Positions 1 to 64,000 of a stretch of 64,000 nt of DNA are shown here, one piece after another. Positions within the stretch are counted from its first letter, which is position 1. Each line of letters opens with the position of its first letter. Where the stretch lies: the NCBI GenBank assembly GCA_965205215.1, contig OZ242041.1, positions 224,001 through 288,000 of the forward strand, written 5' to 3'. A program made the translations under genes and the position numbers. Under the pieces are notes generated by a model. It was not told the origin of the DNA. It worked only from the letters and a program-made list of their open reading frames with translations, and searched no databases. Source of the DNA: Nitrosopumilus sp. GTDB taxonomy: Archaea > Thermoproteota > Nitrososphaeria > Nitrososphaerales > Nitrosopumilaceae.

Positions 1-1399
1 TTTTCTTGATCGCCCTTGAGATCTTGTAGGTGTTTTGCAGTTTTAGATTCCCGTCTATCATGACGTGCAGGTCCGCATAGAGACTCTTGCCCATCTTGTG
101 TGTGCTTGGGCTGTGCGCTGCCTTTACCCCCTCGACCGTGTTTGCAATATCGACGAGCCTGTTGTCGATGGGAACGTTCTCCCAGTCGGGCTCGACATGT
201 ATTGTTATCTGGGCGTCCTTGATGTGGTCGTTCCCGTGATCATGGTCGTGCACGAAAAAGCTCAGGATGCCGTGCTTGTGTTCGTGTTCGTGGTCGTGGC
301 CATGGTCGTGGCCATGTCCGTGTTCGTGGTCGTGGCCATGGTCGTGGCCATGGTCGTGGCCATGTCCGTGCTCGTGGCCGTGCTCGTGGCCGTGCTCGTG
401 GCCGTGCTCGTGGCCGTGCTCGTGGCCGTGCTCGTGGCCGTGCTCGTGGCCGTGCTCGTGGCCGTGCTCGTGGCCGTGCTCGTGGCCGTGCTCGTGGCCG
501 TGCTCGTGGCCGTGCTCGTGGCCGTGCTCGTGGCCGTGCTCGTGGCCGTGCTCGTGGCCGTCGTCCTCAGGCTTGTCAACAACGTGGTCCTTTATTGCAG
601 CCTCAACGCTGCGATTGATTCGGGAGACCGAGTCAAAGTTGGCGTCGCCGCGCACAGAGATAAGCACGTCGGCAAACAGCGTGTCGCCTGAGCGGCGCAA
701 GAACACATAGCCCACCCGGAGCACGCCCGGAACTGCCAACACAATCTCCGTGATGTCCGACACGAGCTTTGGAGGTATGGCATCCGTCAGGTCGAGCGCA
801 GTCTTGTGTATCAGTTTCACACTGATTATCACCAGCAGTACGCCCAATACGAGAGCCGCCACAAAGTCCATGTAGTAGAAACCAAGGGACGCCAGGATGA
901 TTCCTATTATGGCCACCATGGTGGAACCCGCATCCATAAAGGCGTGGTACAGGTCGGCCCTCAGGGTGTGCCCCCCGAGTCCCCGCAGTGCCTTTCTCAG
1001 TATAGCAATGCGTAAAAAGTCGATGCCGATCGTGTACAGCCCCCCTACAAGTCCTATCAGGCTCGGCAGGACATCCGGTGCGGGGCCTGTCAGATGTATG
1101 GCCGACTCGTATATGAAAAAGCAGGCAAGCAGCAGTATCGATATGCCGCCCACAAAGCCGCCCAGCGGTTCCATCTTGCCGTACCCGTATGTGTGCCCTA
1201 CGGTGGCTGGCCTCATTGCGATCCGGGCGGCGATCAGCAGGATTACGGTGGTGGCGGAGTCCATGAGCGCGTGGATACTGTCTGTAATCAGGGCCAGGCT
1301 GTTTGAGATTAACCCGAATACAAGCTCGACTACGAACGCCGAGAATATTGATATGAGTGATATCTGGAGGACTTTGGTGCGCTGCTCAAAGATTCCCAT
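1..1399 (-). CDS. Cation diffusion facilitator (CDF) family metal transporter with His-rich insert; runs off the left edge and is absent from the ORF track
   Basis: Manual translation from ATG 1399: MGIFEQRTKVLQISLISIFSAF...SNSLALITDSIHALMDS...HTYGYGKMEPLGG...LRADLYHAFMD (CDF TM2/TM5 HxxxD motifs), then dimerisation-domain-like segments including TIHVEP; the translated stretches share one open frame to base 2. Confidence 0.92.
   Translation of the reverse strand, partial: MGIFEQRTKVLQISLISIFSAFVVELVFGLISNSLALITDSIHALMDSATTVILLIAARIAMRPATVGHTYGYGKMEPLGGFVGGISILLLACFFIYESAIHLTGPAPDVLPSLIGLVGGLYTIGIDFLRIAILRKALRGLGGHTLRADLYHAFMDAGSTMVAIIGIILASLGFYYMDFVAALVLGVLLVIISVKLIHKTALDLTDAIPPKLVSDITEIVLAVPGVLRVGYVFLRRSGDTLFADVLISVRGDANFDSVSRINRSVEAAIKDHVVDKPEDDGHEHGHEHGHEHGHEHGHEHGHEHGHEHGHEHGHEHGHEHGHEHGHEHGHEHGHEHGHEHGHEHGHGHDHGHDHGHDHEHGHGHDHGHDHEHEHKHGILSFFVHDHDHGNDHIKDAQITIHVEPDWENVPIDNRLVDIANTVEGVKAAHSPSTHKMGKSLYADLHVMIDGNLKLQNTYKISRAIKK
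368..559. repeat. 16 exact copies of 12-bp GTGCTCGTGGCC, encoding (GHEH)n in the CDF
   Basis: Directly visible; degenerate His-rich units continue to about base 230. Confidence 0.97.
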
Positions 1400-1419
1400 A
1401 TACAGGGGGCCAAGAGGTT

Positions 1420-1435
1420 TGAATATAAATATTCA
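1420..1435. promoter_or_regulatory. Palindrome TGAATAT-AA-ATATTCA over the CDF promoter (candidate operator)
   Basis: Perfect 7-bp inverted arms 21-36 bp upstream of the CDF ATG, inside an AT island. Confidence 0.5.
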
Positions 1436-1454
1436 TAAATATTAATATCACACT

Positions 1455-1710
1455 AGAGGGTCTCCTGCCTGCGGAACCCGAGGACGCAGAACGGCAGGCA
1501 CATTGTCCAATGGGCCAGAGGCCACACTATTAACACGAATGCGCAGGCCGGCTGCGGCTGTACCCAGAACGGCCGGACCCCGGGCTTTTGCGCATGCGGC
1601 ATCAAACCCGGGCATGTACAATGGCGCGGATCAGCCTCCTGAGAACTCACCCATGGCGGCCTGATCCCCGGATCCCACGGGCGGGGGCCGGATCCGTACT
1701 CAACACGCAT
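1455..1710. ncRNA. Candidate structured non-coding RNA (unclassified)
   Basis: Several GC hairpins (CCTGCC/GGCAGG, CCGG/CCGG, CCCGGG/CCCGGG, GGATCAG/CTGATCC, GGATCC/GGATCC); no convincing ORF. Confidence 0.3.
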
Positions 1711-1736
1711 GCAAAACGGCGTGGGAGACGGGCATG

Positions 1737-2063
1737 TCAGATCCGGTTTATCTTGAAATCACGTCGGGGCTGCTGTATTGACGAGAGCATCTGCCGGAGC
1801 TGCTCGTCGGTGAGTCTGGATTGTATGCGTCCCTGGGTGGCCAGGGCGATGAGCTGCTGCTCCACCATGCCTGCAAGCTCCGGCTTTACCATTCTGATGT
1901 TGTTGAGCCTCATCCTGGCCTCGGGCATCAGTATCTGCCTGAGCAGCTGCTCCTTCTGCGCTGCAACTTCGGCCCCGGCATCGGGTGCGCCGGCGCCCCG
2001 ACTGTCATCGGCGCTGCCGCTTGGATTCCCACCTCCAAATTCGTCAGGTTCCCTAAAGCCCAT
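1737..2063 (-). CDS. PDCD5-like DNA-binding protein
   Basis: [35 protein letters not shown] motif; follows rps19e as usual in archaea. Confidence 0.93.
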
Positions 2064-2083
2064 TTCAGATCCGCTGGCATGAT

Positions 2084-2536
2084 CTAGGCATATATCTTTA
2101 GATGAGGCGCCTGTTTCGACATTTCGTGCAGTATCTCCGTTGCAAGCACGTCAAGCTTCTTCATGCCGGTCTTTGACACAACCCTGCCGTGCCGTCCCGA
2201 CTTTTGGACGTATCCAAGCTTTTCAAGCTCGTGTACCGCGTTTCGTATAATCGCACCTCCTGCATAGCGATGATGTGCCGCGCCGTATCCTGACGGCTTG
2301 CCTCCCCCGTACTCGCTACGCAGTCCGTTAATCCCTATGGGGCCATGGAGGTATACCTTGCGCAGTATGGACGCGCACCTGACGTGCCACCAGTCCCGGT
2401 TCTGCGGGGGTTTGTCGGCATGCGCGCCTGTCTTTACGAACGGAACCCATGCGGGCGCCTCGACGCCCTCCTTTCGGAGTATCTCAGTGAGCCTCTCGAC
2501 CAGCACGTCGGCGGGCACGTCGTACACCTTGGCCAT
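2084..2536 (-). CDS. rps19e: 30S ribosomal protein S19e
   Basis: [34 protein letters not shown] motifs. Confidence 0.97.
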
Positions 2537-2642
2537 GTTGAAGAAAGCTTGGGGGTCGTTTTATAAACCCTTGAAGCCAGCATGCCCGGCCGGACCGCGG
2601 GCGGGACGTGGCGGGGGGCAGTTCCGCGCGACTGCGGCCGGG

Positions 2643-2972
2643 TCAGGATGACGACGGCGGGGACGGCAGCATCTTGCGGTATACAAACCCGCAAAAGCCG
2701 CACGTCGTCCTTATGGAGCGAATGTTAGAGCCCCCTATCCTTACGCGCGACGAGACGCCGGGCACGATAAGCGACTTGCACCTGCGGCAGAACATCATGC
2801 GGAGATGATACGGCATGCGGACGCGGTGCCTCGAACACAGCCTGCGCGCGACGGACGCCTGCCTGTATGCAAGGGCGGGGTTAGTGCCGGCTATTGACGA
2901 GGCGCTTGCCATCAGTATCTCCATGCGCTCCAATACGACTACCCTGCGGCGCGCCGTGTTTTTCCGGCCCAT
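2643..2972 (-). CDS. rnp4: RNase P protein component 4 (Rpp21)
   Basis: ERMEIL...LA.R...FCRRCKSLIVPG...RVR...TCGFCG zinc ribbon. Confidence 0.92.
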   Translation of the reverse strand: MGRKNTARRRVVVLERMEILMASASSIAGTNPALAYRQASVARRLCSRHRVRMPYHLRMMFCRRCKSLIVPGVSSRVRIGGSNIRSIRTTCGFCGFVYRKMLPSPPSSS

Positions 2973-3203
2973 AACGGTGCAAAGTGCGGCCGCAAAAAAT
3001 TCTTTGCGCCTGCAGTGGCCGAACCCCCCGGCGCATGGTGCCGCACTGCAGCCGGCCCGCTACAGGCACGGGGCGTCTGTAATTCAGGGCCGTCATGGGA
3101 GATGCCCAAGCAGTCCATAAGACAGGCAGGCAGGACGCAAGTTACTCCCAAGCTGCGTGCCATCGGCATGCCGGCGTGGAAATGAGGCATTGGGATCTGC
3201 AGG

Positions 3204-3280
3204 TGGTGCAGTCAGCGGGATTCGAACCCGCGTTACGGGGTTGGAAACCCCGAATACTAACCAGGCTATACAATGACTGC
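3204..3280 (-). tRNA. tRNA-Gly(TCC), CCA end encoded, no intron
   Basis: GCAGTCA/TGACTGC acceptor stem, CGGGG-TTTCCAA-CCCCG anticodon arm, GGTTCGAATCC T-arm. Confidence 0.97.
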
Positions 3281-3302
3281 GACATGCAGGCAGGCAGTCG
3301 TC

Positions 3303-4127
3303 TTACATAAATGGCTTTTTTTCATACTCGTACAGGATGCGCGCGATCACCACATGGGCCTCTAGCGGCGACGTGTCGACTGCATACACCTCGTCAAGGT
3401 GCCCGCTTATCCCGTCTGAGAAGTGCCCCTTTTGGAAGCCGCCTATCACGATGGCGGCGTCATCCGGGACGCGCTGCGTCACGTACTCGTAGGGGTGGGG
3501 CGAGTCGGGAAGCGTCCCAAGGGAGGAGAGTCCCACCACTTTTGAGAACTTTTTGGCGCGCACCAGATCGGCAAAGGTGCGATTGCGCTCAAGACGCATC
3601 AGCACGGTCTCCTCCCGTGCAGGTGCTCCATCTTTGCCGCTGTGATGTACAGTGTTGTTGTCATTGCCATTGCCATTGCCATTGCCATCGCCATCGGTAC
3701 GACAACTCGCGTCTTTGGAACCGCCGCTGGCATGACTATCGCGCGTCGTCGCCTCTATCACGCCGGTCTCATACAGAGTCTCGACCAGTCCGGCAAACCT
3801 GTGGTATGATTTTGGAATGCGCACGCCAGGACCCAGGCTGATCATGCAGCCGTCCGCGGTATGCACGTACACCTCGAGGGCGCGGCGCAGTCGGTACAGG
3901 GGGGCCGACGTAGCTGTAACCAGCGCCAGGTGCACCAAGTCGGGCCTGCCGCGTCTTGCAGCATCCGGCATGTCTTTCATGGCGGCATAGTGCCAAGAGT
4001 TGTCAAGCAGCATGTGCTGACGTTTTCCGCCGCGCGTCCGGCGCGCATGCGCCCTGACTGCCGGGTGCCCGTACAGTTCAGGGGGCACCATCTCCAGGGC
4101 CGACTCTGCAATAACCAGCGATATCAT
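3303..4127 (-). CDS. nep1: Nep1/Emg1 rRNA small-subunit pseudouridine methyltransferase, with a ~40-aa low-complexity insert
   Basis: IAESALE, LLDNSWH, RGRPDLVH, RIPKSYHRFAGL, IGGFQKGHF motifs. Confidence 0.93.
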   Translation of the reverse strand: MISLVIAESALEMVPPELYGHPAVRAHARRTRGGKRQHMLLDNSWHYAAMKDMPDAARRGRPDLVHLALVTATSAPLYRLRRALEVYVHTADGCMISLGPGVRIPKSYHRFAGLVETLYETGVIEATTRDSHASGGSKDASCRTDGDGNGNGNGNDNNTVHHSGKDGAPAREETVLMRLERNRTFADLVRAKKFSKVVGLSSLGTLPDSPHPYEYVTQRVPDDAAIVIGGFQKGHFSDGISGHLDEVYAVDTSPLEAHVVIARILYEYEKKPFM

Positions 4128-4254
4128 GCGGCCGTCCCCCGTGCAACTGCGCAGACGGCGCCATTGCCACTCGGCCTGCCGGCGGCAATCGCGACAGCCT
4201 CTAGTGAAAACGTTCCTGTCGCGCGTGGCGGCCGCGGCGGCCAGACGTACGTGT

Positions 4255-6978
4255 TCAACCCGACGTGCAGCCGCTGTACCCGCACTCTATGCAGATGCAG
4301 CACCCCTCTACAAACACGAGCCCGTTCTTGCAGGTGGGACAGAGCTGCTCCTCGGGTATGTCCCCGTGTCCGGGCGCCTGCTGGGCGGAGTCTTGGTCGG
4401 ATCCAGACGCAACGATCTCCTGATCGTGCGGCTTTATCGCGAGCGCCGCGTCGATCTGTCCCGATATGTACCGGTTGGTTATATTGGAGCGCACAAAGTC
4501 CATCACCCACCGGCTCGGCCTCACCTCAAAGTTCTTTTCCGCATTCTCGCTTGTCATGTGCAGCACCTGCTTTTGCCTCGAGCCGTCCCTGTACACGGTG
4601 ATTCCCTTGAGCCCCATCTCGTGCGCAAGCAGGTAGGCGGCCTTTACGTCATCGGCGGTGACGTCGTACGGCATGTTTATCGTCTTTGCGATCGCGTTGC
4701 CGATCCAGTTCTGCCACACGGACTGAGCCATCAGGTGGTCGGCCCAGTGTATGTCCATCGCAGTGACAAACACGTCCTGCATCCACTGCGGAATCTCCGG
4801 AATTCCGCGCAGAGACCCGTAATTGTCGGCAATCTTCTCTATAATCTCGTCAGAGTACAGTCCCTCCTCCATGAGGGCCCGCTTTACAATCTCGTTGGTG
4901 TAAAAGAACTTGCCCACCGTCACCCGCTTCTCAAAGACCAGCGCGAACGCGGGCTCCATGCCGTTTGAGCAGTTTGCAATCATCGACAGCGTGCCGGTGG
5001 GGGCCACCGTGGTGGTCAGCACGTTGCGTATGCCGTACTGCCTGATGTTCGATACGAGCGCGTCCCACTCGCAGGAGTGACGGCCCGTGGGCATCTCATA
5101 ATATGCGGCGACGGGTATCCGGCCCTCCGGATACTCGGACTTTGAGCAGAGCGGGAACTCGCCCCTTGACCTTGCAAGCGCCACGCTCTCGTCCATCGAA
5201 TAGTACGTGAGGGCCTCCGACAGCCTGGACTGCATCTCGTATCCCTCCTGCGAGTTGTACGGTATGCGCAGCTTGTAAAGCAGGTCGGCCACGCCCATCA
5301 CGCCGAGCCCGATGCGCCTAGACTCCTTGGAGGCCTCGTCGATCTCCGGCACCGGGTACAGGTTCACGTCAATCACGTTGTCAAGGAAGCGGGTGGTCTT
5401 CCGGATCACCTCCTCGTACCGCTGCCAGTCAAACTCGTACGAGCCGTCGGCCTGCTTTTTGACCAAGTTGGCCAGGTTTATCGATCCCAGGTTGCACGAC
5501 TCGTACGGGTACAGGCTCTGCTCGCCGCACGGGTTCGTCGCCCGCAGGGGCCCCTGCCGCGCCTTTGCAAACACGTTGTACTTGTTTATCTGGTCAAAGA
5601 ATATCAGCCCCGGCTCGGCGCTCCTCCACGCCGACATGGCTATCATATCTATGAGGTTGTGCGCCCTCACCTCCTTTACGGGCTTTTTGGTCTTGGGGCT
5701 GCGCAGCATGTAGGCGCCGCCGGTCCCGCCCTCCTCCGAGTCGTTCACCAGCGCCTCCCAAAAGTCCTCCCATATCCCGACTGACACGTTGAAGTTTTCT
5801 AGCACGCCAGGCTCTGTCTTGTTTGTGATGAACTTCTCAACGTCCGGATGCCACACCTCCATTATGCCCATGTTGGCCCCGCGGCGCTTGCCGCCCTGCT
5901 TTACCACCTCCGTTACGGTGTTTATTATGTTCATAAAGGACACGGGGCCGGACGCCACGCCGGACGTAGACGCCACTATGTCGCCCTCCTGGCGCAGGTC
6001 CGAGTAGTTTATGCCCACGCCCCCGCCGGACTTGAATATCATGGCGGCGTCCGACGTCGACTTCATTATGTGCTCCATGTCGTCGTCCATCCCAAGTACA
6101 AAGCACGCCGACAGCTGCCCGAGCCGGCCGCCTGCGTTCATCATGGTGGGCGAGTTTGGCAGAAAGTCCTGCGACACCATCAGGTTGTAGTACTCTTGGA
6201 TCTTGTCCGCGTACGCGTCAAGCCTCTTGCCGGCCAGCATAGTCAGCAGCTCCTTGAAGCTGGCCTTCATCTGGTTCTTCCTTGCCAGGTGCACGTAGTG
6301 GTTTATGAGAGCCCGAAAGTGCCACCTGTTGAGATGGAACTGCCCGATCCTGAACTTGCAGTCAAAGGCGTCCAGCTTGTCCAGGTACGACTCGGCCTCT
6401 GCCACATCCTGGTGCGAGCTGCCCGCCCTGTCAAACAGCTCCGAGTCATATAGCATGTCCCCGAGCCCGACCAGGATGGCCACCCGCTCGAACATCTGCG
6501 TGGGCGTCTCGACAATCTCGTTTTTGTTGTTGCGAAACAGATAGCGCGACGCCAGCACCCTCAGGCAGCTTATGTCGAAATCCTTTGAGACGGGATCAAG
6601 GGTCTTTAGGTTCAGCACCTTCATCTTCTCGTTGCGCACCTTGCGCCTCTCGTGCCGATACACGATGTACGCCTTTGCGATCTCGCTGTATCCCTTGTCG
6701 ATCAGGGTCGACTCGACCATGTCCTGTATGTCCTCCACGGAGGGCGGCATGGCGTTGGTAAAGCCCTGCTCTGCCAGCTTTGTGACGACGTGCCCGGACA
6801 GGGCGGCGGCAAGATCGCGGTCCGGCTTCGAGGTCGCGGCGAGCGCCATGTATATGGCGTTCGCGATCTTGTTCTGGTCAAAGTCCGTGATCTCCCCGTT
6901 GCGCTTGCGTATGACACTGATACCGGTACCCACCTGTGAATTATCCAAATTGCTACTCCCCGAAAGGGTTGAAAACAT
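4255..6978 (-). CDS. nrdJ: Adenosylcobalamin-dependent (class II) ribonucleotide reductase with N-terminal ATP cone
   Basis: IRKRNG ATP cone; PNSPTMMNAG, QLSACFV, KQGGKRRGANM, TNPCGEQ, ESCNLGS, APTGT, KGITVYRDGSR; C-terminal Cys-rich tail. Confidence 0.96.
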   Translation of the reverse strand: MFSTLSGSSNLDNSQVGTGISVIRKRNGEITDFDQNKIANAIYMALAATSKPDRDLAAALSGHVVTKLAEQGFTNAMPPSVEDIQDMVESTLIDKGYSEIAKAYIVYRHERRKVRNEKMKVLNLKTLDPVSKDFDISCLRVLASRYLFRNNKNEIVETPTQMFERVAILVGLGDMLYDSELFDRAGSSHQDVAEAESYLDKLDAFDCKFRIGQFHLNRWHFRALINHYVHLARKNQMKASFKELLTMLAGKRLDAYADKIQEYYNLMVSQDFLPNSPTMMNAGGRLGQLSACFVLGMDDDMEHIMKSTSDAAMIFKSGGGVGINYSDLRQEGDIVASTSGVASGPVSFMNIINTVTEVVKQGGKRRGANMGIMEVWHPDVEKFITNKTEPGVLENFNVSVGIWEDFWEALVNDSEEGGTGGAYMLRSPKTKKPVKEVRAHNLIDMIAMSAWRSAEPGLIFFDQINKYNVFAKARQGPLRATNPCGEQSLYPYESCNLGSINLANLVKKQADGSYEFDWQRYEEVIRKTTRFLDNVIDVNLYPVPEIDEASKESRRIGLGVMGVADLLYKLRIPYNSQEGYEMQSRLSEALTYYSMDESVALARSRGEFPLCSKSEYPEGRIPVAAYYEMPTGRHSCEWDALVSNIRQYGIRNVLTTTVAPTGTLSMIANCSNGMEPAFALVFEKRVTVGKFFYTNEIVKRALMEEGLYSDEIIEKIADNYGSLRGIPEIPQWMQDVFVTAMDIHWADHLMAQSVWQNWIGNAIAKTINMPYDVTADDVKAAYLLAHEMGLKGITVYRDGSRQKQVLHMTSENAEKNFEVRPSRWVMDFVRSNITNRYISGQIDAALAIKPHDQEIVASGSDQDSAQQAPGHGDIPEEQLCPTCKNGLVFVEGCCICIECGYSGCTSG

Positions 6979-7272
6979 ATGCTATATTAATTGTCTAGGC
7001 AAAAATCCCCACAATGTTTGGCCAAAAATATCGCGCCAACCGCGGATCGCGCCATGCCGGACTGCGAATATCATAATATGGACATGTGAATGCAGGGCCA
7101 GGGGGCGGTTTGTATATAACAAACCCGGGCAGGATCGGGCGGGCCGGACCGCGTGTTGCGATAATCGCAACACGGCACGCAAGCGGCACTGTATATTGGC
7201 TGGCCGCCTGTCTTTCAGGCAGAATGAACCATGGCGTGCACGGGAGAACGGGCGGCGTCATACCAAGCGGCG

Positions 7273-9402
7273 TCATACCGGGACGCGGCGCGGCGTCTGG
7301 CACTTGGGGCATTTTGAGTCAAACGGCCTGTCCTTGAAGCCGCACTCGGCGCACACGATAACCTCCTTTGAGGGGGAGAACGTCGGAACTAGGGCGGCCA
7401 TCTTCTCGATCGCCTTCCGTACCACGTCGGGATCCGTCTCCGTCTCCGGTATGCGCAGCACGACCTGGAGCCCCGCGTTGAGGGAGCGGCTCATCCTGTT
7501 GGACAGCGTAATGGGGGGGCTCTTGTTCGTGTACTTTTCAATGTCAGATACCTCAAACACCAGCCCTTGCGTGTAGGGTTTCGTCTGGCCCGGGCCCGTG
7601 ACATGCTTGCCGTACTTTTTGCCGTCGAGCCTGGCAAAGCGCTCGCCGGCCTCCGGCGCGTCCGCGATGCATATGGTCACCCGCTCGCCGGCCTCCCTTG
7701 CCCCGTTTGTCCCGGCATCCACCGCATGCGTGATTATCTTCTGGACTGTCTCCCTGCCCTTGCGGTTGTACTCGAACCCCAGGCCCTCAAAGACCGCCTC
7801 GCGGAGGCCCACCAGGTTTATGGTAAGCGACGCATAGCCGTACTGCATGTACTGCGTGTTTCTTGCAATGAGCGGGTTGAGGCCGCGGCGCGTGTTCTCA
7901 AACAGCTCCTTTTTGCGCGTTATTATGGCGTCCACCACGGGCTTTAGCAGTAGCACCAGCCTGGCCATAAAGTACTCGGCGTCGCCCCTGCCCACCTCGT
8001 ATGCCAGTCCCGCCAGATTGACGGACACCGACTGGAGCGCCATCGACATCTTGGAGTCGGTCTTGTTGAGGCTGCCGCCTGAGACGCCCCTGCTTGAGAC
8101 CTGCTGCGACTTTGTGAGCAGTACGCGTCCTCCGGCGATTACGATGTCGGCCAGGCGGCCGGAGACGGACTCTATACTGCCCTTGTCATAGCCTATGACG
8201 AGTCCTATGCGGGGCCTGGGAGTCAGCCTCACGTATCTAGAATAGGCGTTTATGATGCAGTCTACCAGCCGGGCATCGTCGTGCCCCATGTTGAGCCGTA
8301 TGGACGTTATGTTGCCGCCCTCCTTGGTGTGGGCGGGCACGACGGAGGAGGCGGCAAGCATCCACAGCAGTCCCGCCTCCATCTCGGCATCGCCTGCATC
8401 GGGGCACCTCTTTGCAAGCAGCCGGGGCAGGCCCGACACGACGACCTCCTCGGATGCCTCCCGTGATAGCAGGTGCAGCATGATGCATACAGAGGCCATT
8501 GCATCTGACGGCCCGCCAGACCTCGGAATGCGGGATGCCGACGCGTGCTTGCCGCCGATGTTCATGCCGCCGTCAAGAAGATCCTTTATGTTGACAAATA
8601 TCACGTCGGGCAGGGCAAACCACGTGCCGACATTTGATATGTGGATGGTGCCTGCCATGTGCCTGTCGGCGACGTCCTTCTGCAGCGAGCCGAACATGGT
8701 ATTCTCAACGAAGACGTTGCGGCCGGCCCTGCTGATCAGGCTCTCCATGCCGCCGTCCACCTCGTCCAGATTGTATAGCATCTGCTGCACGTCGTGCAGC
8801 GGCATGCCGAGGCGGACCAGCTTGTTACGGTACTCTTCGTTGTTTGTCTCCAACAAGACGGAGTTCACCATGTCCCTGATCAGAGAGCCCGTGATGTACG
8901 ATATCTCGTACTTGTGGATCTTGTTCTCCACCTCTTTTGTTATCTTTTCCGCCAGCTCATGGGGCATGTTTCCCTCCTTGACCAGCGACTGGACAATGCG
9001 GTGCTTTTTGAACTCGTCAATGGACGCAGACGACGAGCGCACCTGCAGTTTTCCGCTCTCCATGAACGCATTCTCCTCTATCTTTCCGGCAAGCTCCAGT
9101 ACGAGCTTGCCCTGGTTTGTAATGTTGTAACGGCGCTCGGACTTGTTGCGCTCTACGAGTGCCAGGGCCGTCAAGTCGCGCAAATGGTATGCAAACTTGC
9201 CGCTCTCCTTTTTGGATCCAAACCCCGCGAGGGCCTTTAGGTCGGTGTACGAGGTAGAGCCCTTCGAGTACAGCACCTTTAGTATTTCGAGCCGGCTTAT
9301 GTTGGACATAGACCGGAATATCGAGCTCATGCGTTTTTCAGTGGCCTTGGTGTGGTTTTTTTTCACGGGCCGGGACGGCGTAACTGTTTTTTTTAACTCC
9401 AT
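7273..9402 (-). CDS. ArsR-type wHTH + ATP cone + degenerate class III RNR (NrdD-like) fusion; probable regulator or pseudoenzyme
   Basis: RLEILKVL..FAYHLRDL wHTH; VRSS..F...RIVQSLVKE..IRDMVNSVLL cone; ADRHMAGTIHI, SVSVNLAGLAYE, INLVGLREAV and CAECG..CPKC NrdD landmarks. Confidence 0.85.
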   Translation of the reverse strand: MELKKTVTPSRPVKKNHTKATEKRMSSIFRSMSNISRLEILKVLYSKGSTSYTDLKALAGFGSKKESGKFAYHLRDLTALALVERNKSERRYNITNQGKLVLELAGKIEENAFMESGKLQVRSSSASIDEFKKHRIVQSLVKEGNMPHELAEKITKEVENKIHKYEISYITGSLIRDMVNSVLLETNNEEYRNKLVRLGMPLHDVQQMLYNLDEVDGGMESLISRAGRNVFVENTMFGSLQKDVADRHMAGTIHISNVGTWFALPDVIFVNIKDLLDGGMNIGGKHASASRIPRSGGPSDAMASVCIMLHLLSREASEEVVVSGLPRLLAKRCPDAGDAEMEAGLLWMLAASSVVPAHTKEGGNITSIRLNMGHDDARLVDCIINAYSRYVRLTPRPRIGLVIGYDKGSIESVSGRLADIVIAGGRVLLTKSQQVSSRGVSGGSLNKTDSKMSMALQSVSVNLAGLAYEVGRGDAEYFMARLVLLLKPVVDAIITRKKELFENTRRGLNPLIARNTQYMQYGYASLTINLVGLREAVFEGLGFEYNRKGRETVQKIITHAVDAGTNGAREAGERVTICIADAPEAGERFARLDGKKYGKHVTGPGQTKPYTQGLVFEVSDIEKYTNKSPPITLSNRMSRSLNAGLQVVLRIPETETDPDVVRKAIEKMAALVPTFSPSKEVIVCAECGFKDRPFDSKCPKCQTPRRVPV

Positions 9403-9687
9403 CCAGAATATGCTCCAAACCGGAGTAAATAAGAATTATGACGTGCCGCATGCCAAACAGTGGATGATCACATGCCAGAGCTGCAGATCTTTTGCGCCGT
9501 TGTCGAAGAGCCCGCGGGCGGCAGGCCGGACTGACGGCCGTTTAAGAACTGACCGCTGCGGGCACGGATGGCAGGCTTCAGGCAGGAGTGCTGTTTTCCT
9601 CCAGACCGCACGTTGCGCCCAGGACAGTTCTTGCATGGGGCAGGCCGTCGTCCTGCATGTCGCGCCCGCCGCCGTTCCTGGCGCGTG

Positions 9688-9849
9688 TCACTTTTCCCTG
9701 GCGTCGAGCTCAAACTCGGAAGACGACAGCTTTTCGCCGCATGCGGGGCACTTGCCGTTGTTCGAGGCCATCGCGTCTTTGAGGGACTTTAGCATCTTCA
9801 TGTTTGTGATCTTTTCGCCGCACTTGCCGCATACCACATTCACAGACAT
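9688..9849 (-). CDS. Small zinc-ribbon protein (53 aa), missing from the ORF track
   Basis: MSVNVVCGKCGEKITNMKMLKSLKDAMASNNGKCPACGEKLSSSEFELDAREK; TTTTATT box ~25 bp upstream. Confidence 0.85.
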   Translation of the reverse strand: MSVNVVCGKCGEKITNMKMLKSLKDAMASNNGKCPACGEKLSSSEFELDAREK

Positions 9850-9901
9850 GATACACCGGTCGGAGGGCGCAAAATAAAATTGTTGTCGCGCGGCGGGCCG
9901 T

Positions 9902-10279
9902 TCAGGAAGCGCCGTCGTCCTTTGAGATTACTATGCCGCGCTCATCAAAGCCGGTAATCTTGGCCCTGGTACCGACGGGCAGATCAGCCGGAGTCGCAAT
10001 GTCCGCCATGAACCCCGATATGCGGAGCTCGGAATCGTCGAGGCGCAGCACGACAAACGCGTACGGGGTATACCCTTCGAATCCCGCGGGGGGGACGGTA
10101 ATTATCGTGTACGTAGCAACGCTGCCGCGCCCTTCCAGCACGACGGGCTCAAAGCCCTTTGCCCCACAGCCCTGGCAAAAGTAGACCGTGCTCAGGTGCA
10201 GGCGCCCGCAAGCGGTGCACTTGTGCGTAAACACCTTGCCCTCTCTGGCGTAATTTATCATCTGTTCCTTTGCAGACAT
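9902..10279 (-). CDS. DUF35 Zn-ribbon/OB-fold thiolase partner protein
   Basis: CTACG..CQGCG, G.VATYTII.VPP.GF...PY; adjacent to a thiolase. Confidence 0.92.
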   Translation of the reverse strand: MSAKEQMINYAREGKVFTHKCTACGRLHLSTVYFCQGCGAKGFEPVVLEGRGSVATYTIITVPPAGFEGYTPYAFVVLRLDDSELRISGFMADIATPADLPVGTRAKITGFDERGIVISKDDGAS

Positions 10280-10285
10280 CTCTTC

Positions 10286-11443
10286 TTACACGCCTTGGAA
10301 TATGTGGACTGCGCAGCTGGCGCCCGTGGCGCCAAAGTTGTGCGTGAGTCCTATGTGGGCGTCCTTCACGGTACGCTCTCCTGCGCGCCCCGTCAGCTGG
10401 TCGTACACCTCGACCACCTGCCCGACGCCGGTGGCTCCAATCGGGTGGCCCTTGGACTTTAACCCCCCGGACGGGTTTATCGAAATTTCAGAGTTGAGGC
10501 TCGTCCTTCCCTCGCGCACCGCCTGTACGCCCTCCCCCTTTTTGAAGAATCCCAGATCTTCCGTGTCAACCACCTCCGCTATCGTAAAGCAGTCGTGCAC
10601 CTCGGCAAAGTCCACGTCCTTTGGGGTTATGCCGGCCATCTTGTATGCCGCGTCCGCGGCTATCCTGGTGCTGGGGATCGTGGTGAGGTGCTCCCGGCCC
10701 TGCAGCGCCGCGGGCGAGCCGCCCCGGCCCGAGCCTGAAACCTCTACATAATCGCCCCCGTGCTCCTTGGCAAACTTTTCAGAGCACAGGATTACAGAGC
10801 TGGCGCCGTCAGAGAACGGGCAGCAGTCAAACAGCTTTAGCGGGCTTGCGATCACGGGGGAACCCATCACGTCGTCGACCGTAATGCGCTTTTTGAGGTG
10901 CGCCTTTGGGTTCAGGAACCCGTTTTCGTGGTTCTTGACGGCGACCCTGGCAAAGTCCTCCTCGGTCGCGCCAAACTCGGTCAGGTATGCGCGCGCCATG
11001 GACGCAAACAGCCCCGGAAACGACGCGCCGGCCTGGCCCTCGTAGAAGAAGTCAGAACAGTACGCAAAGTAGGTCGTGGTCCACTCGGTGCCGGTATGCG
11101 TCACCTTTTCGACTCCCGTGACCACAAGGCAGTCGTAGAATCCGGCGGCCACGTTTGCATACGCCTCCCGGAACGAGACTGATCCGCTGCCGCACGCCGA
11201 CTCTATTGACAGGGACGGGCGGTCCGATATCCCCAGGTTGCTCATCAGGACGGGGCCTATGTGCACCTGCTTGTCCGCCACGCCGAACACGTTTGAGATG
11301 TAGGCGGCCTTTACCTCCTTGGGGTCTACGCCCGCATCCTCGATTGCCGCAACGGAGGCCTGTGTGGTAATGTCCACAATGCTGTCATTGGCCAGGTTTC
11401 CATACTTTGTGCTTCCCGCTCCAAGGACGCAGACCTTCTCCAT
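10286..11443 (-). CDS. Archaeal thiolase (acetyl-CoA acetyltransferase family); start corrected to MEKVCVLGAG
   Basis: ESACGSG, NPKAH, DCCPFSDGA, EVHDCFTIAE, NPSGGLKSKGHPIGATG, HNFG. Confidence 0.95.
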   Translation of the reverse strand: MEKVCVLGAGSTKYGNLANDSIVDITTQASVAAIEDAGVDPKEVKAAYISNVFGVADKQVHIGPVLMSNLGISDRPSLSIESACGSGSVSFREAYANVAAGFYDCLVVTGVEKVTHTGTEWTTTYFAYCSDFFYEGQAGASFPGLFASMARAYLTEFGATEEDFARVAVKNHENGFLNPKAHLKKRITVDDVMGSPVIASPLKLFDCCPFSDGASSVILCSEKFAKEHGGDYVEVSGSGRGGSPAALQGREHLTTIPSTRIAADAAYKMAGITPKDVDFAEVHDCFTIAEVVDTEDLGFFKKGEGVQAVREGRTSLNSEISINPSGGLKSKGHPIGATGVGQVVEVYDQLTGRAGERTVKDAHIGLTHNFGATGASCAVHIFQGV

Positions 11444-11492
11444 GCGGCGCGTAATCAGAATCCCTATAAAAATCGTAATAGCAACATATCTC

Positions 11493-12095
11493 ATGAAAGA
11501 AGCCGCCAAGCGCCGCGCCGGGCCTGCAAGTGGCAAGAAGGGCGGCAGCACTGGTACCAAGATCACAAGAAAGGCGGCGGCGGCGGCAAAGAAGGGATCC
11601 GGGCAGGCAGGCAGAAAAAGGCGCGCCAAGGCCGGCGCCGGATCCGCGGCGGCAGGACGGGGGCGGCGTCACTCAGACAGGCACTCGGTTCACGCCACAA
11701 AGCCGGAGGCCGAGACGCTCAGAAGACAGCTCGTGCAGTATATGGACTCCGGCGGGTACGTCTCGTGGTCCGCAAAAAAGCGCCAATACATGATACTCGG
11801 GACGAGTTCCACGGCGGGCGGGCTGGTCCCGTGCCCCGACTGCGGCATAGGCCAGCTACTCGTAATAAAGTCGCCAAGGACCGGCAAGCGCTTTATGGGG
11901 TGCTCCAACTTTTACGGCGGGTGCGACGCCTCGTCGCCGCTCCTGCAGAGGGCGCGGCTGCGCGCCACGAAGAAGGCATGCGGAACGTGCGCGTGGCCCG
12001 AGGTGATATTCCGCTACTCCTCAAAGCAGAAATGGACGAGGCAGTGCTCCAACATCGCGTGCCCCACGAGGGGTCAGGCGCGCAAGGACGGATAG
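11493..12095 (+). CDS. Stand-alone topoisomerase IA C4 zinc-ribbon protein with basic N-terminal tail
   Basis: CPDCG..L....S.RTGKRFMGCSNF...C; CGTC...CSNIACP; K/R/A/G-rich first ~60 aa. Confidence 0.85.
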   Translation: MKEAAKRRAGPASGKKGGSTGTKITRKAAAAAKKGSGQAGRKRRAKAGAGSAAAGRGRRHSDRHSVHATKPEAETLRRQLVQYMDSGGYVSWSAKKRQYMILGTSSTAGGLVPCPDCGIGQLLVIKSPRTGKRFMGCSNFYGGCDASSPLLQRARLRATKKACGTCAWPEVIFRYSSKQKWTRQCSNIACPTRGQARKDG

Positions 12096-12886
12096 ATGTC
12101 GGTCCTGCGGTTCTTCAAGAGCGGGAGGGCCTTGCGCGTCTCCCTTACCTTTGATATGTCAACGTCCACGTATCCTATCCCCTCCCTCTGCTTCATGTCA
12201 AGGAGCACCTTGCCGTACGGATCCACTGCCATGCTGTGCCCACAGTATACGTGGCCCACCTGGTCGGGCGCAATCACGTAGCATCCGTTCTCTATTGCGC
12301 GCGTGCGGTTCAGCGTGCGCCAGTGCTCCTTTTTCATGTACCCCCCGACCCACGCCGAGGGCGCGACCAGCACCTCGGATCCGGCCGCGGCAAGCGAGCG
12401 CGACATCTCCGGGAACCTCAGGTCGTAGCAGACCATCATGCCGATTCTTCCTATCGCGGTCCTGACCGGTTTTGCCATGCCAGAGCCGGGCGCCATCTTG
12501 TCGGACTCCTTGAACCCGAGCGCGTCGTACAGGTGGATCTTTCTGTACGTGGAGATTATCCTCCCCCTCTTGTCGGATACGAACAGCGTGTCATACACAC
12601 GGTCGGGCCGCGGACTCGTCTCGTATATGGAGCCGACGACCTGTATGCCGTTCTTCCGGGCCGCCTCCGCTATACAGGAGACAAACTCGCCCGTAACCGG
12701 CTCGGCTTCCGACGCAAGCTGCTCGGGGGTCTGCGATGAGCTCGTATACAGCATCATGAACTCTGGAAATGCGCACAGGGAGGCCCCCCGGCCTGCCGCC
12801 CTCTCGACGTACGAGAGTATGCGGCCTAGGTTCCTCTGCTTTGACGTGGATGCCTTGAACTGGACTATGGCAGCCTTCAACGCCAC
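12074..12886 (-). CDS. Carbon-nitrogen hydrolase (Nit/nitrilase family)
   Basis: FPE, YRKIHLYD and VCYDLRFPE give the Glu-Lys-Cys triad; GTG start inferred. Confidence 0.93.
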   Translation of the reverse strand: MALKAAIVQFKASTSKQRNLGRILSYVERAAGRGASLCAFPEFMMLYTSSSQTPEQLASEAEPVTGEFVSCIAEAARKNGIQVVGSIYETSPRPDRVYDTLFVSDKRGRIISTYRKIHLYDALGFKESDKMAPGSGMAKPVRTAIGRIGMMVCYDLRFPEMSRSLAAAGSEVLVAPSAWVGGYMKKEHWRTLNRTRAIENGCYVIAPDQVGHVYCGHSMAVDPYGKVLLDMKQREGIGYVDVDISKVRETRKALPLLKNRRTDIYPSLRA

Positions 12887-12941
12887 GGGGCGCGCGCCGC
12901 GCAATAAAGGTTTAATCAAAAAAACGGTTACGGGGTTTCAC

Positions 12942-13118
12942 TCAGAGCTGCTTTCCGGCAAGGAACCAGTTCTCCTGTGGATTCTCGTCAAACACCACGA
13001 TGACGTGCTCTTTCTTCGTGCCCAGTATCTCCACGGCGGATTCGGTCAGGGCCCTTGCAAACTCGTCCTTCTGCTCCTGCGTCCTGCCGGGATACATCGA
13101 GACTGTAACCAGTGGCAT
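12942..13118 (-). CDS. 4-oxalocrotonate tautomerase family protein
   Basis: MPLVTV (catalytic Pro1), GRTQEQK, W..AG. Confidence 0.92.
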   Translation of the reverse strand: MPLVTVSMYPGRTQEQKDEFARALTESAVEILGTKKEHVIVVFDENPQENWFLAGKQL

Positions 13119-13143
13119 GGCCGCGATTCTGCGCACGCGGGAT

Positions 13144-13914
13144 TTATTCGTAATAGTCCGGCCTGTACCCGTACCTGGTCCCGTACAGCGGGGGCGGATC
13201 GAACGCCCTCCTGTACGCGTACGCCGTGATCAGCCCGATCGCAAACCCCCCGATGTGCGCAAGGTACGCGACGCCGCCGCCTGCCACGCCGAACCCCCCC
13301 ACCAAGTACGGGAGCAGGTTCTGCATGATGAGCCAGAACGGCATGAACCACTTTGCCTGTATGTGCAACATGAAATAGCCCACAAACGTGAGGATGCGGA
13401 CCCTCGGGAACAGCACCAAGTACGCCCCCATTATGCCCGATATGGCGCCCGACGCGCCGACTGCCGGAATCGGGCTTGTGGCGTCGCCGTATATGTGGAC
13501 CAGGCCCGCCACGACCCCCCACATCAGGTATATTCCCAGAAACTTGAACTTGCCGAACTTTTGCTCTATGTTGTCCCCAAAGACCCACAGAAACAGCATG
13601 TTGCCGCCAAAGTGCAAGAGTCCGCCGTGCATGAATATAGAGCTGAGCAGCGACGTATACTGCATGTCGGGACACGGTATCGACACGGCGCCCGCCCCGA
13701 AGTTTATCAGCGACTCGCTGGCGCCCGTGACGCAGTTGGGCACGGCCCCCCAGCTGTAGAACATCGCAAACGCGTTGCGGTTTGTAAAGTCAAAGAACTG
13801 GCCCGTATACAGCACCTCAAATACGAAGACGATGGAGTTTGCAATTATCAGTATGATCGTCATGACGGGACGGAATCCCGGTGGGTGCGGGTTCTCGTCC
13901 TTTAGTGGGATCAT
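13144..13914 (-). CDS. Rhomboid family intramembrane serine protease
   Basis: FMHGGLLHFGGNMLFL, GASGAISG, AHIGGF. Confidence 0.95.
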   Translation of the reverse strand: MIPLKDENPHPPGFRPVMTIILIIANSIVFVFEVLYTGQFFDFTNRNAFAMFYSWGAVPNCVTGASESLINFGAGAVSIPCPDMQYTSLLSSIFMHGGLLHFGGNMLFLWVFGDNIEQKFGKFKFLGIYLMWGVVAGLVHIYGDATSPIPAVGASGAISGIMGAYLVLFPRVRILTFVGYFMLHIQAKWFMPFWLIMQNLLPYLVGGFGVAGGGVAYLAHIGGFAIGLITAYAYRRAFDPPPLYGTRYGYRPDYYE

Positions 13915-14017
13915 ATCAAAGCTGTTGGAGGAAAATTGACTAAATAAGATTTGTCAAGCCAGAGCGGGCAGGGCCGCTCCGTGTCTGTAATTTGAGAAAC
14001 TGTCGCGCGGCCTACCG

Positions 14018-16426
14018 TCAGGGCCGGGTCTTGGCACGGGAGCTCAGTCGGGCCCGTGCCAGCCGCGCGCACCCCACGGCCGCAAACGCTGGAATGCCCA
14101 CGTACATTCCAATGTTCAGGAGTATTACCGACATGCCGTACCCCAGCATCTCCGCTTCCGTGTCGATGCCCGCATGCTCCAACAGCGAGAGTGACGACAG
14201 CATTGGCGTCAGCAGAACCTTGGTTGCCTCCCTGATTGCCGGGTTCTCCCTCTGAATGTCTGCCACAGACGGGGAGAACGTATAGTATATGGAATTGAAG
14301 CCAGACATGAATGCGGTTCCGGATGAGGTTGCAAGTACGGTGCTGTCCCTCAGCTCCCTGAGCTGCTGGACTTGGGGCGCAAGCTCGGAACCAAATGCGG
14401 CAGTCGCGATAAGGCAGCCGCCGCCTTCGTCTGCGGGAATCTCGACGGCATCATCCATCATCGTGACGTGTTTCTGCCTCATCGTCTCGTGGTCGGCCCG
14501 CATCATGTCGTGGTCGTCACTCATTGCCTTGTGATCCTTCACCATAGTCTCGTGCAGGCCCATCATTTCATCGTGCATCTGCGCCATCATCATCATCATC
14601 CCGTCGTCACCCATGCCCGTACCGTGCCTGTCCATTACCTGCATGTGCTGCTGCATGACCGTCTCGTGGGCCTCGACCATCTCTCCATGCCCTGATATCT
14701 TCGCCTCATGGTCCTTGATCATCCTCATGTGCGCATCAATGTCCATGGGATCGCTGTCGTCGCTCATCATGGCCTCGTGCTCCTTCATCATGGCCTCGTG
14801 CTCCTTCATCATGGCCTCGTGCTCCTTCATCATGGTCTCCATCTCGTTGTTCATGGCGGCCATCTCGTCTTGTTCCGTGTCGCCGCCCATCATCATGCCG
14901 CCGTGGTCCATGCTGTCGCCGTCGCCGTCGCCGCCCATCATCATGCCGCCGTGGTCCATGCTGTCGCCGTCGCCGTCGCCGCCCATCATCATGCCGCCGT
15001 GGTCCATGCTAGACATGTCGTGCGGCTCGCTGATCACAAAGGAGATCCTAACAGACGAGGAGGTTCCCTCTATGTTTGCCACCTCGAGTGTTGCAATACC
15101 CGTCTCATCAAACGTGGCCGTAATGCGGTCACCCCCCTCGGGCGCCTCGCGTCCGGCCTCGGACAGCACGACATCGTCGCCTAGTGACAGTCTCATGTCG
15201 TACGTGGCCCCCGGAATATGGTCGTCAGAGCCCTCATGACGGATCACAAGTGACAGCGTCAGCTCGTTTCCGGGATGCAGCATGCCCGCAGGCTCAGCCG
15301 ACACGCGCACGTCATAGTTCCCGTCGGCGCCCCCAGTCGACCTCGTTATTACCGCGTCCCCCGCCTCAATTGACGCGTCGCCGCTTATCTGGTGCTGGCG
15401 CTCGGCGCCGGCCCTTATCTCAAACACCATCCTGTCAAGATACCCGGGTTCCAGATTTTGCATCATCTCAAGCAGCTTGCCAGAGGACAACAGGTAATGC
15501 ACCACCGTCTCATCACTGCCGGAGCGGTCCACCGTGCCGAAATAGTCCATTCCGTTTACTGCAAGCAGTATGTCATGGTTCTCAAAGAGATCAATTGATT
15601 TCGGGATGAAGAACTCGGCGTGGATGAACGATGCCGCCTCTATGTACTCCTCGGTCCAGACAAACGGCATCTCTACTGAGACACTCCTGGCCTGTTCGTC
15701 GTATGAAAATTTGTCAACCCTGTCAAAATAAGTGGCAAATGTGATATCCGACGGCATGCCGTCAATCTCGACTGTAAACGGAACATACTGGCCCATGCTG
15801 AACATCACCTCGAAGGTGGAATCCTCGCCAGCGGACACGGGCTGCGAGTCAATTGACTTGACTGTCGCATGTACGTAGACTATGCCTCCCTCCAGAAATA
15901 CAGGGGCCTTCAACGTGGCCGGGGAGTCGTCGGATGCCAACCAAGATCCCTCCTTGGCGCTCTCGCCGGATACCTCGACGGGTGCATCCGTGGAAGGTTG
16001 GATCAGGATACTCAGACTTTCACCAGGCGAGTACGCGTCAAGGGATGCAAGCGAGGCGTCCCTGTCACTGCCATCGACAAACGTCAGGCTGTACTCTACG
16101 CCGGACACTGAGATGGCAGGTTCCGCGTCCACATTCACCAAGGATATGGTCATTGCGACATGCTCCTCGTCACCGCTCAATATTGCAGGGTTGGTCGTGA
16201 TCTTGAGCATGTGATAGTCGCCGTTTATCAGCAAGAGTTCACTGTCAGCTGAACCGGAACTTCCCGCATAAGCCTCCTCAAACATGCCGTCATACGCAAA
16301 GAGTACGGATGCCGACACAAGCGTCGCCACAAGCATGAACGACAGTGCAGTATGTCCAGACCCATGCCGTTGCAACACAGTACCATATGGAACGGACGCA
16401 GTATAACTGTCAATCGCAGCGCTCAT
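14018..16426 (-). CDS. Exported protein with conserved TY(F/Y)D-HxE-VHF domain, His/Met-rich region and CFI-box-CTERM tail
   Basis: N-terminal hydrophobic segment ending AYA; GGCLIATAAFGSELAPQVQQLRELRD..FMSGFNSIYYTFSP plus C-terminal TM; start uncertain. Confidence 0.85.
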   Translation of the reverse strand: MSAAIDSYTASVPYGTVLQRHGSGHTALSFMLVATLVSASVLFAYDGMFEEAYAGSSGSADSELLLINGDYHMLKITTNPAILSGDEEHVAMTISLVNVDAEPAISVSGVEYSLTFVDGSDRDASLASLDAYSPGESLSILIQPSTDAPVEVSGESAKEGSWLASDDSPATLKAPVFLEGGIVYVHATVKSIDSQPVSAGEDSTFEVMFSMGQYVPFTVEIDGMPSDITFATYFDRVDKFSYDEQARSVSVEMPFVWTEEYIEAASFIHAEFFIPKSIDLFENHDILLAVNGMDYFGTVDRSGSDETVVHYLLSSGKLLEMMQNLEPGYLDRMVFEIRAGAERQHQISGDASIEAGDAVITRSTGGADGNYDVRVSAEPAGMLHPGNELTLSLVIRHEGSDDHIPGATYDMRLSLGDDVVLSEAGREAPEGGDRITATFDETGIATLEVANIEGTSSSVRISFVISEPHDMSSMDHGGMMMGGDGDGDSMDHGGMMMGGDGDGDSMDHGGMMMGGDTEQDEMAAMNNEMETMMKEHEAMMKEHEAMMKEHEAMMSDDSDPMDIDAHMRMIKDHEAKISGHGEMVEAHETVMQQHMQVMDRHGTGMGDDGMMMMMAQMHDEMMGLHETMVKDHKAMSDDHDMMRADHETMRQKHVTMMDDAVEIPADEGGGCLIATAAFGSELAPQVQQLRELRDSTVLATSSGTAFMSGFNSIYYTFSPSVADIQRENPAIREATKVLLTPMLSSLSLLEHAGIDTEAEMLGYGMSVILLNIGMYVGIPAFAAVGCARLARARLSSRAKTRP
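14762..15010. repeat. 21-bp repeat x3 (MMKEHEA) and 48-bp repeat x~2.6 (SMDHGGMMMGGDGDGD)
   Basis: Visible in DNA and in the translation. Confidence 0.9.
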
Positions 16427-16442
16427 ACCAACCAAGCCTCCA

Positions 16443-18416
16443 TTATGACGGGATCTCCACGAATATCTCAGAACCGTCGTCGCCCGCAGAGGTGCCCGTG
16501 TCCAGCACCAGCGCCCGTGTAACGATATCCAGTGAGTCGGCAGTCGTATACGGATCTGGGAGTGTAAGATCCTCATATTCGATGTATATGGTGTCGCCGT
16601 CCGACACGCGCAGCCTGTCCTGACTGTCGGAGCGATCCGTAGTGGTCATGATGAACTCACCCTCCAGATAGTTGTAGTGGTGGGGGTGATCATATCCCTC
16701 GAGGTAGTCAGGCACGTTTCCCTCCTCAAACGAGTCGTGTCTGGGCACGACTTCCTTGATTACTGCCTCCGGAGCCACTTGGAATGAAAAGTTGACCTGC
16801 TGTGATGCATCATCAAAGATGTCCTTTATTACGATACGGACGGATCCTCGCTCGTCAAACCGGATTGGCTCGAGGCCCTGTCCGTCCGCAAATGAGCGGT
16901 CGGCACGGGTCTCGACAAGCTCGCCGTTGAGGTATACCTCCATCGTATATGTCAGGCCCATCTCGTGCACGTCGGTCATACCGTCGTGCGCCATGAGGTT
17001 GACTACATAGTCCTGGCCGACTCCGAGCAGCCCCCCAGGCTCCCACCAAAAGTAGACCTTCCACCTGCCGTCTTCCGTATATTTCGTAAGCGAGCTTGCG
17101 GCAGGCTCCGTAAGGTGTCTGTCACTGAATCCGTCTTGGATGGTGGCGTGCTCCATAAATGGAGTAAATTGTACACCCACATGAATTCCGGTAAGATCAG
17201 TATCAGAATATACACGGACATAATTGGTGTGGAATTCGGCGTGATGTATCCACAGATCCTTGTCGCGCAAGAAGAACGTGACCTTTTCATTGACATCATA
17301 TACCGGTTTGTGGAATTGAACCTCTCCAATCTCCCATTCGTATGTCGCAGATTTTTGTATGATCGTATCCTCGTTTGGTTCCCAGGATACGGTAATCCGT
17401 CCGTCTTGCGGTTCTGTTGCTATCAGAACGGCGCGGTCATGAGATGAGATCTCGGCGCCGCTGTTGTGCTGGGGCGCGGTCATGTCGGGCGCGGTCATGC
17501 CGCCGTGGCCTCCGCCGTGCTGGGGCGCGGTCATGTCGGGCGCGGTCATGCCGCCGTGGCCTCCGCCGTGCTGGGGCGCGGTCATGTCGGGCGCGGTCAT
17601 GCCGCCGTGGCCTCCGCCGTGCTGGGGCGCGGTCATGTCGGGCGCGGTCATGCCGCCGTGGCCTCCGCCGTGCTGGGGCGCGGTCATGTCGGGCGCGGTC
17701 ATGCCGCCGTGGCCTCCGCCGTGCTGGGGCGCGGTCATGTCGGGCGCGGTCATGCCGCCGTGGCCTCCGCCGTGCTGGGGCGCGGTCATGTCGGGCGCGG
17801 TCATGCCGCCGTGGCCTCCGCCGTGCTGGGGCGCGGTCATGTCGGGCGCGGTCATGCCGCCGTGGCCTCCGCCGTGCTGGGGCGCGGTCATGCCGCCGTG
17901 GCCGCCTGAATGTCCCCCGCCATGGGCGGGAGGCCCGTTTTCGGTGGAACCGGTCACGCCATGGGTGGATATACTAGTATGAAACGAATCGTGTACGAGA
18001 TAGTTAGGCGCTCCGGTCATCTTGACAACACCCATAAATATTCCAGTATCAAATCCGGTCTCCGAAAAGTCCACCTCCGTGACTCTCTGCGGGCCGGTAT
18101 ACACCTTGATTGGGTTCTCCGGCGTGCCGATAACGTCTATCTTGTCAGAGTCGTCGTTCCAGCCCGGCGCGTATATCAGGACGTTTATACGATCCGTCCA
18201 TCCTAGCCCCTCATACCTTTCGTTACAGTCCTGCAGGGTGAACGCCTCGTTTGTACAAAATTTCATTATAATTCCAGTAGTCTTTTTTACAATCGTAAAA
18301 CCTGTCTCAGCTGATGCAGACTGCAACAGCGTCGGGGCGATCGCAGCAGTGCCTATAATCAATATTGCCGCAACAGTAGCGCCGGCCAGAACTGTTTTGT
18401 CCGGCATACCTACCAT
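16443..18416 (-). CDS. Exported surface (S-layer-like domain) protein with His/Gly/Met repeat insert
   Basis: Signal peptide ending ASA; ETGFDTGIFMG and RLRVSDGDTIYIEYEDLTLPDPY motifs resembling nitrosopumilid surface-layer domains (from recall, not searched). Confidence 0.75.
   Translation of the reverse strand: MVGMPDKTVLAGATVAAILIIGTAAIAPTLLQSASAETGFTIVKKTTGIIMKFCTNEAFTLQDCNERYEGLGWTDRINVLIYAPGWNDDSDKIDVIGTPENPIKVYTGPQRVTEVDFSETGFDTGIFMGVVKMTGAPNYLVHDSFHTSISTHGVTGSTENGPPAHGGGHSGGHGGMTAPQHGGGHGGMTAPDMTAPQHGGGHGGMTAPDMTAPQHGGGHGGMTAPDMTAPQHGGGHGGMTAPDMTAPQHGGGHGGMTAPDMTAPQHGGGHGGMTAPDMTAPQHGGGHGGMTAPDMTAPQHGGGHGGMTAPDMTAPQHNSGAEISSHDRAVLIATEPQDGRITVSWEPNEDTIIQKSATYEWEIGEVQFHKPVYDVNEKVTFFLRDKDLWIHHAEFHTNYVRVYSDTDLTGIHVGVQFTPFMEHATIQDGFSDRHLTEPAASSLTKYTEDGRWKVYFWWEPGGLLGVGQDYVVNLMAHDGMTDVHEMGLTYTMEVYLNGELVETRADRSFADGQGLEPIRFDERGSVRIVIKDIFDDASQQVNFSFQVAPEAVIKEVVPRHDSFEEGNVPDYLEGYDHPHHYNYLEGEFIMTTTDRSDSQDRLRVSDGDTIYIEYEDLTLPDPYTTADSLDIVTRALVLDTGTSAGDDGSEIFVEIPS
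17467..17901. repeat. 51-bp tandem repeat, 8 exact copies plus a partial (HGGGHGGMTAPDMTAPQ)
   Basis: Directly visible. Confidence 0.97.
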
Positions 18417-18465
18417 ATATCACATAGCAGATTTGCCTATAAAAAATAAGGCGCGTATTTGAAAT

Positions 18466-19929
18466 ATGTACCAATTCAGTCATAGTCAGAGGACGCGGAT
18501 ATTGATCATGCACCAGCTGATGTCAGGGCCCGTTATGGTAATGGTGGCCGCAGTAACGCTTGCTGTCATGCTGGCAGCACAGGTGTCCGTCGTTGTGGCA
18601 CAGGAAGAACATAATGCTGAAATTCCGGACTGGGTCAGGGAGGCGGCCGAGAGGTGGCTCGAGGGCAAGATTTCCGACGGCGATTTCTGGGACGCGCTCA
18701 CCGTACTGGCTAAATCCGAACTGGCAAGGGATGACGTGCCCGGCTCCATGAACGTTCCGACTGCGAAAGCAGGCACGGCCTCTATGGCGGCCCCTCTCAC
18801 GCCGCGGGTGATCGAGTGGATCGAAACTAGGACGGCATGGTGGTTGGATGGGAAGATCACCGACGGGCAGTTTGTGAGCGCCATACATCACTTTGGTAAG
18901 GCAGGGTATCTCAGCCGGGACGGCATGCAGGGCATGGAATTTGACATAGAGGCGGAGGCGCGTCAGACATTGGAGGAGACGCCCATAACAAGCCTCCTCC
19001 TAACAGAGCGTGAGATAGACAGGATAACAAAGGTGTCAAAATGGAGGTTTGTTTCCACGGAGGAGGGATTTGACAAGACGGAGGGGGTGGAGGATTCTGC
19101 CAGGGTCCTGATGAGGGACATCAGCAGGACATACGATCCCGTATTCAACAAGTACCAGATTCCCACCATGTACATGAGCATTACGCGACTCTCCGACCAG
19201 GCAGGCGCCTACGACTATTGGGCCGATTACACAAACCAGACCATACAATCCCTTTTTGAATCGGCGCACATGACGGGGCGCGTATCAGACGGCATCGAAT
19301 GCATCTTTGGATATTCAGACGAGGGGGCGGTCACCACCTGCGCGTACAATGACCTGGTAATACAGGCCGTCATATTTGACGCGTATGGCGAGCATTACCT
19401 GTACAGGACGCCGGACATCGAGATTGACAGGACGGAACCCACCACGAACATCATGGATGGAATAATCAGAAAGATATTTGCCATCAGCGGCAACGACTCA
19501 TATTCCGCGGGCATGCTCGTCCGCGCGCTGCAGGAAAATCCCCTAGTACATGATGATGTCGGGGCTCCAACCCAAAACAAACCGAGCGCGGACGTTGCGG
19601 ACACCGTGAATGATACAGGGGGCGATGTTGTTGCGGCCACGGGCCAGCAGCAGCAGCAATGGACGGATCCAGAAACGTCTCCCAGATACGGAATGTCGGG
19701 GCTTTTCTGCTCGCGCGACGACTTTGGCACCATAACGATCACGGGCGCATACACCAACGACGAAAGTCCTCGAAACGTAACCAATGTGGACATAGTATTC
19801 GTGGACTGGGACGAAAACATCATAGGCAGGACGTCGATATCGTTTGCAGACCTAGGCGAGTTTGAGACAAAGCGGTTTTACGGACACGTAAAATGGGACG
19901 GGAACTTTGCCCTTTGCAAGACACCGTAG
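18466..19929 (+). CDS. Exported protein with IPxW-type N-terminal repeats and a C-terminal Ig-like (FxLYD-like) domain
   Basis: Signal peptide; IPDWV..W..GKISD.DF and WI....WW.DGKITD.QFVSAI; ITGAYTN...F.D.DENIIG; true start may be downstream. Confidence 0.78.
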   Translation: MYQFSHSQRTRILIMHQLMSGPVMVMVAAVTLAVMLAAQVSVVVAQEEHNAEIPDWVREAAERWLEGKISDGDFWDALTVLAKSELARDDVPGSMNVPTAKAGTASMAAPLTPRVIEWIETRTAWWLDGKITDGQFVSAIHHFGKAGYLSRDGMQGMEFDIEAEARQTLEETPITSLLLTEREIDRITKVSKWRFVSTEEGFDKTEGVEDSARVLMRDISRTYDPVFNKYQIPTMYMSITRLSDQAGAYDYWADYTNQTIQSLFESAHMTGRVSDGIECIFGYSDEGAVTTCAYNDLVIQAVIFDAYGEHYLYRTPDIEIDRTEPTTNIMDGIIRKIFAISGNDSYSAGMLVRALQENPLVHDDVGAPTQNKPSADVADTVNDTGGDVVAATGQQQQQWTDPETSPRYGMSGLFCSRDDFGTITITGAYTNDESPRNVTNVDIVFVDWDENIIGRTSISFADLGEFETKRFYGHVKWDGNFALCKTP

Positions 19930-19938
19930 GGTTCAGGG

Positions 19939-20011
19939 CCTCCTGCCCTCTCCACCCTCCTGCCCTCTCCACCCTCCTGCCCTCTCCACCCTCCTGCCCT
20001 CTCCACCCTCC
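19939..20011. repeat. 17-bp pyrimidine-rich tandem repeat CCTCCTGCCCTCTCCAC x4.3, intergenic
   Basis: Exact copies start at 19939, 19956, 19973 and 19990, between convergent genes. Confidence 0.95.
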
Positions 20012-20052
20012 CTTCCCCCGTTCGTCGGCGGGCGGGGCACGCAGGATACGCG

Positions 20053-21567
20053 CTAGTCCTCTGCCGACCCTGCCAGCACACCGGAGAACTCGTCCACAAC
20101 GTCGGCAAATCTTCTGGAATCCGGCCTGTGTCGTGCATACTCGACGCTGCCGCACGCTACAAGCCACCTCCTGACCGTCTCGTATTCTACACTGGAGGAG
20201 CCAAGCTTCTGCCGCATGCGCGCGAGCAGCTCCTCGTTTGTGGGCCGCCCCTGCAGTCCCGTACGGTGTGCATAGAAGAGCCGGATCGCATGCCCGAGCG
20301 CCTCGTGGGCCTCTTTGTGCCGCCCCGCGTCATAAAGGTCGCGCGCATGCGACAGCATCCGACCCGTCAGCCCCCTATAGTTGTATGAGGTTTCAGGTTC
20401 TACCTCACCGGCCGCTACCAGCAGCGATTCCTCGGGCTCGGCATGCCTTTTTTGGAGCATCCTCCACGCGGCATAGCCGGCGGCGGCGGCCAGTCCCGCG
20501 GCCGCGGATGCGGCTAGTATAATGGCAAGCTGGACATTCCCGTCCCGGTCCTGCGCGGGGAATGCCGGCGTTTTTGCATCGAGGTTTTCCAGGCCCACAC
20601 GGACGCGCCCCGCATCCTCAAAGCCAGGCCGCGGCCTGTCGTCAAACAGGTCGCCTATTATCGGAACGGCAGGCTGCTGCAACTCGTCCGTGTCGGGCGG
20701 GAGCGGCTCCGGACTCGACAGGCTGTACAGCTCGGGCTCCGGTTCTGGTTTGTCCGGGGCAAGGAGGACCTGCCCTATTATGCCAGACGCCTGTTCCGAG
20801 AGGGACTCTATCATCCGGGATTCCAGCTGAGACTCGTCAAATACCATATGGTTTGGGGAATACGCGCGCAGGTCGCCTGCTCCCGCCCCCATCAGGGCCG
20901 ACTCCCCGAGCAGTTCGCGTCCGAACGTAAACTCCATCGGCGAGAAGATGTCGTTCGGTATGGCCTGCAGGTTGTCTAGCGAGTAGCCGCGCTCCAGCAC
21001 AAAGATCTCCAGGTTGGAGTTTACAGGATAGTCGTATGCGGATCCCGCTATGAGGTACATCTGCTTGCTGATAGGATCCAGCAGGGCCTCGGCAATCTCC
21101 ACATAGCCGTCGGAGAACCTGTCATAGTATTTGATCTTGTGGCGAAAGCTCTCGGCCTGCAGCTCCTGCTGGTCTATTATGATCTGGTTGAGCAGCTGCC
21201 CCTCCTCAGAGAATATGGATATCCTGTAGTCGCCCACAGAGTACTGGTTGCCAGTGACAAACCTGTCGTATCTGAATTCCCGTTCCAGTCCCGGCAGCGA
21301 CGCGGCTAGGGGATCGTCATATGTGGGGCCGCCGTCGGCTCCAGCAGCCGCATCATCATCATCGGCGTGCCTCTCGACTACCACTGTCACGTCTCCATTG
21401 TCACCCCCTTCGCCCCCCACGGCGCCCGACTCCGTACGTGGGTGCGGCTGCCCCTCTATCGACCAGCGGACTACAAGGTCATCGGCCTGCGCGTGTACAG
21501 ATGATATCATGGCGGCAGCGACAACCAAAAGCACGGCGGCCGTTGCAGTTGCAACGGGCAGGCTCAT
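20053..21567 (-). CDS. Exported/membrane-anchored protein with a DUF4129-like C-terminal domain
   Basis: Signal peptide from MSLPVAT; TM helix, then A...L..AIR.F......TNEELL...VEYARH; divergent from moxR. Confidence 0.72.
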   Translation of the reverse strand: MSLPVATATAAVLLVVAAAMISSVHAQADDLVVRWSIEGQPHPRTESGAVGGEGGDNGDVTVVVERHADDDDAAAGADGGPTYDDPLAASLPGLEREFRYDRFVTGNQYSVGDYRISIFSEEGQLLNQIIIDQQELQAESFRHKIKYYDRFSDGYVEIAEALLDPISKQMYLIAGSAYDYPVNSNLEIFVLERGYSLDNLQAIPNDIFSPMEFTFGRELLGESALMGAGAGDLRAYSPNHMVFDESQLESRMIESLSEQASGIIGQVLLAPDKPEPEPELYSLSSPEPLPPDTDELQQPAVPIIGDLFDDRPRPGFEDAGRVRVGLENLDAKTPAFPAQDRDGNVQLAIILAASAAAGLAAAAGYAAWRMLQKRHAEPEESLLVAAGEVEPETSYNYRGLTGRMLSHARDLYDAGRHKEAHEALGHAIRLFYAHRTGLQGRPTNEELLARMRQKLGSSSVEYETVRRWLVACGSVEYARHRPDSRRFADVVDEFSGVLAGSAED

Positions 21568-21812
21568 GCGCTTCAGATTAAACCGCGCGGGCGTGCAGGA
21601 CACGTATGAATATATCGCGCCGCCGTCTTTTAACTGCGCCGTCGCGCGCCACGCGTCGCGGCGCAGCGCCGCCCCGACGCGGCCACAGGTGCCGGCCGCC
21701 ACTGCGCGCCAGTACGATCTTGGTAACAGTGAGTTTTGCGAAAACAGGCGCGGCGGCCCACACCTGCGCAACATGCGCGCCGGTCAGTACACGATAACGC
21801 GTCAGCTGTTTG

Positions 21813-21872
21813 TCAAAGCAAAACAAAGTAACGCAAAGTAACGCAACGCATCGCAAAATAAAGCAACGCAAA
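21813..21872. repeat. Degenerate pentamer array (GCAAA/GTAAC/GCAAC) x12 in the divergent promoter region
   Basis: tcaaa gcaaa acaaa gtaac gcaaa gtaac gcaac gcatc gcaaa ataaa gcaac gcaaa. Confidence 0.75.
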
Positions 21873-21969
21873 AAAATTAGAGGGCCCGGTTTTTTACGCG
21901 ACTGCCAACGTTGGTACATCTTGAGAATCGGCGACGGTATTAATTAAGGGCTGGCCCTGCAACAATGCA

Positions 21970-23019
21970 ATGCAGGATGCTGAGGTAAGATATTCCATGT
22001 CGGACGACAGAATGATCGAGCTCAATGAGCGCGCCCAAAAGTACGGCGGCATACTGCGCAGCATACTTGACGAGTCCCACAAGAGGATAACGGGGCAGCA
22101 CCACGCGCTGGAGCGCATGCTGATCGGGGTCATAACAGACGGACACGTGCTAGTCGAGAGCGTCCCGGGCCTTGCAAAGACGCTCATGGTAAAGACGATG
22201 TCCCAGATATTTGGCGCCGACAGCGTGAGGATACAGTTCACGCCCGACCTGCTACCCGCTGACATCATAGGGACCAAGATTTATGCCGGGAGGAGAGAAG
22301 GTGACGCGGGAGGGACGGCCTCCGGCAGTCCGTTTGTAACCGAAAAAGGCCCCATATTCCACAGCTTTGTGCTGGCCGACGAGATAAACAGGGCGCCCCC
22401 AAAGGTCCAATCCGCCCTGCTGGAAGCCATGCAGGAGAGGCAGGTGAGCATACACGGGGACACGTACGAGCTTGGCAAACCGTTCCTGGTGTTTGCAACG
22501 CAGAATCCCATAGAGAACGAGGGAACCTACAGGCTTCCCGAGGCGCAGATAGACAGGTTCGCGATGAAGCTGGCAATGACGTACCCCACCAAGGAGGAGG
22601 AGATGGAGATCATAAGCAAGAATGCGACGGGCAGCCCGGGAGACGCCCCGGCCGTATCAAGCCCAGAAGAGGCTGCAGAGATACAGGGGTTCTGTGAGGG
22701 CATTTACGTCGACGAGCTGGTCTCAGAGTACGTGACCGACGTGGTACGGGCGACCAGAAACCCAGACGAGTATGGCATCAAGGGCATGTCGGGAACTGTA
22801 GAGCTTGGCGCCTCTCCGAGGGCCTCAATATGGCTTGTCAGGACGGCAAGGGGCCGCGCGCTGATAAACGGCAGGGGATTTGTGACGCCAGAGGACGTAA
22901 AGGAGATGGCACACGACGTGTTGCGGCACAGGATAATACCGACGTTTGAGGCGGAGGAGAGGGGGATCACGCCGGATGCGGTGATAAGCGGCATACTGGA
23001 AGGCATCAGTCCGCCATAA
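21970..23019 (+). CDS. MoxR family AAA+ ATPase
   Basis: HVLVESVPGLAKT, RIQFTPDLLPADI, LADEINRAPPKVQSALLEAMQE, ATQNPIE.EGTY.LPEAQ.DRF, GASPR. Confidence 0.96.
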   Translation: MQDAEVRYSMSDDRMIELNERAQKYGGILRSILDESHKRITGQHHALERMLIGVITDGHVLVESVPGLAKTLMVKTMSQIFGADSVRIQFTPDLLPADIIGTKIYAGRREGDAGGTASGSPFVTEKGPIFHSFVLADEINRAPPKVQSALLEAMQERQVSIHGDTYELGKPFLVFATQNPIENEGTYRLPEAQIDRFAMKLAMTYPTKEEEMEIISKNATGSPGDAPAVSSPEEAAEIQGFCEGIYVDELVSEYVTDVVRATRNPDEYGIKGMSGTVELGASPRASIWLVRTARGRALINGRGFVTPEDVKEMAHDVLRHRIIPTFEAEERGITPDAVISGILEGISPP

Positions 23020-23037
23020 CACCGCATACTGCAATCG

Positions 23038-24057
23038 ATGGTACGGTGGGTGGAAAAACTGATGTCGGGGACAGATCAGGCGACGGTGACATCCACAGAA
23101 AAGGAAGAGTCGGAGAAGAGGTTTCGCGACGTGGTTGCGGGCGCAAAAAAATTAAACATAGGCGCGTGGTTGCGGCCAAGCTACACGTCGGGGGACCGCG
23201 GCCGGCGACGGCCGGGCGGGGGAATAGAATTCTCGGAGGTCCGGGAATACGCGGCCGGCGACGATCCGCGCCGCATAGACTGGAACGTCTCTGCCAGGCA
23301 CGGCGGGCTGTTCGTAAAGGAGTTTGTCGAGGAGAGCGACCTTGACATATACGTGGCAGTCGACTATTCGGGCAGCACCTCGTTTGGAAGCGGCCCCAAA
23401 AGCAAGAGGGACGTCATGGTCGAGATCGCAGCGTCCGTCGTACTCTCCGCGCTAAACGGCAGGGACGGCGGCAGGATCGGCATGGCGCTGTTTGCAGAGT
23501 CGTTAGAGTCGTTCACAGGGGCAAGAAGGGGCAGGCGGCACGCAATGGGAATGATAAGAAAGATGGTGCTTGATGGGCTCTCCGAGTCGTACCGGCAGGG
23601 CAAAACCGGCATTGCAAGATCAATGTCGCGTCTTGCGCGTGCGGCGGGGCGCAGGAGCGTCATGTTTGTAATATCTGACCTTGAGACGGGCGAACCTCTC
23701 GCCGAGGCACTGCGGGGCGCATGCGCCAGGCACGAGGTCGTAATGATCCGCGTGCACGATCCGCACGAGCGCATACTGCCGGACATCGGATACGCGTATC
23801 TGGAGGACATGGAGACGGGCGGACAGATCCTGGTCAACACGTCAAGCAGGGAGGTCAGGGACGCGTACCGTGCCGCGGCGCGGCAGGCGGCCGGGCGTGC
23901 AAGGGAGGAGGCGCTCAGGGCGGGCGCTGCATACATCGACATTGCAACAGGTGAACCGTTTGACGCGGCGTTCAACAGGTACGCGGGGACGGTTGCGGCG
24001 GCAGCGGCCATGACGACGGGCGCATCCAGAAGTGCGGCAAGGAGGAGGAGGCGATAA
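23038..24057 (+). CDS. DUF58 domain protein
   Basis: GIEFSEVREY..GDD.R.IDWNVSAR...VKEF.EE; DYSGST. Confidence 0.93.
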   Translation: MVRWVEKLMSGTDQATVTSTEKEESEKRFRDVVAGAKKLNIGAWLRPSYTSGDRGRRRPGGGIEFSEVREYAAGDDPRRIDWNVSARHGGLFVKEFVEESDLDIYVAVDYSGSTSFGSGPKSKRDVMVEIAASVVLSALNGRDGGRIGMALFAESLESFTGARRGRRHAMGMIRKMVLDGLSESYRQGKTGIARSMSRLARAAGRRSVMFVISDLETGEPLAEALRGACARHEVVMIRVHDPHERILPDIGYAYLEDMETGGQILVNTSSREVRDAYRAAARQAAGRAREEALRAGAAYIDIATGEPFDAAFNRYAGTVAAAAAMTTGASRSAARRRRR

Positions 24058-24062
24058 CAGAC

Positions 24063-25028
24063 GTGCAGTTTGAACACGCACACATGCTGTTGCTGCTTTT
24101 TGCACTGCCGGGCCTGTATATCCTGTATTCGAGGTATAACGCGGGAAGAAAAGAGTCCGTCCTGAGGTTCAGCTCCATCGAGACGGTTACAAGGGCGGTG
24201 GCAGGAAGGCAGGGCGCGTGGCGCAGGCACCTGCCGTTCACGCTAATGGCTGCGGCGGTCGCAATGGCCGCGGTCGCAATGGCCGACCTGCAGGTTCCAG
24301 TCGTCACAACAGACGTGCCACCGGATACGAGGGACGGCAGAAGCATCAGCATAGTGCTTGATATCTCTGAGAGCATGTCGGCCACAGACTATGCGCCAAG
24401 CCGACTGGACGCGGCAAAACAGTCGATAACGAGGCTGATTCAGGGATCGGATCCCCAGGACTATGTCGGCGTGATACTCTTTGAGACGGGCGCCACCACG
24501 GCATCCTACCTGACTGACAACAAGCAAAAGGCGTCTGAGGCCGTAATGTCCATAGGCCAGAGCGGAGGGGCCACGGCCATCGGGGACGGGCTTGCGCTCG
24601 GAGTCGACATGGCGATCTCCATACCAGACAGGCGGGGGGTGGTGATACTGCTCAGCGACGGCGTGCACAACTCGGGGCAGATCACCCCGCAGGAGGCCGT
24701 CGAGTACGCGCAGAGGGCCGGCGTGCGGGTCCACACCGTAGGAATAGGATCGGTGGAGCCGGCCTTTGTCAAAAATGACGTGTTCGGCCAGCCGCAGTAT
24801 GCAGAGCTTGACGAGGCGACGCTCGCACACATTGCAAACGCGACGGGCGGCACATTCTCAAAGTCCCTTGACGAGCAGACGCTTGGAGGCACGCTCGCCG
24901 AGATAGGCGCCGCGCTTGGGGGGGAGGTGAGATACCAGAGCGTCAGCGACTGGTTTGTCGCGTCGTCCCTCGCGCTACTGGCATCGGCCATGTACACCAT
25001 ATATGGAAGGTACAGGATTGCCGCATGA
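24063..25028 (+). CDS. BatA-like VWA domain membrane protein
   Basis: N-terminal BatA-type TM, MIDAS DISES, TAIGDGL, LLSDG, A..TGG, C-terminal TM. Confidence 0.92.
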   Translation: MQFEHAHMLLLLFALPGLYILYSRYNAGRKESVLRFSSIETVTRAVAGRQGAWRRHLPFTLMAAAVAMAAVAMADLQVPVVTTDVPPDTRDGRSISIVLDISESMSATDYAPSRLDAAKQSITRLIQGSDPQDYVGVILFETGATTASYLTDNKQKASEAVMSIGQSGGATAIGDGLALGVDMAISIPDRRGVVILLSDGVHNSGQITPQEAVEYAQRAGVRVHTVGIGSVEPAFVKNDVFGQPQYAELDEATLAHIANATGGTFSKSLDEQTLGGTLAEIGAALGGEVRYQSVSDWFVASSLALLASAMYTIYGRYRIAA

Positions 25029-25066
25029 CCCGAGCTGCGTCCCCCGCCACGCCCCGCACAACCGTG

Positions 25067-25591
25067 CTAGGAGGAGCCCAGTGGGTTTATCATGTCCTCA
25101 AAGTTCGAGGCGTACCTGCCAACCAAGCTCGGACCGTGATCCTCAAGCAGGCGGTCTACGCGCTCCCGATCCCGGAGCCGGTAGTGCTTTTTGAGCTTGG
25201 GCATACGCACGTCCACCAAGCTCTCCCTTACCAGCTGCGACAGATACAGGGACACAGTAGAGGGGGATTTTTTTACCCTCTCCACCAGCTCTGCAAACGA
25301 GAGCCCGTTCACGTTTTTGGGATCCTCGTGCAAAAGCGCGATTAGCAGCGCGCGGGGGGTGGGCCTGCGCAGTGCCCGGATTATGGCATGATCTGACTCT
25401 GGTATCCGCACGGAATAGAACCGGGCGGTGCGCGGCCGGCGCCTTGCAATTATCAGATTGTTGTTCTCCAGCTTGGCAAGATGGTACGACAGCACGCCGT
25501 TCATGAGTCCGGTCTTGCGCATGATTCCCCTAAAGTTTATGCCGGGGTTTGACTCTATGGCCTCTAGTATCACATCGGACTTGTCAGTCAT
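25067..25591 (-). CDS. Tandem winged-helix transcriptional regulator
   Basis: I..NPGINFR.I....GL.NGVLSYHL..LE and a second HTH KSPSTVS.YLSQL. Confidence 0.9.
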   Translation of the reverse strand: MTDKSDVILEAIESNPGINFRGIMRKTGLMNGVLSYHLAKLENNNLIIARRRPRTARFYSVRIPESDHAIIRALRRPTPRALLIALLHEDPKNVNGLSFAELVERVKKSPSTVSLYLSQLVRESLVDVRMPKLKKHYRLRDRERVDRLLEDHGPSLVGRYASNFEDMINPLGSS

Positions 25592-25979
25592 TTCGCAGCG
25601 CCCCCAGAGCCAGCAGTCCCAGCGTGACGAACATCAGCAGGTGTCCCACCTCGTATATGTACACGTCCCCCAGGTTGATAATCGAGAGATCCAGCACGTA
25701 GGCAAGCAGCAGGGCCTCTGTAAACACAAAGTTTGCAAATGCAATCGTGGTCAGCAGCAGGCGTCTTGAGCGCAGCGTGCGGTACGAGATGGTGGCCAGC
25801 GTCGTGATAAACAGCGCGAGTATCATGCCGCCCGTGTGAAGCAGTATGTGGGCCGCGTGGAACCCGTGCATAAGGTGCGGAAACGCCATCGGGATCAAGA
25901 ACGTCAGCGCGATGCCCAGAACCGCAACCGGAAACAGGTTGGTCAGGCTGGAGCGTAGCGACTGGACGTATGCTACCAT
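25584..25979 (-). CDS. His-containing 4-TM membrane protein overlapping the regulator gene
   Basis: Four hydrophobic segments; PHLMHGFHAAHILLH loop; 8-bp overlap with the wHTH gene. Confidence 0.8.
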   Translation of the reverse strand: MVAYVQSLRSSLTNLFPVAVLGIALTFLIPMAFPHLMHGFHAAHILLHTGGMILALFITTLATISYRTLRSRRLLLTTIAFANFVFTEALLLAYVLDLSIINLGDVYIYEVGHLLMFVTLGLLALGALRND

Positions 25980-26110
25980 ACATAGGGTAGGCCTTGTTCT
26001 AATTTAAGACACGTGGTTCGAACGCCAGTCTGCAGGCGCGGCGGCCTGCGATGCCGCGTCAAAAAGGCGGAGTCAAGCGCCCGCACGGAAGGCGCGCCAT
26101 ACCGTAAGAC

Positions 26111-26869
26111 TCAGACCTGTATGATTCCGGCCGTAATCAGAAACTGCAGGGCGCCCACGAACGTGGCGTCGTCTATCAGGCCGTCGGCCCACCACCCGGC
26201 GTTGGTCTTGACCCACGGCGGGATCTGCGGCCCCGGCGCGTCCTCTCCTTCCCCTCCGCCGCCGTCCGCATCACTCCCTGGGTCACTGGCAGCGTCGTCG
26301 GCGGCGGGAACGACCAGTATGCCGCTCCGTATCAGGTACTCGATTCCGGATACGAACGTGGCGTCGTCTATCAGGCCGTCGGCCCACCACCCGGCGTTGG
26401 TCTTGACCCACGGCGGGATCACCGCCACGTCCGGCGCTGCGGGTGCCGACGCATCCTCCCCCACCGGTATCTCAAAGGATACGGCCTCGGCTGGAATGGG
26501 CTGGAAGAGTATTCCCTCCACTGTAAAGCCCAGGGAGTGGACGCCTGGATTCTGGAACTGTACAGGGAGCGTTATGGTGCCGGGAGACGTATGTATGAGA
26601 TTGGTGGGTCCGAATACCTGCTCCCCGTCTCTGGTGATCGTAATCGTATAGTCTATGTGCTCCTGAGTCCTACCGGTTACGGGATTCAGAAAATCCACCT
26701 TGATCTTTGTCTCCTCGCCCGGCATTATCACGTCATCATACACGAGATGGACGTCTATGGTTCCCTGCTCGGTGGGCAGGGTCTGGGTCTCTGCATGCGC
26801 CTGGTGCCCGGCGGCAAGCACGCATACGGCAACAAGCACCAGGGCAACCAAGACTGCCTTCATAGACAT
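26111..26869 (-). CDS. Exported protein with two [15 protein letters not shown] repeats
   Basis: Signal peptide ending AHA; QEHIDY domain; duplicated C-terminal repeat. Confidence 0.85.
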   Translation of the reverse strand: MSMKAVLVALVLVAVCVLAAGHQAHAETQTLPTEQGTIDVHLVYDDVIMPGEETKIKVDFLNPVTGRTQEHIDYTITITRDGEQVFGPTNLIHTSPGTITLPVQFQNPGVHSLGFTVEGILFQPIPAEAVSFEIPVGEDASAPAAPDVAVIPPWVKTNAGWWADGLIDDATFVSGIEYLIRSGILVVPAADDAASDPGSDADGGGGEGEDAPGPQIPPWVKTNAGWWADGLIDDATFVGALQFLITAGIIQV

Positions 26870-26959
26870 GATACGTGTTACACAGATAAAAAACGTTCCA
26901 ACGCGGGGCCCGACGGCGGGCGTAACCGCGCATAGGCAAAGGCGCACGCACGCGCCTCT

Positions 26960-28744
26960 TTGATCTTTAAATATAGTGTGAAATTATTTACAATATTGCA
27001 CAACAGGCTCGCACTGCTAGCGGCCATGGCCGCCATTGTCGTAATTCCGGCGGCCGCCCAGTCGGTCTCGGGGCACGGACTCGGGGGCGACCAAGCGCCG
27101 CCCATCAGCTTTTCGGGGATGGAGGTGACCGTCCGCACGGACCTCACGCCGTCGGACATCACGATAGGTGACATAGACGACGTCAACATGAAGATCAGGT
27201 TCTTCGACACGCTGACGGACACCACGCTTGAAAAGGTCACATACAGGATAGAGATGTGGCGCAGCGGGGAGCTGCTGGCAAGAAACCTGTTTTACGATCC
27301 CGACGGCAGACTCGACGTGGAGATACGCCCCAATCCGGACTGCGACAGTGCGGAGCTGTGGAGATGCAGCGTGTACGGCGGATCGGAGGACATAAGCTCG
27401 CCTGGCGCCCTGTTCGTGTACGGGGAGCCGTGCACCGGCGACAACTACGACGTATGCGCAAGGCCCACCATAACAGGGCCCATATTCGAGAAGGGCGGGC
27501 TGTACCACGTACGCGTCGACATAGAGGGCGCGACCAGCCCCAGGGTGCAGCTTGCAGAGAGGCTGAGCTATGACACGTTTGTCAGCGTGGCCCAGGAGCA
27601 GAACTTTGCAATACAGACAGCCCATGCCGAGGAGATTCCCGTAATAATCAAGACGTACTACGATGATGTAAAGAACTTTGCATTCGAACCGTCGGACAAC
27701 TCCATCACGTTCGACATGGCCTTTGACTGGACGCCGGACTATGTCGACCTGGTGGAGGTGGTGCACGAGGAGGTCAGGATCCCCAAGGACTTTGTGCCGT
27801 ATGCGGAAGGCAAGCAGTTCAGGGGATACGTAAACGGGGTGGAGGTGGACCAGCGCGCCCTGCTAAACGATCCGTACTCGTACGAGGACACGAACGTGGT
27901 ACACTTTCTGATAACCAACAGCGAGCTGCAAAAGATCAGCGAGAACATGGAGGACGACAGGTTCGAGAGCAAGAACATGAACCTGAAGCTAGTTCCCGTC
28001 GAGGAGGCGGAGGTCAGCTCCGTGGAGTTCTATTTGGTGGACCTTGAAACCATGCAGGAGAGGGCTCCTACCACCGTAACCATAGAGTGGGAAGGACAGT
28101 ACGGCGCGGGCGACGAGATCCCGTTTGAGTTCACGTTCCTGGACCGGGACAACAAGCTGATCAAGGACGTCTGGTACGGGTACATAGTGAGCGACGAGTC
28201 AGGCAACGAGATAGCAAGGTTCTCCGGAAGCGACCCGCTCAATACGGGCATAGCATCGCCGGAAGGCATAGACGTGCAGGACATCAGGATACCGTCTGAG
28301 GGGCTGATCAGGGTGGACGTGATAGTATACGGAACCGGCCTCGACTACGACCCCACGTACTCGGGAATCGGGTCAGGACTCATAGAGATCGGGCCCGGGG
28401 CGCCCGCGGGCGGCACTCCCCCAGGCGACGTGAACGAGCCGGCACCAAGCACGGAGGCGGCGGAGATACCGTCGTGGATAAAGACCAACGCGGGCTGGTG
28501 GGCCGAGGGCCTGATAGACGACGCCACGTTTGTGACCGGCATACAGTACCTGATACAGAGCGGGGTGCTCGTGGTGCCGGCAGCCGGCAGCGGCGACCCT
28601 GGCCAGGACGGTGAGGCGGCGGCGGGGATACCGCCGTGGATAAAGACCAACGCGGGCTGGTGGGCCGAGGGCCTGATAGACGACGGATCTTTTGTGTCAG
28701 GCCTGCAGTACCTGATAAAAGAGGGAATAATACGCGTGAGTTGA
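26960..28744 (+). CDS. Exported protein with predicted His1, TYYD-HEE-VHF domain and two IPxW repeats
   Basis: VSG|HGLGGDQ; [27 protein letters not shown]; true start probably ~26996-27026. Confidence 0.85.
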
Positions 28745-28796
28745 CGGCAGTGGCTGCATGCGATAAGCTTTAACACGGAAGACGAGAGTGACGGCA

Positions 28797-29003
28797 ATGA
28801 GGGACATAAACGAGATAATGCCAAAGATCGACAACATGAAGTGGGGGGCCCTGACAAACAGGCCGCCTACCAAGGACAGGGTACGGGAGATGGACAGGAT
28901 ATTCCCCGACAACGGCAAGTGGCACACGGTCTTTGAGCACGACGATCTCATATCGATTGACGGAAAGCATATCAGAAGAAAGAGTCCTGACAAGTGGACA
29001 TGA
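28797..29003 (+). CDS. Small hypothetical protein
   Basis: MRDINEIMPKIDNMKWGALTN...; codon style matches neighbours; TTTAA box ~25 bp upstream. Confidence 0.75.
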   Translation: MRDINEIMPKIDNMKWGALTNRPPTKDRVREMDRIFPDNGKWHTVFEHDDLISIDGKHIRRKSPDKWT

Positions 29004-29006
29004 CTG

Positions 29007-30983
29007 ATGGCAAGCATGGCGGCCATAACTACGACAACGGCAGGACCGATACCCGCGACAAATGGATGGCTGCGATGGCGGCGTCCGGCCCGGCAGCAAC
29101 GGCCACAGCCGTCGTCACGCGGGTACCTTGCCGCAGTTCTTGTCCTGATGGCAGTATGCGCTGCGGCGATGGCCGCATCCGGCGTGCAGCCTGCCGCAGG
29201 CCACGGCACGTCGAGCGAGACGTTTCCCCCGGTAGAACTGAACGGGCAGCAGGTTGCCCTAGAGATATCGTCATCTGCCCCCCCACCTCCGGAGACGACG
29301 GGGCGGCCGCCGGCAGGAATCGCGCCGGGCGAGGACCTGCAGATAGGGATAGCCCTCGTCGACTTTGACTCGAAAGTCACGCTCCGTGACGTGACGTTCC
29401 ACATCAGGGCCGAGCTTGGGAACAAGTTCCTCTTTGAGCAAGAATTCAGGGCCGACAACGGGTTTCTAGTCTTTAATTTTGCATCAGACGACAGCGCGGG
29501 CGGCGAGATAACGGTCCACGACGGAGGGAAGGGAGACGATCAGTATGACATTGTCTCGTACCTGCTCGGAGTCGAGAGCAGGAACGTACGCGTGGCGGGG
29601 CCAAGCCTTGCAGACGGCGGACTCTACAAATTTGGCATTGCCATAACTACGGCAGGCGACTACTCAGAGCGCCTGGATGCACCGATAGAGTACGACTCTG
29701 GGATATCCATACCGATGATAACCACGTACGGCGTAAAGGATCCCAACTTTGGGGATCAGTACATCAGGGCCATTACATACTACGACAAGATAACCGACTT
29801 TGAGTACGACTCCGAGGCGAGGGAGATCAGGTACTCTATGCCGTTTGAGTGGAGCGACTCTAACATAGACCAGTCATACGTGGTGCACGAGGAGCTCTCG
29901 ATTCCGGACACGTACGGGGATCTCCTGCTGTCGGGATTCGAGCTCTACATAAACGGCGTAAGGCTGCCAGAGGAGACGATCCTGATTGACGACTTTTTCA
30001 CGGGGGAGAGAATAGTACACTTTATCGTACCCCAGGAGCAGCTCTACAGCATACGGGACGGCGGCGGCCGGGAGGACGGCATCATGAACTTTGTAATCAG
30101 GCCCGACACCAACCATACGCGCATAGCGTCAGTGACGGAGAACGGCCAGTTCCGGATATTCGCCTCGTGGGAACCGGAGGATCTGAGGTCCGGCCAGAAC
30201 GCTAGGATAATCTTCGAGGTAACAGACGTCTTTTTGAAGGGCGCGCCCATTGCAGCAGAGTACCATTTCTCTGTGACGACGAATGACGGCAGTACCATCT
30301 TTGAGCAGTCAGGTGTCAGCACGGACTCGAGGGACGATCCCACAAACGTGGCCGAGTTTGAGATACCCCAGGACGTCTCTGGAATAGCATATCTCAACTT
30401 TGAGAGGCTGCAGGACAACGAGCGCGCCAGAACATCCATGCCTATCGTAATAGACAGGGTGGCAGGCAGCGCCATCATAGACGACGGCACGATAGGCATA
30501 GCAGCAAGTGAGAACGGGGCGGGAGGGGCAGCCAACAATGGCGGCGGTAACGACGACAATGGCGGCGGCTGCCTCATTGCGACTGCCGCATACGGCTCGG
30601 AGCTTGCCCCGCAGGTGCAGCAGCTCAGGGAGCTGAGGGACAATACCATACTGAGAACCTCGTACGGCACGGCATTCATGTCAGGATTCAACTCCATATA
30701 CTACACGTTCTCCCCAACAGTGGCCGACCTCCAGAGGGAGCACCAAACGCTGCGCGACGCAACCAAGATCGCACTGACGCCCATGCTGGCATCGCTCACG
30801 CTGCTTGACGGCGTCAGCATAGGGACCGAGCACGACATGCTGGCATACGGCATCCTCATTATCGCGCTGAACGTGGCAGTCTACGTGGCATGCCCCATTG
30901 CAGCCATGACCATGGCGTACACGGGGCTAAAGAGGCGAACAGGCGGCAGAAAGACGGCAGCGTGGCGAACCATGATCAACTGA
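29007..30983 (+). CDS. Exported protein with predicted His1, TYYD-HEE-VHF domain and CFI-box-CTERM tail
   Basis: AAG|HGTSSET; TYYDK..MPFEW..VHEELSIP..ING..IVHFI; GGCLIATAAYGSELAPQVQ. Confidence 0.85.
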   Translation: MASMAAITTTTAGPIPATNGWLRWRRPARQQRPQPSSRGYLAAVLVLMAVCAAAMAASGVQPAAGHGTSSETFPPVELNGQQVALEISSSAPPPPETTGRPPAGIAPGEDLQIGIALVDFDSKVTLRDVTFHIRAELGNKFLFEQEFRADNGFLVFNFASDDSAGGEITVHDGGKGDDQYDIVSYLLGVESRNVRVAGPSLADGGLYKFGIAITTAGDYSERLDAPIEYDSGISIPMITTYGVKDPNFGDQYIRAITYYDKITDFEYDSEAREIRYSMPFEWSDSNIDQSYVVHEELSIPDTYGDLLLSGFELYINGVRLPEETILIDDFFTGERIVHFIVPQEQLYSIRDGGGREDGIMNFVIRPDTNHTRIASVTENGQFRIFASWEPEDLRSGQNARIIFEVTDVFLKGAPIAAEYHFSVTTNDGSTIFEQSGVSTDSRDDPTNVAEFEIPQDVSGIAYLNFERLQDNERARTSMPIVIDRVAGSAIIDDGTIGIAASENGAGGAANNGGGNDDNGGGCLIATAAYGSELAPQVQQLRELRDNTILRTSYGTAFMSGFNSIYYTFSPTVADLQREHQTLRDATKIALTPMLASLTLLDGVSIGTEHDMLAYGILIIALNVAVYVACPIAAMTMAYTGLKRRTGGRKTAAWRTMIN

Positions 30984-31040
30984 CCGCATATGTGAACAAT
31001 CAGATAAAAATTTTTAAAACCCAGCGAGTCAAACCATGCA

Positions 31041-32156
31041 ATGAAGACTAGAACAGTCAGTTCATTCTTTTTACTGTCTGTACTCGTAGCGGGAATGATT
31101 GCAACTACCCCCTCAGCGTCTGCAGATCATCCGAACGTAGTGCTTGAGCCCCTTCCGGGGTCGGCCACTGCAGGATGTCAGGATACCGACGAGGGCTGTT
31201 ACAACATACCCATACTGACAGTAGCTCCGGGAACTACCATAACGTTCTCAAACACAGACAACGCAGCACACACGCTGACATCAGGCTCTCCAGCAGAGGG
31301 CATGACCGGCGTGTTTGACAGCGGTTTGGTAATGGTCGGGGCCACGTACGAGTTCACGATAGATGAAGAAGGAGAATACAATCATTACTGCATTGTCCAC
31401 CCGTGGATGACGGGCCAGATCATAGTAGAGGCGGCACACGGTGAGGAAGCAACGATGATGGAAGAGGACGACTCCATGATGATGGAAGAGGACGACTCCA
31501 TGATGATGGAAGAGGACGACTCCATGATGATGGAAGAGGACGACTCCATGATGATGGAAGAGGACGACTCCATGATGATGGAAGAGGACGACTCCATGAT
31601 GATGGAAGAGGACGACTCCATGATGATGGAAGAGGACGACTCCATGATGATGGAAGAGGACGACTCCATGATGATGGAAGAGGACGACTCCATGATGATG
31701 GAAGAGGACGACTCCATGATGGACGAGACGTCAGCGGCAGACGAGGAGACTGGTGGTTGCCTTATTGCAACTGCGGCATTTGGCTCCGAGCTTGCGCCAC
31801 AAGTTCAGCAACTTAGAGAGCTGAGAGACAACACGGTACTTGCCACAGAGTCCGGTACGGCATTTATGTCCGGATTCAACAGCATATACTACACGTTCTC
31901 CCCAGCGGTGGCAGATCTCGAAAGAGAGAACCCGGCGTTCAGGGAGGCAGTCAAGGTGGCACTGACCCCAATGCTCTCCACACTCTCACTGCTAAACCAT
32001 GCAGACATCGACACTGAGACGGAGATGCTCGGATACGGCATGTCCGTTGTCCTGCTGAACCTGGGAATGTATGTTGGAATTCCAGCATTTGCAATCCTGA
32101 AATGCACCAAACTGGTACGGGCAAGACTTCACACGGAAAACCCCCAAAACAGATAA
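31041..32156 (+). CDS. Plastocyanin-like type-1 (blue) copper protein with Met/acid repeat linker and CFI-box-CTERM tail
   Basis: AAHTLTSG...FDSG...YCIVHPWM (His, Cys, His, Met ligands); GGCLIATAAFGSE tail. Confidence 0.93.
   Translation: MKTRTVSSFFLLSVLVAGMIATTPSASADHPNVVLEPLPGSATAGCQDTDEGCYNIPILTVAPGTTITFSNTDNAAHTLTSGSPAEGMTGVFDSGLVMVGATYEFTIDEEGEYNHYCIVHPWMTGQIIVEAAHGEEATMMEEDDSMMMEEDDSMMMEEDDSMMMEEDDSMMMEEDDSMMMEEDDSMMMEEDDSMMMEEDDSMMMEEDDSMMMEEDDSMMMEEDDSMMDETSAADEETGGCLIATAAFGSELAPQVQQLRELRDNTVLATESGTAFMSGFNSIYYTFSPAVADLERENPAFREAVKVALTPMLSTLSLLNHADIDTETEMLGYGMSVVLLNLGMYVGIPAFAILKCTKLVRARLHTENPQNR
31454..31722. repeat. 24-bp tandem repeat x11 (MMMEEDDS)
   Basis: ATGATGATGGAAGAGGACGACTCC units. 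Confidence 0.97.
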
Positions 32157-32318
32157 TGTAACGGGCAACAGTAAATTACATTGTCTACATATTTTTAACT
32201 TTCATAACTAGAACAGAGCGCCCTTCATTCGAACCAAGTTACATGCACGAGACACCTCACGGCAAAAGAAAGAAGCGCGAATTTGAGATAGAAGGCGATC
32301 CTCAAGTAACGCCAAGCA

Positions 32319-33071
32319 TCAGGCAGCAGGCCTTCGAGTTAGGGATATCACACCCATGACAATGGCGACGGCAGACATGGAGAGCCCCATGACGGCAAAG
32401 TTGTAAGACAGGCCGCCTGCATCATTGCTGCTGTTATTGTTGCCAGGTGGTACCATATCCTCACCAGATTTCAGTCTCGAGACGTCCTGCTGCAGGGAGG
32501 ATATCGCCTTTTTCATTGCGACGGTATCGGCCGCATCCGCTCCTCCTCCTCCTCCGCTGCCGCCTCCGCCCGCGACAGGCGGAAAGTCCAGCGCCGCCGT
32601 GTGCTCCACGTCCTCAATTGGGATCACGATATCCACGGGCGTGCCTCGAATATCGCCCTGTACCTGAAGCAGGTACGTTCCGGTTCTGGTTGGAATTATC
32701 GGGGACAGGTAGTGTCCCGGCAGGTTGTCGGGGTTGAAGGCAGCCACCTTTGACTCGCCGCCGAACATTATCGTCGCCTCCACGCCCCGAAAGACGTGTG
32801 TGACACCGGTGGACTGGCCCTCCACCTCGCCGCGCTCGACTACCGACAGTACGACCGAGTTTCTCAGTCCCACTATGGGCGGCTCCACGTCCCATCCGGC
32901 CTCAATATCATACTTGTCGACTGAGATGGTGGTGTGGGCAAAAGAAGGCGCGGCAAGTCCGGCCGACAAAACAAAGAACACGGCCAGTGCGCATGCAGAC
33001 AGTGCCAGCATCTTTGGTCCGGCCGTCTTTGGCACCACCAGCCTCGCTGTTGGCGTACCCGCAACCATCAC
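32319..33071 (-). CDS. Exported, C-terminally anchored protein with predicted His1
   Basis: SFA|HTTISV..GW..EPP; short coiled coil and C-terminal TM; divergent from the copC-copD fusion. Confidence 0.8.
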   Translation of the reverse strand: MMVAGTPTARLVVPKTAGPKMLALSACALAVFFVLSAGLAAPSFAHTTISVDKYDIEAGWDVEPPIVGLRNSVVLSVVERGEVEGQSTGVTHVFRGVEATIMFGGESKVAAFNPDNLPGHYLSPIIPTRTGTYLLQVQGDIRGTPVDIVIPIEDVEHTAALDFPPVAGGGGSGGGGGADAADTVAMKKAISSLQQDVSRLKSGEDMVPPGNNNSSNDAGGLSYNFAVMGLSMSAVAIVMGVISLTRRPAA

Positions 33072-33211
33072 ATCGTTTCAGTCACTATGGGTTATTATAT
33101 TTACGCGGATGCTAGCAGCCGGCGAAGTTTTCAGAAATTCATCGTCAATGCCAGAAAACATCACGAGACAGCAGTCACCCGGAACCTAAACGACAGCTTG
33201 CATAAATTACG

Positions 33212-36200
33212 ATGCAGGCAGGTGCTACTCCCAAGTGTGGCCGGAACAAAGTGCGTTTATTTGTGGCACCGCACACATATAGGCAAATGCGAACCGTGCC
33301 GTTCCCCGGGCAAGCCACAAAAGGGAGTAGGACAGCGACAAACTCAGCATTGCATCTGTCATCATTGTCATCGGTCACCAACACCACCAAAACCGCACGA
33401 GTCGTGGTTCTACTGACGATTCTGGCAATCCCTCTCATGCTGGCGTCGCCGGCAGTCCCACTTGCATCGGCCCATCCGTACATAGAGGAGACCACTCCAA
33501 GCACGGCCCAGAACGCGCCCGCAGGGACAAGCGAGGTGATAGTGTACTTTTCAGAATCAGTGGACATAGAGTTCAGCGAGATCAAGGTCATAAACGACAA
33601 GGGAGATCGCATCGACAACAGAGATCTCAGGTATCACCACGAAGACGTGGCGCTGGCCGTCTCAACGCCCCCACTTGAGGACGGGGTCTACACGGTCTCC
33701 ACAAAGGTGCTCTCAAAGGTGGACGGCCACCTGGTCCCCGGCGTCTTCCTGTTCGGCGTGGGGGAGGCAACGATAGATCCCGAGCTGCTGTCCCAAGAGA
33801 AGCAGACTGAGCTGCTGTTCCTGCCCGAGGCCGGCGCCGAGCTCCCAGGCATAGTGGGCCAGACCATCATAGTCGGGGCGGCAGTGGCCGCAATCGCAGT
33901 CTGGGAGTCCCACAGGGACAGGCGGCACGGCCGCACCGAATCATCACCGTCATCAGCAATGGAACAAGAGCACCACAAAAGGTTCATGCAGCTTACGGGG
34001 GCGGGACTGCTGCTCGTACTGGCATCGGACATGATGGTAATTGCGCTGCAGATGTCAAGACTGGAGTCCGGGCTTGTGGAGACCGTCCAGACCCAATTTG
34101 GCATGATATGGCTTGCAAGAATGGCGATCACCATGGCCCTGTTTGGCGCATGGTTTGCCGCCAACAAGGCCGGCAGGTCAAGGCCAAAGACGATGCACGC
34201 GGCCATGCTGGCCGCCGCGCTGGCCCTCATGCTGACGTCAAGCATGTCGGGGCATGGCGCGGCGACGGAGACTGTCGAAGCAGTGCTTCTTGACTATATC
34301 CACAACATAGTGGCCGGAATATGGATAGGCGGGATAATATACATCGTGTTCGGGCTCCTGCCGGTACTCTCAAGATTCCCCGACGTCAAGGAGCGGCTCA
34401 GCCTGGCCGCAATCCCGAGGTTCTCTGCAATATTCATAGTGTCTGTGGGAATCGTCATAGTGACCGGCCCCATCCTGCTGTGGACCTTGGAAAGCGACGT
34501 GGGCATGATTACGGAATCGGTGTTTGGCAGGCTGATCATACTAAAGGTTGCAATCGCGTCGGTCATGGTGGGCATGGGTGGGCTTGTCCAGTACACCATA
34601 CAAAAGAGGGCCGAATCCGATATCGCCTCATCAAAAAAGCCCCAAGTCCACGGCAGGCTCAGCAAGACACTCAGGGTTGACGCGGCACTCGGGATAGCCC
34701 TGCTGGTGGTAGTGGCCATCCTCACCAACGGGACCCTGCCCGCGGGCGAGATACGGAGCGTCGAGGCGCAGCAGTCGTTTGGCGGGCTTGCCGCGACCGA
34801 GTTCTCCGAGAGCATAAAGTTCGACATCGAGATAACACCGTTTGCCACGGGGGAGAACGGCATTGCCATAACGGTATCAGGGACAGACGGGACTGACCTA
34901 GACGATCTGGACAGGATAAAGGCAAAGGCGTCGAACCCGGCCAGGGGCATCCCCCCAATCGAGCTGGACCTGCAGGACGTGACACGGGACAGGGGGGATG
35001 CGGGGGCAACAGGCTCCGTCACGTACCAAGGAGTCCTGACCCTCGCATTCTCAGGCCAGTGGCTCGTAGAGATCGAGGCCCAGCGCCTGCAGAACGCAAA
35101 CGAGGCGGTGCGCCTCGACATATTTGCAAGGCCGAACCTGAGGGACATGGACACAACGCTTGCAGAGTACGATCTCCCCGCCAACAACACAAGCCCGCTT
35201 CACGCCGCGTACGACCATGCGGGGAGCGTCTGGTTCACAGACGCGTCGGCGCCGCGCCTGTGGCAGGTCGACACGGAGACGGGCCAGGCCACACCGCACG
35301 AGTTTGAGGGAGCCTCGTCGTCGTTTATCACGTACAATGAGAAGGACCGCAGCATATGGTTTACGGACAGCAGGGGCGGCCAGATCGGGCACGCGAGGCA
35401 GCAGGGCGGTGACGGTGATTATGTCATAACCACCATAAAGACCCCCGAGTTCGAATCAAGGCAGCCCCAGTCAGATCCGACTGGCGAAAAGGCCTTGCCC
35501 TTCTTCATAGAGTCGGACAGAGACGGTGACGTGTGGCTGACCGTGATAAACAAGGGGCTGATAGCAAGGTATGACGTGCAGTCAGAGGAGTTTGAAGAGT
35601 ACCACGTTCCGGGCCGCGACTCGCTGCCGTTTGCGCTGGCAGAGGGGCCCGACGGCATGATGTGGTATACTGCCACCGGAACCGGAACCGTCGGATATAT
35701 CGATCCCGGCAACGGCAGCATGACGCAGGTAATCGGCCCCGACCGGCCGCTCGAGGCGCCGGAGGCCCTCCTCTTTGAGGATGAGTCGGAGGGGGGAGGC
35801 CTCTGGATCACAGAGCATACGGGCTTTGCAGTCGTGAGGTATGATCCCGTGCTGGACACCCTTGCAAGGTACGAGGTACGGGACGCCGACGCGCTGCCGT
35901 TTGGAATGGCTTTTGACAGGTACGGCAACGTCTGGTTTGCGCAACACACGGTGGATGTCATAGGCGTCATCGACCCGCGCAGTGGAAACATGGCCGAGGT
36001 GGAGGTCCCGACGGCGACGTCGTTTGTGCAGTTTCTAGAGTCCGATGGCGACGGAAACATATGGTTTGCAGAGCAGAGGGGTGGCAAGATAGGCGTCATA
36101 TCCATCTCTGAGAGGCCCAGCACGTACAGCGCGCAGGACCTGCAGGAGTCCGTTCCGCGGGCATACGAGGTCAGGTACGCGGACCTCGTCTCGCCGCTCA

Positions 36201-36310
36201 TGGCGCTCGGCGTGCTTTCCGCCTCGCTGTTCTATGTAAAGGCCGTGCGCGACGGAAGGAGGCTGGATGGCATCATGATGAACATGCCGCCCGACAAGCG
36301 ACCCGGCTGA
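33212..36310 (+). CDS. CopC-CopD-(Ig-like)-Vgb/NHL beta-propeller fusion (copper uptake/resistance)
   Basis: ASA|HPY...FSE...G.YTV..KVLSKVDGH (CopC); SGH...DYIH...IWIGG, FGRLIILK (CopD); repeated P......DG.VWF blades; true start is likely downstream of 33212. Confidence 0.9.
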   Translation: MQAGATPKCGRNKVRLFVAPHTYRQMRTVPFPGQATKGSRTATNSALHLSSLSSVTNTTKTARVVVLLTILAIPLMLASPAVPLASAHPYIEETTPSTAQNAPAGTSEVIVYFSESVDIEFSEIKVINDKGDRIDNRDLRYHHEDVALAVSTPPLEDGVYTVSTKVLSKVDGHLVPGVFLFGVGEATIDPELLSQEKQTELLFLPEAGAELPGIVGQTIIVGAAVAAIAVWESHRDRRHGRTESSPSSAMEQEHHKRFMQLTGAGLLLVLASDMMVIALQMSRLESGLVETVQTQFGMIWLARMAITMALFGAWFAANKAGRSRPKTMHAAMLAAALALMLTSSMSGHGAATETVEAVLLDYIHNIVAGIWIGGIIYIVFGLLPVLSRFPDVKERLSLAAIPRFSAIFIVSVGIVIVTGPILLWTLESDVGMITESVFGRLIILKVAIASVMVGMGGLVQYTIQKRAESDIASSKKPQVHGRLSKTLRVDAALGIALLVVVAILTNGTLPAGEIRSVEAQQSFGGLAATEFSESIKFDIEITPFATGENGIAITVSGTDGTDLDDLDRIKAKASNPARGIPPIELDLQDVTRDRGDAGATGSVTYQGVLTLAFSGQWLVEIEAQRLQNANEAVRLDIFARPNLRDMDTTLAEYDLPANNTSPLHAAYDHAGSVWFTDASAPRLWQVDTETGQATPHEFEGASSSFITYNEKDRSIWFTDSRGGQIGHARQQGGDGDYVITTIKTPEFESRQPQSDPTGEKALPFFIESDRDGDVWLTVINKGLIARYDVQSEEFEEYHVPGRDSLPFALAEGPDGMMWYTATGTGTVGYIDPGNGSMTQVIGPDRPLEAPEALLFEDESEGGGLWITEHTGFAVVRYDPVLDTLARYEVRDADALPFGMAFDRYGNVWFAQHTVDVIGVIDPRSGNMAEVEVPTATSFVQFLESDGDGNIWFAEQRGGKIGVISISERPSTYSAQDLQESVPRAYEVRYADLVSPLMALGVLSASLFYVKAVRDGRRLDGIMMNMPPDKRPG

Positions 36311-36434
36311 CTCTGCCGCCATCGCGGGGGCGCCGGCCGCCATGGCAGCGGCCGGACACTACGGGGCGTTGATACAGGCAGTAGCCAAGCTTGAAGAACG
36401 GGCGTCGCCTTTCCGCGCACAGTCCCTATTGGTC

Positions 36435-37631
36435 TTAGCACAGCGCCGCCTGGAGGTTCTCAAGGTTTTGGTACATCTTGGACATGTATGTCTCGTCGGG
36501 CTGTGCAATCTCAAGCGGCGACAAGGTCAGGACCCGTCCGCCTATCTCGTCTGCAACGACCTGCGCCGTCTTGGGATCGGCCGCCTCGTCGGTAAATATG
36601 ACGTCCAGGCCCTGCGCCCTGGCAGTCTCAATCACGTCATGGAGCGTCCTCGGGGCGATCTCGCCGTACGGAGTCAGCGACCTTAGTATGACGTGCTGGA
36701 CCAAGTCATACTCTTCTGAAAAGTAGGCAAACGCAAAGTGGTACGCCACAAACTCACGTGAGCACGATTCCAGCCCGGTCCTGATGTCAGAGTCCAGCTG
36801 CTGCAGCTCTGCAATGTACCTGTCGGCGTTTTCCTGATAGTAGTCGGCGTTCTTGGGATCGGCCTCTGAGAGCCCGTCGGCGATATTCTGTACCTGTATC
36901 TGGGCGAGAATCGGGTTAAGCCATATGTGCGGGTCGCCGACAAACGCGCCTCCGGGGGCATCGTCATCGTGGCCGTCGCCGTGATCGTCCTTGGCCTCCA
37001 TGCCGTGGTCGTCATCGCCGTGATCGTCCTTGGCCTCCATGCCGTGGCCGTCGCCGTGATCGTCCTTGGCCTCCATGCCGTGGTCGTCATCGCCGTGATC
37101 GTCCTTGGCCTCCATGCCGTGGTCGTCATCGCCGTGATCGTCCTTGGCCTCCATGCCGTGGTCGTCATCGCCGTGATCGTCACCTTCTTCCCCGTGGCCG
37201 TGGCCGTGATCGTGGCCGTGCGTTCCTTCCGCTGCCTCCATCACCTCTACTCCCTTGCTGGTGTCAATCAAGACGCCCTCAAATCCGACGTCCTCCAGAC
37301 TATCCAGCCACGTCTCAAATCCGATTCCATTAATCGCTATGGCATCTGCACTCTGCATGCGCTGGGCGTCCCTGACGGTGGGCTCCCAGTCGTGCGGCTC
37401 GGCGCCAGGCGGTAGGATCAGATTCGACTCGACCTTGTCCCCGCCCACGGCATTTACAAACTGCCAGATTGGATAAAACGACGACAGCACCAGTATCCGT
37501 GGCTCCTCTGCAACGGCCGTGCCCTCCACGTCTGCCGGCTCCGGCTCTATCGTGGTGCTGTATACGGCAAAGATTGCAAGCGGGATCACCACCGCAATTG
37601 CGATGCCCGCGTAGACCGCCTTGGATACCAT
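36435..37631 (-). CDS. ZnuA-like cluster A-I metal-binding ABC substrate-binding protein, paralog 1; start corrected to MVSKAVY
   Basis: EPHDWEP, DPHIWLNP, AYH.AF.YF, SPLE; His/Asp loop. Confidence 0.94.
   Translation of the reverse strand: MVSKAVYAGIAIAVVIPLAIFAVYSTTIEPEPADVEGTAVAEEPRILVLSSFYPIWQFVNAVGGDKVESNLILPPGAEPHDWEPTVRDAQRMQSADAIAINGIGFETWLDSLEDVGFEGVLIDTSKGVEVMEAAEGTHGHDHGHGHGEEGDDHGDDDHGMEAKDDHGDDDHGMEAKDDHGDDDHGMEAKDDHGDGHGMEAKDDHGDDDHGMEAKDDHGDGHDDDAPGGAFVGDPHIWLNPILAQIQVQNIADGLSEADPKNADYYQENADRYIAELQQLDSDIRTGLESCSREFVAYHFAFAYFSEEYDLVQHVILRSLTPYGEIAPRTLHDVIETARAQGLDVIFTDEAADPKTAQVVADEIGGRVLTLSPLEIAQPDETYMSKMYQNLENLQAALC
36960..37221. repeat. Imperfect 39/36-bp repeats encoding DDHGDDDHGMEAK
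   Basis: About five units plus GHGH flanks. Confidence 0.9.
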
Positions 37632-37645
37632 GTGCGGTCTTCGCA

Positions 37646-37665
37646 GGTAGCTATTAATAAATCTT
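37646..37665 (-). promoter_or_regulatory. znuA1 promoter element GGTAGCTATTAATAAATCTT, shared with znuA2
   Basis: 17/20 identical to 41215-41234; both begin 15 bp upstream of the ATG. Confidence 0.75.
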
Positions 37666-38045
37666 GAGAATATAATAATAATAATTATCAGAATTTGATC
37701 AAAATATAATATCCTAGCCGCATCCGGCGGCCTCGACGGCCGGACACATGCGAGCTTGACCAGCGTCGTGGATCCTCCATGGCCCCTTGGCAGATCCGGG
37801 ACGGCGGGGGGCTGGAACCGGGATGCTCGTCTCCGATTAGAGGAACAGGGCCGTCGTGGGAGAGGTAAGTGGAAGGAAGGAGGATAAACGCAGGATCCCG
37901 TCATACGGAGGGAAGGCAATACGCCGACGGCGTCGCATCGTCTTGGAAGCGGCGTGCGTGACGGCCACCCGCCGACCCACTGCCCATCCAAGGGCTATAC
38001 GTGACGGGAAGCGGAAGGGAGGGGTCGGACGGCATGACGGTGGGC

Positions 38046-38864
38046 CTACCGACGGGCCAACAGTCCGGCGGACTTTGCCCCCATCGTGGCCCCAAGCACG
38101 CATATTGCCAAGACAACTATGCTTCCGGCAGGGGCGATATTCAGTACATACGACAGAAATATACCAGCGATTACGGTCGATACGGAGATCCCTATCGATA
38201 GGACAACCGTGCTCTGAAACCCGCGCCCCAGCATCATGGCAGTGACGTTCGGTATGACAAAGAGCGCTGAGATGAGCAGCACCCCGACGAGCTGTATCGC
38301 GGTGACCACGGTCAGCCCCGCCATGAACACTAGCAGGTAGGTTATCCGCTCCACGCGTATTCCACTCACCTTTGCCTGCTTTTCATCAAACGTAGTGTAC
38401 AGTATCTGCCTAAAGAGCGCCAGTATGACAAGCAGGATGGCGCCGGTCATTGCCAGTATCAGTATGGTGTCATCTACGCTTACAAGCAGTATGCTTCCAA
38501 ACAGAAAGCTGAATATGTCAACTGAGAACCCCCCAGACAGCCCTATTATGACCAGCCCCACCGCGATCCCGGACGACAGCAGCACCGCGATTGCCGCGTC
38601 CCCGGACACGTTGTACTTTTCCCGGATCCGCGTGATCAGTACGGCGCTGATTATGGATATCACGTACGCCATCCACAGCGGGTAGATGCCCATAAGAAGT
38701 CCCAGCGCCACGCCACCAAACGAGGAGTGGGCCAGGGCGTCACCGAACAGCGAGAAGCGCCTCAGCACGAGAAATATTCCAACTACGGAGCACAGCACGG
38801 CGATGGTGGCGCCGGACAAGAGCGCCCGTTGCATAAAGTCGTACGCGAGCACCTCAAAGACCAT
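38046..38864 (-). CDS. ZnuB-like metal ABC transporter permease
   Basis: FMQRAL, G.FLVLRR.SL.GDALAHS, LFGSIL, FD...A..SG, VG.LLISAL..IP. Confidence 0.95.
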   Translation of the reverse strand: MVFEVLAYDFMQRALLSGATIAVLCSVVGIFLVLRRFSLFGDALAHSSFGGVALGLLMGIYPLWMAYVISIISAVLITRIREKYNVSGDAAIAVLLSSGIAVGLVIIGLSGGFSVDIFSFLFGSILLVSVDDTILILAMTGAILLVILALFRQILYTTFDEKQAKVSGIRVERITYLLVFMAGLTVVTAIQLVGVLLISALFVIPNVTAMMLGRGFQSTVVLSIGISVSTVIAGIFLSYVLNIAPAGSIVVLAICVLGATMGAKSAGLLARR

Positions 38865-38933
38865 TACATTCCCCCACACGCGCTGCTGCCTGTCGCTGTC
38901 ATGGCCATCATCACCTGCAACCGCCCACCAGTG

Positions 38934-39701
38934 TCACGAGGCTTCATTTCTTATGGGCTGGGGTTTGGTGATGCCGGGGTTGTACTCCATGCATTCGGAG
39001 GGGTCGGTGCACTGGCACATGATCTGCGCCAGTTTCTCGTCAGCGAAGAACTCCTTGGCGGCGCCGTGAAAGAACAGTGTGCGGTTAAGGCATGCCACAT
39101 GGCTTGACATCATTTTTATGGCGTCAAGGTCGTGCGACGACCACGCGATGGTTATTCCGTGGTTTAAGTTGAGATCCTTCAGTATTCCATAAAACAGGCT
39201 CATGCTGGCCTGGTCTATGCCCGCGACGGGCTCGTCTAGGATGAGCATCTTGGGATCGTTTACCAGGGCCTTTGCAATAAAGACGCGCTGCTGCTGCCCC
39301 CCGGAGAGCTCCCCAATCCGCCGATCCGCAAGCTCATGTATCCACAACTCGCGCATTACCTCGTCTATGCGCTCCTCCTGGACTCCGTGCCACATTCCCA
39401 GCTGTATCACCTCCCGGACCGTAACGGGAAAGTTTCGCTCAAAGTGCATCATCTGCGGCACATACCCGATCTTTTTTAGCGGACCTTTGGATCTGTGTAT
39501 GTTCTGCCCGAATACCCGTATCGCGCCGGTATACTGTGTGTTGAGCCCAAGCATGCATGCAAAGAGCGTGGACTTGCCCGCTCCGTTGGGCCCTATTATG
39601 CCAAGAAACTCGCCCTGATCCACGTCAAATGACACGTTCTCGAGGGCCTGCACTCCGGCATAGCTCACGCTCAGGTTGGAAACCTCTACTGGTCTTGGCA
39701 T
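38934..39701 (-). CDS. ZnuC-like metal ABC transporter ATPase
   Basis: GPNGAGKS, IGYVPQ, LSGGQQQRVFIA, LILDEP, SHDL. Confidence 0.95.
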   Translation of the reverse strand: MPRPVEVSNLSVSYAGVQALENVSFDVDQGEFLGIIGPNGAGKSTLFACMLGLNTQYTGAIRVFGQNIHRSKGPLKKIGYVPQMMHFERNFPVTVREVIQLGMWHGVQEERIDEVMRELWIHELADRRIGELSGGQQQRVFIAKALVNDPKMLILDEPVAGIDQASMSLFYGILKDLNLNHGITIAWSSHDLDAIKMMSSHVACLNRTLFFHGAAKEFFADEKLAQIMCQCTDPSECMEYNPGITKPQPIRNEAS

Positions 39702-41200
39702 AATGCCACCTGAAGGTTCTCAAGGTTTTGGTACATTTTGGATATGTATGTCTCGCCGGGCTCTCCAATCTCAAGCGGTGACAGGATCATAACGCGCCCG
39801 CCTATCTCGTCTGCAACAATCTGTGCGGTCCTGGGATCGACTGCCTCTTCGGTGAATATGACATCGATGCCCTGCGCCCTAGCGGTCTCAATCACATCCC
39901 TGAGTGTTCCCGGGGCGACATCACTGTGCGGGGTTGCCGACTTTAGTATGGTGTGCTGGACCAAGTCATATTCCAATGTAAAGTAGGTAAACGCCTGGTG
40001 GAACGCTACAAATTCACGTGAGCACGATTCCAGCCCGGTTCTGATGTCAGAGTCCAGCTGCTGCAGCTCTGCGATGTACCTGTCGGCGTTTTCCTGATAG
40101 TAGTCGGCGTTCTCGGGATCGGCCTCTGAAAGCCCGTCGGCGATATTCTGTACCTGTATCTGGACAAGAACCGGGTTCAGCCATATGTGTGGGTCGCCGA
40201 GCAGCTCATCTTCGTGGTGGTCGTCATCGTCGCCGTGGTCGTCCTCCTTGGCCTCCATGCCGTGGTCGTCATCGTCCATGGCCTCCATGCCGTGGTCGTC
40301 ATCGTCCATGGCCTCCATGCCGTGGTCGTCATCGTCCATGGCCTCCATGCCGTGGTCGTCATCGTCCATGGCCTCCATGCCGTGGTCGTCATCGTCCATG
40401 GCCTCCATGCCGTGGTCGTCATCGTCCATGGCCTCCATGCCGTGGTCGTCATCGTCCATGGCCTCCATGCCGTGGTCGTCATCGTCCATGGCCTCCATGC
40501 CGTGGTCGTCATCGTCCATGGCCTCCATGCCGTGGTCGTCATCGTCCATGGCCTCCATGCCGTGGTCGTCATCGTCCATGGCCTCCATGCCGTGGTCGTC
40601 ATCGTCCATGGCCTCCATGCCGTGGTCGTCATCGTCCATGGCCTCCATGCCGTGGTCGTCATCGTCCATGGCCTCCATGCCGTGGTCGTCATCGTCCATG
40701 GCCTCCATGCCGTGGTCGTCATCGTCATCATCGTGGTCGTCCTTGGCCTCCATGCCGTGGTCGTCATCATCTTCATCTCCGTGGGCATGTGCACCCTCCA
40801 CCGCTTCCATCAACTCTATTCCTTTACTGGTATCAACCAAGACGCCCTCAAATCCGACGTCGTGCAGGCTCTCCACCCACGTCTCAAACCCGCCTCCGTT
40901 AATCACGACAACGTCTGCGCTCCTCATGTCCTGGACATCCCTGACGGTGGGCTCCCAGTCATGAGGTTCGGCGCCCGGTGGCAGAACCAGCGCCGACTCG
41001 ATCCTGTCCCCGCCCACATTACTCACAAACTGCTCAATTGGATAAAACGATGATAATACGAATATCTTTGGCTCCTCTGCCGGAGTCACGTCTTGCACAT
41101 CTGCCGGTTCCGGCTCTATAGTGGTGCTGTATACGGCAAATATGGCAAGTGGAATTATCACTGCGATCGCGATACCCGCGTAGACCGCCTTGGACACCAT
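39686..41200 (-). CDS. ZnuA-like substrate-binding protein, paralog 2, with a very long His/Asp/Met loop
   Basis: EPHDWEP, DPHIWLNP, AFHQAF, SPLE. Confidence 0.95.
   Translation of the reverse strand: MVSKAVYAGIAIAVIIPLAIFAVYSTTIEPEPADVQDVTPAEEPKIFVLSSFYPIEQFVSNVGGDRIESALVLPPGAEPHDWEPTVRDVQDMRSADVVVINGGGFETWVESLHDVGFEGVLVDTSKGIELMEAVEGAHAHGDEDDDDHGMEAKDDHDDDDDDHGMEAMDDDDHGMEAMDDDDHGMEAMDDDDHGMEAMDDDDHGMEAMDDDDHGMEAMDDDDHGMEAMDDDDHGMEAMDDDDHGMEAMDDDDHGMEAMDDDDHGMEAMDDDDHGMEAMDDDDHGMEAMDDDDHGMEAMDDDDHGMEAMDDDDHGMEAKEDDHGDDDDHHEDELLGDPHIWLNPVLVQIQVQNIADGLSEADPENADYYQENADRYIAELQQLDSDIRTGLESCSREFVAFHQAFTYFTLEYDLVQHTILKSATPHSDVAPGTLRDVIETARAQGIDVIFTEEAVDPRTAQIVADEIGGRVMILSPLEIGEPGETYISKMYQNLENLQVALCQDQ
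40261..40710. repeat. 30-bp tandem repeat, 15 exact copies (DDDDHGMEAM)
   Basis: CGTGGTCGTCATCGTCCATGGCCTCCATGC units. Confidence 0.97.
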
Positions 41201-41214
41201 ATATAATGGGCATG

Positions 41215-41263
41215 GGTAGTTATTAATAAGTTTTTAACTTAATAATAAATAGTAAAAACTTAT
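41215..41263. promoter_or_regulatory. Back-to-back promoters of znuA2 and the NikR-like gene; inverted repeat ATAAGTTTTT-N18-AAAAACTTAT
   Basis: Arms at 41226-41235 and 41254-41263 in an AT island. Confidence 0.7.
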
Positions 41264-41288
41264 AAGATTAATGTTAATAACGTGACGT

Positions 41289-41672
41289 ATGTCGATCATC
41301 TCGATCTCCCTGAACGATCAGATCCTCTCTGAGATTGACGCGTACAGGAAGGCGCTGGGCTTTTCCGGACGCTCGGAGATAATCAGGGCGGGGATCAGGT
41401 CATTCATCTCCGAGGAGAAGCAAAAGGCCGAGATGAGTGGCGACATAAACTCGATACTGCTCGTGCTGCACGATGACGACTTTGACAATGTCGCGTCGGA
41501 CCTCAGCAAGGACTATGAGGACATGATAAGGACCCGCATGCACAGCAAGATAGACGGCAAAAAGTGCATGGAGCTCTTCGTGCTGAGGGGCAACGCAAAG
41601 CTGATCACCGAGATGACGGCCAAGTACACCACGAACAGGTACATGGACACGGTGAAGATAGTCGCGTTCTGA
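41289..41672 (+). CDS. NikR-like ribbon-helix-helix metalloregulator
   Basis: IISISL...GFSGRSEIIR.GIR (RHH) plus ACT-like H....CMELFVL.G. Confidence 0.9.
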   Translation: MSIISISLNDQILSEIDAYRKALGFSGRSEIIRAGIRSFISEEKQKAEMSGDINSILLVLHDDDFDNVASDLSKDYEDMIRTRMHSKIDGKKCMELFVLRGNAKLITEMTAKYTTNRYMDTVKIVAF

Positions 41673-41703
41673 AGGGGCCGGCGGCCGATACGGGAGGCGG
41701 CGG

Positions 41704-43356
41704 TTACGCGGCAGGCAGCGGTGCCGGTTCCGTGCGTTTCGCGCGCCCGTTGTGCCTTGACGCGGCATACATCGAGACGACAGTGGCGCCGGCTGCTGCG
41801 AGCATCGCTGCCGCGACCGTCCCAAACTCGGGCACCACCAGAATGCCAAACTCGGTCTCCTGCCCGGTGCCGCGTATATCCTCGAACTTTATCGTGGTGG
41901 GCCCCGTCTGGTCCTCAGCAAAGGTGAACTTTACAAACTGCCCCCCGATTCGCGCCTGGCCCGACGTGCGGTGTATCTCGTCTTCGCCCTGCTCTATTAC
42001 AAACGTGTAATCCGAGTTCCGGAGCGGCTCGCCGGTCTGCCCGTCGCGTATGGTAAACACGAACGTGGTCTCCTCTCCGGGAAGTATCTCAGGCGGATCC
42101 CACGACAGGTTGATGAGAAACTCCTCGCTTATCGTATATGCAACCAGCGGGAACTCCAGTTCCTCGGCCATGGCGAGCGTGAACGTGATGCTGTCCGGGA
42201 ACGGCTCGCCGGTCTTCTTCATCTCGTTCTTGATGAACCTCGTGTGATCCTGAAGGAGGACAAAGTGCACTATCCTCTCGTCCTCCAGCGTGTAGTCGTC
42301 CGTGATGACCGACGCCCTGAATAGCTTTACGCCGTTGGCGTATCCCTCGTAGCCCGGCGAGTGGAACTCTAGAAAGTCCTTTGGGAAGTGCGTCTCCACG
42401 TGAACCACCGGTATGTGCGACATCCGGGCCTCGCTCCAGTCAAACGGCATTACGATGGTTATGAGGCCCGATTCGGCGTCGTACTCGAGGCTCTCGATCT
42501 GATCAAAGTAGGATTTTGTGCCGAATGCGACCGGGCTTCCGTCAGAGCCGGTTCCAGCATGGGTTGCAGACTCGATGATGCTCAGATCGGCATAATACGT
42601 GTCGGGCTCTGTAATTACGTCCCCCCCTATGGCATGGACTGCGACATCAAAGGTGTAGAGTCCGCCGTGGCCAAAGGCAGATCCGTCTATCCTGACCGGG
42701 TTGTCGCCGGCGGGACGCCATGCGTCAGGAAGGAGCCCGCCGCCGCCCCGCTCCCCGACTATGACCGGGTTGTCGCCGCGGGCGGCCTCCACGTCAAGCG
42801 CAAGCACGCCATCAGGCGCAAGAAAGTAGTCCCGGAATACCGTCTGGCCGCCGTGCGACGCGCCAAGCTGGTATATGATGTCCCCGGCAGGCTGGCGTGT
42901 CGTGGCGTCCGTGGCAGTGATGGTGATTCGTTCCGTGGCCGAATTGTCCGCAAGCTCCTGTGGCATCTCGACATGTATCACGATCTTTTGGTCCCCGGCC
43001 ACGACTGACGGTATGCGGTCAAGCCCCAGTCCGTGCCCGTATGCCGGGGGCAGCATCATGCCTCCCAGCACCGACCCGGGGGCGGCCGGCGCGCCATCGT
43101 GTGGCGAGAGCGGCACGTCTGGAAGGGGCTGCGGTGCGGCTACCGCGAACAGTGCGGCTACCACGACCGCCATCACTACCACTGCAGGCGTCGGCGGCAT
43201 CCGGCCGGCTCCCAGACGCCGCATGGCGCCCTTGCCATGCCTGTCGCGCCCGATGCGGCCGCGCGCAATCATGCGGGGGCCGCCGGCTGCGGGGGCCGCC
43301 GCGGCGGGTGCCGAACCGTGCCATACGCGCAAAACGCCGTCATGCCCACAAACCAA
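41704..43356 (-). CDS. Exported protein with predicted His1, SYFD-HVE-VHF domain and PEFG-CTERM tail
   Basis: AYG|HGLGLDR; VVPEFGTVAAAML + TM + basic tail; start uncertain. Confidence 0.87.
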   Translation of the reverse strand: MVCGHDGVLRVWHGSAPAAAAPAAGGPRMIARGRIGRDRHGKGAMRRLGAGRMPPTPAVVVMAVVVAALFAVAAPQPLPDVPLSPHDGAPAAPGSVLGGMMLPPAYGHGLGLDRIPSVVAGDQKIVIHVEMPQELADNSATERITITATDATTRQPAGDIIYQLGASHGGQTVFRDYFLAPDGVLALDVEAARGDNPVIVGERGGGGLLPDAWRPAGDNPVRIDGSAFGHGGLYTFDVAVHAIGGDVITEPDTYYADLSIIESATHAGTGSDGSPVAFGTKSYFDQIESLEYDAESGLITIVMPFDWSEARMSHIPVVHVETHFPKDFLEFHSPGYEGYANGVKLFRASVITDDYTLEDERIVHFVLLQDHTRFIKNEMKKTGEPFPDSITFTLAMAEELEFPLVAYTISEEFLINLSWDPPEILPGEETTFVFTIRDGQTGEPLRNSDYTFVIEQGEDEIHRTSGQARIGGQFVKFTFAEDQTGPTTIKFEDIRGTGQETEFGILVVPEFGTVAAAMLAAAGATVVSMYAASRHNGRAKRTEPAPLPAA

Positions 43357-43476
43357 ACCTTCTCGCCCTTGTGCTGTATTCTGAGGTATAACTAGTTAAT
43401 TTTCCAGCGCGCGGCTTGCCGCACACGCCGGCCGCGCGAGCCCTTGCGGGCAAGCCAGACCGCCGCCATAGGGGGC

Positions 43477-44196
43477 CTAGGCGGACAAGCCGCGCCTCAT
43501 CAGGCGCTCGGCCCTTCCCAGAAGGTCGCCGGCCGATTCGGCCTCCAGCAGATCTTGGAGATCTATAGGGCCCGTGGACGCGAGCGCGCACAAGCTGTAC
43601 ACGTACTCCGCGGTGGGGGTGTCCGTGGCGAGGTAAAAGCGCCTCAGCATCTCGTCAAGCGCGCCGGGCGTGACGTCGTCGGACGTCGCCTGGTGTTTTA
43701 TGTTCTTCTTCCACAAAAAGACCAGGTTCTCCCACGAGTCAAGCGGGATGCTGCCGTCGATCTCAGGCAGCATCGTAACCTTGGCGCGGATGTACATCTT
43801 GCCGCCCGAGCCCATCTTGTCGTTCATCTCGGATACGATCTCGTGTCCTTCTGCAGACAGCGGGTCATAGTCCCGGGGCTGCGGTATGGACGGTTCTATA
43901 ATCTCGTTTATGCGAAACGGGTTACGTCCGACGGTCTCTATCTGCAGCTGCAGCCCGTCAAGCCCGACGTCCTTGCACCTTATGATCTTGGCGATGGTCC
44001 CGACCGAATGCGGCATGCTCCATCCAAGCACGGATCCGCCGTCCCTTACCAGACACGCCCCGAACTGCCCGTCCCCCAGCATGCAGTCATCCACAAGCTG
44101 CTTGTACCGCGGCTCAAAGACGCGCAGCGGAAGCTCCTGCCGGGGGAAGAGCACCAGATCAAGCGGGAATATCGGGATAATCTTTTCTGTTGGCAC
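43477..44196 (-). CDS. Stand-alone LON peptidase substrate-binding domain protein
   Basis: IPIFPL.LVLFP...LPLRVFEPRY..LV.DC; VGTIAKI; G..PFRI. Confidence 0.88.
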   Translation of the reverse strand: MPTEKIIPIFPLDLVLFPRQELPLRVFEPRYKQLVDDCMLGDGQFGACLVRDGGSVLGWSMPHSVGTIAKIIRCKDVGLDGLQLQIETVGRNPFRINEIIEPSIPQPRDYDPLSAEGHEIVSEMNDKMGSGGKMYIRAKVTMLPEIDGSIPLDSWENLVFLWKKNIKHQATSDDVTPGALDEMLRRFYLATDTPTAEYVYSLCALASTGPIDLQDLLEAESAGDLLGRAERLMRRGLSA

Positions 44197-44377
44197 GCCA
44201 AGGATACGGCGCCAGTTCAGGCGTATATATCAAGCAGCCGGGGCGATGCCAAGATTCATTGCGGTGGGGCGGGGGGGGAGAAGACAGTCCACGGCCCTGA
44301 TGACGGCAGCGGCGACGAGGGACTAGAGCGGGGTCGGGACACAGGGGCAGATCATACGATAACCGGCACGGCGCCGC

Positions 44378-45325
44378 TCAGACGCCCTTCTCGTTCAGCA
44401 TGACGGCCAGCAGCGCCGCGCGCGTGTGCATTCCGTACTCGGCCTGCCTAAAGTATTTTGCATTGTCAGTCGCGTCCACGTCCGGCGATATCTCGTCGAC
44501 GCGCGGCAGCGGGTGCATTATTATCGCGTCCCTCTTCATCTGGCGCAGCATGTCAAGCCCCACCACGTAGCTCCCCTTTACCTTGAGGTACTCCTCGGCG
44601 TCCGGGAACCTCTCCTTTTGTATTCGGGTGACATACAGCACGTCAAGCTCCTCTATGTGGTCCGATATGTCCGAGGATTCCACAAACTCGAGCCTCTTTC
44701 TGATCTCGTAGGTGGAGTCAGACCTGATCTTGAGGGGTTCTGGCGAGATCAGCCGCACGTCCACGTCATAGTTCCCGAGGCCGTACAGCAGCGAGTATAC
44801 GGTGCGGCCGTACTTTAGGTCCCCGATTATCCCTATCTTCAGCCCGTCTATCTTCCTCTTCTCCTGCCTGATGGTGAAGAGGTCCTGGATTGCCTGGGTC
44901 GGGTGCTCCTCTGTGCCGCTTCCCGCGTTGATGACGGGCTTTGAGGACACCTCTGATGCAAACCGGCTGGAGCCGTCCAGCTTGTGCCGCAGCACTAACA
45001 CGTCAGAATAGATCGACATCATGCGCACCGTGTCTGCAAGGCTCTCGCCCTTGTGCGCGGACGACGAGGAGACGTCCGATATGCCAAGCGAGCTGCCGCC
45101 CACGGAGGCCATCGCCGCGTCAAAGCTCAGCCTCGTCCTCGTGCTCGGCTCGTAAAAGAGGTATCCCAGGGTGGAGCCGGCGCAGAGCGTCCTGCGCTGC
45201 TCTGGCGTCATGCCCATGACGCGCTCCGTGGCGGCAAACAGGGTCTCAAACTGCGCGCGGTCGAGATCCTTTACCGATATGACGTCGCGCCGGTAGAACT
45301 CGTTTTCCGAGTCGTGTTTGTCCAC
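44378..45325 (-). CDS. pyrB: Aspartate carbamoyltransferase catalytic subunit (GTG start inferred; ATG 45334 is an alternative)
   Basis: FYEPSTRTRLSF, KGESLADT, INAG.G..EHPTQ, GDLKYGRTV, TRIQKERF, MHPLPR. Confidence 0.97.
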   Translation of the reverse strand: MDKHDSENEFYRRDVISVKDLDRAQFETLFAATERVMGMTPEQRRTLCAGSTLGYLFYEPSTRTRLSFDAAMASVGGSSLGISDVSSSSAHKGESLADTVRMMSIYSDVLVLRHKLDGSSRFASEVSSKPVINAGSGTEEHPTQAIQDLFTIRQEKRKIDGLKIGIIGDLKYGRTVYSLLYGLGNYDVDVRLISPEPLKIRSDSTYEIRKRLEFVESSDISDHIEELDVLYVTRIQKERFPDAEEYLKVKGSYVVGLDMLRQMKRDAIIMHPLPRVDEISPDVDATDNAKYFRQAEYGMHTRAALLAVMLNEKGV

Positions 45326-45362
45326 TTTCAGCATTATATAGAGGTGAGTATAAAATATTTTG

Positions 45363-45824
45363 ATGGAGCAGTCCGAGCTGCTTGTAAGGCGGATAAGGGA
45401 AGGCACCGTGATAGACCACATAGACGAGGGGATGGGCCTCAAGGTGCTTGACGCCCTGCAGATAGACGGCAGCGACGGCAGCCTGATTACCATAGCCCTC
45501 AACGTACCGAGCGGCAAGTTCAAGAAAAAGGACATCATAAAGGTGGAGGGCAGGTTCCTCAAGGACGACGACACCAACAAGCTGGCGGTCATAGCCCCCA
45601 AGGCCACCATCAACATGATAAAGGAGTACAGGCTCGTCGAGAAGCGCCGCGTCTCGCTGCCAAACGAGATCGACCGCATATTCAGGTGCGGCAACCCCGA
45701 CTGCATCACCAACAGCGCAGAAAAGATAGAGTCCGTAATGGACGTGATAGACAGAGAGGGTAGGGTGCTCAGATGCAGGTACTGCTCAAGAACCCTCGAC
45801 GTGGACAGGCTCAGGTACAACTAG
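45363..45824 (+). CDS. pyrI: Aspartate carbamoyltransferase regulatory subunit
   Basis: I.EGTVIDHI, KKDIIKVE, CGNPDCIT, CRYC. Confidence 0.97.
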   Translation: MEQSELLVRRIREGTVIDHIDEGMGLKVLDALQIDGSDGSLITIALNVPSGKFKKKDIIKVEGRFLKDDDTNKLAVIAPKATINMIKEYRLVEKRRVSLPNEIDRIFRCGNPDCITNSAEKIESVMDVIDREGRVLRCRYCSRTLDVDRLRYN

Positions 45825-45919
45825 CAGCCTGGCGGGCGCGCCGCATGCGTCAGGCCGCGCGGCTGGCCGCACAACACTAGAGAGAAAAATTTGTGGATAG
45901 GAAGAAAGTACCGCGAGCC

Positions 45920-46231
45920 TTACTGTCCCAAGATGATGAACATCATGACGATGCCGTATATGGCGATCGACTCTACCATGCCTATAAAGATGAACACCTT
46001 TGACTGTAGTGCCGGGTTCTCACTGATTACAGCAAGTCCCGCCGCTCCCACCTGGCCGAGGCCGATTCCTGCACCAAAGGCCGCAAGACCAAAGGCCAGC
46101 CCGGCTCCGAGGATCTTCATAGAGTCGGAGCCCGTCGATGATGTGTCGCCCTCAGCAGCATATGCAAGGCCGGTCGAGCCGACAACCGATATTGCCGCTA
46201 TTGCAAAAAGTACCAGCGTTATTGGCTTCAT
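45920..46231 (-). CDS. atpK: A/V-type ATP synthase subunit K (c) with N-terminal signal-like segment
   Basis: GAGLAFGLAA.GAGIG..G; ENP; ESIAIYG. Confidence 0.95.
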   Translation of the reverse strand: MKPITLVLFAIAAISVVGSTGLAYAAEGDTSSTGSDSMKILGAGLAFGLAAFGAGIGLGQVGAAGLAVISENPALQSKVFIFIGMVESIAIYGIVMMFIILGQ

Positions 46232-46399
46232 GTTATGTTGTGGCCTCTCGAAAGTCCTTATTTAAATCATGATAACAAGTTGGGGCAAAAACGCGGCGGC
46301 GGCGCCGCGCCGCCACATGCAGGCTGCTTGGCGCGCAGGTGGCGCTGTTTTGCAGGCAGGGTGGGAACAACGCGTGCGCGGACGGGACGGGCGGCAGGC

Positions 46400-46537
46400 T
46401 CAGCTGCTGATGTCCTCGAGGGCCTTCTTCTTGAACGACTCCAGGTCCTTCCTTACAGAGTCCGCAAACTTTTTGCGGTCCTGCTCCACTGATTTCTTGG
46501 AGTCCTTTACGAGATCCCTGATGTCGTCCCTTGGCAT
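46400..46537 (-). CDS. 45-aa charged helical protein in the atp operon, missing from the ORF track
   Basis: MPRDDIRDLVKDSKKSVEQDRKKFADSVRKDLESFKKKALEDISS; ATG follows the atpD stop after a 1-nt gap. Confidence 0.8.
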   Translation of the reverse strand: MPRDDIRDLVKDSKKSVEQDRKKFADSVRKDLESFKKKALEDISS

Positions 46538-46538
46538 G

Positions 46539-47171
46539 CTACTTTCTACTCTCCATGGCCGCCTTGACTTTTTTTAACTTTGCGAACTCTTCGCGTTCGC
46601 GCTCCTCCAGCGTCGCAAGTATGAACCTGATGCGCTGTTGGTACTGGGGTATGATCACGTTCTCGAGGGCGTTGAGCAGCTTTTGGGTCTTCTCGAGCGC
46701 TTTTGCCAGGCTGAATATCGAGTTCTCGTACTCTGCGGCCTTGCATATGCTCGGCAGCAGCTCCTTGATCTGCTTTGCGCCCCTGTCTATAGAGGAGTTG
46801 GTGTCGGCAAACCCGTACGGCATGCCCGCGTCGTCCTTTTCCGTGACCGAGAGCGCCGGTATCTTTACGTCCACCACGCGGCGCACCGACACGTCGACCT
46901 GCATTATGGGCGGGGTGGACTCTGCAACCGTGTCGACCGTGGACGTCCCGAGGGCCAGGTACGCCTCGTTGACTGACCTGTAGATGTCTTGGAGCGGATC
47001 CCATATGCCGCCGCGCGCCTTGGAGGCCTCGTCTATCATCTCCTCTATGTTCTTGAGCAGCACCTTGCGCTTGTCATCGAGTATCTTCTGGACCATGGTG
47101 GCAACCTGGCTTGAGCGCTTGTACTTTAGGAGCTCGATCTTGGTTGCAGCGACGTTCTGGCCAAAGGACAC
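46539..47171 (-). CDS. atpD: A/V-type ATP synthase subunit D (GTG start inferred)
   Basis: ATKIEL...L.DKR..L; KT..LLNALE.VIIP; LEEREREEF.KLKK.K. Confidence 0.95.
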   Translation of the reverse strand: MSFGQNVAATKIELLKYKRSSQVATMVQKILDDKRKVLLKNIEEMIDEASKARGGIWDPLQDIYRSVNEAYLALGTSTVDTVAESTPPIMQVDVSVRRVVDVKIPALSVTEKDDAGMPYGFADTNSSIDRGAKQIKELLPSICKAAEYENSIFSLAKALEKTQKLLNALENVIIPQYQQRIRFILATLEEREREEFAKLKKVKAAMESRK

Positions 47172-47188
47172 GGGCGCGACACCTCTTC

Positions 47189-48604
47189 TCAGTCGGTACC
47201 CTGGTAGTACTGGTCCATGTACTTGTCCTTTACCTTCGTAAGCTCGTTTTTGGGCAGCTGCGAGACCACCTTCCACAGGATTGAGAGCGTCTCGTCCACG
47301 TTACGGTTCTCGTCTATGGACTGGGACAGGAACTCCTTCTCAAACGTGTCGCCCACGCCCATATACTTGAGGTCGATCTCGGTAAGCCCGGCCTTGCCCA
47401 CTATGCCGGCAAGCGCCCTGACCTCCTGCGCCCTAGAGTACGCGTCGTAGTTCTGGTTGGATATCTCGCCGTGGTCCTCGCGGGTGCTGCCCTCGCCGAT
47501 GCCGTCCTTCATCAGGCGGCTGAGGCTCATCAGTATGTTGACCGGCGGGTAGACGCCCTGCCTGAACAGGTCCCTGCCGAGCACTATCTGCCCCTCCGTG
47601 ATGTATCCGGTCAGGTCTGGTATCGGGTGCGTAATGTCATCAGACGGCATCGACAGGATGGGTACCTGCGTGACGCTGCCCTTTTTGCCCACCAGCTTGC
47701 CGGCCCTCTCGTATATGGTCGACAGGTCGGTATACAGGTATCCGGGATATCCCTTGCGCCCGGGAACCTCCTCCCGCGCCGCGCTGATCTCACGGAGGGC
47801 CTCCGCATAGTTCGTCATGTCGGTAAGGATAACCAAGACGTGCATCCCGAGATCGAACGCCAGATACTCCGCCACGGTGAGCGCCACGCGCGGCGTGATG
47901 ATGCGCTCTATTGCCGGATCGTCGGCGAGGTTGAGGAACAGCACGCTCCTCTTCAGCGCGCCGGACTCCTCGAGGCTGCGCTTGAAGTACTCGGCCTCGC
48001 TGTACTGGACGCCGATTGCGGCAAACACCACCGCAAACTCGTCGTCCGTGCCGATTACCGCGGCCTGCCGCGCGATCTGGGCCGCAAGCAGGTTGTGCGA
48101 CATGCCGGAGCCCGAGAATATAGGAAGCTTCTGCCCCCGCACGAGAGTGATCATGCCGTCTATGACAGAGACGCCGGTCTGTATGAAGTCCTTGGGGTAT
48201 TCGCGCTGCTCCGGATTCATCGGCTCGCCGTTGATGTCGATGAACCTGTCCGCTATCGGGTCCGGCAGGCCGTCCTTTGGGCGCCCGAGCCCGTCAAAGA
48301 CGCGGCCCAGCACCTCCCTTGAGACGGGCATCTCCATCACCTTGCCCACGAACTTTGCGTTGGTTCCAGACACGGACAGTCCCGTGGTCCCCTCAAACAC
48401 CTGCACGATGGCCTTGCCGTTGCCCACCTCGAGCACCTTGCCCAGCCGCTTCTCGCCGTCGCGGGTCTCCACCTCTACCAGTTCGTCGAACGCGGCGTTC
48501 TCCACGTCGTCTACGATGACGAGGGGCCCCTTTATCTCGGCAATCTTGCTGTACTGGACGCCGCCCTTGCTGGCTGCGGCAGCCGCCGCCTCAGAACCGC
48601 TCAA
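47189..48604 (-). CDS. atpB: A/V-type ATP synthase subunit B
   Basis: [57 protein letters not shown]. Confidence 0.98.
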
Positions 48605-50412
48605 CTCGGAACCTTTACCCCCGTTATTCCCTGGAACTGCTCGGCCATCTGGGCGCCGAGCTGGTCAAGCTTCTGGGTCTCCTCGTCCTTTATCTCCATC
48701 CTGGCCTTTAGCAGCGACCCTATAATCGGCATGGCCCTGATGTCGGCCAGCCCCGCGCCCTCCTTTAGCGCCGTCTGCCCCCTCTTGTAGAACTCCACCA
48801 GCATCTTCAGCAGGCGGTACTGCTTGTCGGGGCTGCAGTACGTGTCGACGTCGTCAAACGAGTTCTGCTGCAGCAGTCCGATCTTGATCATCCTGGCCAC
48901 CTCGAGGATCAGCTTCTCCTCGTCCGGGAGGGCCTCTGGGCCGAGCAGCCGGACGATCTCTTTGAGGGTGTCCTCGCGCTGCAGTATGCCGTACGCGTCG
49001 GACCTGAGGTCGAGCCAGTCCTCGCTGACGTTCTGCCCCCACCACTTCGCGATGTCGGCCAGGTACCCCGAGTAACTGTTCATCCAGTTGATGGACGGAT
49101 AGTGCCTAGAGTAGGCAAGCTTGGCGTCGAGCGCCCAGAATGTCTTTATGAACCTCATGGTGTGTGTCGTGACCGGCTCCGTAAAGTCGCCGCCGGACGG
49201 CGAGACCGCTCCCACCAGCGTGACCGAGCCGTCCCTGTCGGGGCTGCCGGCCGCCCTCACGCGCCCTGCCCTCTCGTAGAACTCCGCAAGCCGGGACGCC
49301 AGATACGACGGATAGCCCTCCTCGGCGGGCATCTCCTCAAGCCTGCCGCTCATCTCCCTGAGCGCCTCGGCCCACCTGCTTGTGGAGTCCGCGACCAGAA
49401 CGACGTCCTTGCCCATGTCCCTGTAATACTCGGCAATCGTAACCCCCGTGTAGATGCTCGCCTCCCTCGCGGCCACCGGCATGTTGCTTGTGTTTGCCAC
49501 CAAAACCGTGCGGTCCATGAGGGGCTTGCCGCTTCTGGGATCCGTCAGGTGGGGGAATTCGACTAGCACCTCTGTCATCTCGTTGCCGCGCTCGCCGCAT
49601 CCGATGTATACCACAACCTGCGAGTCGGCCCACTTTGCTATCTGGTGGAGCGTGACTGTCTTGCCCGTCCCGAATGCGCCCGGAATCGAGCCGGTGCCGC
49701 CCTTTGCGATCGGAAAGAACGTGTCTATCACGCGCTGCCCCGTCAGGAGCGGAACGGTCGGGTCGTACCTGTCCTTGTACGGCCTGGGCTTTCGCACGGG
49801 CCACCTGTGGTACATCCTGAGCGGTTCGGCCGGTGCGCTGCTGCCGTCGTCGCTGCCGCTGCCGCCGGCGGCGGACTCGACTGTGGCAAGCTCTACCTCC
49901 AGATCGTAGTCGCCCTCCGGCACCACGCTTGCAATCTTGCCGCCCGGATGATCCGGCGGCACCATTATGGAATGATCAATGAGATCGGTCTCCTGGACGG
50001 TTCCTATCACGTTGCCCGCCGCGACCTCGTCCCCGACTGACACGCTCGGGACAAAGTGGTACTTTTTGGCCATGTCTACCGGGGTGGTGGTGATGCCCCT
50101 GCCGATGAACGACCCCGATGCTTTGGAGAGCTCCCTCAGAGGCCTCTGGATTCCGTCGTACAGCTGCCCTATGATGCCGGGCCCCAGCAGGACGCTGAGC
50201 GGGTTGCCCGTCCCTACCACCGGCTCGCCCGGCTTCAATCCACTTGTCGACTCGTAAACCTGAATGAATGCAACGTCCCCGGTAAGCCTGATGACCTCGC
50301 CGACCAGCTTCGCCTCTCCTACCACCACGGTCTCGTACATCTTTGCATCCGACATGCCGTCGGCCTTTACGGCAGGGCCGCTTACCCATACAATCCTGCC
50401 CTGCGCCGCCAT
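48601..50412 (-). CDS. atpA: A/V-type ATP synthase subunit A (no intein)
   Basis: [38 protein letters not shown]. Confidence 0.98.
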
Positions 50413-50413
50413 C

Positions 50414-51028
50414 TCAGTTGCCTGCTCCGAATTTGGATGCGATTCCCTTCCTAATTAAAGGCTTGAGGCGCTCTATCCTCGCGTCAAGCGTGTTGTCAAA
50501 CGTCATGGCCCCGTCCTTTGACTGGATCCGGACCCCTCCCATGCAGCCGAGCGGCTCTGGCGCCAGTTCGGCGCCCGCATAGTCAGAGGACAGTATGCCC
50601 TGTACCGCGTCCCGGTCCTGCGCGCTCGCATGCACTACGACGTCAGACGAGCCCAGGACCGACACGGCCTCGGCCAAGAGCGAGCGCAGGAGCGCCGCAT
50701 AGTCCGCCCCGTTGCGGTCGGCCGCGGCCACCTCCTCGAGGGCGCGCGTAAAGACGCCGTCGACCGCGTCCTCGAGCGCCAGCAGCTGCCGGTTGCGCAC
50801 CTCCAGATCGGCCGAGCCCACGATCTGGCGGCTGATCTTGTCGGCCTCCTTCCTGCCGTCGGCGATTATCTTCTCGTACTCCTGCTCCAGCGCGGGTATG
50901 GCGTCGTCAAGCGCCTGGCTCGACTGTCCCGCGGCCGACTCCATCCCGGAGAGTATCTCCTCCTCGGTCTGGCGTATGATCTTGTCAATGGTCTGTTCCA
51001 GCTGCGCCACGGGCCCTGATGTCGTCAT
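50414..51028 (-). CDS. atpE: A/V-type ATP synthase subunit E
   Basis: N-terminal coiled coil; GGV...DG...DNTL.AR C-terminal motif; operon position. Confidence 0.9.
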
Positions 51029-51177
51029 GGCCGTCCGTCTGGAATAATGGATTTTAATGTTTTGAAGTTTTCCGGCCCCCGGCGGGCGGCGGCGCCGTTA
51101 CACAGGCAGAATTAGCCCCGCCGGGGCGTCTCCCCTTGCAAAGGTATTAAAACACAGCAGTCTACGGGCCAAGCATC

Positions 51178-53304
51178 TTGGGTCTGGCGGAGCTAAAGCT
51201 GGGGAGTGTAATCTTGCCAAGAAGCGAGTCCCCGGCCGCCATATCGAGGCTGGCGGAGTTTGAGTGGTTCCACAAGATCGACGGCGAACACGACATAGTC
51301 ACGCCGGAGATAGACGACCTGCTGCTGGAGGCCCAAAAGACCTACCAGTCGGTGGACGACGTGGTAAAGGGGCTCGGGATACCGCCCACAGTCGGCATGC
51401 TGGAGATACTGTTCAAGGGCACCATGATCAAGAAAAAGGACTACGAGCTTGACGAGGTAGCCGAGATGGTGGGCCACCTCGCCAAGGAGGCGCCCGGCGC
51501 GATATCCGACGCGGCGCGGCTGTTGGAGGAGCGCGCGGACACAAAGCGCGCGCTAGACGAGTACACCTCGCTGAGGGACACCATAGGGATCGCAAAGAGA
51601 CTTGAGATCGACCTGTCCGGATTCGGACTCATGCGGTACTTTTACGCAAACCTGTTCGTGATTGACGCGGCGGACTATGACGAGATTGCAAGGTCGCTTG
51701 AGGGCGCGGCGCCGTCTGTTACGTCGTACAGGTATGACCTGTCATCGTCAAAAAAGAAGGGCGGAAGGTCCGCCGTGCTGGTAATAGGGGGGGCGGCCGA
51801 CTCTGAGAAGATACTAAAGATATTCAGGAGCTTTAATGCAAACCCGTTTGCCATCCCGGAGGGGATGCCGCAGGTGCCCTCAAAGGCCCACGCCCTGGCA
51901 GAGTCAAAGATCAAGGAGCTGGCCGCCAAGCAAAAGACAAACGCAAAGGAGGTCGCGCAGATGGCAAAGAGGACGAGGCGCGACATGCTTGCCCTGCACG
52001 AGGAGGCGAGGGTGGCAAAGGAGATGCTGGAGACGCTCAGAAAGCCGTCCGGCACAAAGCACTTTGCGCTGATCCAGGGGTACATACCCGCAAAGATGGA
52101 GGCCAAGTTCCAAAAGATAGCGGGCAGGTGGACTGCCATAGTAGAGGAGCTCACCGATCCCAAGCTGATAGAGCAGGCCCCCACCCTGTACGACAACAAG
52201 CGGTTCATACGGACGTTTGAGACCATAACCAACAGCCAGGGGATTCCAAAGAAGGGCGAGGCGGATCCCACGCCTATGATTGCGCTGATGTGGCCCATCT
52301 TCTATGGCATAATGTTCGCCGACCTGGGGCACGGGCTGCTCCTCATGGGGATGGGGCTGCTCTTCAAGGCAAAGGGCCAGGGCAACCTCTCAAGGTGGGG
52401 CATGCTGCTTGCAATATCCGGGGCCGCGTCGGCGATCGCCGGCGTGGGCACGGGGGAGGTGTTCGGGCACCACATAGCCGCCATGGGCCCGTTTACAGGA
52501 CTGCTGGCCGAGGGCGGCGCCCTGTACCCGATCAGCTGGATCGTGGGAGTGATATCGGTCGCGGAGCTGACGTTTGAGCAGGTGATCGACATACTAAAGG
52601 TGTCACTGTTCATAGGGATAGTGCACCTGCTGTGGGCGATGATCCTGCGCATAAAGCGCCTGGCCAGGGAGGGCAAGAAGATCGCCCTGTACATGGAGGC
52701 GCTCCCGAACATCACGCTGTACGGCGGGATCGTCGTGATAATGATGTGCGCGATAGGCTCCCAGTACGACGTGATGAACATGTACTCCAGGACGCACACG
52801 GAGACGGTCCCGTGGGTTACCGTGTTCCTGGGCGAGTGGGCGCAGGTCTGGATAGTGACGAGGATCGCCGTGGTAACGGTAATTGCGTCGATGGCCATGA
52901 TGATGATAGGCGGGCTGATGCACGCAAAGAGGCACCCGGAGGAGGGCGGCTCGGCGGCCAACGTGATAATGGAGGTATTCCTGGGCAAGACAATAGAGAG
53001 TCTGGCGCACACCATCAGCTACGCCCGGATAGGGATCATGCTGCTGGTGCATGCGGCCCTGCTGCTTACGGTCAACAACTCGTTCTACTCGCTTGGCGGC
53101 CCCGACGCGATAGGCGCGTGGGTCATGATAATAGGCGGCAACATCGGGATCATGATGATCGAGGGGCTCATCGTCTACATACAGTCCCTGAGGCTGCACC
53201 TGTACGAGTTCTTTACAAAGTGGTACGACGGCGGCGGGCACGAGTTCAGGCAGCTGAGGCCGGAGATGATCTACAACCAGTTTGTCTGGAAAAAGTCAAA
53301 CTGA
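51178..53304 (+). CDS. atpI: A/V-type ATP synthase subunit I (a)
   Basis: DPTP...FYGIMFADLGHG, HTISYARI, IQSLRLHLYEFF.KWY. Confidence 0.96.
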   Translation: MGLAELKLGSVILPRSESPAAISRLAEFEWFHKIDGEHDIVTPEIDDLLLEAQKTYQSVDDVVKGLGIPPTVGMLEILFKGTMIKKKDYELDEVAEMVGHLAKEAPGAISDAARLLEERADTKRALDEYTSLRDTIGIAKRLEIDLSGFGLMRYFYANLFVIDAADYDEIARSLEGAAPSVTSYRYDLSSSKKKGGRSAVLVIGGAADSEKILKIFRSFNANPFAIPEGMPQVPSKAHALAESKIKELAAKQKTNAKEVAQMAKRTRRDMLALHEEARVAKEMLETLRKPSGTKHFALIQGYIPAKMEAKFQKIAGRWTAIVEELTDPKLIEQAPTLYDNKRFIRTFETITNSQGIPKKGEADPTPMIALMWPIFYGIMFADLGHGLLLMGMGLLFKAKGQGNLSRWGMLLAISGAASAIAGVGTGEVFGHHIAAMGPFTGLLAEGGALYPISWIVGVISVAELTFEQVIDILKVSLFIGIVHLLWAMILRIKRLAREGKKIALYMEALPNITLYGGIVVIMMCAIGSQYDVMNMYSRTHTETVPWVTVFLGEWAQVWIVTRIAVVTVIASMAMMMIGGLMHAKRHPEEGGSAANVIMEVFLGKTIESLAHTISYARIGIMLLVHAALLLTVNNSFYSLGGPDAIGAWVMIIGGNIGIMMIEGLIVYIQSLRLHLYEFFTKWYDGGGHEFRQLRPEMIYNQFVWKKSN

Positions 53305-53429
53305 TTCCAGAGCCAAGAAAGCAGCCAAGCACAGGCGCGAGTGCGCAGTCACGTATGCACAACATGACACTTCGCGACGGCTTGCAGGTTTACGGGCAAC
53401 GGCGGCGTCGGATAGAGGCGGCAAATTCA

Positions 53430-54215
53430 CTATGCCGCAGAGGGCAGGCCAGGTACGTTGCCCCACTCGCCCCACGAACCTAGGTAGACTCTGACGTTCT
53501 CAAATCCCGCCGTCTTGAGCGCGACAAACGAGTTTGCAGCGCGGTAGGCGCCCTGGCAGTACGTCACAACCTCAGAGTCGCGCGGAATGCCCCCGTACAT
53601 CTCTGCCAGCCGTCTCTTGTCCTTGAGCCGCCCGTCGCCGGCCAGGTTCCTGCTCCAGTTAATGTTTGTCGCGCCCGGTATGTGCCCCGCCCTCGCCGCT
53701 CTGGATACGGTCCCGTCATACTCCTCCGGGGAGCGGGCATCCACCAAGACGAGCCGGTCCAGATTACTTGCAACGTACTCGTATCCGGCCAGTACGGAGG
53801 GATCTGGCCGCGGCTCGAACACCGCAGGCCTCGGTGCGTTGGTTCCCGTCTCGACGGGCCTCGATTCGCCCCGCCACGCGGCGAACCCCCCGTCAAGCAT
53901 GTACGAGTCGCCGTGCGACATGTACCGGAGCATCCAGACGCCGCGCGCGGCGAGCATGCCGGACTGCCCGTCATACACGACGGCGGTTCTGTCCCGTGTC
54001 ACGCCCGCAAACCCGAGCAGCCTGGCAGTCTGCCTGTCGAACTCGGCTATGCCGCGCGCGGAGGTGTCGTTCCAGTGGAAGGCAAACAGATCAAGGTTTA
54101 CCGCCCCGGGTATGTGCCCCTTGGCGTACTCCGAGAAGGGGCGCACATCTATCACGACCAAGTCATCGTTTGAGCCTGCAAGAAGATCACCCAGGCGGCC
54201 GGTGGTAATCAGCAT
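53430..54215 (-). CDS. Two-domain rhodanese/sulfurtransferase
   Basis: IDVR...Y.KGHIPGA, LDGG..AW, DARS.EEY.G, YCQGAYRA, Y.GSWGEW. Confidence 0.93.
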   Translation of the reverse strand: MLITTGRLGDLLAGSNDDLVVIDVRPFSEYAKGHIPGAVNLDLFAFHWNDTSARGIAEFDRQTARLLGFAGVTRDRTAVVYDGQSGMLAARGVWMLRYMSHGDSYMLDGGFAAWRGESRPVETGTNAPRPAVFEPRPDPSVLAGYEYVASNLDRLVLVDARSPEEYDGTVSRAARAGHIPGATNINWSRNLAGDGRLKDKRRLAEMYGGIPRDSEVVTYCQGAYRAANSFVALKTAGFENVRVYLGSWGEWGNVPGLPSAA

Positions 54216-54537
54216 GCCGATTCCATCACCACCACTAGCACCACACACATGCTACCACTGCCGCAGCGTATTAATTGATTTTGCGGCGGTCCTGAGAATT
54301 CCCAACTAGCCAACACCGCGTACTGTTCACCGCTGCATCTTTCACGGGACTCACTCCAACCACGGCACGCCCGGACACTTGACGTGGGGAGGGATCGGCC
54401 GCCATCATATTCAGAGCCGCGCGCGGCGCACAAAGGCCAACTGCTGCAACGCGCTTGGCACGCGACGAGCAATCGCGAGGTGCCCGTGCGCACCCATCAG
54501 GCCAAAAAAGGAATAATAAAAAGAGGAGAGAGGAATT

Positions 54538-56112
54538 CTACTCGCTTGTGTATGCTCTTTCACCGTGCTGCGCAAGATCAAGGCCGATCTCCTCCTCTTT
54601 CGGAGTGACCCTGATTCCACCTGGCCAGACAGCATCCATGATCTTCAGGATGACTATCGTCACGCCAAACGCATACGCGATGGACATTGCAGCGGCGATG
54701 ATGCTGATTCCCTGCTGCTCCATGCCCTCGGCCGTGCCGGTCCATGCTCCGATACCGTCGCCGGTATCCCACACGTGCGGACTTGCCAGTGTTCCGGTCA
54801 AGATGGCGCCCGTAAGACCGCCCATCCCGTGTACTCCCCATACATCGAGTGCGTCGTCCCACTTGCGCGCGTTCTTGAACGCTATGCTTGCGTAGCATAT
54901 GGTGCCTGCAGCAATGCCGATGATGATCGCGGCCATTGGACCTACCCAACCAGAGGCTGGCGTGATAGCTACCAGTCCCGCCACAACGCCGGTTGCCCCG
55001 CCGATGACACTTGGCTTTCCTGTATGCGCCCATGACATGAGCATCCAAGTGACGGCGGCCATGCCTGTTGCGGTATTGGTTACCGTCCATGCGCTGACCG
55101 TAATGCCGTCTACCATCACTTCGCTTCCTGCGTTAAAGCCGAACCAACCGAACCACAGAATTCCGGCGCCCAATACTATGAGCGGGATGTTGTGTGGCTC
55201 CATCGGAACCTTGCCATATCCGAGGCGTCTGCCAAGGACGATGGCTCCTGCCAATGCAGCGAATCCTGAAGAGATGTGCACTACTGTACCGCCGGCAAAG
55301 TCTAGAGCGTACGATGGAGACAGGTCCGGATCGAGGTCTAGCGAGCCTCCGCCGATGTATCCTCCGCCCCAGACCCAATGTGCGATCGGGTCGTATACGA
55401 AGGTACCCCAGAGAAGCACGAATATGACCAGCGCGCTGAACTTGATTCTGTCAATCAGACCACCGATAATCAGAACCGGGGTGATGACTGCAAAGGTCGC
55501 CTGGAACATTGCAAAGAGCTGGTGTGGCACTGTGCCAGGCCAACTCAGGCTGCAATACTCGCCTTCCTTGAACTCGTTCATCTGGTAGGCAGCCGACCAT
55601 GTATCATGGCAGGGCCCAAGCTCGCCTAACGGCGCCCAGGCCGAGACCATGTTGAATCCTGCATAGTCGAGGTTGCCCATGAACAGGTTTGCGTCCGAAT
55701 CAATTCCGCCGAATGCCAGCGAGTATCCCCAGAGGACCCACTGTACGGACATCAGACCCATAACCATGAGGGTCATGCCCAGTACGTTGACGATGTTCTT
55801 TGATCTGGCGAGACCGCCATAAAAGAACGCTACGCCGGGGGACATGAAGAGTACCATCGAGGTTGCAGTCAGCATCCATGCCATGTCACCTGTGTCTACC
55901 ATGCATGGCAGCATGCCTCCTTCGCCGTCGTCGTACCAACATTCGTTAGGGTTTCCAGTATAGATGCCACTGGTTCCCATCACGTATCCGTCCATACCAT
56001 CGTTGACACTCTGCGCATATGCTTGTGACATTGCGCCTGTTGCCGTAATGGCTACTGCGGCCACAAGTAATAGAGCATACTTGTGGTTCTTAGAATTCAT
56101 TAAATCTGCCAC
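54538..56112 (-). CDS. amt: Ammonium transporter (Amt) with N-terminal signal and extracellular Cys-containing segments
   Basis: DTGD.AW, FYGGL, DFAGGTVVHISSG, WFGWFGFNAGS, DDALDVWGVHG, GLD..QHGE. Confidence 0.97.
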   Translation of the reverse strand: MADLMNSKNHKYALLLVAAVAITATGAMSQAYAQSVNDGMDGYVMGTSGIYTGNPNECWYDDGEGGMLPCMVDTGDMAWMLTATSMVLFMSPGVAFFYGGLARSKNIVNVLGMTLMVMGLMSVQWVLWGYSLAFGGIDSDANLFMGNLDYAGFNMVSAWAPLGELGPCHDTWSAAYQMNEFKEGEYCSLSWPGTVPHQLFAMFQATFAVITPVLIIGGLIDRIKFSALVIFVLLWGTFVYDPIAHWVWGGGYIGGGSLDLDPDLSPSYALDFAGGTVVHISSGFAALAGAIVLGRRLGYGKVPMEPHNIPLIVLGAGILWFGWFGFNAGSEVMVDGITVSAWTVTNTATGMAAVTWMLMSWAHTGKPSVIGGATGVVAGLVAITPASGWVGPMAAIIIGIAAGTICYASIAFKNARKWDDALDVWGVHGMGGLTGAILTGTLASPHVWDTGDGIGAWTGTAEGMEQQGISIIAAAMSIAYAFGVTIVILKIMDAVWPGGIRVTPKEEEIGLDLAQHGERAYTSE

Positions 56113-56226
56113 AGATTGAAATTATTTAAGAGTTGAATATTATAATATCACCCAGAAAGTAAGTTATTATATCCGAGTATAACAAGATAGTATCATAACA
56201 ATGAAAAAACGTGTCAAGGTGGTGCA

Positions 56227-57003
56227 ATGAAGGACGCCAGGCTGTCCATATTCAGCAGGTTCAAGACAGGCAACAGGCGCCTGACGGGGGAGGCAAGGAG
56301 GCAGAGGGCCATCATAGCAATACTGGCGGTGCAGACCAACCCCACGGGCCGCACGAGGACGGGCATAGCGCGGCAGGTGGCAGAGGTGGAGAACAGCGTG
56401 TGGAAGAACGTCTACTCGGGAATATTCCGGGATCTGGACGAGGTGCTCCTGCCCATGCATGTGGTGGAGGAGGAGGGCAGGATGCCGCTCAAGCGGGGGC
56501 CAAAGGCGCTCCAAGAGATGGGGGTGCCGTACTACAGGCTGACCAGGGAGGGCGTACTGGTCGCCGCGTCGCTGGTACGCGACGCGGAGCAGAAGAGGAG
56601 GATGCTAAAGACGTTCTTTGCAACCGGTCCCGACGAGGACGGGAACACAACAATGCTAAAGAGGCTCTCGGAGGCAAGTCCGCTGTTTGCGTCATATGTG
56701 GTGCGGCTGTACGTTGGCGCGTTCTGCGAAAAGAGGATAGACAGCCTGCTGCCGTTTGAGCTATCCAAGCTGCGGCGCATAGAAGACGACTCGCTGGCAA
56801 TGCACAGGGAGCTCCTGACGGCCTTTGCGAGATTCTCAAAGGGCGACCGCGACGGTACAATAGGACTGCTTGATGAGATGATGGGGGCAGGGACAGGCGC
56901 AGGCGCAGGCGCTGCATCCGACGGGACGGGCGGCGACGCGGCACCACGCGCGAAGAAGGACGGCGCGGAACGCGCAGGCGGGACGGGCGTCGATGACCGG
57001 TGA
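56227..57003 (+). CDS. Hypothetical protein, probable winged-helix DNA-binding fold
   Basis: TRT.IA..V...YSGIFRDL..VL.P..VVEE.G....RGP...PYY.LT.EG. Confidence 0.75.
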   Translation: MKDARLSIFSRFKTGNRRLTGEARRQRAIIAILAVQTNPTGRTRTGIARQVAEVENSVWKNVYSGIFRDLDEVLLPMHVVEEEGRMPLKRGPKALQEMGVPYYRLTREGVLVAASLVRDAEQKRRMLKTFFATGPDEDGNTTMLKRLSEASPLFASYVVRLYVGAFCEKRIDSLLPFELSKLRRIEDDSLAMHRELLTAFARFSKGDRDGTIGLLDEMMGAGTGAGAGAASDGTGGDAAPRAKKDGAERAGGTGVDDR

Positions 57004-57071
57004 AAAAGACGGCCCGCGAAAGGCAACCGCTTACAAACATTAAAATCCATTGCAGAGTCGCCGCACGCTAA

Positions 57072-58109
57072 ATGGGCAAGAGCGTATACGCGTCGGTAAA
57101 GGCGTACAGCAAAAAGGGAAAGCTCTTGGCGCGTTCTGATTTTCAGACGCTGGCAGAGTCAAGGGACCTGGACGAGCTGATGACCAGGATAAAGAACACC
57201 ACGTACGCGGACGCCGTATCAGAGGTGCAGAAGCCGTACACCTCGCAGGGGATCGAGTCGGCCCTGAGGGGCCACCTGGCCGAGGTGCACCACTCCATCG
57301 CGCGGACGGCAGGGGGAAACTCGCGCCTGCTTGACGCATACTATATGAAGTTCATCATAACCAACCTGAAGATCATACTAAAGGGCAAGGTGCTCGGAAA
57401 GAGCCAGGAGGAGCTGGAGAGGCACCTCAACCTGCGCGCGGAGGAGCTGATAAAGCAGCGCGACGTGGTGGTAAAGGCGCTCGTTGCAAAGGACCTGGAG
57501 GAGGCAGTCGCGAGCCTCGGGTCGGCGCAGTTCGGCGAGGACATAGCAAAGGCGGCGGCCGCGTACAACGACAAGAAGAACATCCAGATGTTTGACACGT
57601 ACTTTGACAAGATTCTGTACAGGCAGCTGGGCAGCGCCATTCAGGGCACCAGGGAGCTTGACGCGACCAGGCTCATCGGGATGGACGTGGACTTTTACAA
57701 CCTGCTCAGCGTGGCAAGGGGCAAGCTCTGGGGGCTTGACGACGCGCAGATAGAGGATCTGATAGTGTCAAGCACGCCGCTGATCTCAAGGGAGCTGCTG
57801 GGCAGGATGATCTCGGCCGGGACCGTATCCGACGCGTTTGCGGAGCTGTCCGCGACGAGATACAAGGTGCTGGTGCCCGACTCGGACAACGACCTTGACG
57901 CGGTGGCCCAGTTCGAGAGGGCCTTTGAGATGGCCATATACGCCGCGTCCGCAAGGGCGTTCACCAGGATGTTCAGCTTTGCAACCGTAATAGGGATAAC
58001 AAAGCTCATGTCCTACGAGGTGCGCAACATGGCGGCAATCGCGTACGCGGTGGAGCAGGGAATACCGGCAGAAACCACAATGTCAAAGCTCATCCTGCAC
58101 GGGGAGTGA
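57072..58109 (+). CDS. atpC: A/V-type ATP synthase subunit C
   Basis: KGKLL...F..LAE, NLKIILKGK, D.YNL....RGK, EVRN...I. Confidence 0.9.
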   Translation: MGKSVYASVKAYSKKGKLLARSDFQTLAESRDLDELMTRIKNTTYADAVSEVQKPYTSQGIESALRGHLAEVHHSIARTAGGNSRLLDAYYMKFIITNLKIILKGKVLGKSQEELERHLNLRAEELIKQRDVVVKALVAKDLEEAVASLGSAQFGEDIAKAAAAYNDKKNIQMFDTYFDKILYRQLGSAIQGTRELDATRLIGMDVDFYNLLSVARGKLWGLDDAQIEDLIVSSTPLISRELLGRMISAGTVSDAFAELSATRYKVLVPDSDNDLDAVAQFERAFEMAIYAASARAFTRMFSFATVIGITKLMSYEVRNMAAIAYAVEQGIPAETTMSKLILHGE

Positions 58110-58213
58110 GCTGCGGACGGAGGGGGGAGCCGCGCGGACCGCGGCGCGGCGATGGTTCTAGGAGTTTGCACTAGCCTAGAATATTTATTAAAAGATGCGG
58201 ATACATCTGTCCC

Positions 58214-58708
58214 ATGCAGGACGGGGACAACGGGAACGGCAAGGAGGAGCGCCTCTTCGTGGGGACGGCCGAGGCCGAGCACGTCGAGATGTACCTCAAG
58301 GCGATCTGGCACATAAAGGAGCGCGGCGGGGAGGTGAAGATCACGTCAATTGCAGACATGCTGCACGTAAAGCAGCCCAGCGTGGTGCAGATGCTCAAAA
58401 AGCTCAACGCCAAAAAGCTGGTGAACTACAACAAGGCCGGGGTGAGGCTGACAGACGAGGGCGAGAGGATAGGGGCGAGCATGATGAGAAACAGCAGGCT
58501 GCTCGAGGTCCTGATGCAGAACGCCCTCAAGGTCGAGATAAACGAGGAGATGGTGTGCGGGATAGAGCACCACATGAACAAGCAGTTTACCGACGCGCTG
58601 TGCACCATGCTAAACCACCCCAGGCTGTGCCCTCACGACTACGTCATACCGCCGGGCGAGTGCTGCCTGTCCAAGAATGAGGACGAAGGGGACGGAAAGG
58701 CCGACTGA
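58214..58708 (+). CDS. DtxR/MntR family metal-dependent regulator
   Basis: EMYLKAI, IA..L.VK.PSV.QML.KL, LT.EG, CGIEH, P..CPH...IP. Confidence 0.93.
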   Translation: MQDGDNGNGKEERLFVGTAEAEHVEMYLKAIWHIKERGGEVKITSIADMLHVKQPSVVQMLKKLNAKKLVNYNKAGVRLTDEGERIGASMMRNSRLLEVLMQNALKVEINEEMVCGIEHHMNKQFTDALCTMLNHPRLCPHDYVIPPGECCLSKNEDEGDGKAD

Positions 58709-58894
58709 CGCCTGGCCGGCTGCCGTGCCGCAGCCGCGCTGCGGCCTGCAAGAGCATGCATGCTTCTCATTGGGGGAGGGGGCGCAGATCCCAGAGCCGC
58801 GGCGTTTGCAGGTTGCGCCACCGCCACCGTCGTTGCCGCCGCCACCGCCACACCATAAAACAAGAGATATAACGATACAGAGGGGCGCCCGTTT

Positions 58895-59059
58895 ATGGCG
58901 TGCTTTTGCGGCTGCGAGACGTACGAGAAGAGCGAGGACGGGTTCAAGATTGCGTGCACGAAGTGCGGGCACGGGCCGCAGAACCACGACGACGAGTTTA
59001 GGGCCTCTGCAAGAAAGAACGAGTCCCAGAGCCAAAAGCGCGACGCGGACTTTGGGTGA
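58895..59059 (+). CDS. 54-aa Cys/His-rich small protein, missing from the ORF track
   Basis: MACFCGCETYEKSEDGFKIACTKCGHGPQNHDDEFRASARKNESQSQKRDADFG; GATATAA box ~25 bp upstream. Confidence 0.8.
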   Translation: MACFCGCETYEKSEDGFKIACTKCGHGPQNHDDEFRASARKNESQSQKRDADFG

Positions 59060-59482
59060 CTACTGCCCGATTATCTTGACGAGCACGCGCTTTTTGCGCC
59101 TCCCGTCAAACTCCCCGTAAAAGATCTGCTCCCACGGCCCAAAGTCCAGCTTGTTTCCGGTGATCGCCACCACCACCTCCCGTCCCATAACCTGGCGCTT
59201 CATGTGCGCGTCGGCATTGTCCTCCCCCGTCCCGGAGTTGTGCGCGTACCGCTCCACGGGCCCGTGCGGGGCCAGCCCCTCGAGCCACTTCTCATAGTCG
59301 CCCAGCAGCCCGTCCTCGTTGTCGTTTATGTAGACGCTGGCGGTGATGTGCATCGCGTTGACAAGGCAGAGCCCCTCCTGCACCCCGCTCTTTGCGACCA
59401 GCGACTCGACCTGCGGCGTGATGTTTACAAACGCCACGCGCGTCGGGGTCTCAAAGGTGAGGTGCTCTGTAAGGGACTTCAC
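59060..59482 (-). CDS. yjbQ: YjbQ (UPF0047) family protein; GTG start inferred
   Basis: NIT..V.......EGL...[31 protein letters not shown]. Confidence 0.92.
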
Positions 59483-59515
59483 GGCCGCGCGGCGCGGCGC
59501 TCCCATTAAAAGTAT

Positions 59516-59598
59516 GGCAGGACTCCGAACTCAAGATCGTCATCATCCTTCCGCGGCCGTCGGCCGGGAATCAGAGGGATAGATTCGTCACTGCCTGC
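59516..59598 (-). ncRNA. C/D-box guide sRNA
   Basis: C GTGACGA - guide - D' CTGA - hairpin - C' ATGATGA - 12-nt guide - D CGGA; terminal stem GCAGG/CCTGC; own TTAAT promoter. Confidence 0.75.
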
Positions 59599-59786
59599 AC
59601 TGTGCCTGCCGCGCGCGAACTGATTAACCTTTCAATGCGGAGAGGGGGGGAAGAAGCGCGCCGGGGCCCGCCGCCGCGGGTGCGGACCGCTCGGCATGCG
59701 GCACCGTGCGGGCCAGGCTGCGGGGAGCGGGGCCGGAGTGTCCCTGAAAAAAGCTTGATAAAAGGGCCAGCTTCCAGTCCTGCAAA

Positions 59787-60227
59787 TTGGTTCGGATAGA
59801 GACGCCGGCGTCGCTTGAGAGTTTCAGAAAATTCGTCATATTCAGCACGTGCAGGTCGTACGCGCCGAGAAGCTATCTGGACGATCACGAGATATTTGCC
59901 GAGCGCGGCGAGTCAAGCGGCGAGATATACGTGGAGGCGGCGGACAAGGTCACGCTAAAAAAACTCAGGGACGTAACGTTCGTGAACGCGAGGGACGTGC
60001 TGGGCATCATATACAAGTCAAAGAGCGGAAACACCGACCTCAAGTGGCGCCAGCTTAGGCGGTTCAACGGCAAGGTCACCGGGGAGGCGTCATCAAACTC
60101 CCTGGCCAACCTCTCGGAGTCCGGCGTGATAACCATGGACTGGCTGAAAGACTACCTCAGGGAGAAGACGGGTGACGGCGGCGATGCGGCGGCGGCGGCA
60201 GCCTCAGGCCCGGCCGATACACCATAG
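59787..60227 (+). CDS. Hypothetical protein
   Basis: Long ORF with native codon style; TTGATAAA box ~25 bp upstream of the TTG start. Confidence 0.75.
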   Translation: MVRIETPASLESFRKFVIFSTCRSYAPRSYLDDHEIFAERGESSGEIYVEAADKVTLKKLRDVTFVNARDVLGIIYKSKSGNTDLKWRQLRRFNGKVTGEASSNSLANLSESGVITMDWLKDYLREKTGDGGDAAAAAASGPADTP

Positions 60228-60317
60228 CAAGGCGATGCTGCAGGCGTCCATGCATAGCATGCTGCCGACGCAATACCGTTATTATCAGACACGGGCATTG
60301 TCAGCAGGGACGCAAGC

Positions 60318-61445
60318 ATGATAGTCAAGAGAAAGGACGAGTCTGCACTTTCCGCAATCGCGGAGGACGCCGACGACCTGCTTGCGCTGCGCCGCGTGAT
60401 CAAGCGCGGCGACATGATAACGGGCTCCACGACCCGGGTGCTAAAGCGCGACAGGGATTACTCGCGGCCCGACCGCGGCGAGCGCGTCAGGATCACGGTC
60501 ACGATTATGGCAGAAAAGATCTCGCTTGACGGCACGATCGAGAGGCTGAGGGTAGGCGGAACCGTGCACGAGTCAAACAACGACTCTGTCCCGCACGGGA
60601 CGCACCACTCCATGACGGTAGCGGCCGGCGACGCCATCACCATCTCAAAGAGAGTCCAGAGGGCTGGAGGCGGGAAGGGCGGATGGACTAGGACGGAACA
60701 CAGGATACTCAAGAGCGGCGGTGGCGGGAAGGGCGGCAACTCGGCATTCATCCTAGTCGCAATGGACACCGCCGACTGCGGGGTGGCGCTCCTAAGGGGC
60801 ACGCACCTTGACGTCTCGCCCAACATGTACTCCGGCAGGGGCGGCAAGCGCTACAAGACGAGCCACAACATGGAGGACTTTTTCGGCCAGGTTGCGTCGG
60901 CCATAGACGCCGTTGCAAAGGAGGCGGCGCGCGGAGGCGGAGGGCAGGAATCCAGAACCGTGATACTGTTCGGCCCCGGAAACACGAAGAAGAGGTTTGC
61001 AAACTACATCGGCGGCGGGCAGCCAAGGGGTGGGCGCCCCGCATACGAGATTATAATGGTGGAGGGGATAGACTCCGGAGGCGAGGACGGAATACACGTA
61101 TTTGCAAAGTCGGAGGCTATGCGCGAGGCCATCTCAAGCAGCAAGCTGGCGCTCGTCTCGGGCATACTTGACAGGATAATCGGGCACGCGCACAAGAAGG
61201 TTCCAAGGTATGCAATGGGGTACGAGGAGACCCTTGCCGCGGCCAGGATGGGCGCAGTAGACTCGCTGATATTTGCCGACGGAGCCCTGCAGCAGTACGG
61301 TGACGAGCAGAAGGTGGTGGACCTTCTCAACATGGCCGAGGAGTCCGGGGCCGACGTGTACGGAGTGGACTCGTCGACGGACATAGGGCTGCGCGCGGCG
61401 GGGCTGGGCGGCATAGTGGCGCTGCTAAGATACGCGGTGGAATAA
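60318..61445 (+). CDS. pelA: mRNA surveillance protein pelota
   Basis: EDADDL..LRR.I..GD....TTR, RLRV.G, G.HHS, GPG..K, GLGGIVALLRY. Confidence 0.93.
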   Translation: MIVKRKDESALSAIAEDADDLLALRRVIKRGDMITGSTTRVLKRDRDYSRPDRGERVRITVTIMAEKISLDGTIERLRVGGTVHESNNDSVPHGTHHSMTVAAGDAITISKRVQRAGGGKGGWTRTEHRILKSGGGGKGGNSAFILVAMDTADCGVALLRGTHLDVSPNMYSGRGGKRYKTSHNMEDFFGQVASAIDAVAKEAARGGGGQESRTVILFGPGNTKKRFANYIGGGQPRGGRPAYEIIMVEGIDSGGEDGIHVFAKSEAMREAISSSKLALVSGILDRIIGHAHKKVPRYAMGYEETLAAARMGAVDSLIFADGALQQYGDEQKVVDLLNMAEESGADVYGVDSSTDIGLRAAGLGGIVALLRYAVE

Positions 61446-61527
61446 CGGCGGCGTCTCCCTTTCCCCTTTTCTCCCATCACCTACGGCATCGCACGGTGCG
61501 GACGCAAGTCTCAGAAACCGATTGCCG

Positions 61528-61935
61528 TCACGGGCCGTTGTCTCGGCCGCCACCAGGGGCGGTGGCGGCAGCGGCAGGAGAACTGGTCGAGGCGGCAAGC
61601 CAGCGCATGTACGGCCCGTTGATGTCAGACACGGCGATCTCCGCAACCTCCGGAACGTCGTACGGGTGCGTCGCGCCTATCCTCTCCTTTAGCTCCTCCT
61701 TTCTGTCCGACGTGGTCTTGAATATGGCGATGTGTTCGCGCTCGTCCTCTACCATCTTGCCCTCCCACGAATAGAACGAGGATATCTCAGATATGTTCAC
61801 GCAGGCCGCAAGTCCGGCCCCCACAAGAGCTGCCGCGGCGCCGGATGCAGCCGCCTTGTCCGGATATGTCGAGACTATTATCGCGGGTTCGGTTGCCGGT
61901 GTCGGTGGCGGTGCCGCTTCTGCTCCTGCTACCAT
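61528..61935 (-). CDS. cutA: Divalent-cation tolerance protein CutA
   Basis: LAACVNI....SFYSWEG, KT, HPYDVPE, Y..W; start uncertain. Confidence 0.92.
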   Translation of the reverse strand: MVAGAEAAPPPTPATEPAIIVSTYPDKAAASGAAAALVGAGLAACVNISEISSFYSWEGKMVEDEREHIAIFKTTSDRKEELKERIGATHPYDVPEVAEIAVSDINGPYMRWLAASTSSPAAAATAPGGGRDNGP

Positions 61936-62005
61936 GCCAGTCGCTTGCACGCCATGCATTATAAACAAAAGCTTAAAATCCCGTCCTCCAGCCGACACGA
62001 TCACA

Positions 62006-62740
62006 ATGGGTAAGAGGCCACTTGTAAGGAGAAGAGGCAGGGGAGGAAACCAGTTCAGGGCTTCCTTTACCGGCAAGGTGGGCGCAAGGGCAATCTATCC
62101 AAGGTTCAAGCTCGGCGACCAGCTGGAAGGCAGGGTCATTGACCTGGTCCACGAGCGCGGACGCGACGCGCCGCTCTCCAAGATAAGGTTCGGCGACGGC
62201 TCGGTATCGTTCGTGCCGGCCGTGCTGGGCACCAAGGTGGGCTCCATGGTGCAGTTCGGGCTAAAGTCGGACATTGCGGAGGGCAACGTGATCAGCGTCC
62301 AGAACATACCGGACGGCACCGTGGTGTGCAACATAGAAAAGCACTACGGCGACGGCGGGGCGATAGTAAAGTCGGCCGGCACGAACGCGACGATATTCTC
62401 CCACGGCGACGAGGGCGTGACGGTCAAGCTTCCCTCCGGCAAGTTCACCACGCTGAACCCAAAGAACCGCGCCATGATCGGGACGCTGGCGGGGGGCGGC
62501 GTGAGCGAGAGGCCGTTCATGAGCGCCGGCGGCAAGTGGCGAAAGTTCAGGTCAAAGGGCAAGAAATACCCCATAGTCCGCGGAGTGGCCCAGGCCGCAT
62601 ACGTGCACCCGCACGGGGGCGGAAGGCACCAGCACGTAGGACAGAGCTCCACCGTATCCAGGGACGCGCCCCCGGGGGCAAAGGTCGGAAGCATTGCTGC
62701 AAGGAAGACCGGAAGGGCCAGGATCAAGGAGAGGCGTTGA
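62006..62740 (+). CDS. rpl2: 50S ribosomal protein L2; start corrected to MGKRPLV
   Basis: RRRGRG, HERGR.AP, LPSG, VRGVA....HPHGGG, PPGAKVG.IAARKTG. Confidence 0.97.
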   Translation: MGKRPLVRRRGRGGNQFRASFTGKVGARAIYPRFKLGDQLEGRVIDLVHERGRDAPLSKIRFGDGSVSFVPAVLGTKVGSMVQFGLKSDIAEGNVISVQNIPDGTVVCNIEKHYGDGGAIVKSAGTNATIFSHGDEGVTVKLPSGKFTTLNPKNRAMIGTLAGGGVSERPFMSAGGKWRKFRSKGKKYPIVRGVAQAAYVHPHGGGRHQHVGQSSTVSRDAPPGAKVGSIAARKTGRARIKERR

Positions 62741-62853
62741 CAGCCACGGCATGGCAACGGTTGCAGCTGGCGGCCCGCGGTGCCGCGTTGTGACGCACCC
62801 ATCGCAGACGCAATGTCAAAACTGATTAATGGTCAGCCCGTCGGCCGTACAGA

Positions 62854-63135
62854 ATGGCAGACCGCCGGGTTCGAATCTTTGTCACGGGCCGCGTGCAGGG
62901 CGTCTTTTTCCGCCAGGCGCTCAAGGTAACGGCAAAGAAGAACAACATACTTGGATGGGTTAGGAACCTCAAGGACGGCCGCGTAGAGGCCGTGCTTGAG
63001 GGGGACGAGGAGGCGCTCGGCCGCGTTATAGAGTGGGCGCATGCGGGGCCGGCAAACGCCAGGGTGGAAGACGTGGAGATCCGCAACGAGGAGGCGCTCG
63101 GCGAGTTCCAGTCATTTGACGTAAGGTACCCGTGA
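62854..63135 (+). CDS. acyP: Acylphosphatase
   Basis: GRVQGVFFR, GWVRN..DGRVE, GP..ARVE. Confidence 0.96.
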   Translation: MADRRVRIFVTGRVQGVFFRQALKVTAKKNNILGWVRNLKDGRVEAVLEGDEEALGRVIEWAHAGPANARVEDVEIRNEEALGEFQSFDVRYP

Positions 63136-63194
63136 CGGCGGGGCCGCGGCGTGGCGTCGACACGCGCAGGAACCGGTGACGCGCGGACGCGCGG

Positions 63195-63545
63195 TCAGCG
63201 CACCGAATCGTACGCGGCCGCAATCGCGTCCCTGATCTCCTGGGAGGGGCCGTTCCGGTCCATCCGAACCGTCCGTATCGGATCCCGCCATCCGGTGCGT
63301 ATCTTGATCGTGACCGTTCCGGGGTCATCATCGGAGGGCTTGGCGTCTGCGAACCACCTGGTGTTCATGGACTTGCAGAATACAACGCGGTGGGGCCTGA
63401 CATCCTCTATCACGTTGCCGCCAAGCGACATGCAGAACTGCCGGAGCGCGCCAAACGCCGGGCGCATCTCAGCTGGCAGCTGGCTTTTCTGAAACCCGTC
63501 ATAGCTGCGGGAACTTGCTCCCCCTCCCGAAGGCATCATGTCCAT
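63195..63545 (-). CDS. Hypothetical protein (DUF5655/YjbR-like fold possible); start corrected to MDMMPS
   Basis: R.FC.SLG.NVIEDVRPHRVVFCKS...RWFAD; the track's N-terminal extension overlaps the SRP RNA. Confidence 0.7.
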   Translation of the reverse strand: MDMMPSGGGASSRSYDGFQKSQLPAEMRPAFGALRQFCMSLGGNVIEDVRPHRVVFCKSMNTRWFADAKPSDDDPGTVTIKIRTGWRDPIRTVRMDRNGPSQEIRDAIAAAYDSVR

Positions 63546-63575
63546 GCTACGCGCTGCGCGTGCGGTTCTAATTAA

Positions 63576-63891
63576 GGTAGCAGCCCTGCCGGCTCCAGTC
63601 CAGACAGGCGGCCCCATCTCGAGGCGTACAAGATCCGCCACGTTGACGGGGAAGCGTGGAAGCTCCACCTTAGGATTGCTCCCTCCCGGACCTAGTCCCT
63701 TTCGGTGGCTCAGGCTTGGAAGCCGTCCCTTCGAACGGTTCCAGCCTTGCAACCACCCGCCCCGGCGTGATTTCATTTCCGCACGCCAAGCGGGAACCGC
63801 CCATCGGGAGATTTACCCAGCAGTTACTGATCTCTGCGTATAGCCGGTTTCAGAACGGGGCACGGCTGGCACCCCAATCCTCCCTGCTACC
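63576..63891 (-). ncRNA. Archaeal SRP (7S) RNA
   Basis: Helix-8 motif CTAGGTCCGGGAGGGAGCAATCCTAAG; terminal helix GGTAGCAG/CTGCTACC; ~316 nt; AAATATAG promoter upstream. Confidence 0.92.
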
Positions 63892-64000
63892 AACGTACGG
63901 TGGCCGAAGTTCTATATTTGCATTAAGATCGCGGGACGGCAGAAGTCCTACACTAGGCGGCGGGCGGACGCCTGCTAGCGGCGGATGCGGCCCAGCCTGG

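Follow-up and report, generated by a model that had tools for sequence, protein, structure and literature searches.

The window analyzed here, a stretch of 64,000 nt from the genome of Nitrosopumilus sp. (2.10 Mb, 95% complete, 59% GC), contains a candidate regulator gene without internal stop codons and, directly downstream on the same strand, the nrdJ gene encoding a class II ribonucleotide reductase (RNR). The two genes are separated by a spacer (positions 6979-7272) that carries a perfect palindrome and a TATA-like element (table 1). The nrdJ gene was identified by the TIGR02504 model (734.6 bits, cut-off 399.95), its product carries a canonical ATP-cone of its own, and it is the single match to Ribonuc_red_lgC in the genome. 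A screening of the genome revealed no class I RNR small subunit, no second NrdD and no match to the NrdR model TIGR00244, which is also absent from the NCBIfam matches of the regulator. Overall, no working RNR other than NrdJ was found in the genome, and nrdJ is the presumed target gene of the regulator.

Table 1. Genes, protein domains and DNA elements at the regulator-nrdJ locus (positions within the window)
Feature	Position	Strand	Basis
Candidate regulator gene (winged helix-turn-helix / ATP-cone / probably dead NrdD, 709 aa)	7273..9402	-	ORF, domain profiles, fold, alignment to E. coli NrdD
Winged helix-turn-helix, residues 27-103, recognition helix around KKESGKFAYHLR	9094..9324	-	Pfam DUF7347, model
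Divergent ATP-cone, residues 120-191	8830..9045	-	Pfam PF03477
NrdD-type barrel body, residues ~215-680, without catalytic residues	7363..8760	-	hhalign, Foldseek, column counts
CxxC...CxxC zinc site, residues 684-701	7300..7353	-	Alignment to E. coli zinc site
nrdJ, adenosylcobalamin-dependent class II RNR	4255..6978	-	TIGR02504 and Pfam domains
23-nt perfect palindrome CGTGTTGCGATTATCGCAACACG, core CGATNATCG, candidate operator	7152..7174	.	Sequence and spacer counts
TATA-like element in short inverted repeat (GTTTG-TTATATA-CAAAC)	7108..7124	-	Read from sequence

A first-pass annotation of the regulator gene had claimed the domain order winged helix, ATP-cone, NrdD and CxxC-CxxC, and this order was borne out by the Pfam domains and by a profile alignment. 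An AlphaFold model of the 709-aa protein has a pLDDT of 84.1. The N-terminal domain matches Pfam DUF7347 above its cut-off (34.5 bits vs. 27.6 bits) and is modeled with three helices (residues 35-47, 52-58, and 64-79) and a hairpin (residues 83-94). The annotation had described this domain as an ArsR-type winged helix; the winged helix stood but the ArsR label is backed weakly, with NCBIfam HTH_metalloreg reaching 18.6 of the required 55 bits and a weak match of the family profile to the ArsR chain 6j05 (E = 0.0086). The protein shares with the ArsR/SmtB regulators the helix order and the wing (in the model) in addition to the 6j05 and DUF7347 matches, and differs from them by scoring below the NCBIfam ArsR cut-off and by having the domain fused to an ATP-cone and the body of an RNR.

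A search of the PDB with the single sequence (phmmer) retrieved no NrdD and chance matches only (E-values of at least 0.34), and a family profile was therefore needed. The family profile matches the NrdD structures 9d3x, 8p23, 4coi, 4u3e, and 1h78 with E-values between 5e-28 and 5e-22, and an hhalign comparison of a 28-sequence family alignment (query) with E. coli NrdD (target) gave a probability of 99.65. A Foldseek search with the model returned class III RNRs at each of the ranks 1-36 (best E-value 6.5e-20), and Pfam NRDD aligns residues 424-703 to profile positions 263-529 out of 562 (78.9 bits). The curated NrdD model TIGR02487 scores 62.7 bits, about a fifth of its cut-off of 326.35 bits.

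The catalytic residues of NrdD were located in the regulator based on the hhalign alignment. E. coli C384, the thiyl-radical cysteine of the finger loop, aligns to V435, and the second active-site cysteine C175 aligns to V267. The first-pass annotation had assigned the two cysteine positions to the segments LPDVIF and SSRGVS, neither of which contains a cysteine; the first assignment holds (V267 lies inside the segment) but the second is off by one residue, with V435 just ahead of it. Among the 215 family sequences none carries a cysteine in either column, four carry a cysteine one column beyond the C384 column, and the C175 column is most often occupied by T (141 sequences), followed by E (16), V (15), S (15), and other residues in smaller numbers. 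The active-site asparagine (E. coli N412) is kept as N462 and is present in 213 out of 215 family sequences, within an NLPR-type motif that is conserved in the family and reads NLAG in the copy of the window. The zinc-site cysteines (residues 684, 687, 698, and 701) align to E. coli C644, C647, C662, and C665 and are invariant in the family alignment A1. The chain ends at residue 709, eight residues past the last zinc cysteine as the annotation had noted, and the alignment ends before E. coli G681, which is the glycyl-radical site in the RxxGY motif (Gly580 in phage T4; PMC2795772, Table 1). The claimed absence of the glycyl-radical loop was thereby confirmed.

No NrdG activase above cut-off was found within the window, in agreement with the annotation, or within the 2.10 Mb genome at its 95% completeness. 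The best matches to the NrdG models in the genome (36.9 bits vs. a cut-off of 131.15 for TIGR02495 and 33.1 bits vs. 126.1 for TIGR02491) are below the cut-offs and correspond to a QueE-like protein, Tes and a generic radical-SAM protein. Conserved catalytic cysteine and glycine residues combined with an activase elsewhere had been named as the findings that would speak against a repurposed enzyme; both searches came out negative, which supports the interpretation. Compared with NrdD of E. coli, phage T4, T. maritima, P. copri, and S. thermophilus, the protein has retained the fold, the N-terminal ATP-cone, the active-site asparagine and the four-cysteine zinc site, but it has valine in place of both cysteines, lacks the glycyl-radical domain, carries an extra N-terminal winged helix, is encoded in a genome without NrdG and scores far below the cut-off of the curated model. 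Judged by these sequence comparisons, the regulator is a homologue of NrdD and not a functional member of that enzyme family, and it is most likely a pseudoenzyme that can no longer perform class III radical chemistry. A protein that is still an enzyme, with a chemistry that needs neither the two cysteines nor a glycyl radical, would agree with the conservation of the barrel, of N462 with its NLPR-type motif and of the zinc site throughout the family. This explanation is highly improbable, as both cysteines, the radical domain and the activase are all missing, the motif is altered in the copy of the window, the former active-site body is the least conserved part of the protein and the ammonia-oxidizing hosts are aerobic.

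Relatives of the protein are labeled as "anaerobic ribonucleoside-triphosphate reductase" in public sources, so that the mislabeling as an anaerobic RNR anticipated by the annotation has indeed occurred. If the protein is a regulator, this assignment corrects a systematic mis-annotation, as the "anaerobic" label could mislead inference on the anaerobic capacity of these organisms, both metabolic and ecological.

A total of 906 cluster representatives match at E ≤ 0.001, and the regulator is present in all 56 genomes that were scored from the taxonomic family of the window; these numbers indicate that the protein is kept by selection. The family is widespread in the phylum. The synteny with nrdJ proposed by the annotation was found in 72 out of 80 related loci, with both genes in the same order and on the same strand; the remaining eight loci lie at contig ends with at most 561 nt left and have no room for a downstream gene, which leaves 72 informative loci and an unbroken link to nrdJ in every one of them. 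Sequence identity across 71 loci declines from the winged helix (98.9%) over the cone (96.3%) and the post-cone segment (83.4%) to the body (74.6%). A stretch of 66 amino acids within the winged helix is identical in 65 out of 73 loci, and the recognition helix is near-invariant even across very distant lineages. The winged helix and the cone are thereby under the strongest constraint and the former enzyme body under the weakest. RNA-library contigs from two studies cover parts of the regulator gene, a support that is weak because DNA carry-over is possible; they leave positions 7090-7278 uncovered and the spacer unbridged and are uninformative on co-transcription.

The same conservation data bear on the possibility that the protein acts without DNA, as a partner or buffer at the protein level. 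It could for instance be a nucleotide-binding pseudoenzyme that modulates NrdJ or keeps (d)NTPs sequestered, and the winged helix would then serve for protein contacts. The 74.6% identity of the NrdD body and the nearly universal N462 suggest a kept ligand pocket and would fit such a role. It is improbable, as no part of the protein is as conserved as the winged helix, which is arranged like an ArsR-type domain that reads DNA, a conserved palindrome is located where an operator would be expected, and nothing points to a contact with NrdJ.

The palindrome in the spacer starts 98 nt past the stop codon of the regulator gene and its center lies 185 nt before the ATG of nrdJ. The TATA-like element is located 47 nt downstream of this center and is a possible promoter element of nrdJ. 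The exact core CGATNATCG is present in 48 out of 73 regulator-nrdJ spacers (mean 0.14 and maximum 2 in 200 shuffles), a conservation that is partly due to shared descent as the 73 loci are kin. The core is kept between the 59%-GC genome and AT-rich relatives, and the best site in the 25 spacers without the exact core differs from it by one (5 spacers), two (17 spacers) or three (3 spacers) mismatches. Based on its position and conservation, the palindrome is a candidate operator of nrdJ to which the regulator is predicted to bind; a different factor could bind it. No covariation was found between the operator variants CGATNATCG and CGAAATTCG and changes in the recognition helix, a comparison in which none is readable because the helix is invariant. 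The core was also sought upstream of the regulator gene itself as a sign of autoregulation and was not found there (1/81), and in the form CGAWNWTCG it is absent from eight spacers of distant lineages. Short GTATAC-like palindromes occur in these distant AT-rich spacers but were indistinguishable from TATA boxes or chance occurrences.

The palindrome might alternatively form a hairpin in RNA or DNA, for example one that terminates transcription of the regulator gene or that belongs to a 5' UTR, and be no protein site at all. It folds as RNA at -22.9 kcal/mol, and a close relative (L008) keeps the symmetry through changes on both arms. The fold is, however, no better than that of shuffled sequences (z = -1.54; 12 out of 200 fold as well), no T-run follows the palindrome, and in the AT-rich relatives conservation is limited to arms of 4 nt that flank a single central base and form no stable hairpin. 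A hairpin is on these grounds quite improbable, and no Rfam family was matched within positions 6800-9950.

The loss of the catalytic parts, the DNA-binding head and the location next to the only working RNR gene together make a nucleotide-sensing switch for the synthesis of DNA precursors the most likely role of the protein. The preferred explanation, with an estimated probability of about 60%, is a nucleotide-sensing regulator of nrdJ transcription that resembles NrdR in its action and was built from a dead RNR. The NrdD body would act as a dimeric, ligand-responsive scaffold that bears the N-terminal winged helix and the ATP-cone, and the dimer would contact the spacer palindrome through its two winged helices. 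Adenine nucleotides on the cone, and possibly dNTPs on sites inherited from NrdD, would then shift the cones relative to the winged helices, and through this shift the sole RNR gene would be transcribed in line with the available dNTPs. The proposed movement is modeled on the repositioning of true NrdD cones by ATP and dATP; PMC12662201 describes markedly different conformations of class III RNR cones with the two nucleotides. Of the proposal in the first-pass annotation that the protein is an NrdR analog for nrdJ built on an RNR scaffold, the dead enzyme and the synteny were corroborated, whereas DNA binding, the (d)NTP ligand and the sign of the regulation (repression or activation) are parts that we infer.

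Several features count against the regulator reading, including the absence of the exact core from 25 spacers, from the eight spacers of distant lineages and from the region upstream of the regulator gene. The center of the palindrome is also far from the start codon of nrdJ, and the ATP-cone is a weak match to its Pfam family (30.8 bits for residues 120-191, cut-off 25.8) in which the phosphate-binding Lys-Arg pair is replaced. Cone residues V121, R122, F131, and I136 are invariant across the family, and the canonical Lys-Arg position is occupied by S123-S124 (Thr/Ser-Ser in the family). In NrdR of S. coelicolor the corresponding K50 and R51 bind the nucleotide phosphates according to section 12 of PMC9110341. 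The regulator is predicted to bind or sense (d)NTPs, and this is the least secure part of the reading because of the Ser-Ser substitution.

According to PMC9110341, NrdR is rarely found in archaea, and it has no match in the genome, which leaves the niche of an RNR regulator open. The two regulators would share their logic, as both combine an ATP-cone with a DNA-binding domain, are encoded beside RNR genes and are associated with a palindromic box upstream of an RNR gene. They differ in that NrdR contains a zinc ribbon whereas the regulator contains a winged helix and a dead RNR body of 500 residues, in the missing K50/R51 pair of the regulator cone, in the number and position of the boxes (two 16-bp boxes at the promoter for NrdR, a single far-upstream palindrome here) and in the lack of a palindrome upstream of the regulator's own gene. 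The protein would at best work like NrdR and, by its domain composition, is not a member of the NrdR family. In an extended version of the proposal, the dead body would be more than a scaffold and would keep the dimer-interface specificity site and the former substrate pocket around Asn462. Together with the cone, it would sense the ratio of ATP to dATP as well as how the four dNTPs are balanced and pass both on to nrdJ transcription. An entire allosteric enzyme would thus have become a transcription factor, and dNTP supply in the ammonia-oxidizing archaea and other Thermoproteota would be regulated mainly by this protein in the place of NrdR; taken as a whole, this version is tentative and rather unlikely.

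To our knowledge, the transcriptional control of RNR in archaea is a largely open question. Ammonia-oxidizing archaea rank with the most abundant microbes of soils and the ocean, and the regulator gene lies beside the only RNR gene of such a cell, which encodes a cobalamin-dependent enzyme. If the preferred reading is true, the locus offers a concrete protein and a DNA site for testing dNTP homeostasis in ammonia oxidizers and clearly exemplifies the reuse of an enzyme fold as a ligand-sensing transcription factor.

The more distant members of the family were analyzed for their gene neighborhoods. Among 20 such loci, nrdJ is located downstream of the regulator in five and a full-length nrdD-like gene in three, and no RNR gene lies within ~6 kb of the remaining 12 members, which counts against a dedicated RNR regulator. 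These loci suggest an alternative in which the protein binds DNA without nrdJ control as its main task, as a regulator with a wider role in nucleotide metabolism or replication or as a chromatin-type protein, with the adjacency to nrdJ in the ammonia oxidizers being inherited gene order. Such a role would agree with the identification of five out of ten neighboring ORFs scanned at distant loci as the aspartate carbamoyltransferase subunits pyrB or pyrI, with a recognition helix that is near-invariant although the CGATNATCG core is unseen in distant spacers, and with a second copy of the extended palindrome that sits inside an AsnB-like gene. It is unlikely, as the distant loci display adjacency with two classes of RNR and the link to nrdJ is unbroken among the informative loci of the closer relatives. 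Furthermore, the 11-nt motif GCGATNATCGC occurs in only two places of the 2.1 Mb genome, one of them at nrdJ. The 10-mer GCGATCATCG was found at seven sites in five complete relatives, two of them at nrdJ; with one to two sites per genome it argues against a large regulon, and with two out of seven sites at nrdJ the strict 10-mer is too narrow, so that no regulon was defined.

A published description of a family of regulators derived from dead RNRs was not found in the literature searched. The new elements are the form present in the ammonia oxidizers, in which the radical domain is wholly lost, and the candidate operator. Longer family members (~740-800 aa) in other Thermoproteota share with this form the order of the three domains, the nearly invariant motifs of the winged helix and the cone and the cysteine-free columns, but a vestigial tail with homology to the glycyl-radical domain persists in them and is wholly missing from the ammonia-oxidizer form. 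The pattern RxxG[YFH] is present in two out of 35 of these vestigial tails.

The intact ORF of the candidate regulator carries a winged helix, an ATP-cone and an NrdD-type domain (class III RNR), the architecture that the first-pass annotation had read from the sequence (table). With the NCBI curated NrdD model the protein scores only 62.7 bits, far from the cut-off of 326. The main reading, to which a probability of roughly 60% is assigned, is that the protein is an ATP-cone-bearing regulator of RNR genes, here built on a dead RNR. Overall, the candidate regulatory role is well supported by context.

Features of the candidate regulator and its surroundings (window positions unless residues are indicated)
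Feature	Position	Strand	Details
nrdJ	4255-6978	(-)	complete class II RNR, strong ATP-cone of its own; follows the regulator gene in the same orientation; TIGR02504 734.6 bits, cut-off 399.95
TATA-like element	7108-7124		palindrome centre 47 nt upstream of it
Palindrome	7152-7174		perfect, 23 nt, CGTGTTGCGATTATCGCAACACG
Regulator ORF	7273-9402	(-)	intact, 709 codons
Winged helix DUF7347	residues 27-103		Pfam 34.5 bits, cut-off 27.6
ATP-cone of regulator	residues 120-191		Pfam 30.8 bits, cut-off 25.8
NrdD family model, second half	residues 424-703		profile 263-529 of 562; Pfam 78.9 bits
NLAG	8017-8028		region of residues 459-462
RNA-library pieces X1 on regulator gene	7738-7997, 8643-8930, 8902-9257		
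RNA-library pieces X2 on regulator gene	7346-7553, 7877-8140, 8932-9237		
53-aa ORF	9688-9849	(-)	two CxxC pairs; upstream of regulator gene, same strand
DUF35-type OB/zinc-ribbon gene and thiolase-like gene	9902-11629	(-)	upstream of regulator gene

Solved NrdD structures were not reached by a single-sequence search with the regulator; a profile of a 28-sequence alignment of its family matched the NrdD structures of S. thermophilus, P. copri, T. maritima and phage T4 (E 5e-28 to 5e-22) and E. coli NrdD (NC_000913) with an hhalign probability of 99.65. An AlphaFold model built on the same alignment (mean pLDDT 84.1, pTM 0.75) retrieved only class III RNRs at Foldseek ranks 1-36 (best E 6.5e-20), followed by class I RNRs. 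In E. coli NrdD, C384 is taken here to carry the thiyl radical, C175 to be the second cysteine and G681 to carry the glycyl radical. The hhalign alignment pairs C175 (FNCMLID) with V267 of the regulator (PDVIFVN) and C384 (MGCRSF) with V435 (QQVSSRG), retains N412 as N462 and the four zinc cysteines as C684, C687, C698 and C701, and ends the chain at residue 709, short of the position of G681. The radical site of T4 NrdD is Gly580 (PMC2795772, Table 1). The losses of the active-site cysteines and the glycyl-radical loop claimed in the first-pass annotation thus hold on profile alignment. Among 215 family sequences, selected by length only (214 of 269 retrieved proteins of 600-830 aa, mostly Nitrosopumilus, plus the window protein), none has a cysteine at either catalytic column; three and four sequences have one a few columns off the two columns, and 213 keep Asn at the N462 column. 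Within the reach of sequence and fold evidence, the protein is the pseudoenzyme that had been proposed, a dead class III RNR.

The strongest conservation lies outside the barrel. Mean pairwise identity across 71 loci (the window and its near-twin L008 left out) is 98.9% in the winged helix and 96.3% in the cone, compared with 83.4% in the post-cone segment, 74.6% in the barrel body and 79.0% in the zinc ribbon, and 65 of 73 loci share one and the same sequence over 66 residues of the winged helix. The best-kept parts are therefore the two N-terminal heads, whereas in a true enzyme the active-site body would be expected to be best kept. At the retained Asn, the 215 sequences share an NLPR motif (Pro in 203, Arg in 190) that has become NLAG in the window protein and NLPS in the relatives closest to it. 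In the window's lineage the winged helix and cone are 66% identical to those of the other loci (about 99% and 96% among themselves). Together with the altered motif, this points to faster evolution in the GC-rich lineage of the window.

Of 8000 candidates scored in a word-indexed search, 2965 proteins reached E<=0.001; in an exhaustive search, 906 cluster representatives reached the same threshold and 130 reached E<=1e-30. A scan of the phylum gave a match at E<=1e-10 in 329 of 401 genomes, a list whose weak end is likely to contain true NrdD and bare cones; within the window's own taxonomic family all 56 scored genomes have a match. The source names of relatives are "anaerobic ribonucleoside-triphosphate reductase", as the first-pass annotation had expected of automated pipelines, "ribonucleoside-triphosphate reductase (formate)" and "helix-turn-helix domain-containing protein". 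No description of the family was found in the main text of openly accessible papers, and the portions covered of the RNR evolution and database literature do not mention it. The family occurs in two forms. The form of about 700 aa, to which the window protein belongs, stops no more than 15 residues past the last CxxC (146 of 196 sequences with CxxC), and the form of about 740-800 aa retains a tail that hhalign aligns to the glycyl-radical domain, with RxxG[YFH] in 2 of 35 tails. Since the tail is decayed in the longer form and absent from the shorter, the window's form is the endpoint of a progression from decay to outright loss of the radical domain.

The window's genome is a single contig of 2,098,239 bases and 95% complete. 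The regulator ORF is its only match to the NrdD model, and the absence of an NrdG activase from the window extends to the whole genome, in which NrdG models gave nothing above cut-off and matched weakly to a QueE-like protein, to the tetraether synthase Tes and to a generic radical-SAM protein. Neither NrdR, the bacterial RNR repressor, nor a class I small subunit was found in the genome, and the RNR barrel domain has exactly one match, nrdJ, which is thus the only working RNR found. The predicted synteny is widespread: 72 of the best 80 loci (out of at least 600 genome-contig matches, all 80 labelled ammonia-oxidising Nitrososphaerota) have nrdJ directly downstream in the same orientation, 183-566 nt away, and the contigs of the other eight end within 561 nt past the regulator gene. 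Twenty distant loci were picked across 17 coded families. Here, nrdJ is directly downstream in five and a second, full-length NrdD-like gene, which aligns to E. coli NrdD up to residue 705-706, in three; in the remaining 12 no RNR gene lies within about 6 kb, and five of the ten neighbour ORFs scanned at these loci are aspartate carbamoyltransferase subunits (pyrB or pyrI). These neighbours associate the family with nucleotide-supply genes generally and with RNR genes of two classes in particular.

The spacer between the regulator stop codon and nrdJ (294 nt in the window) contains the palindrome, a candidate operator whose centre precedes the nrdJ ATG by 185 nt. Its exact core CGATNATCG is present in 48 of 73 spacers (72 loci with downstream nrdJ plus the window), compared with a mean of 0.14 and a maximum of 2 loci in 200 mononucleotide shuffles. 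The best site in the other 25 spacers has one (5), two (17) or three (3) mismatches, and seven spacers, four of them from Nitrosotenuis-labelled loci, carry CGAAATTCG in place of the core. The core was found upstream of the regulator's own gene in 1 of 81 cases and in none of eight spacers from distant lineages. The loci are kin, and much of the spacer is conserved among 22 aligned Nitrosopumilus-type spacers, which makes the comparison with the GC-rich window most telling. AT-rich relatives mostly have GCGATCATCGT and some have GTTGCGATCATCGTCAAC, close to GTTGCGATTATCGCAAC of the window, so the motif survives a shift in GC content from about 34% (estimated) to 59%. The window's genome has GCGATNATCGC at two sites only, the spacer and the inside of an AsnB-like ORF. 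The latter is the sole further copy of the extended palindrome in the genome (16 of its letters, TTGCGATTATCGCAAC; about 0.0005 occurrences of a given 16-mer would be expected in 2.1 Mb). Situated beyond the window at G000:C1:1370813-1370823, some 190 nt into an ORF of 362 aa with a C-terminal zinc ribbon that, to judge from its sequence, looks like an AsnB-type PP-loop enzyme, this copy could be another binding site or a coding-sequence coincidence. Nitrosopumilus-type loci L009-L063 show GATCA three times, about 20 nt apart, in the first 60 nt past the regulator stop, the third copy within the CGATCATCG core; they could serve an oligomer as phased sites or belong to a T-rich terminator.

Aligned with the cones of the window's NrdJ and E. 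coli NrdD, the canonical Lys-Arg pair corresponds to S123-S124 of the regulator. In S. coelicolor NrdR this pair is K50/R51 and binds the nucleotide phosphates (PMC9110341, section 12); the regulator family has Thr/Ser-Ser there. V121, R122, F131 and I136 are invariant in the family cone, and an acidic residue stands at the E56 position. With these residues kept and Lys-Arg replaced, the cone is a conserved yet non-canonical variant. It may plausibly bind adenine nucleotides, a step that is the weakest link of the regulator reading. ATP and dATP lead to markedly different cone domain arrangements in a true class III RNR (PMC12662201; see also PMC11226230), in which dATP causes the cones to dimerise (PMC12662201). 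In the AlphaFold model of the regulator one long helix (residues 96-115) joins the winged helix directly to the cone; owing to this attachment, a nucleotide-driven cone rearrangement would change how the two winged helices sit in a dimer, and this shift would switch binding to the palindrome.

RNA-library contigs from two studies labelled sponge metagenome align to segments of both the regulator gene and nrdJ at 90-99% identity, a weak hint of transcription as DNA may be present in such libraries. The 53-aa ORF has no Pfam or NCBIfam family above cut-off and recurs at 60-96% identity in 78 of 80 related loci (the other two contigs begin too near the regulator gene), better conserved than the regulator (about 50%); in one sister-family locus (L117) its homologue lies about 4.4 kb away. 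Like the window, a distant relative (L134 of coded family f10, 8213-10843) has a DUF35-type gene (Pfam) upstream of its regulator homologue, in this case directly, followed by ORFs of 384 and 354 aa; this may reflect an old conserved gene order. At another locus (L125) the spacer that separates the regulator homologue from the nrdD-like gene downstream encodes a small CPRC-motif protein, which by eye looks like a glutaredoxin or NrdH-type redoxin.
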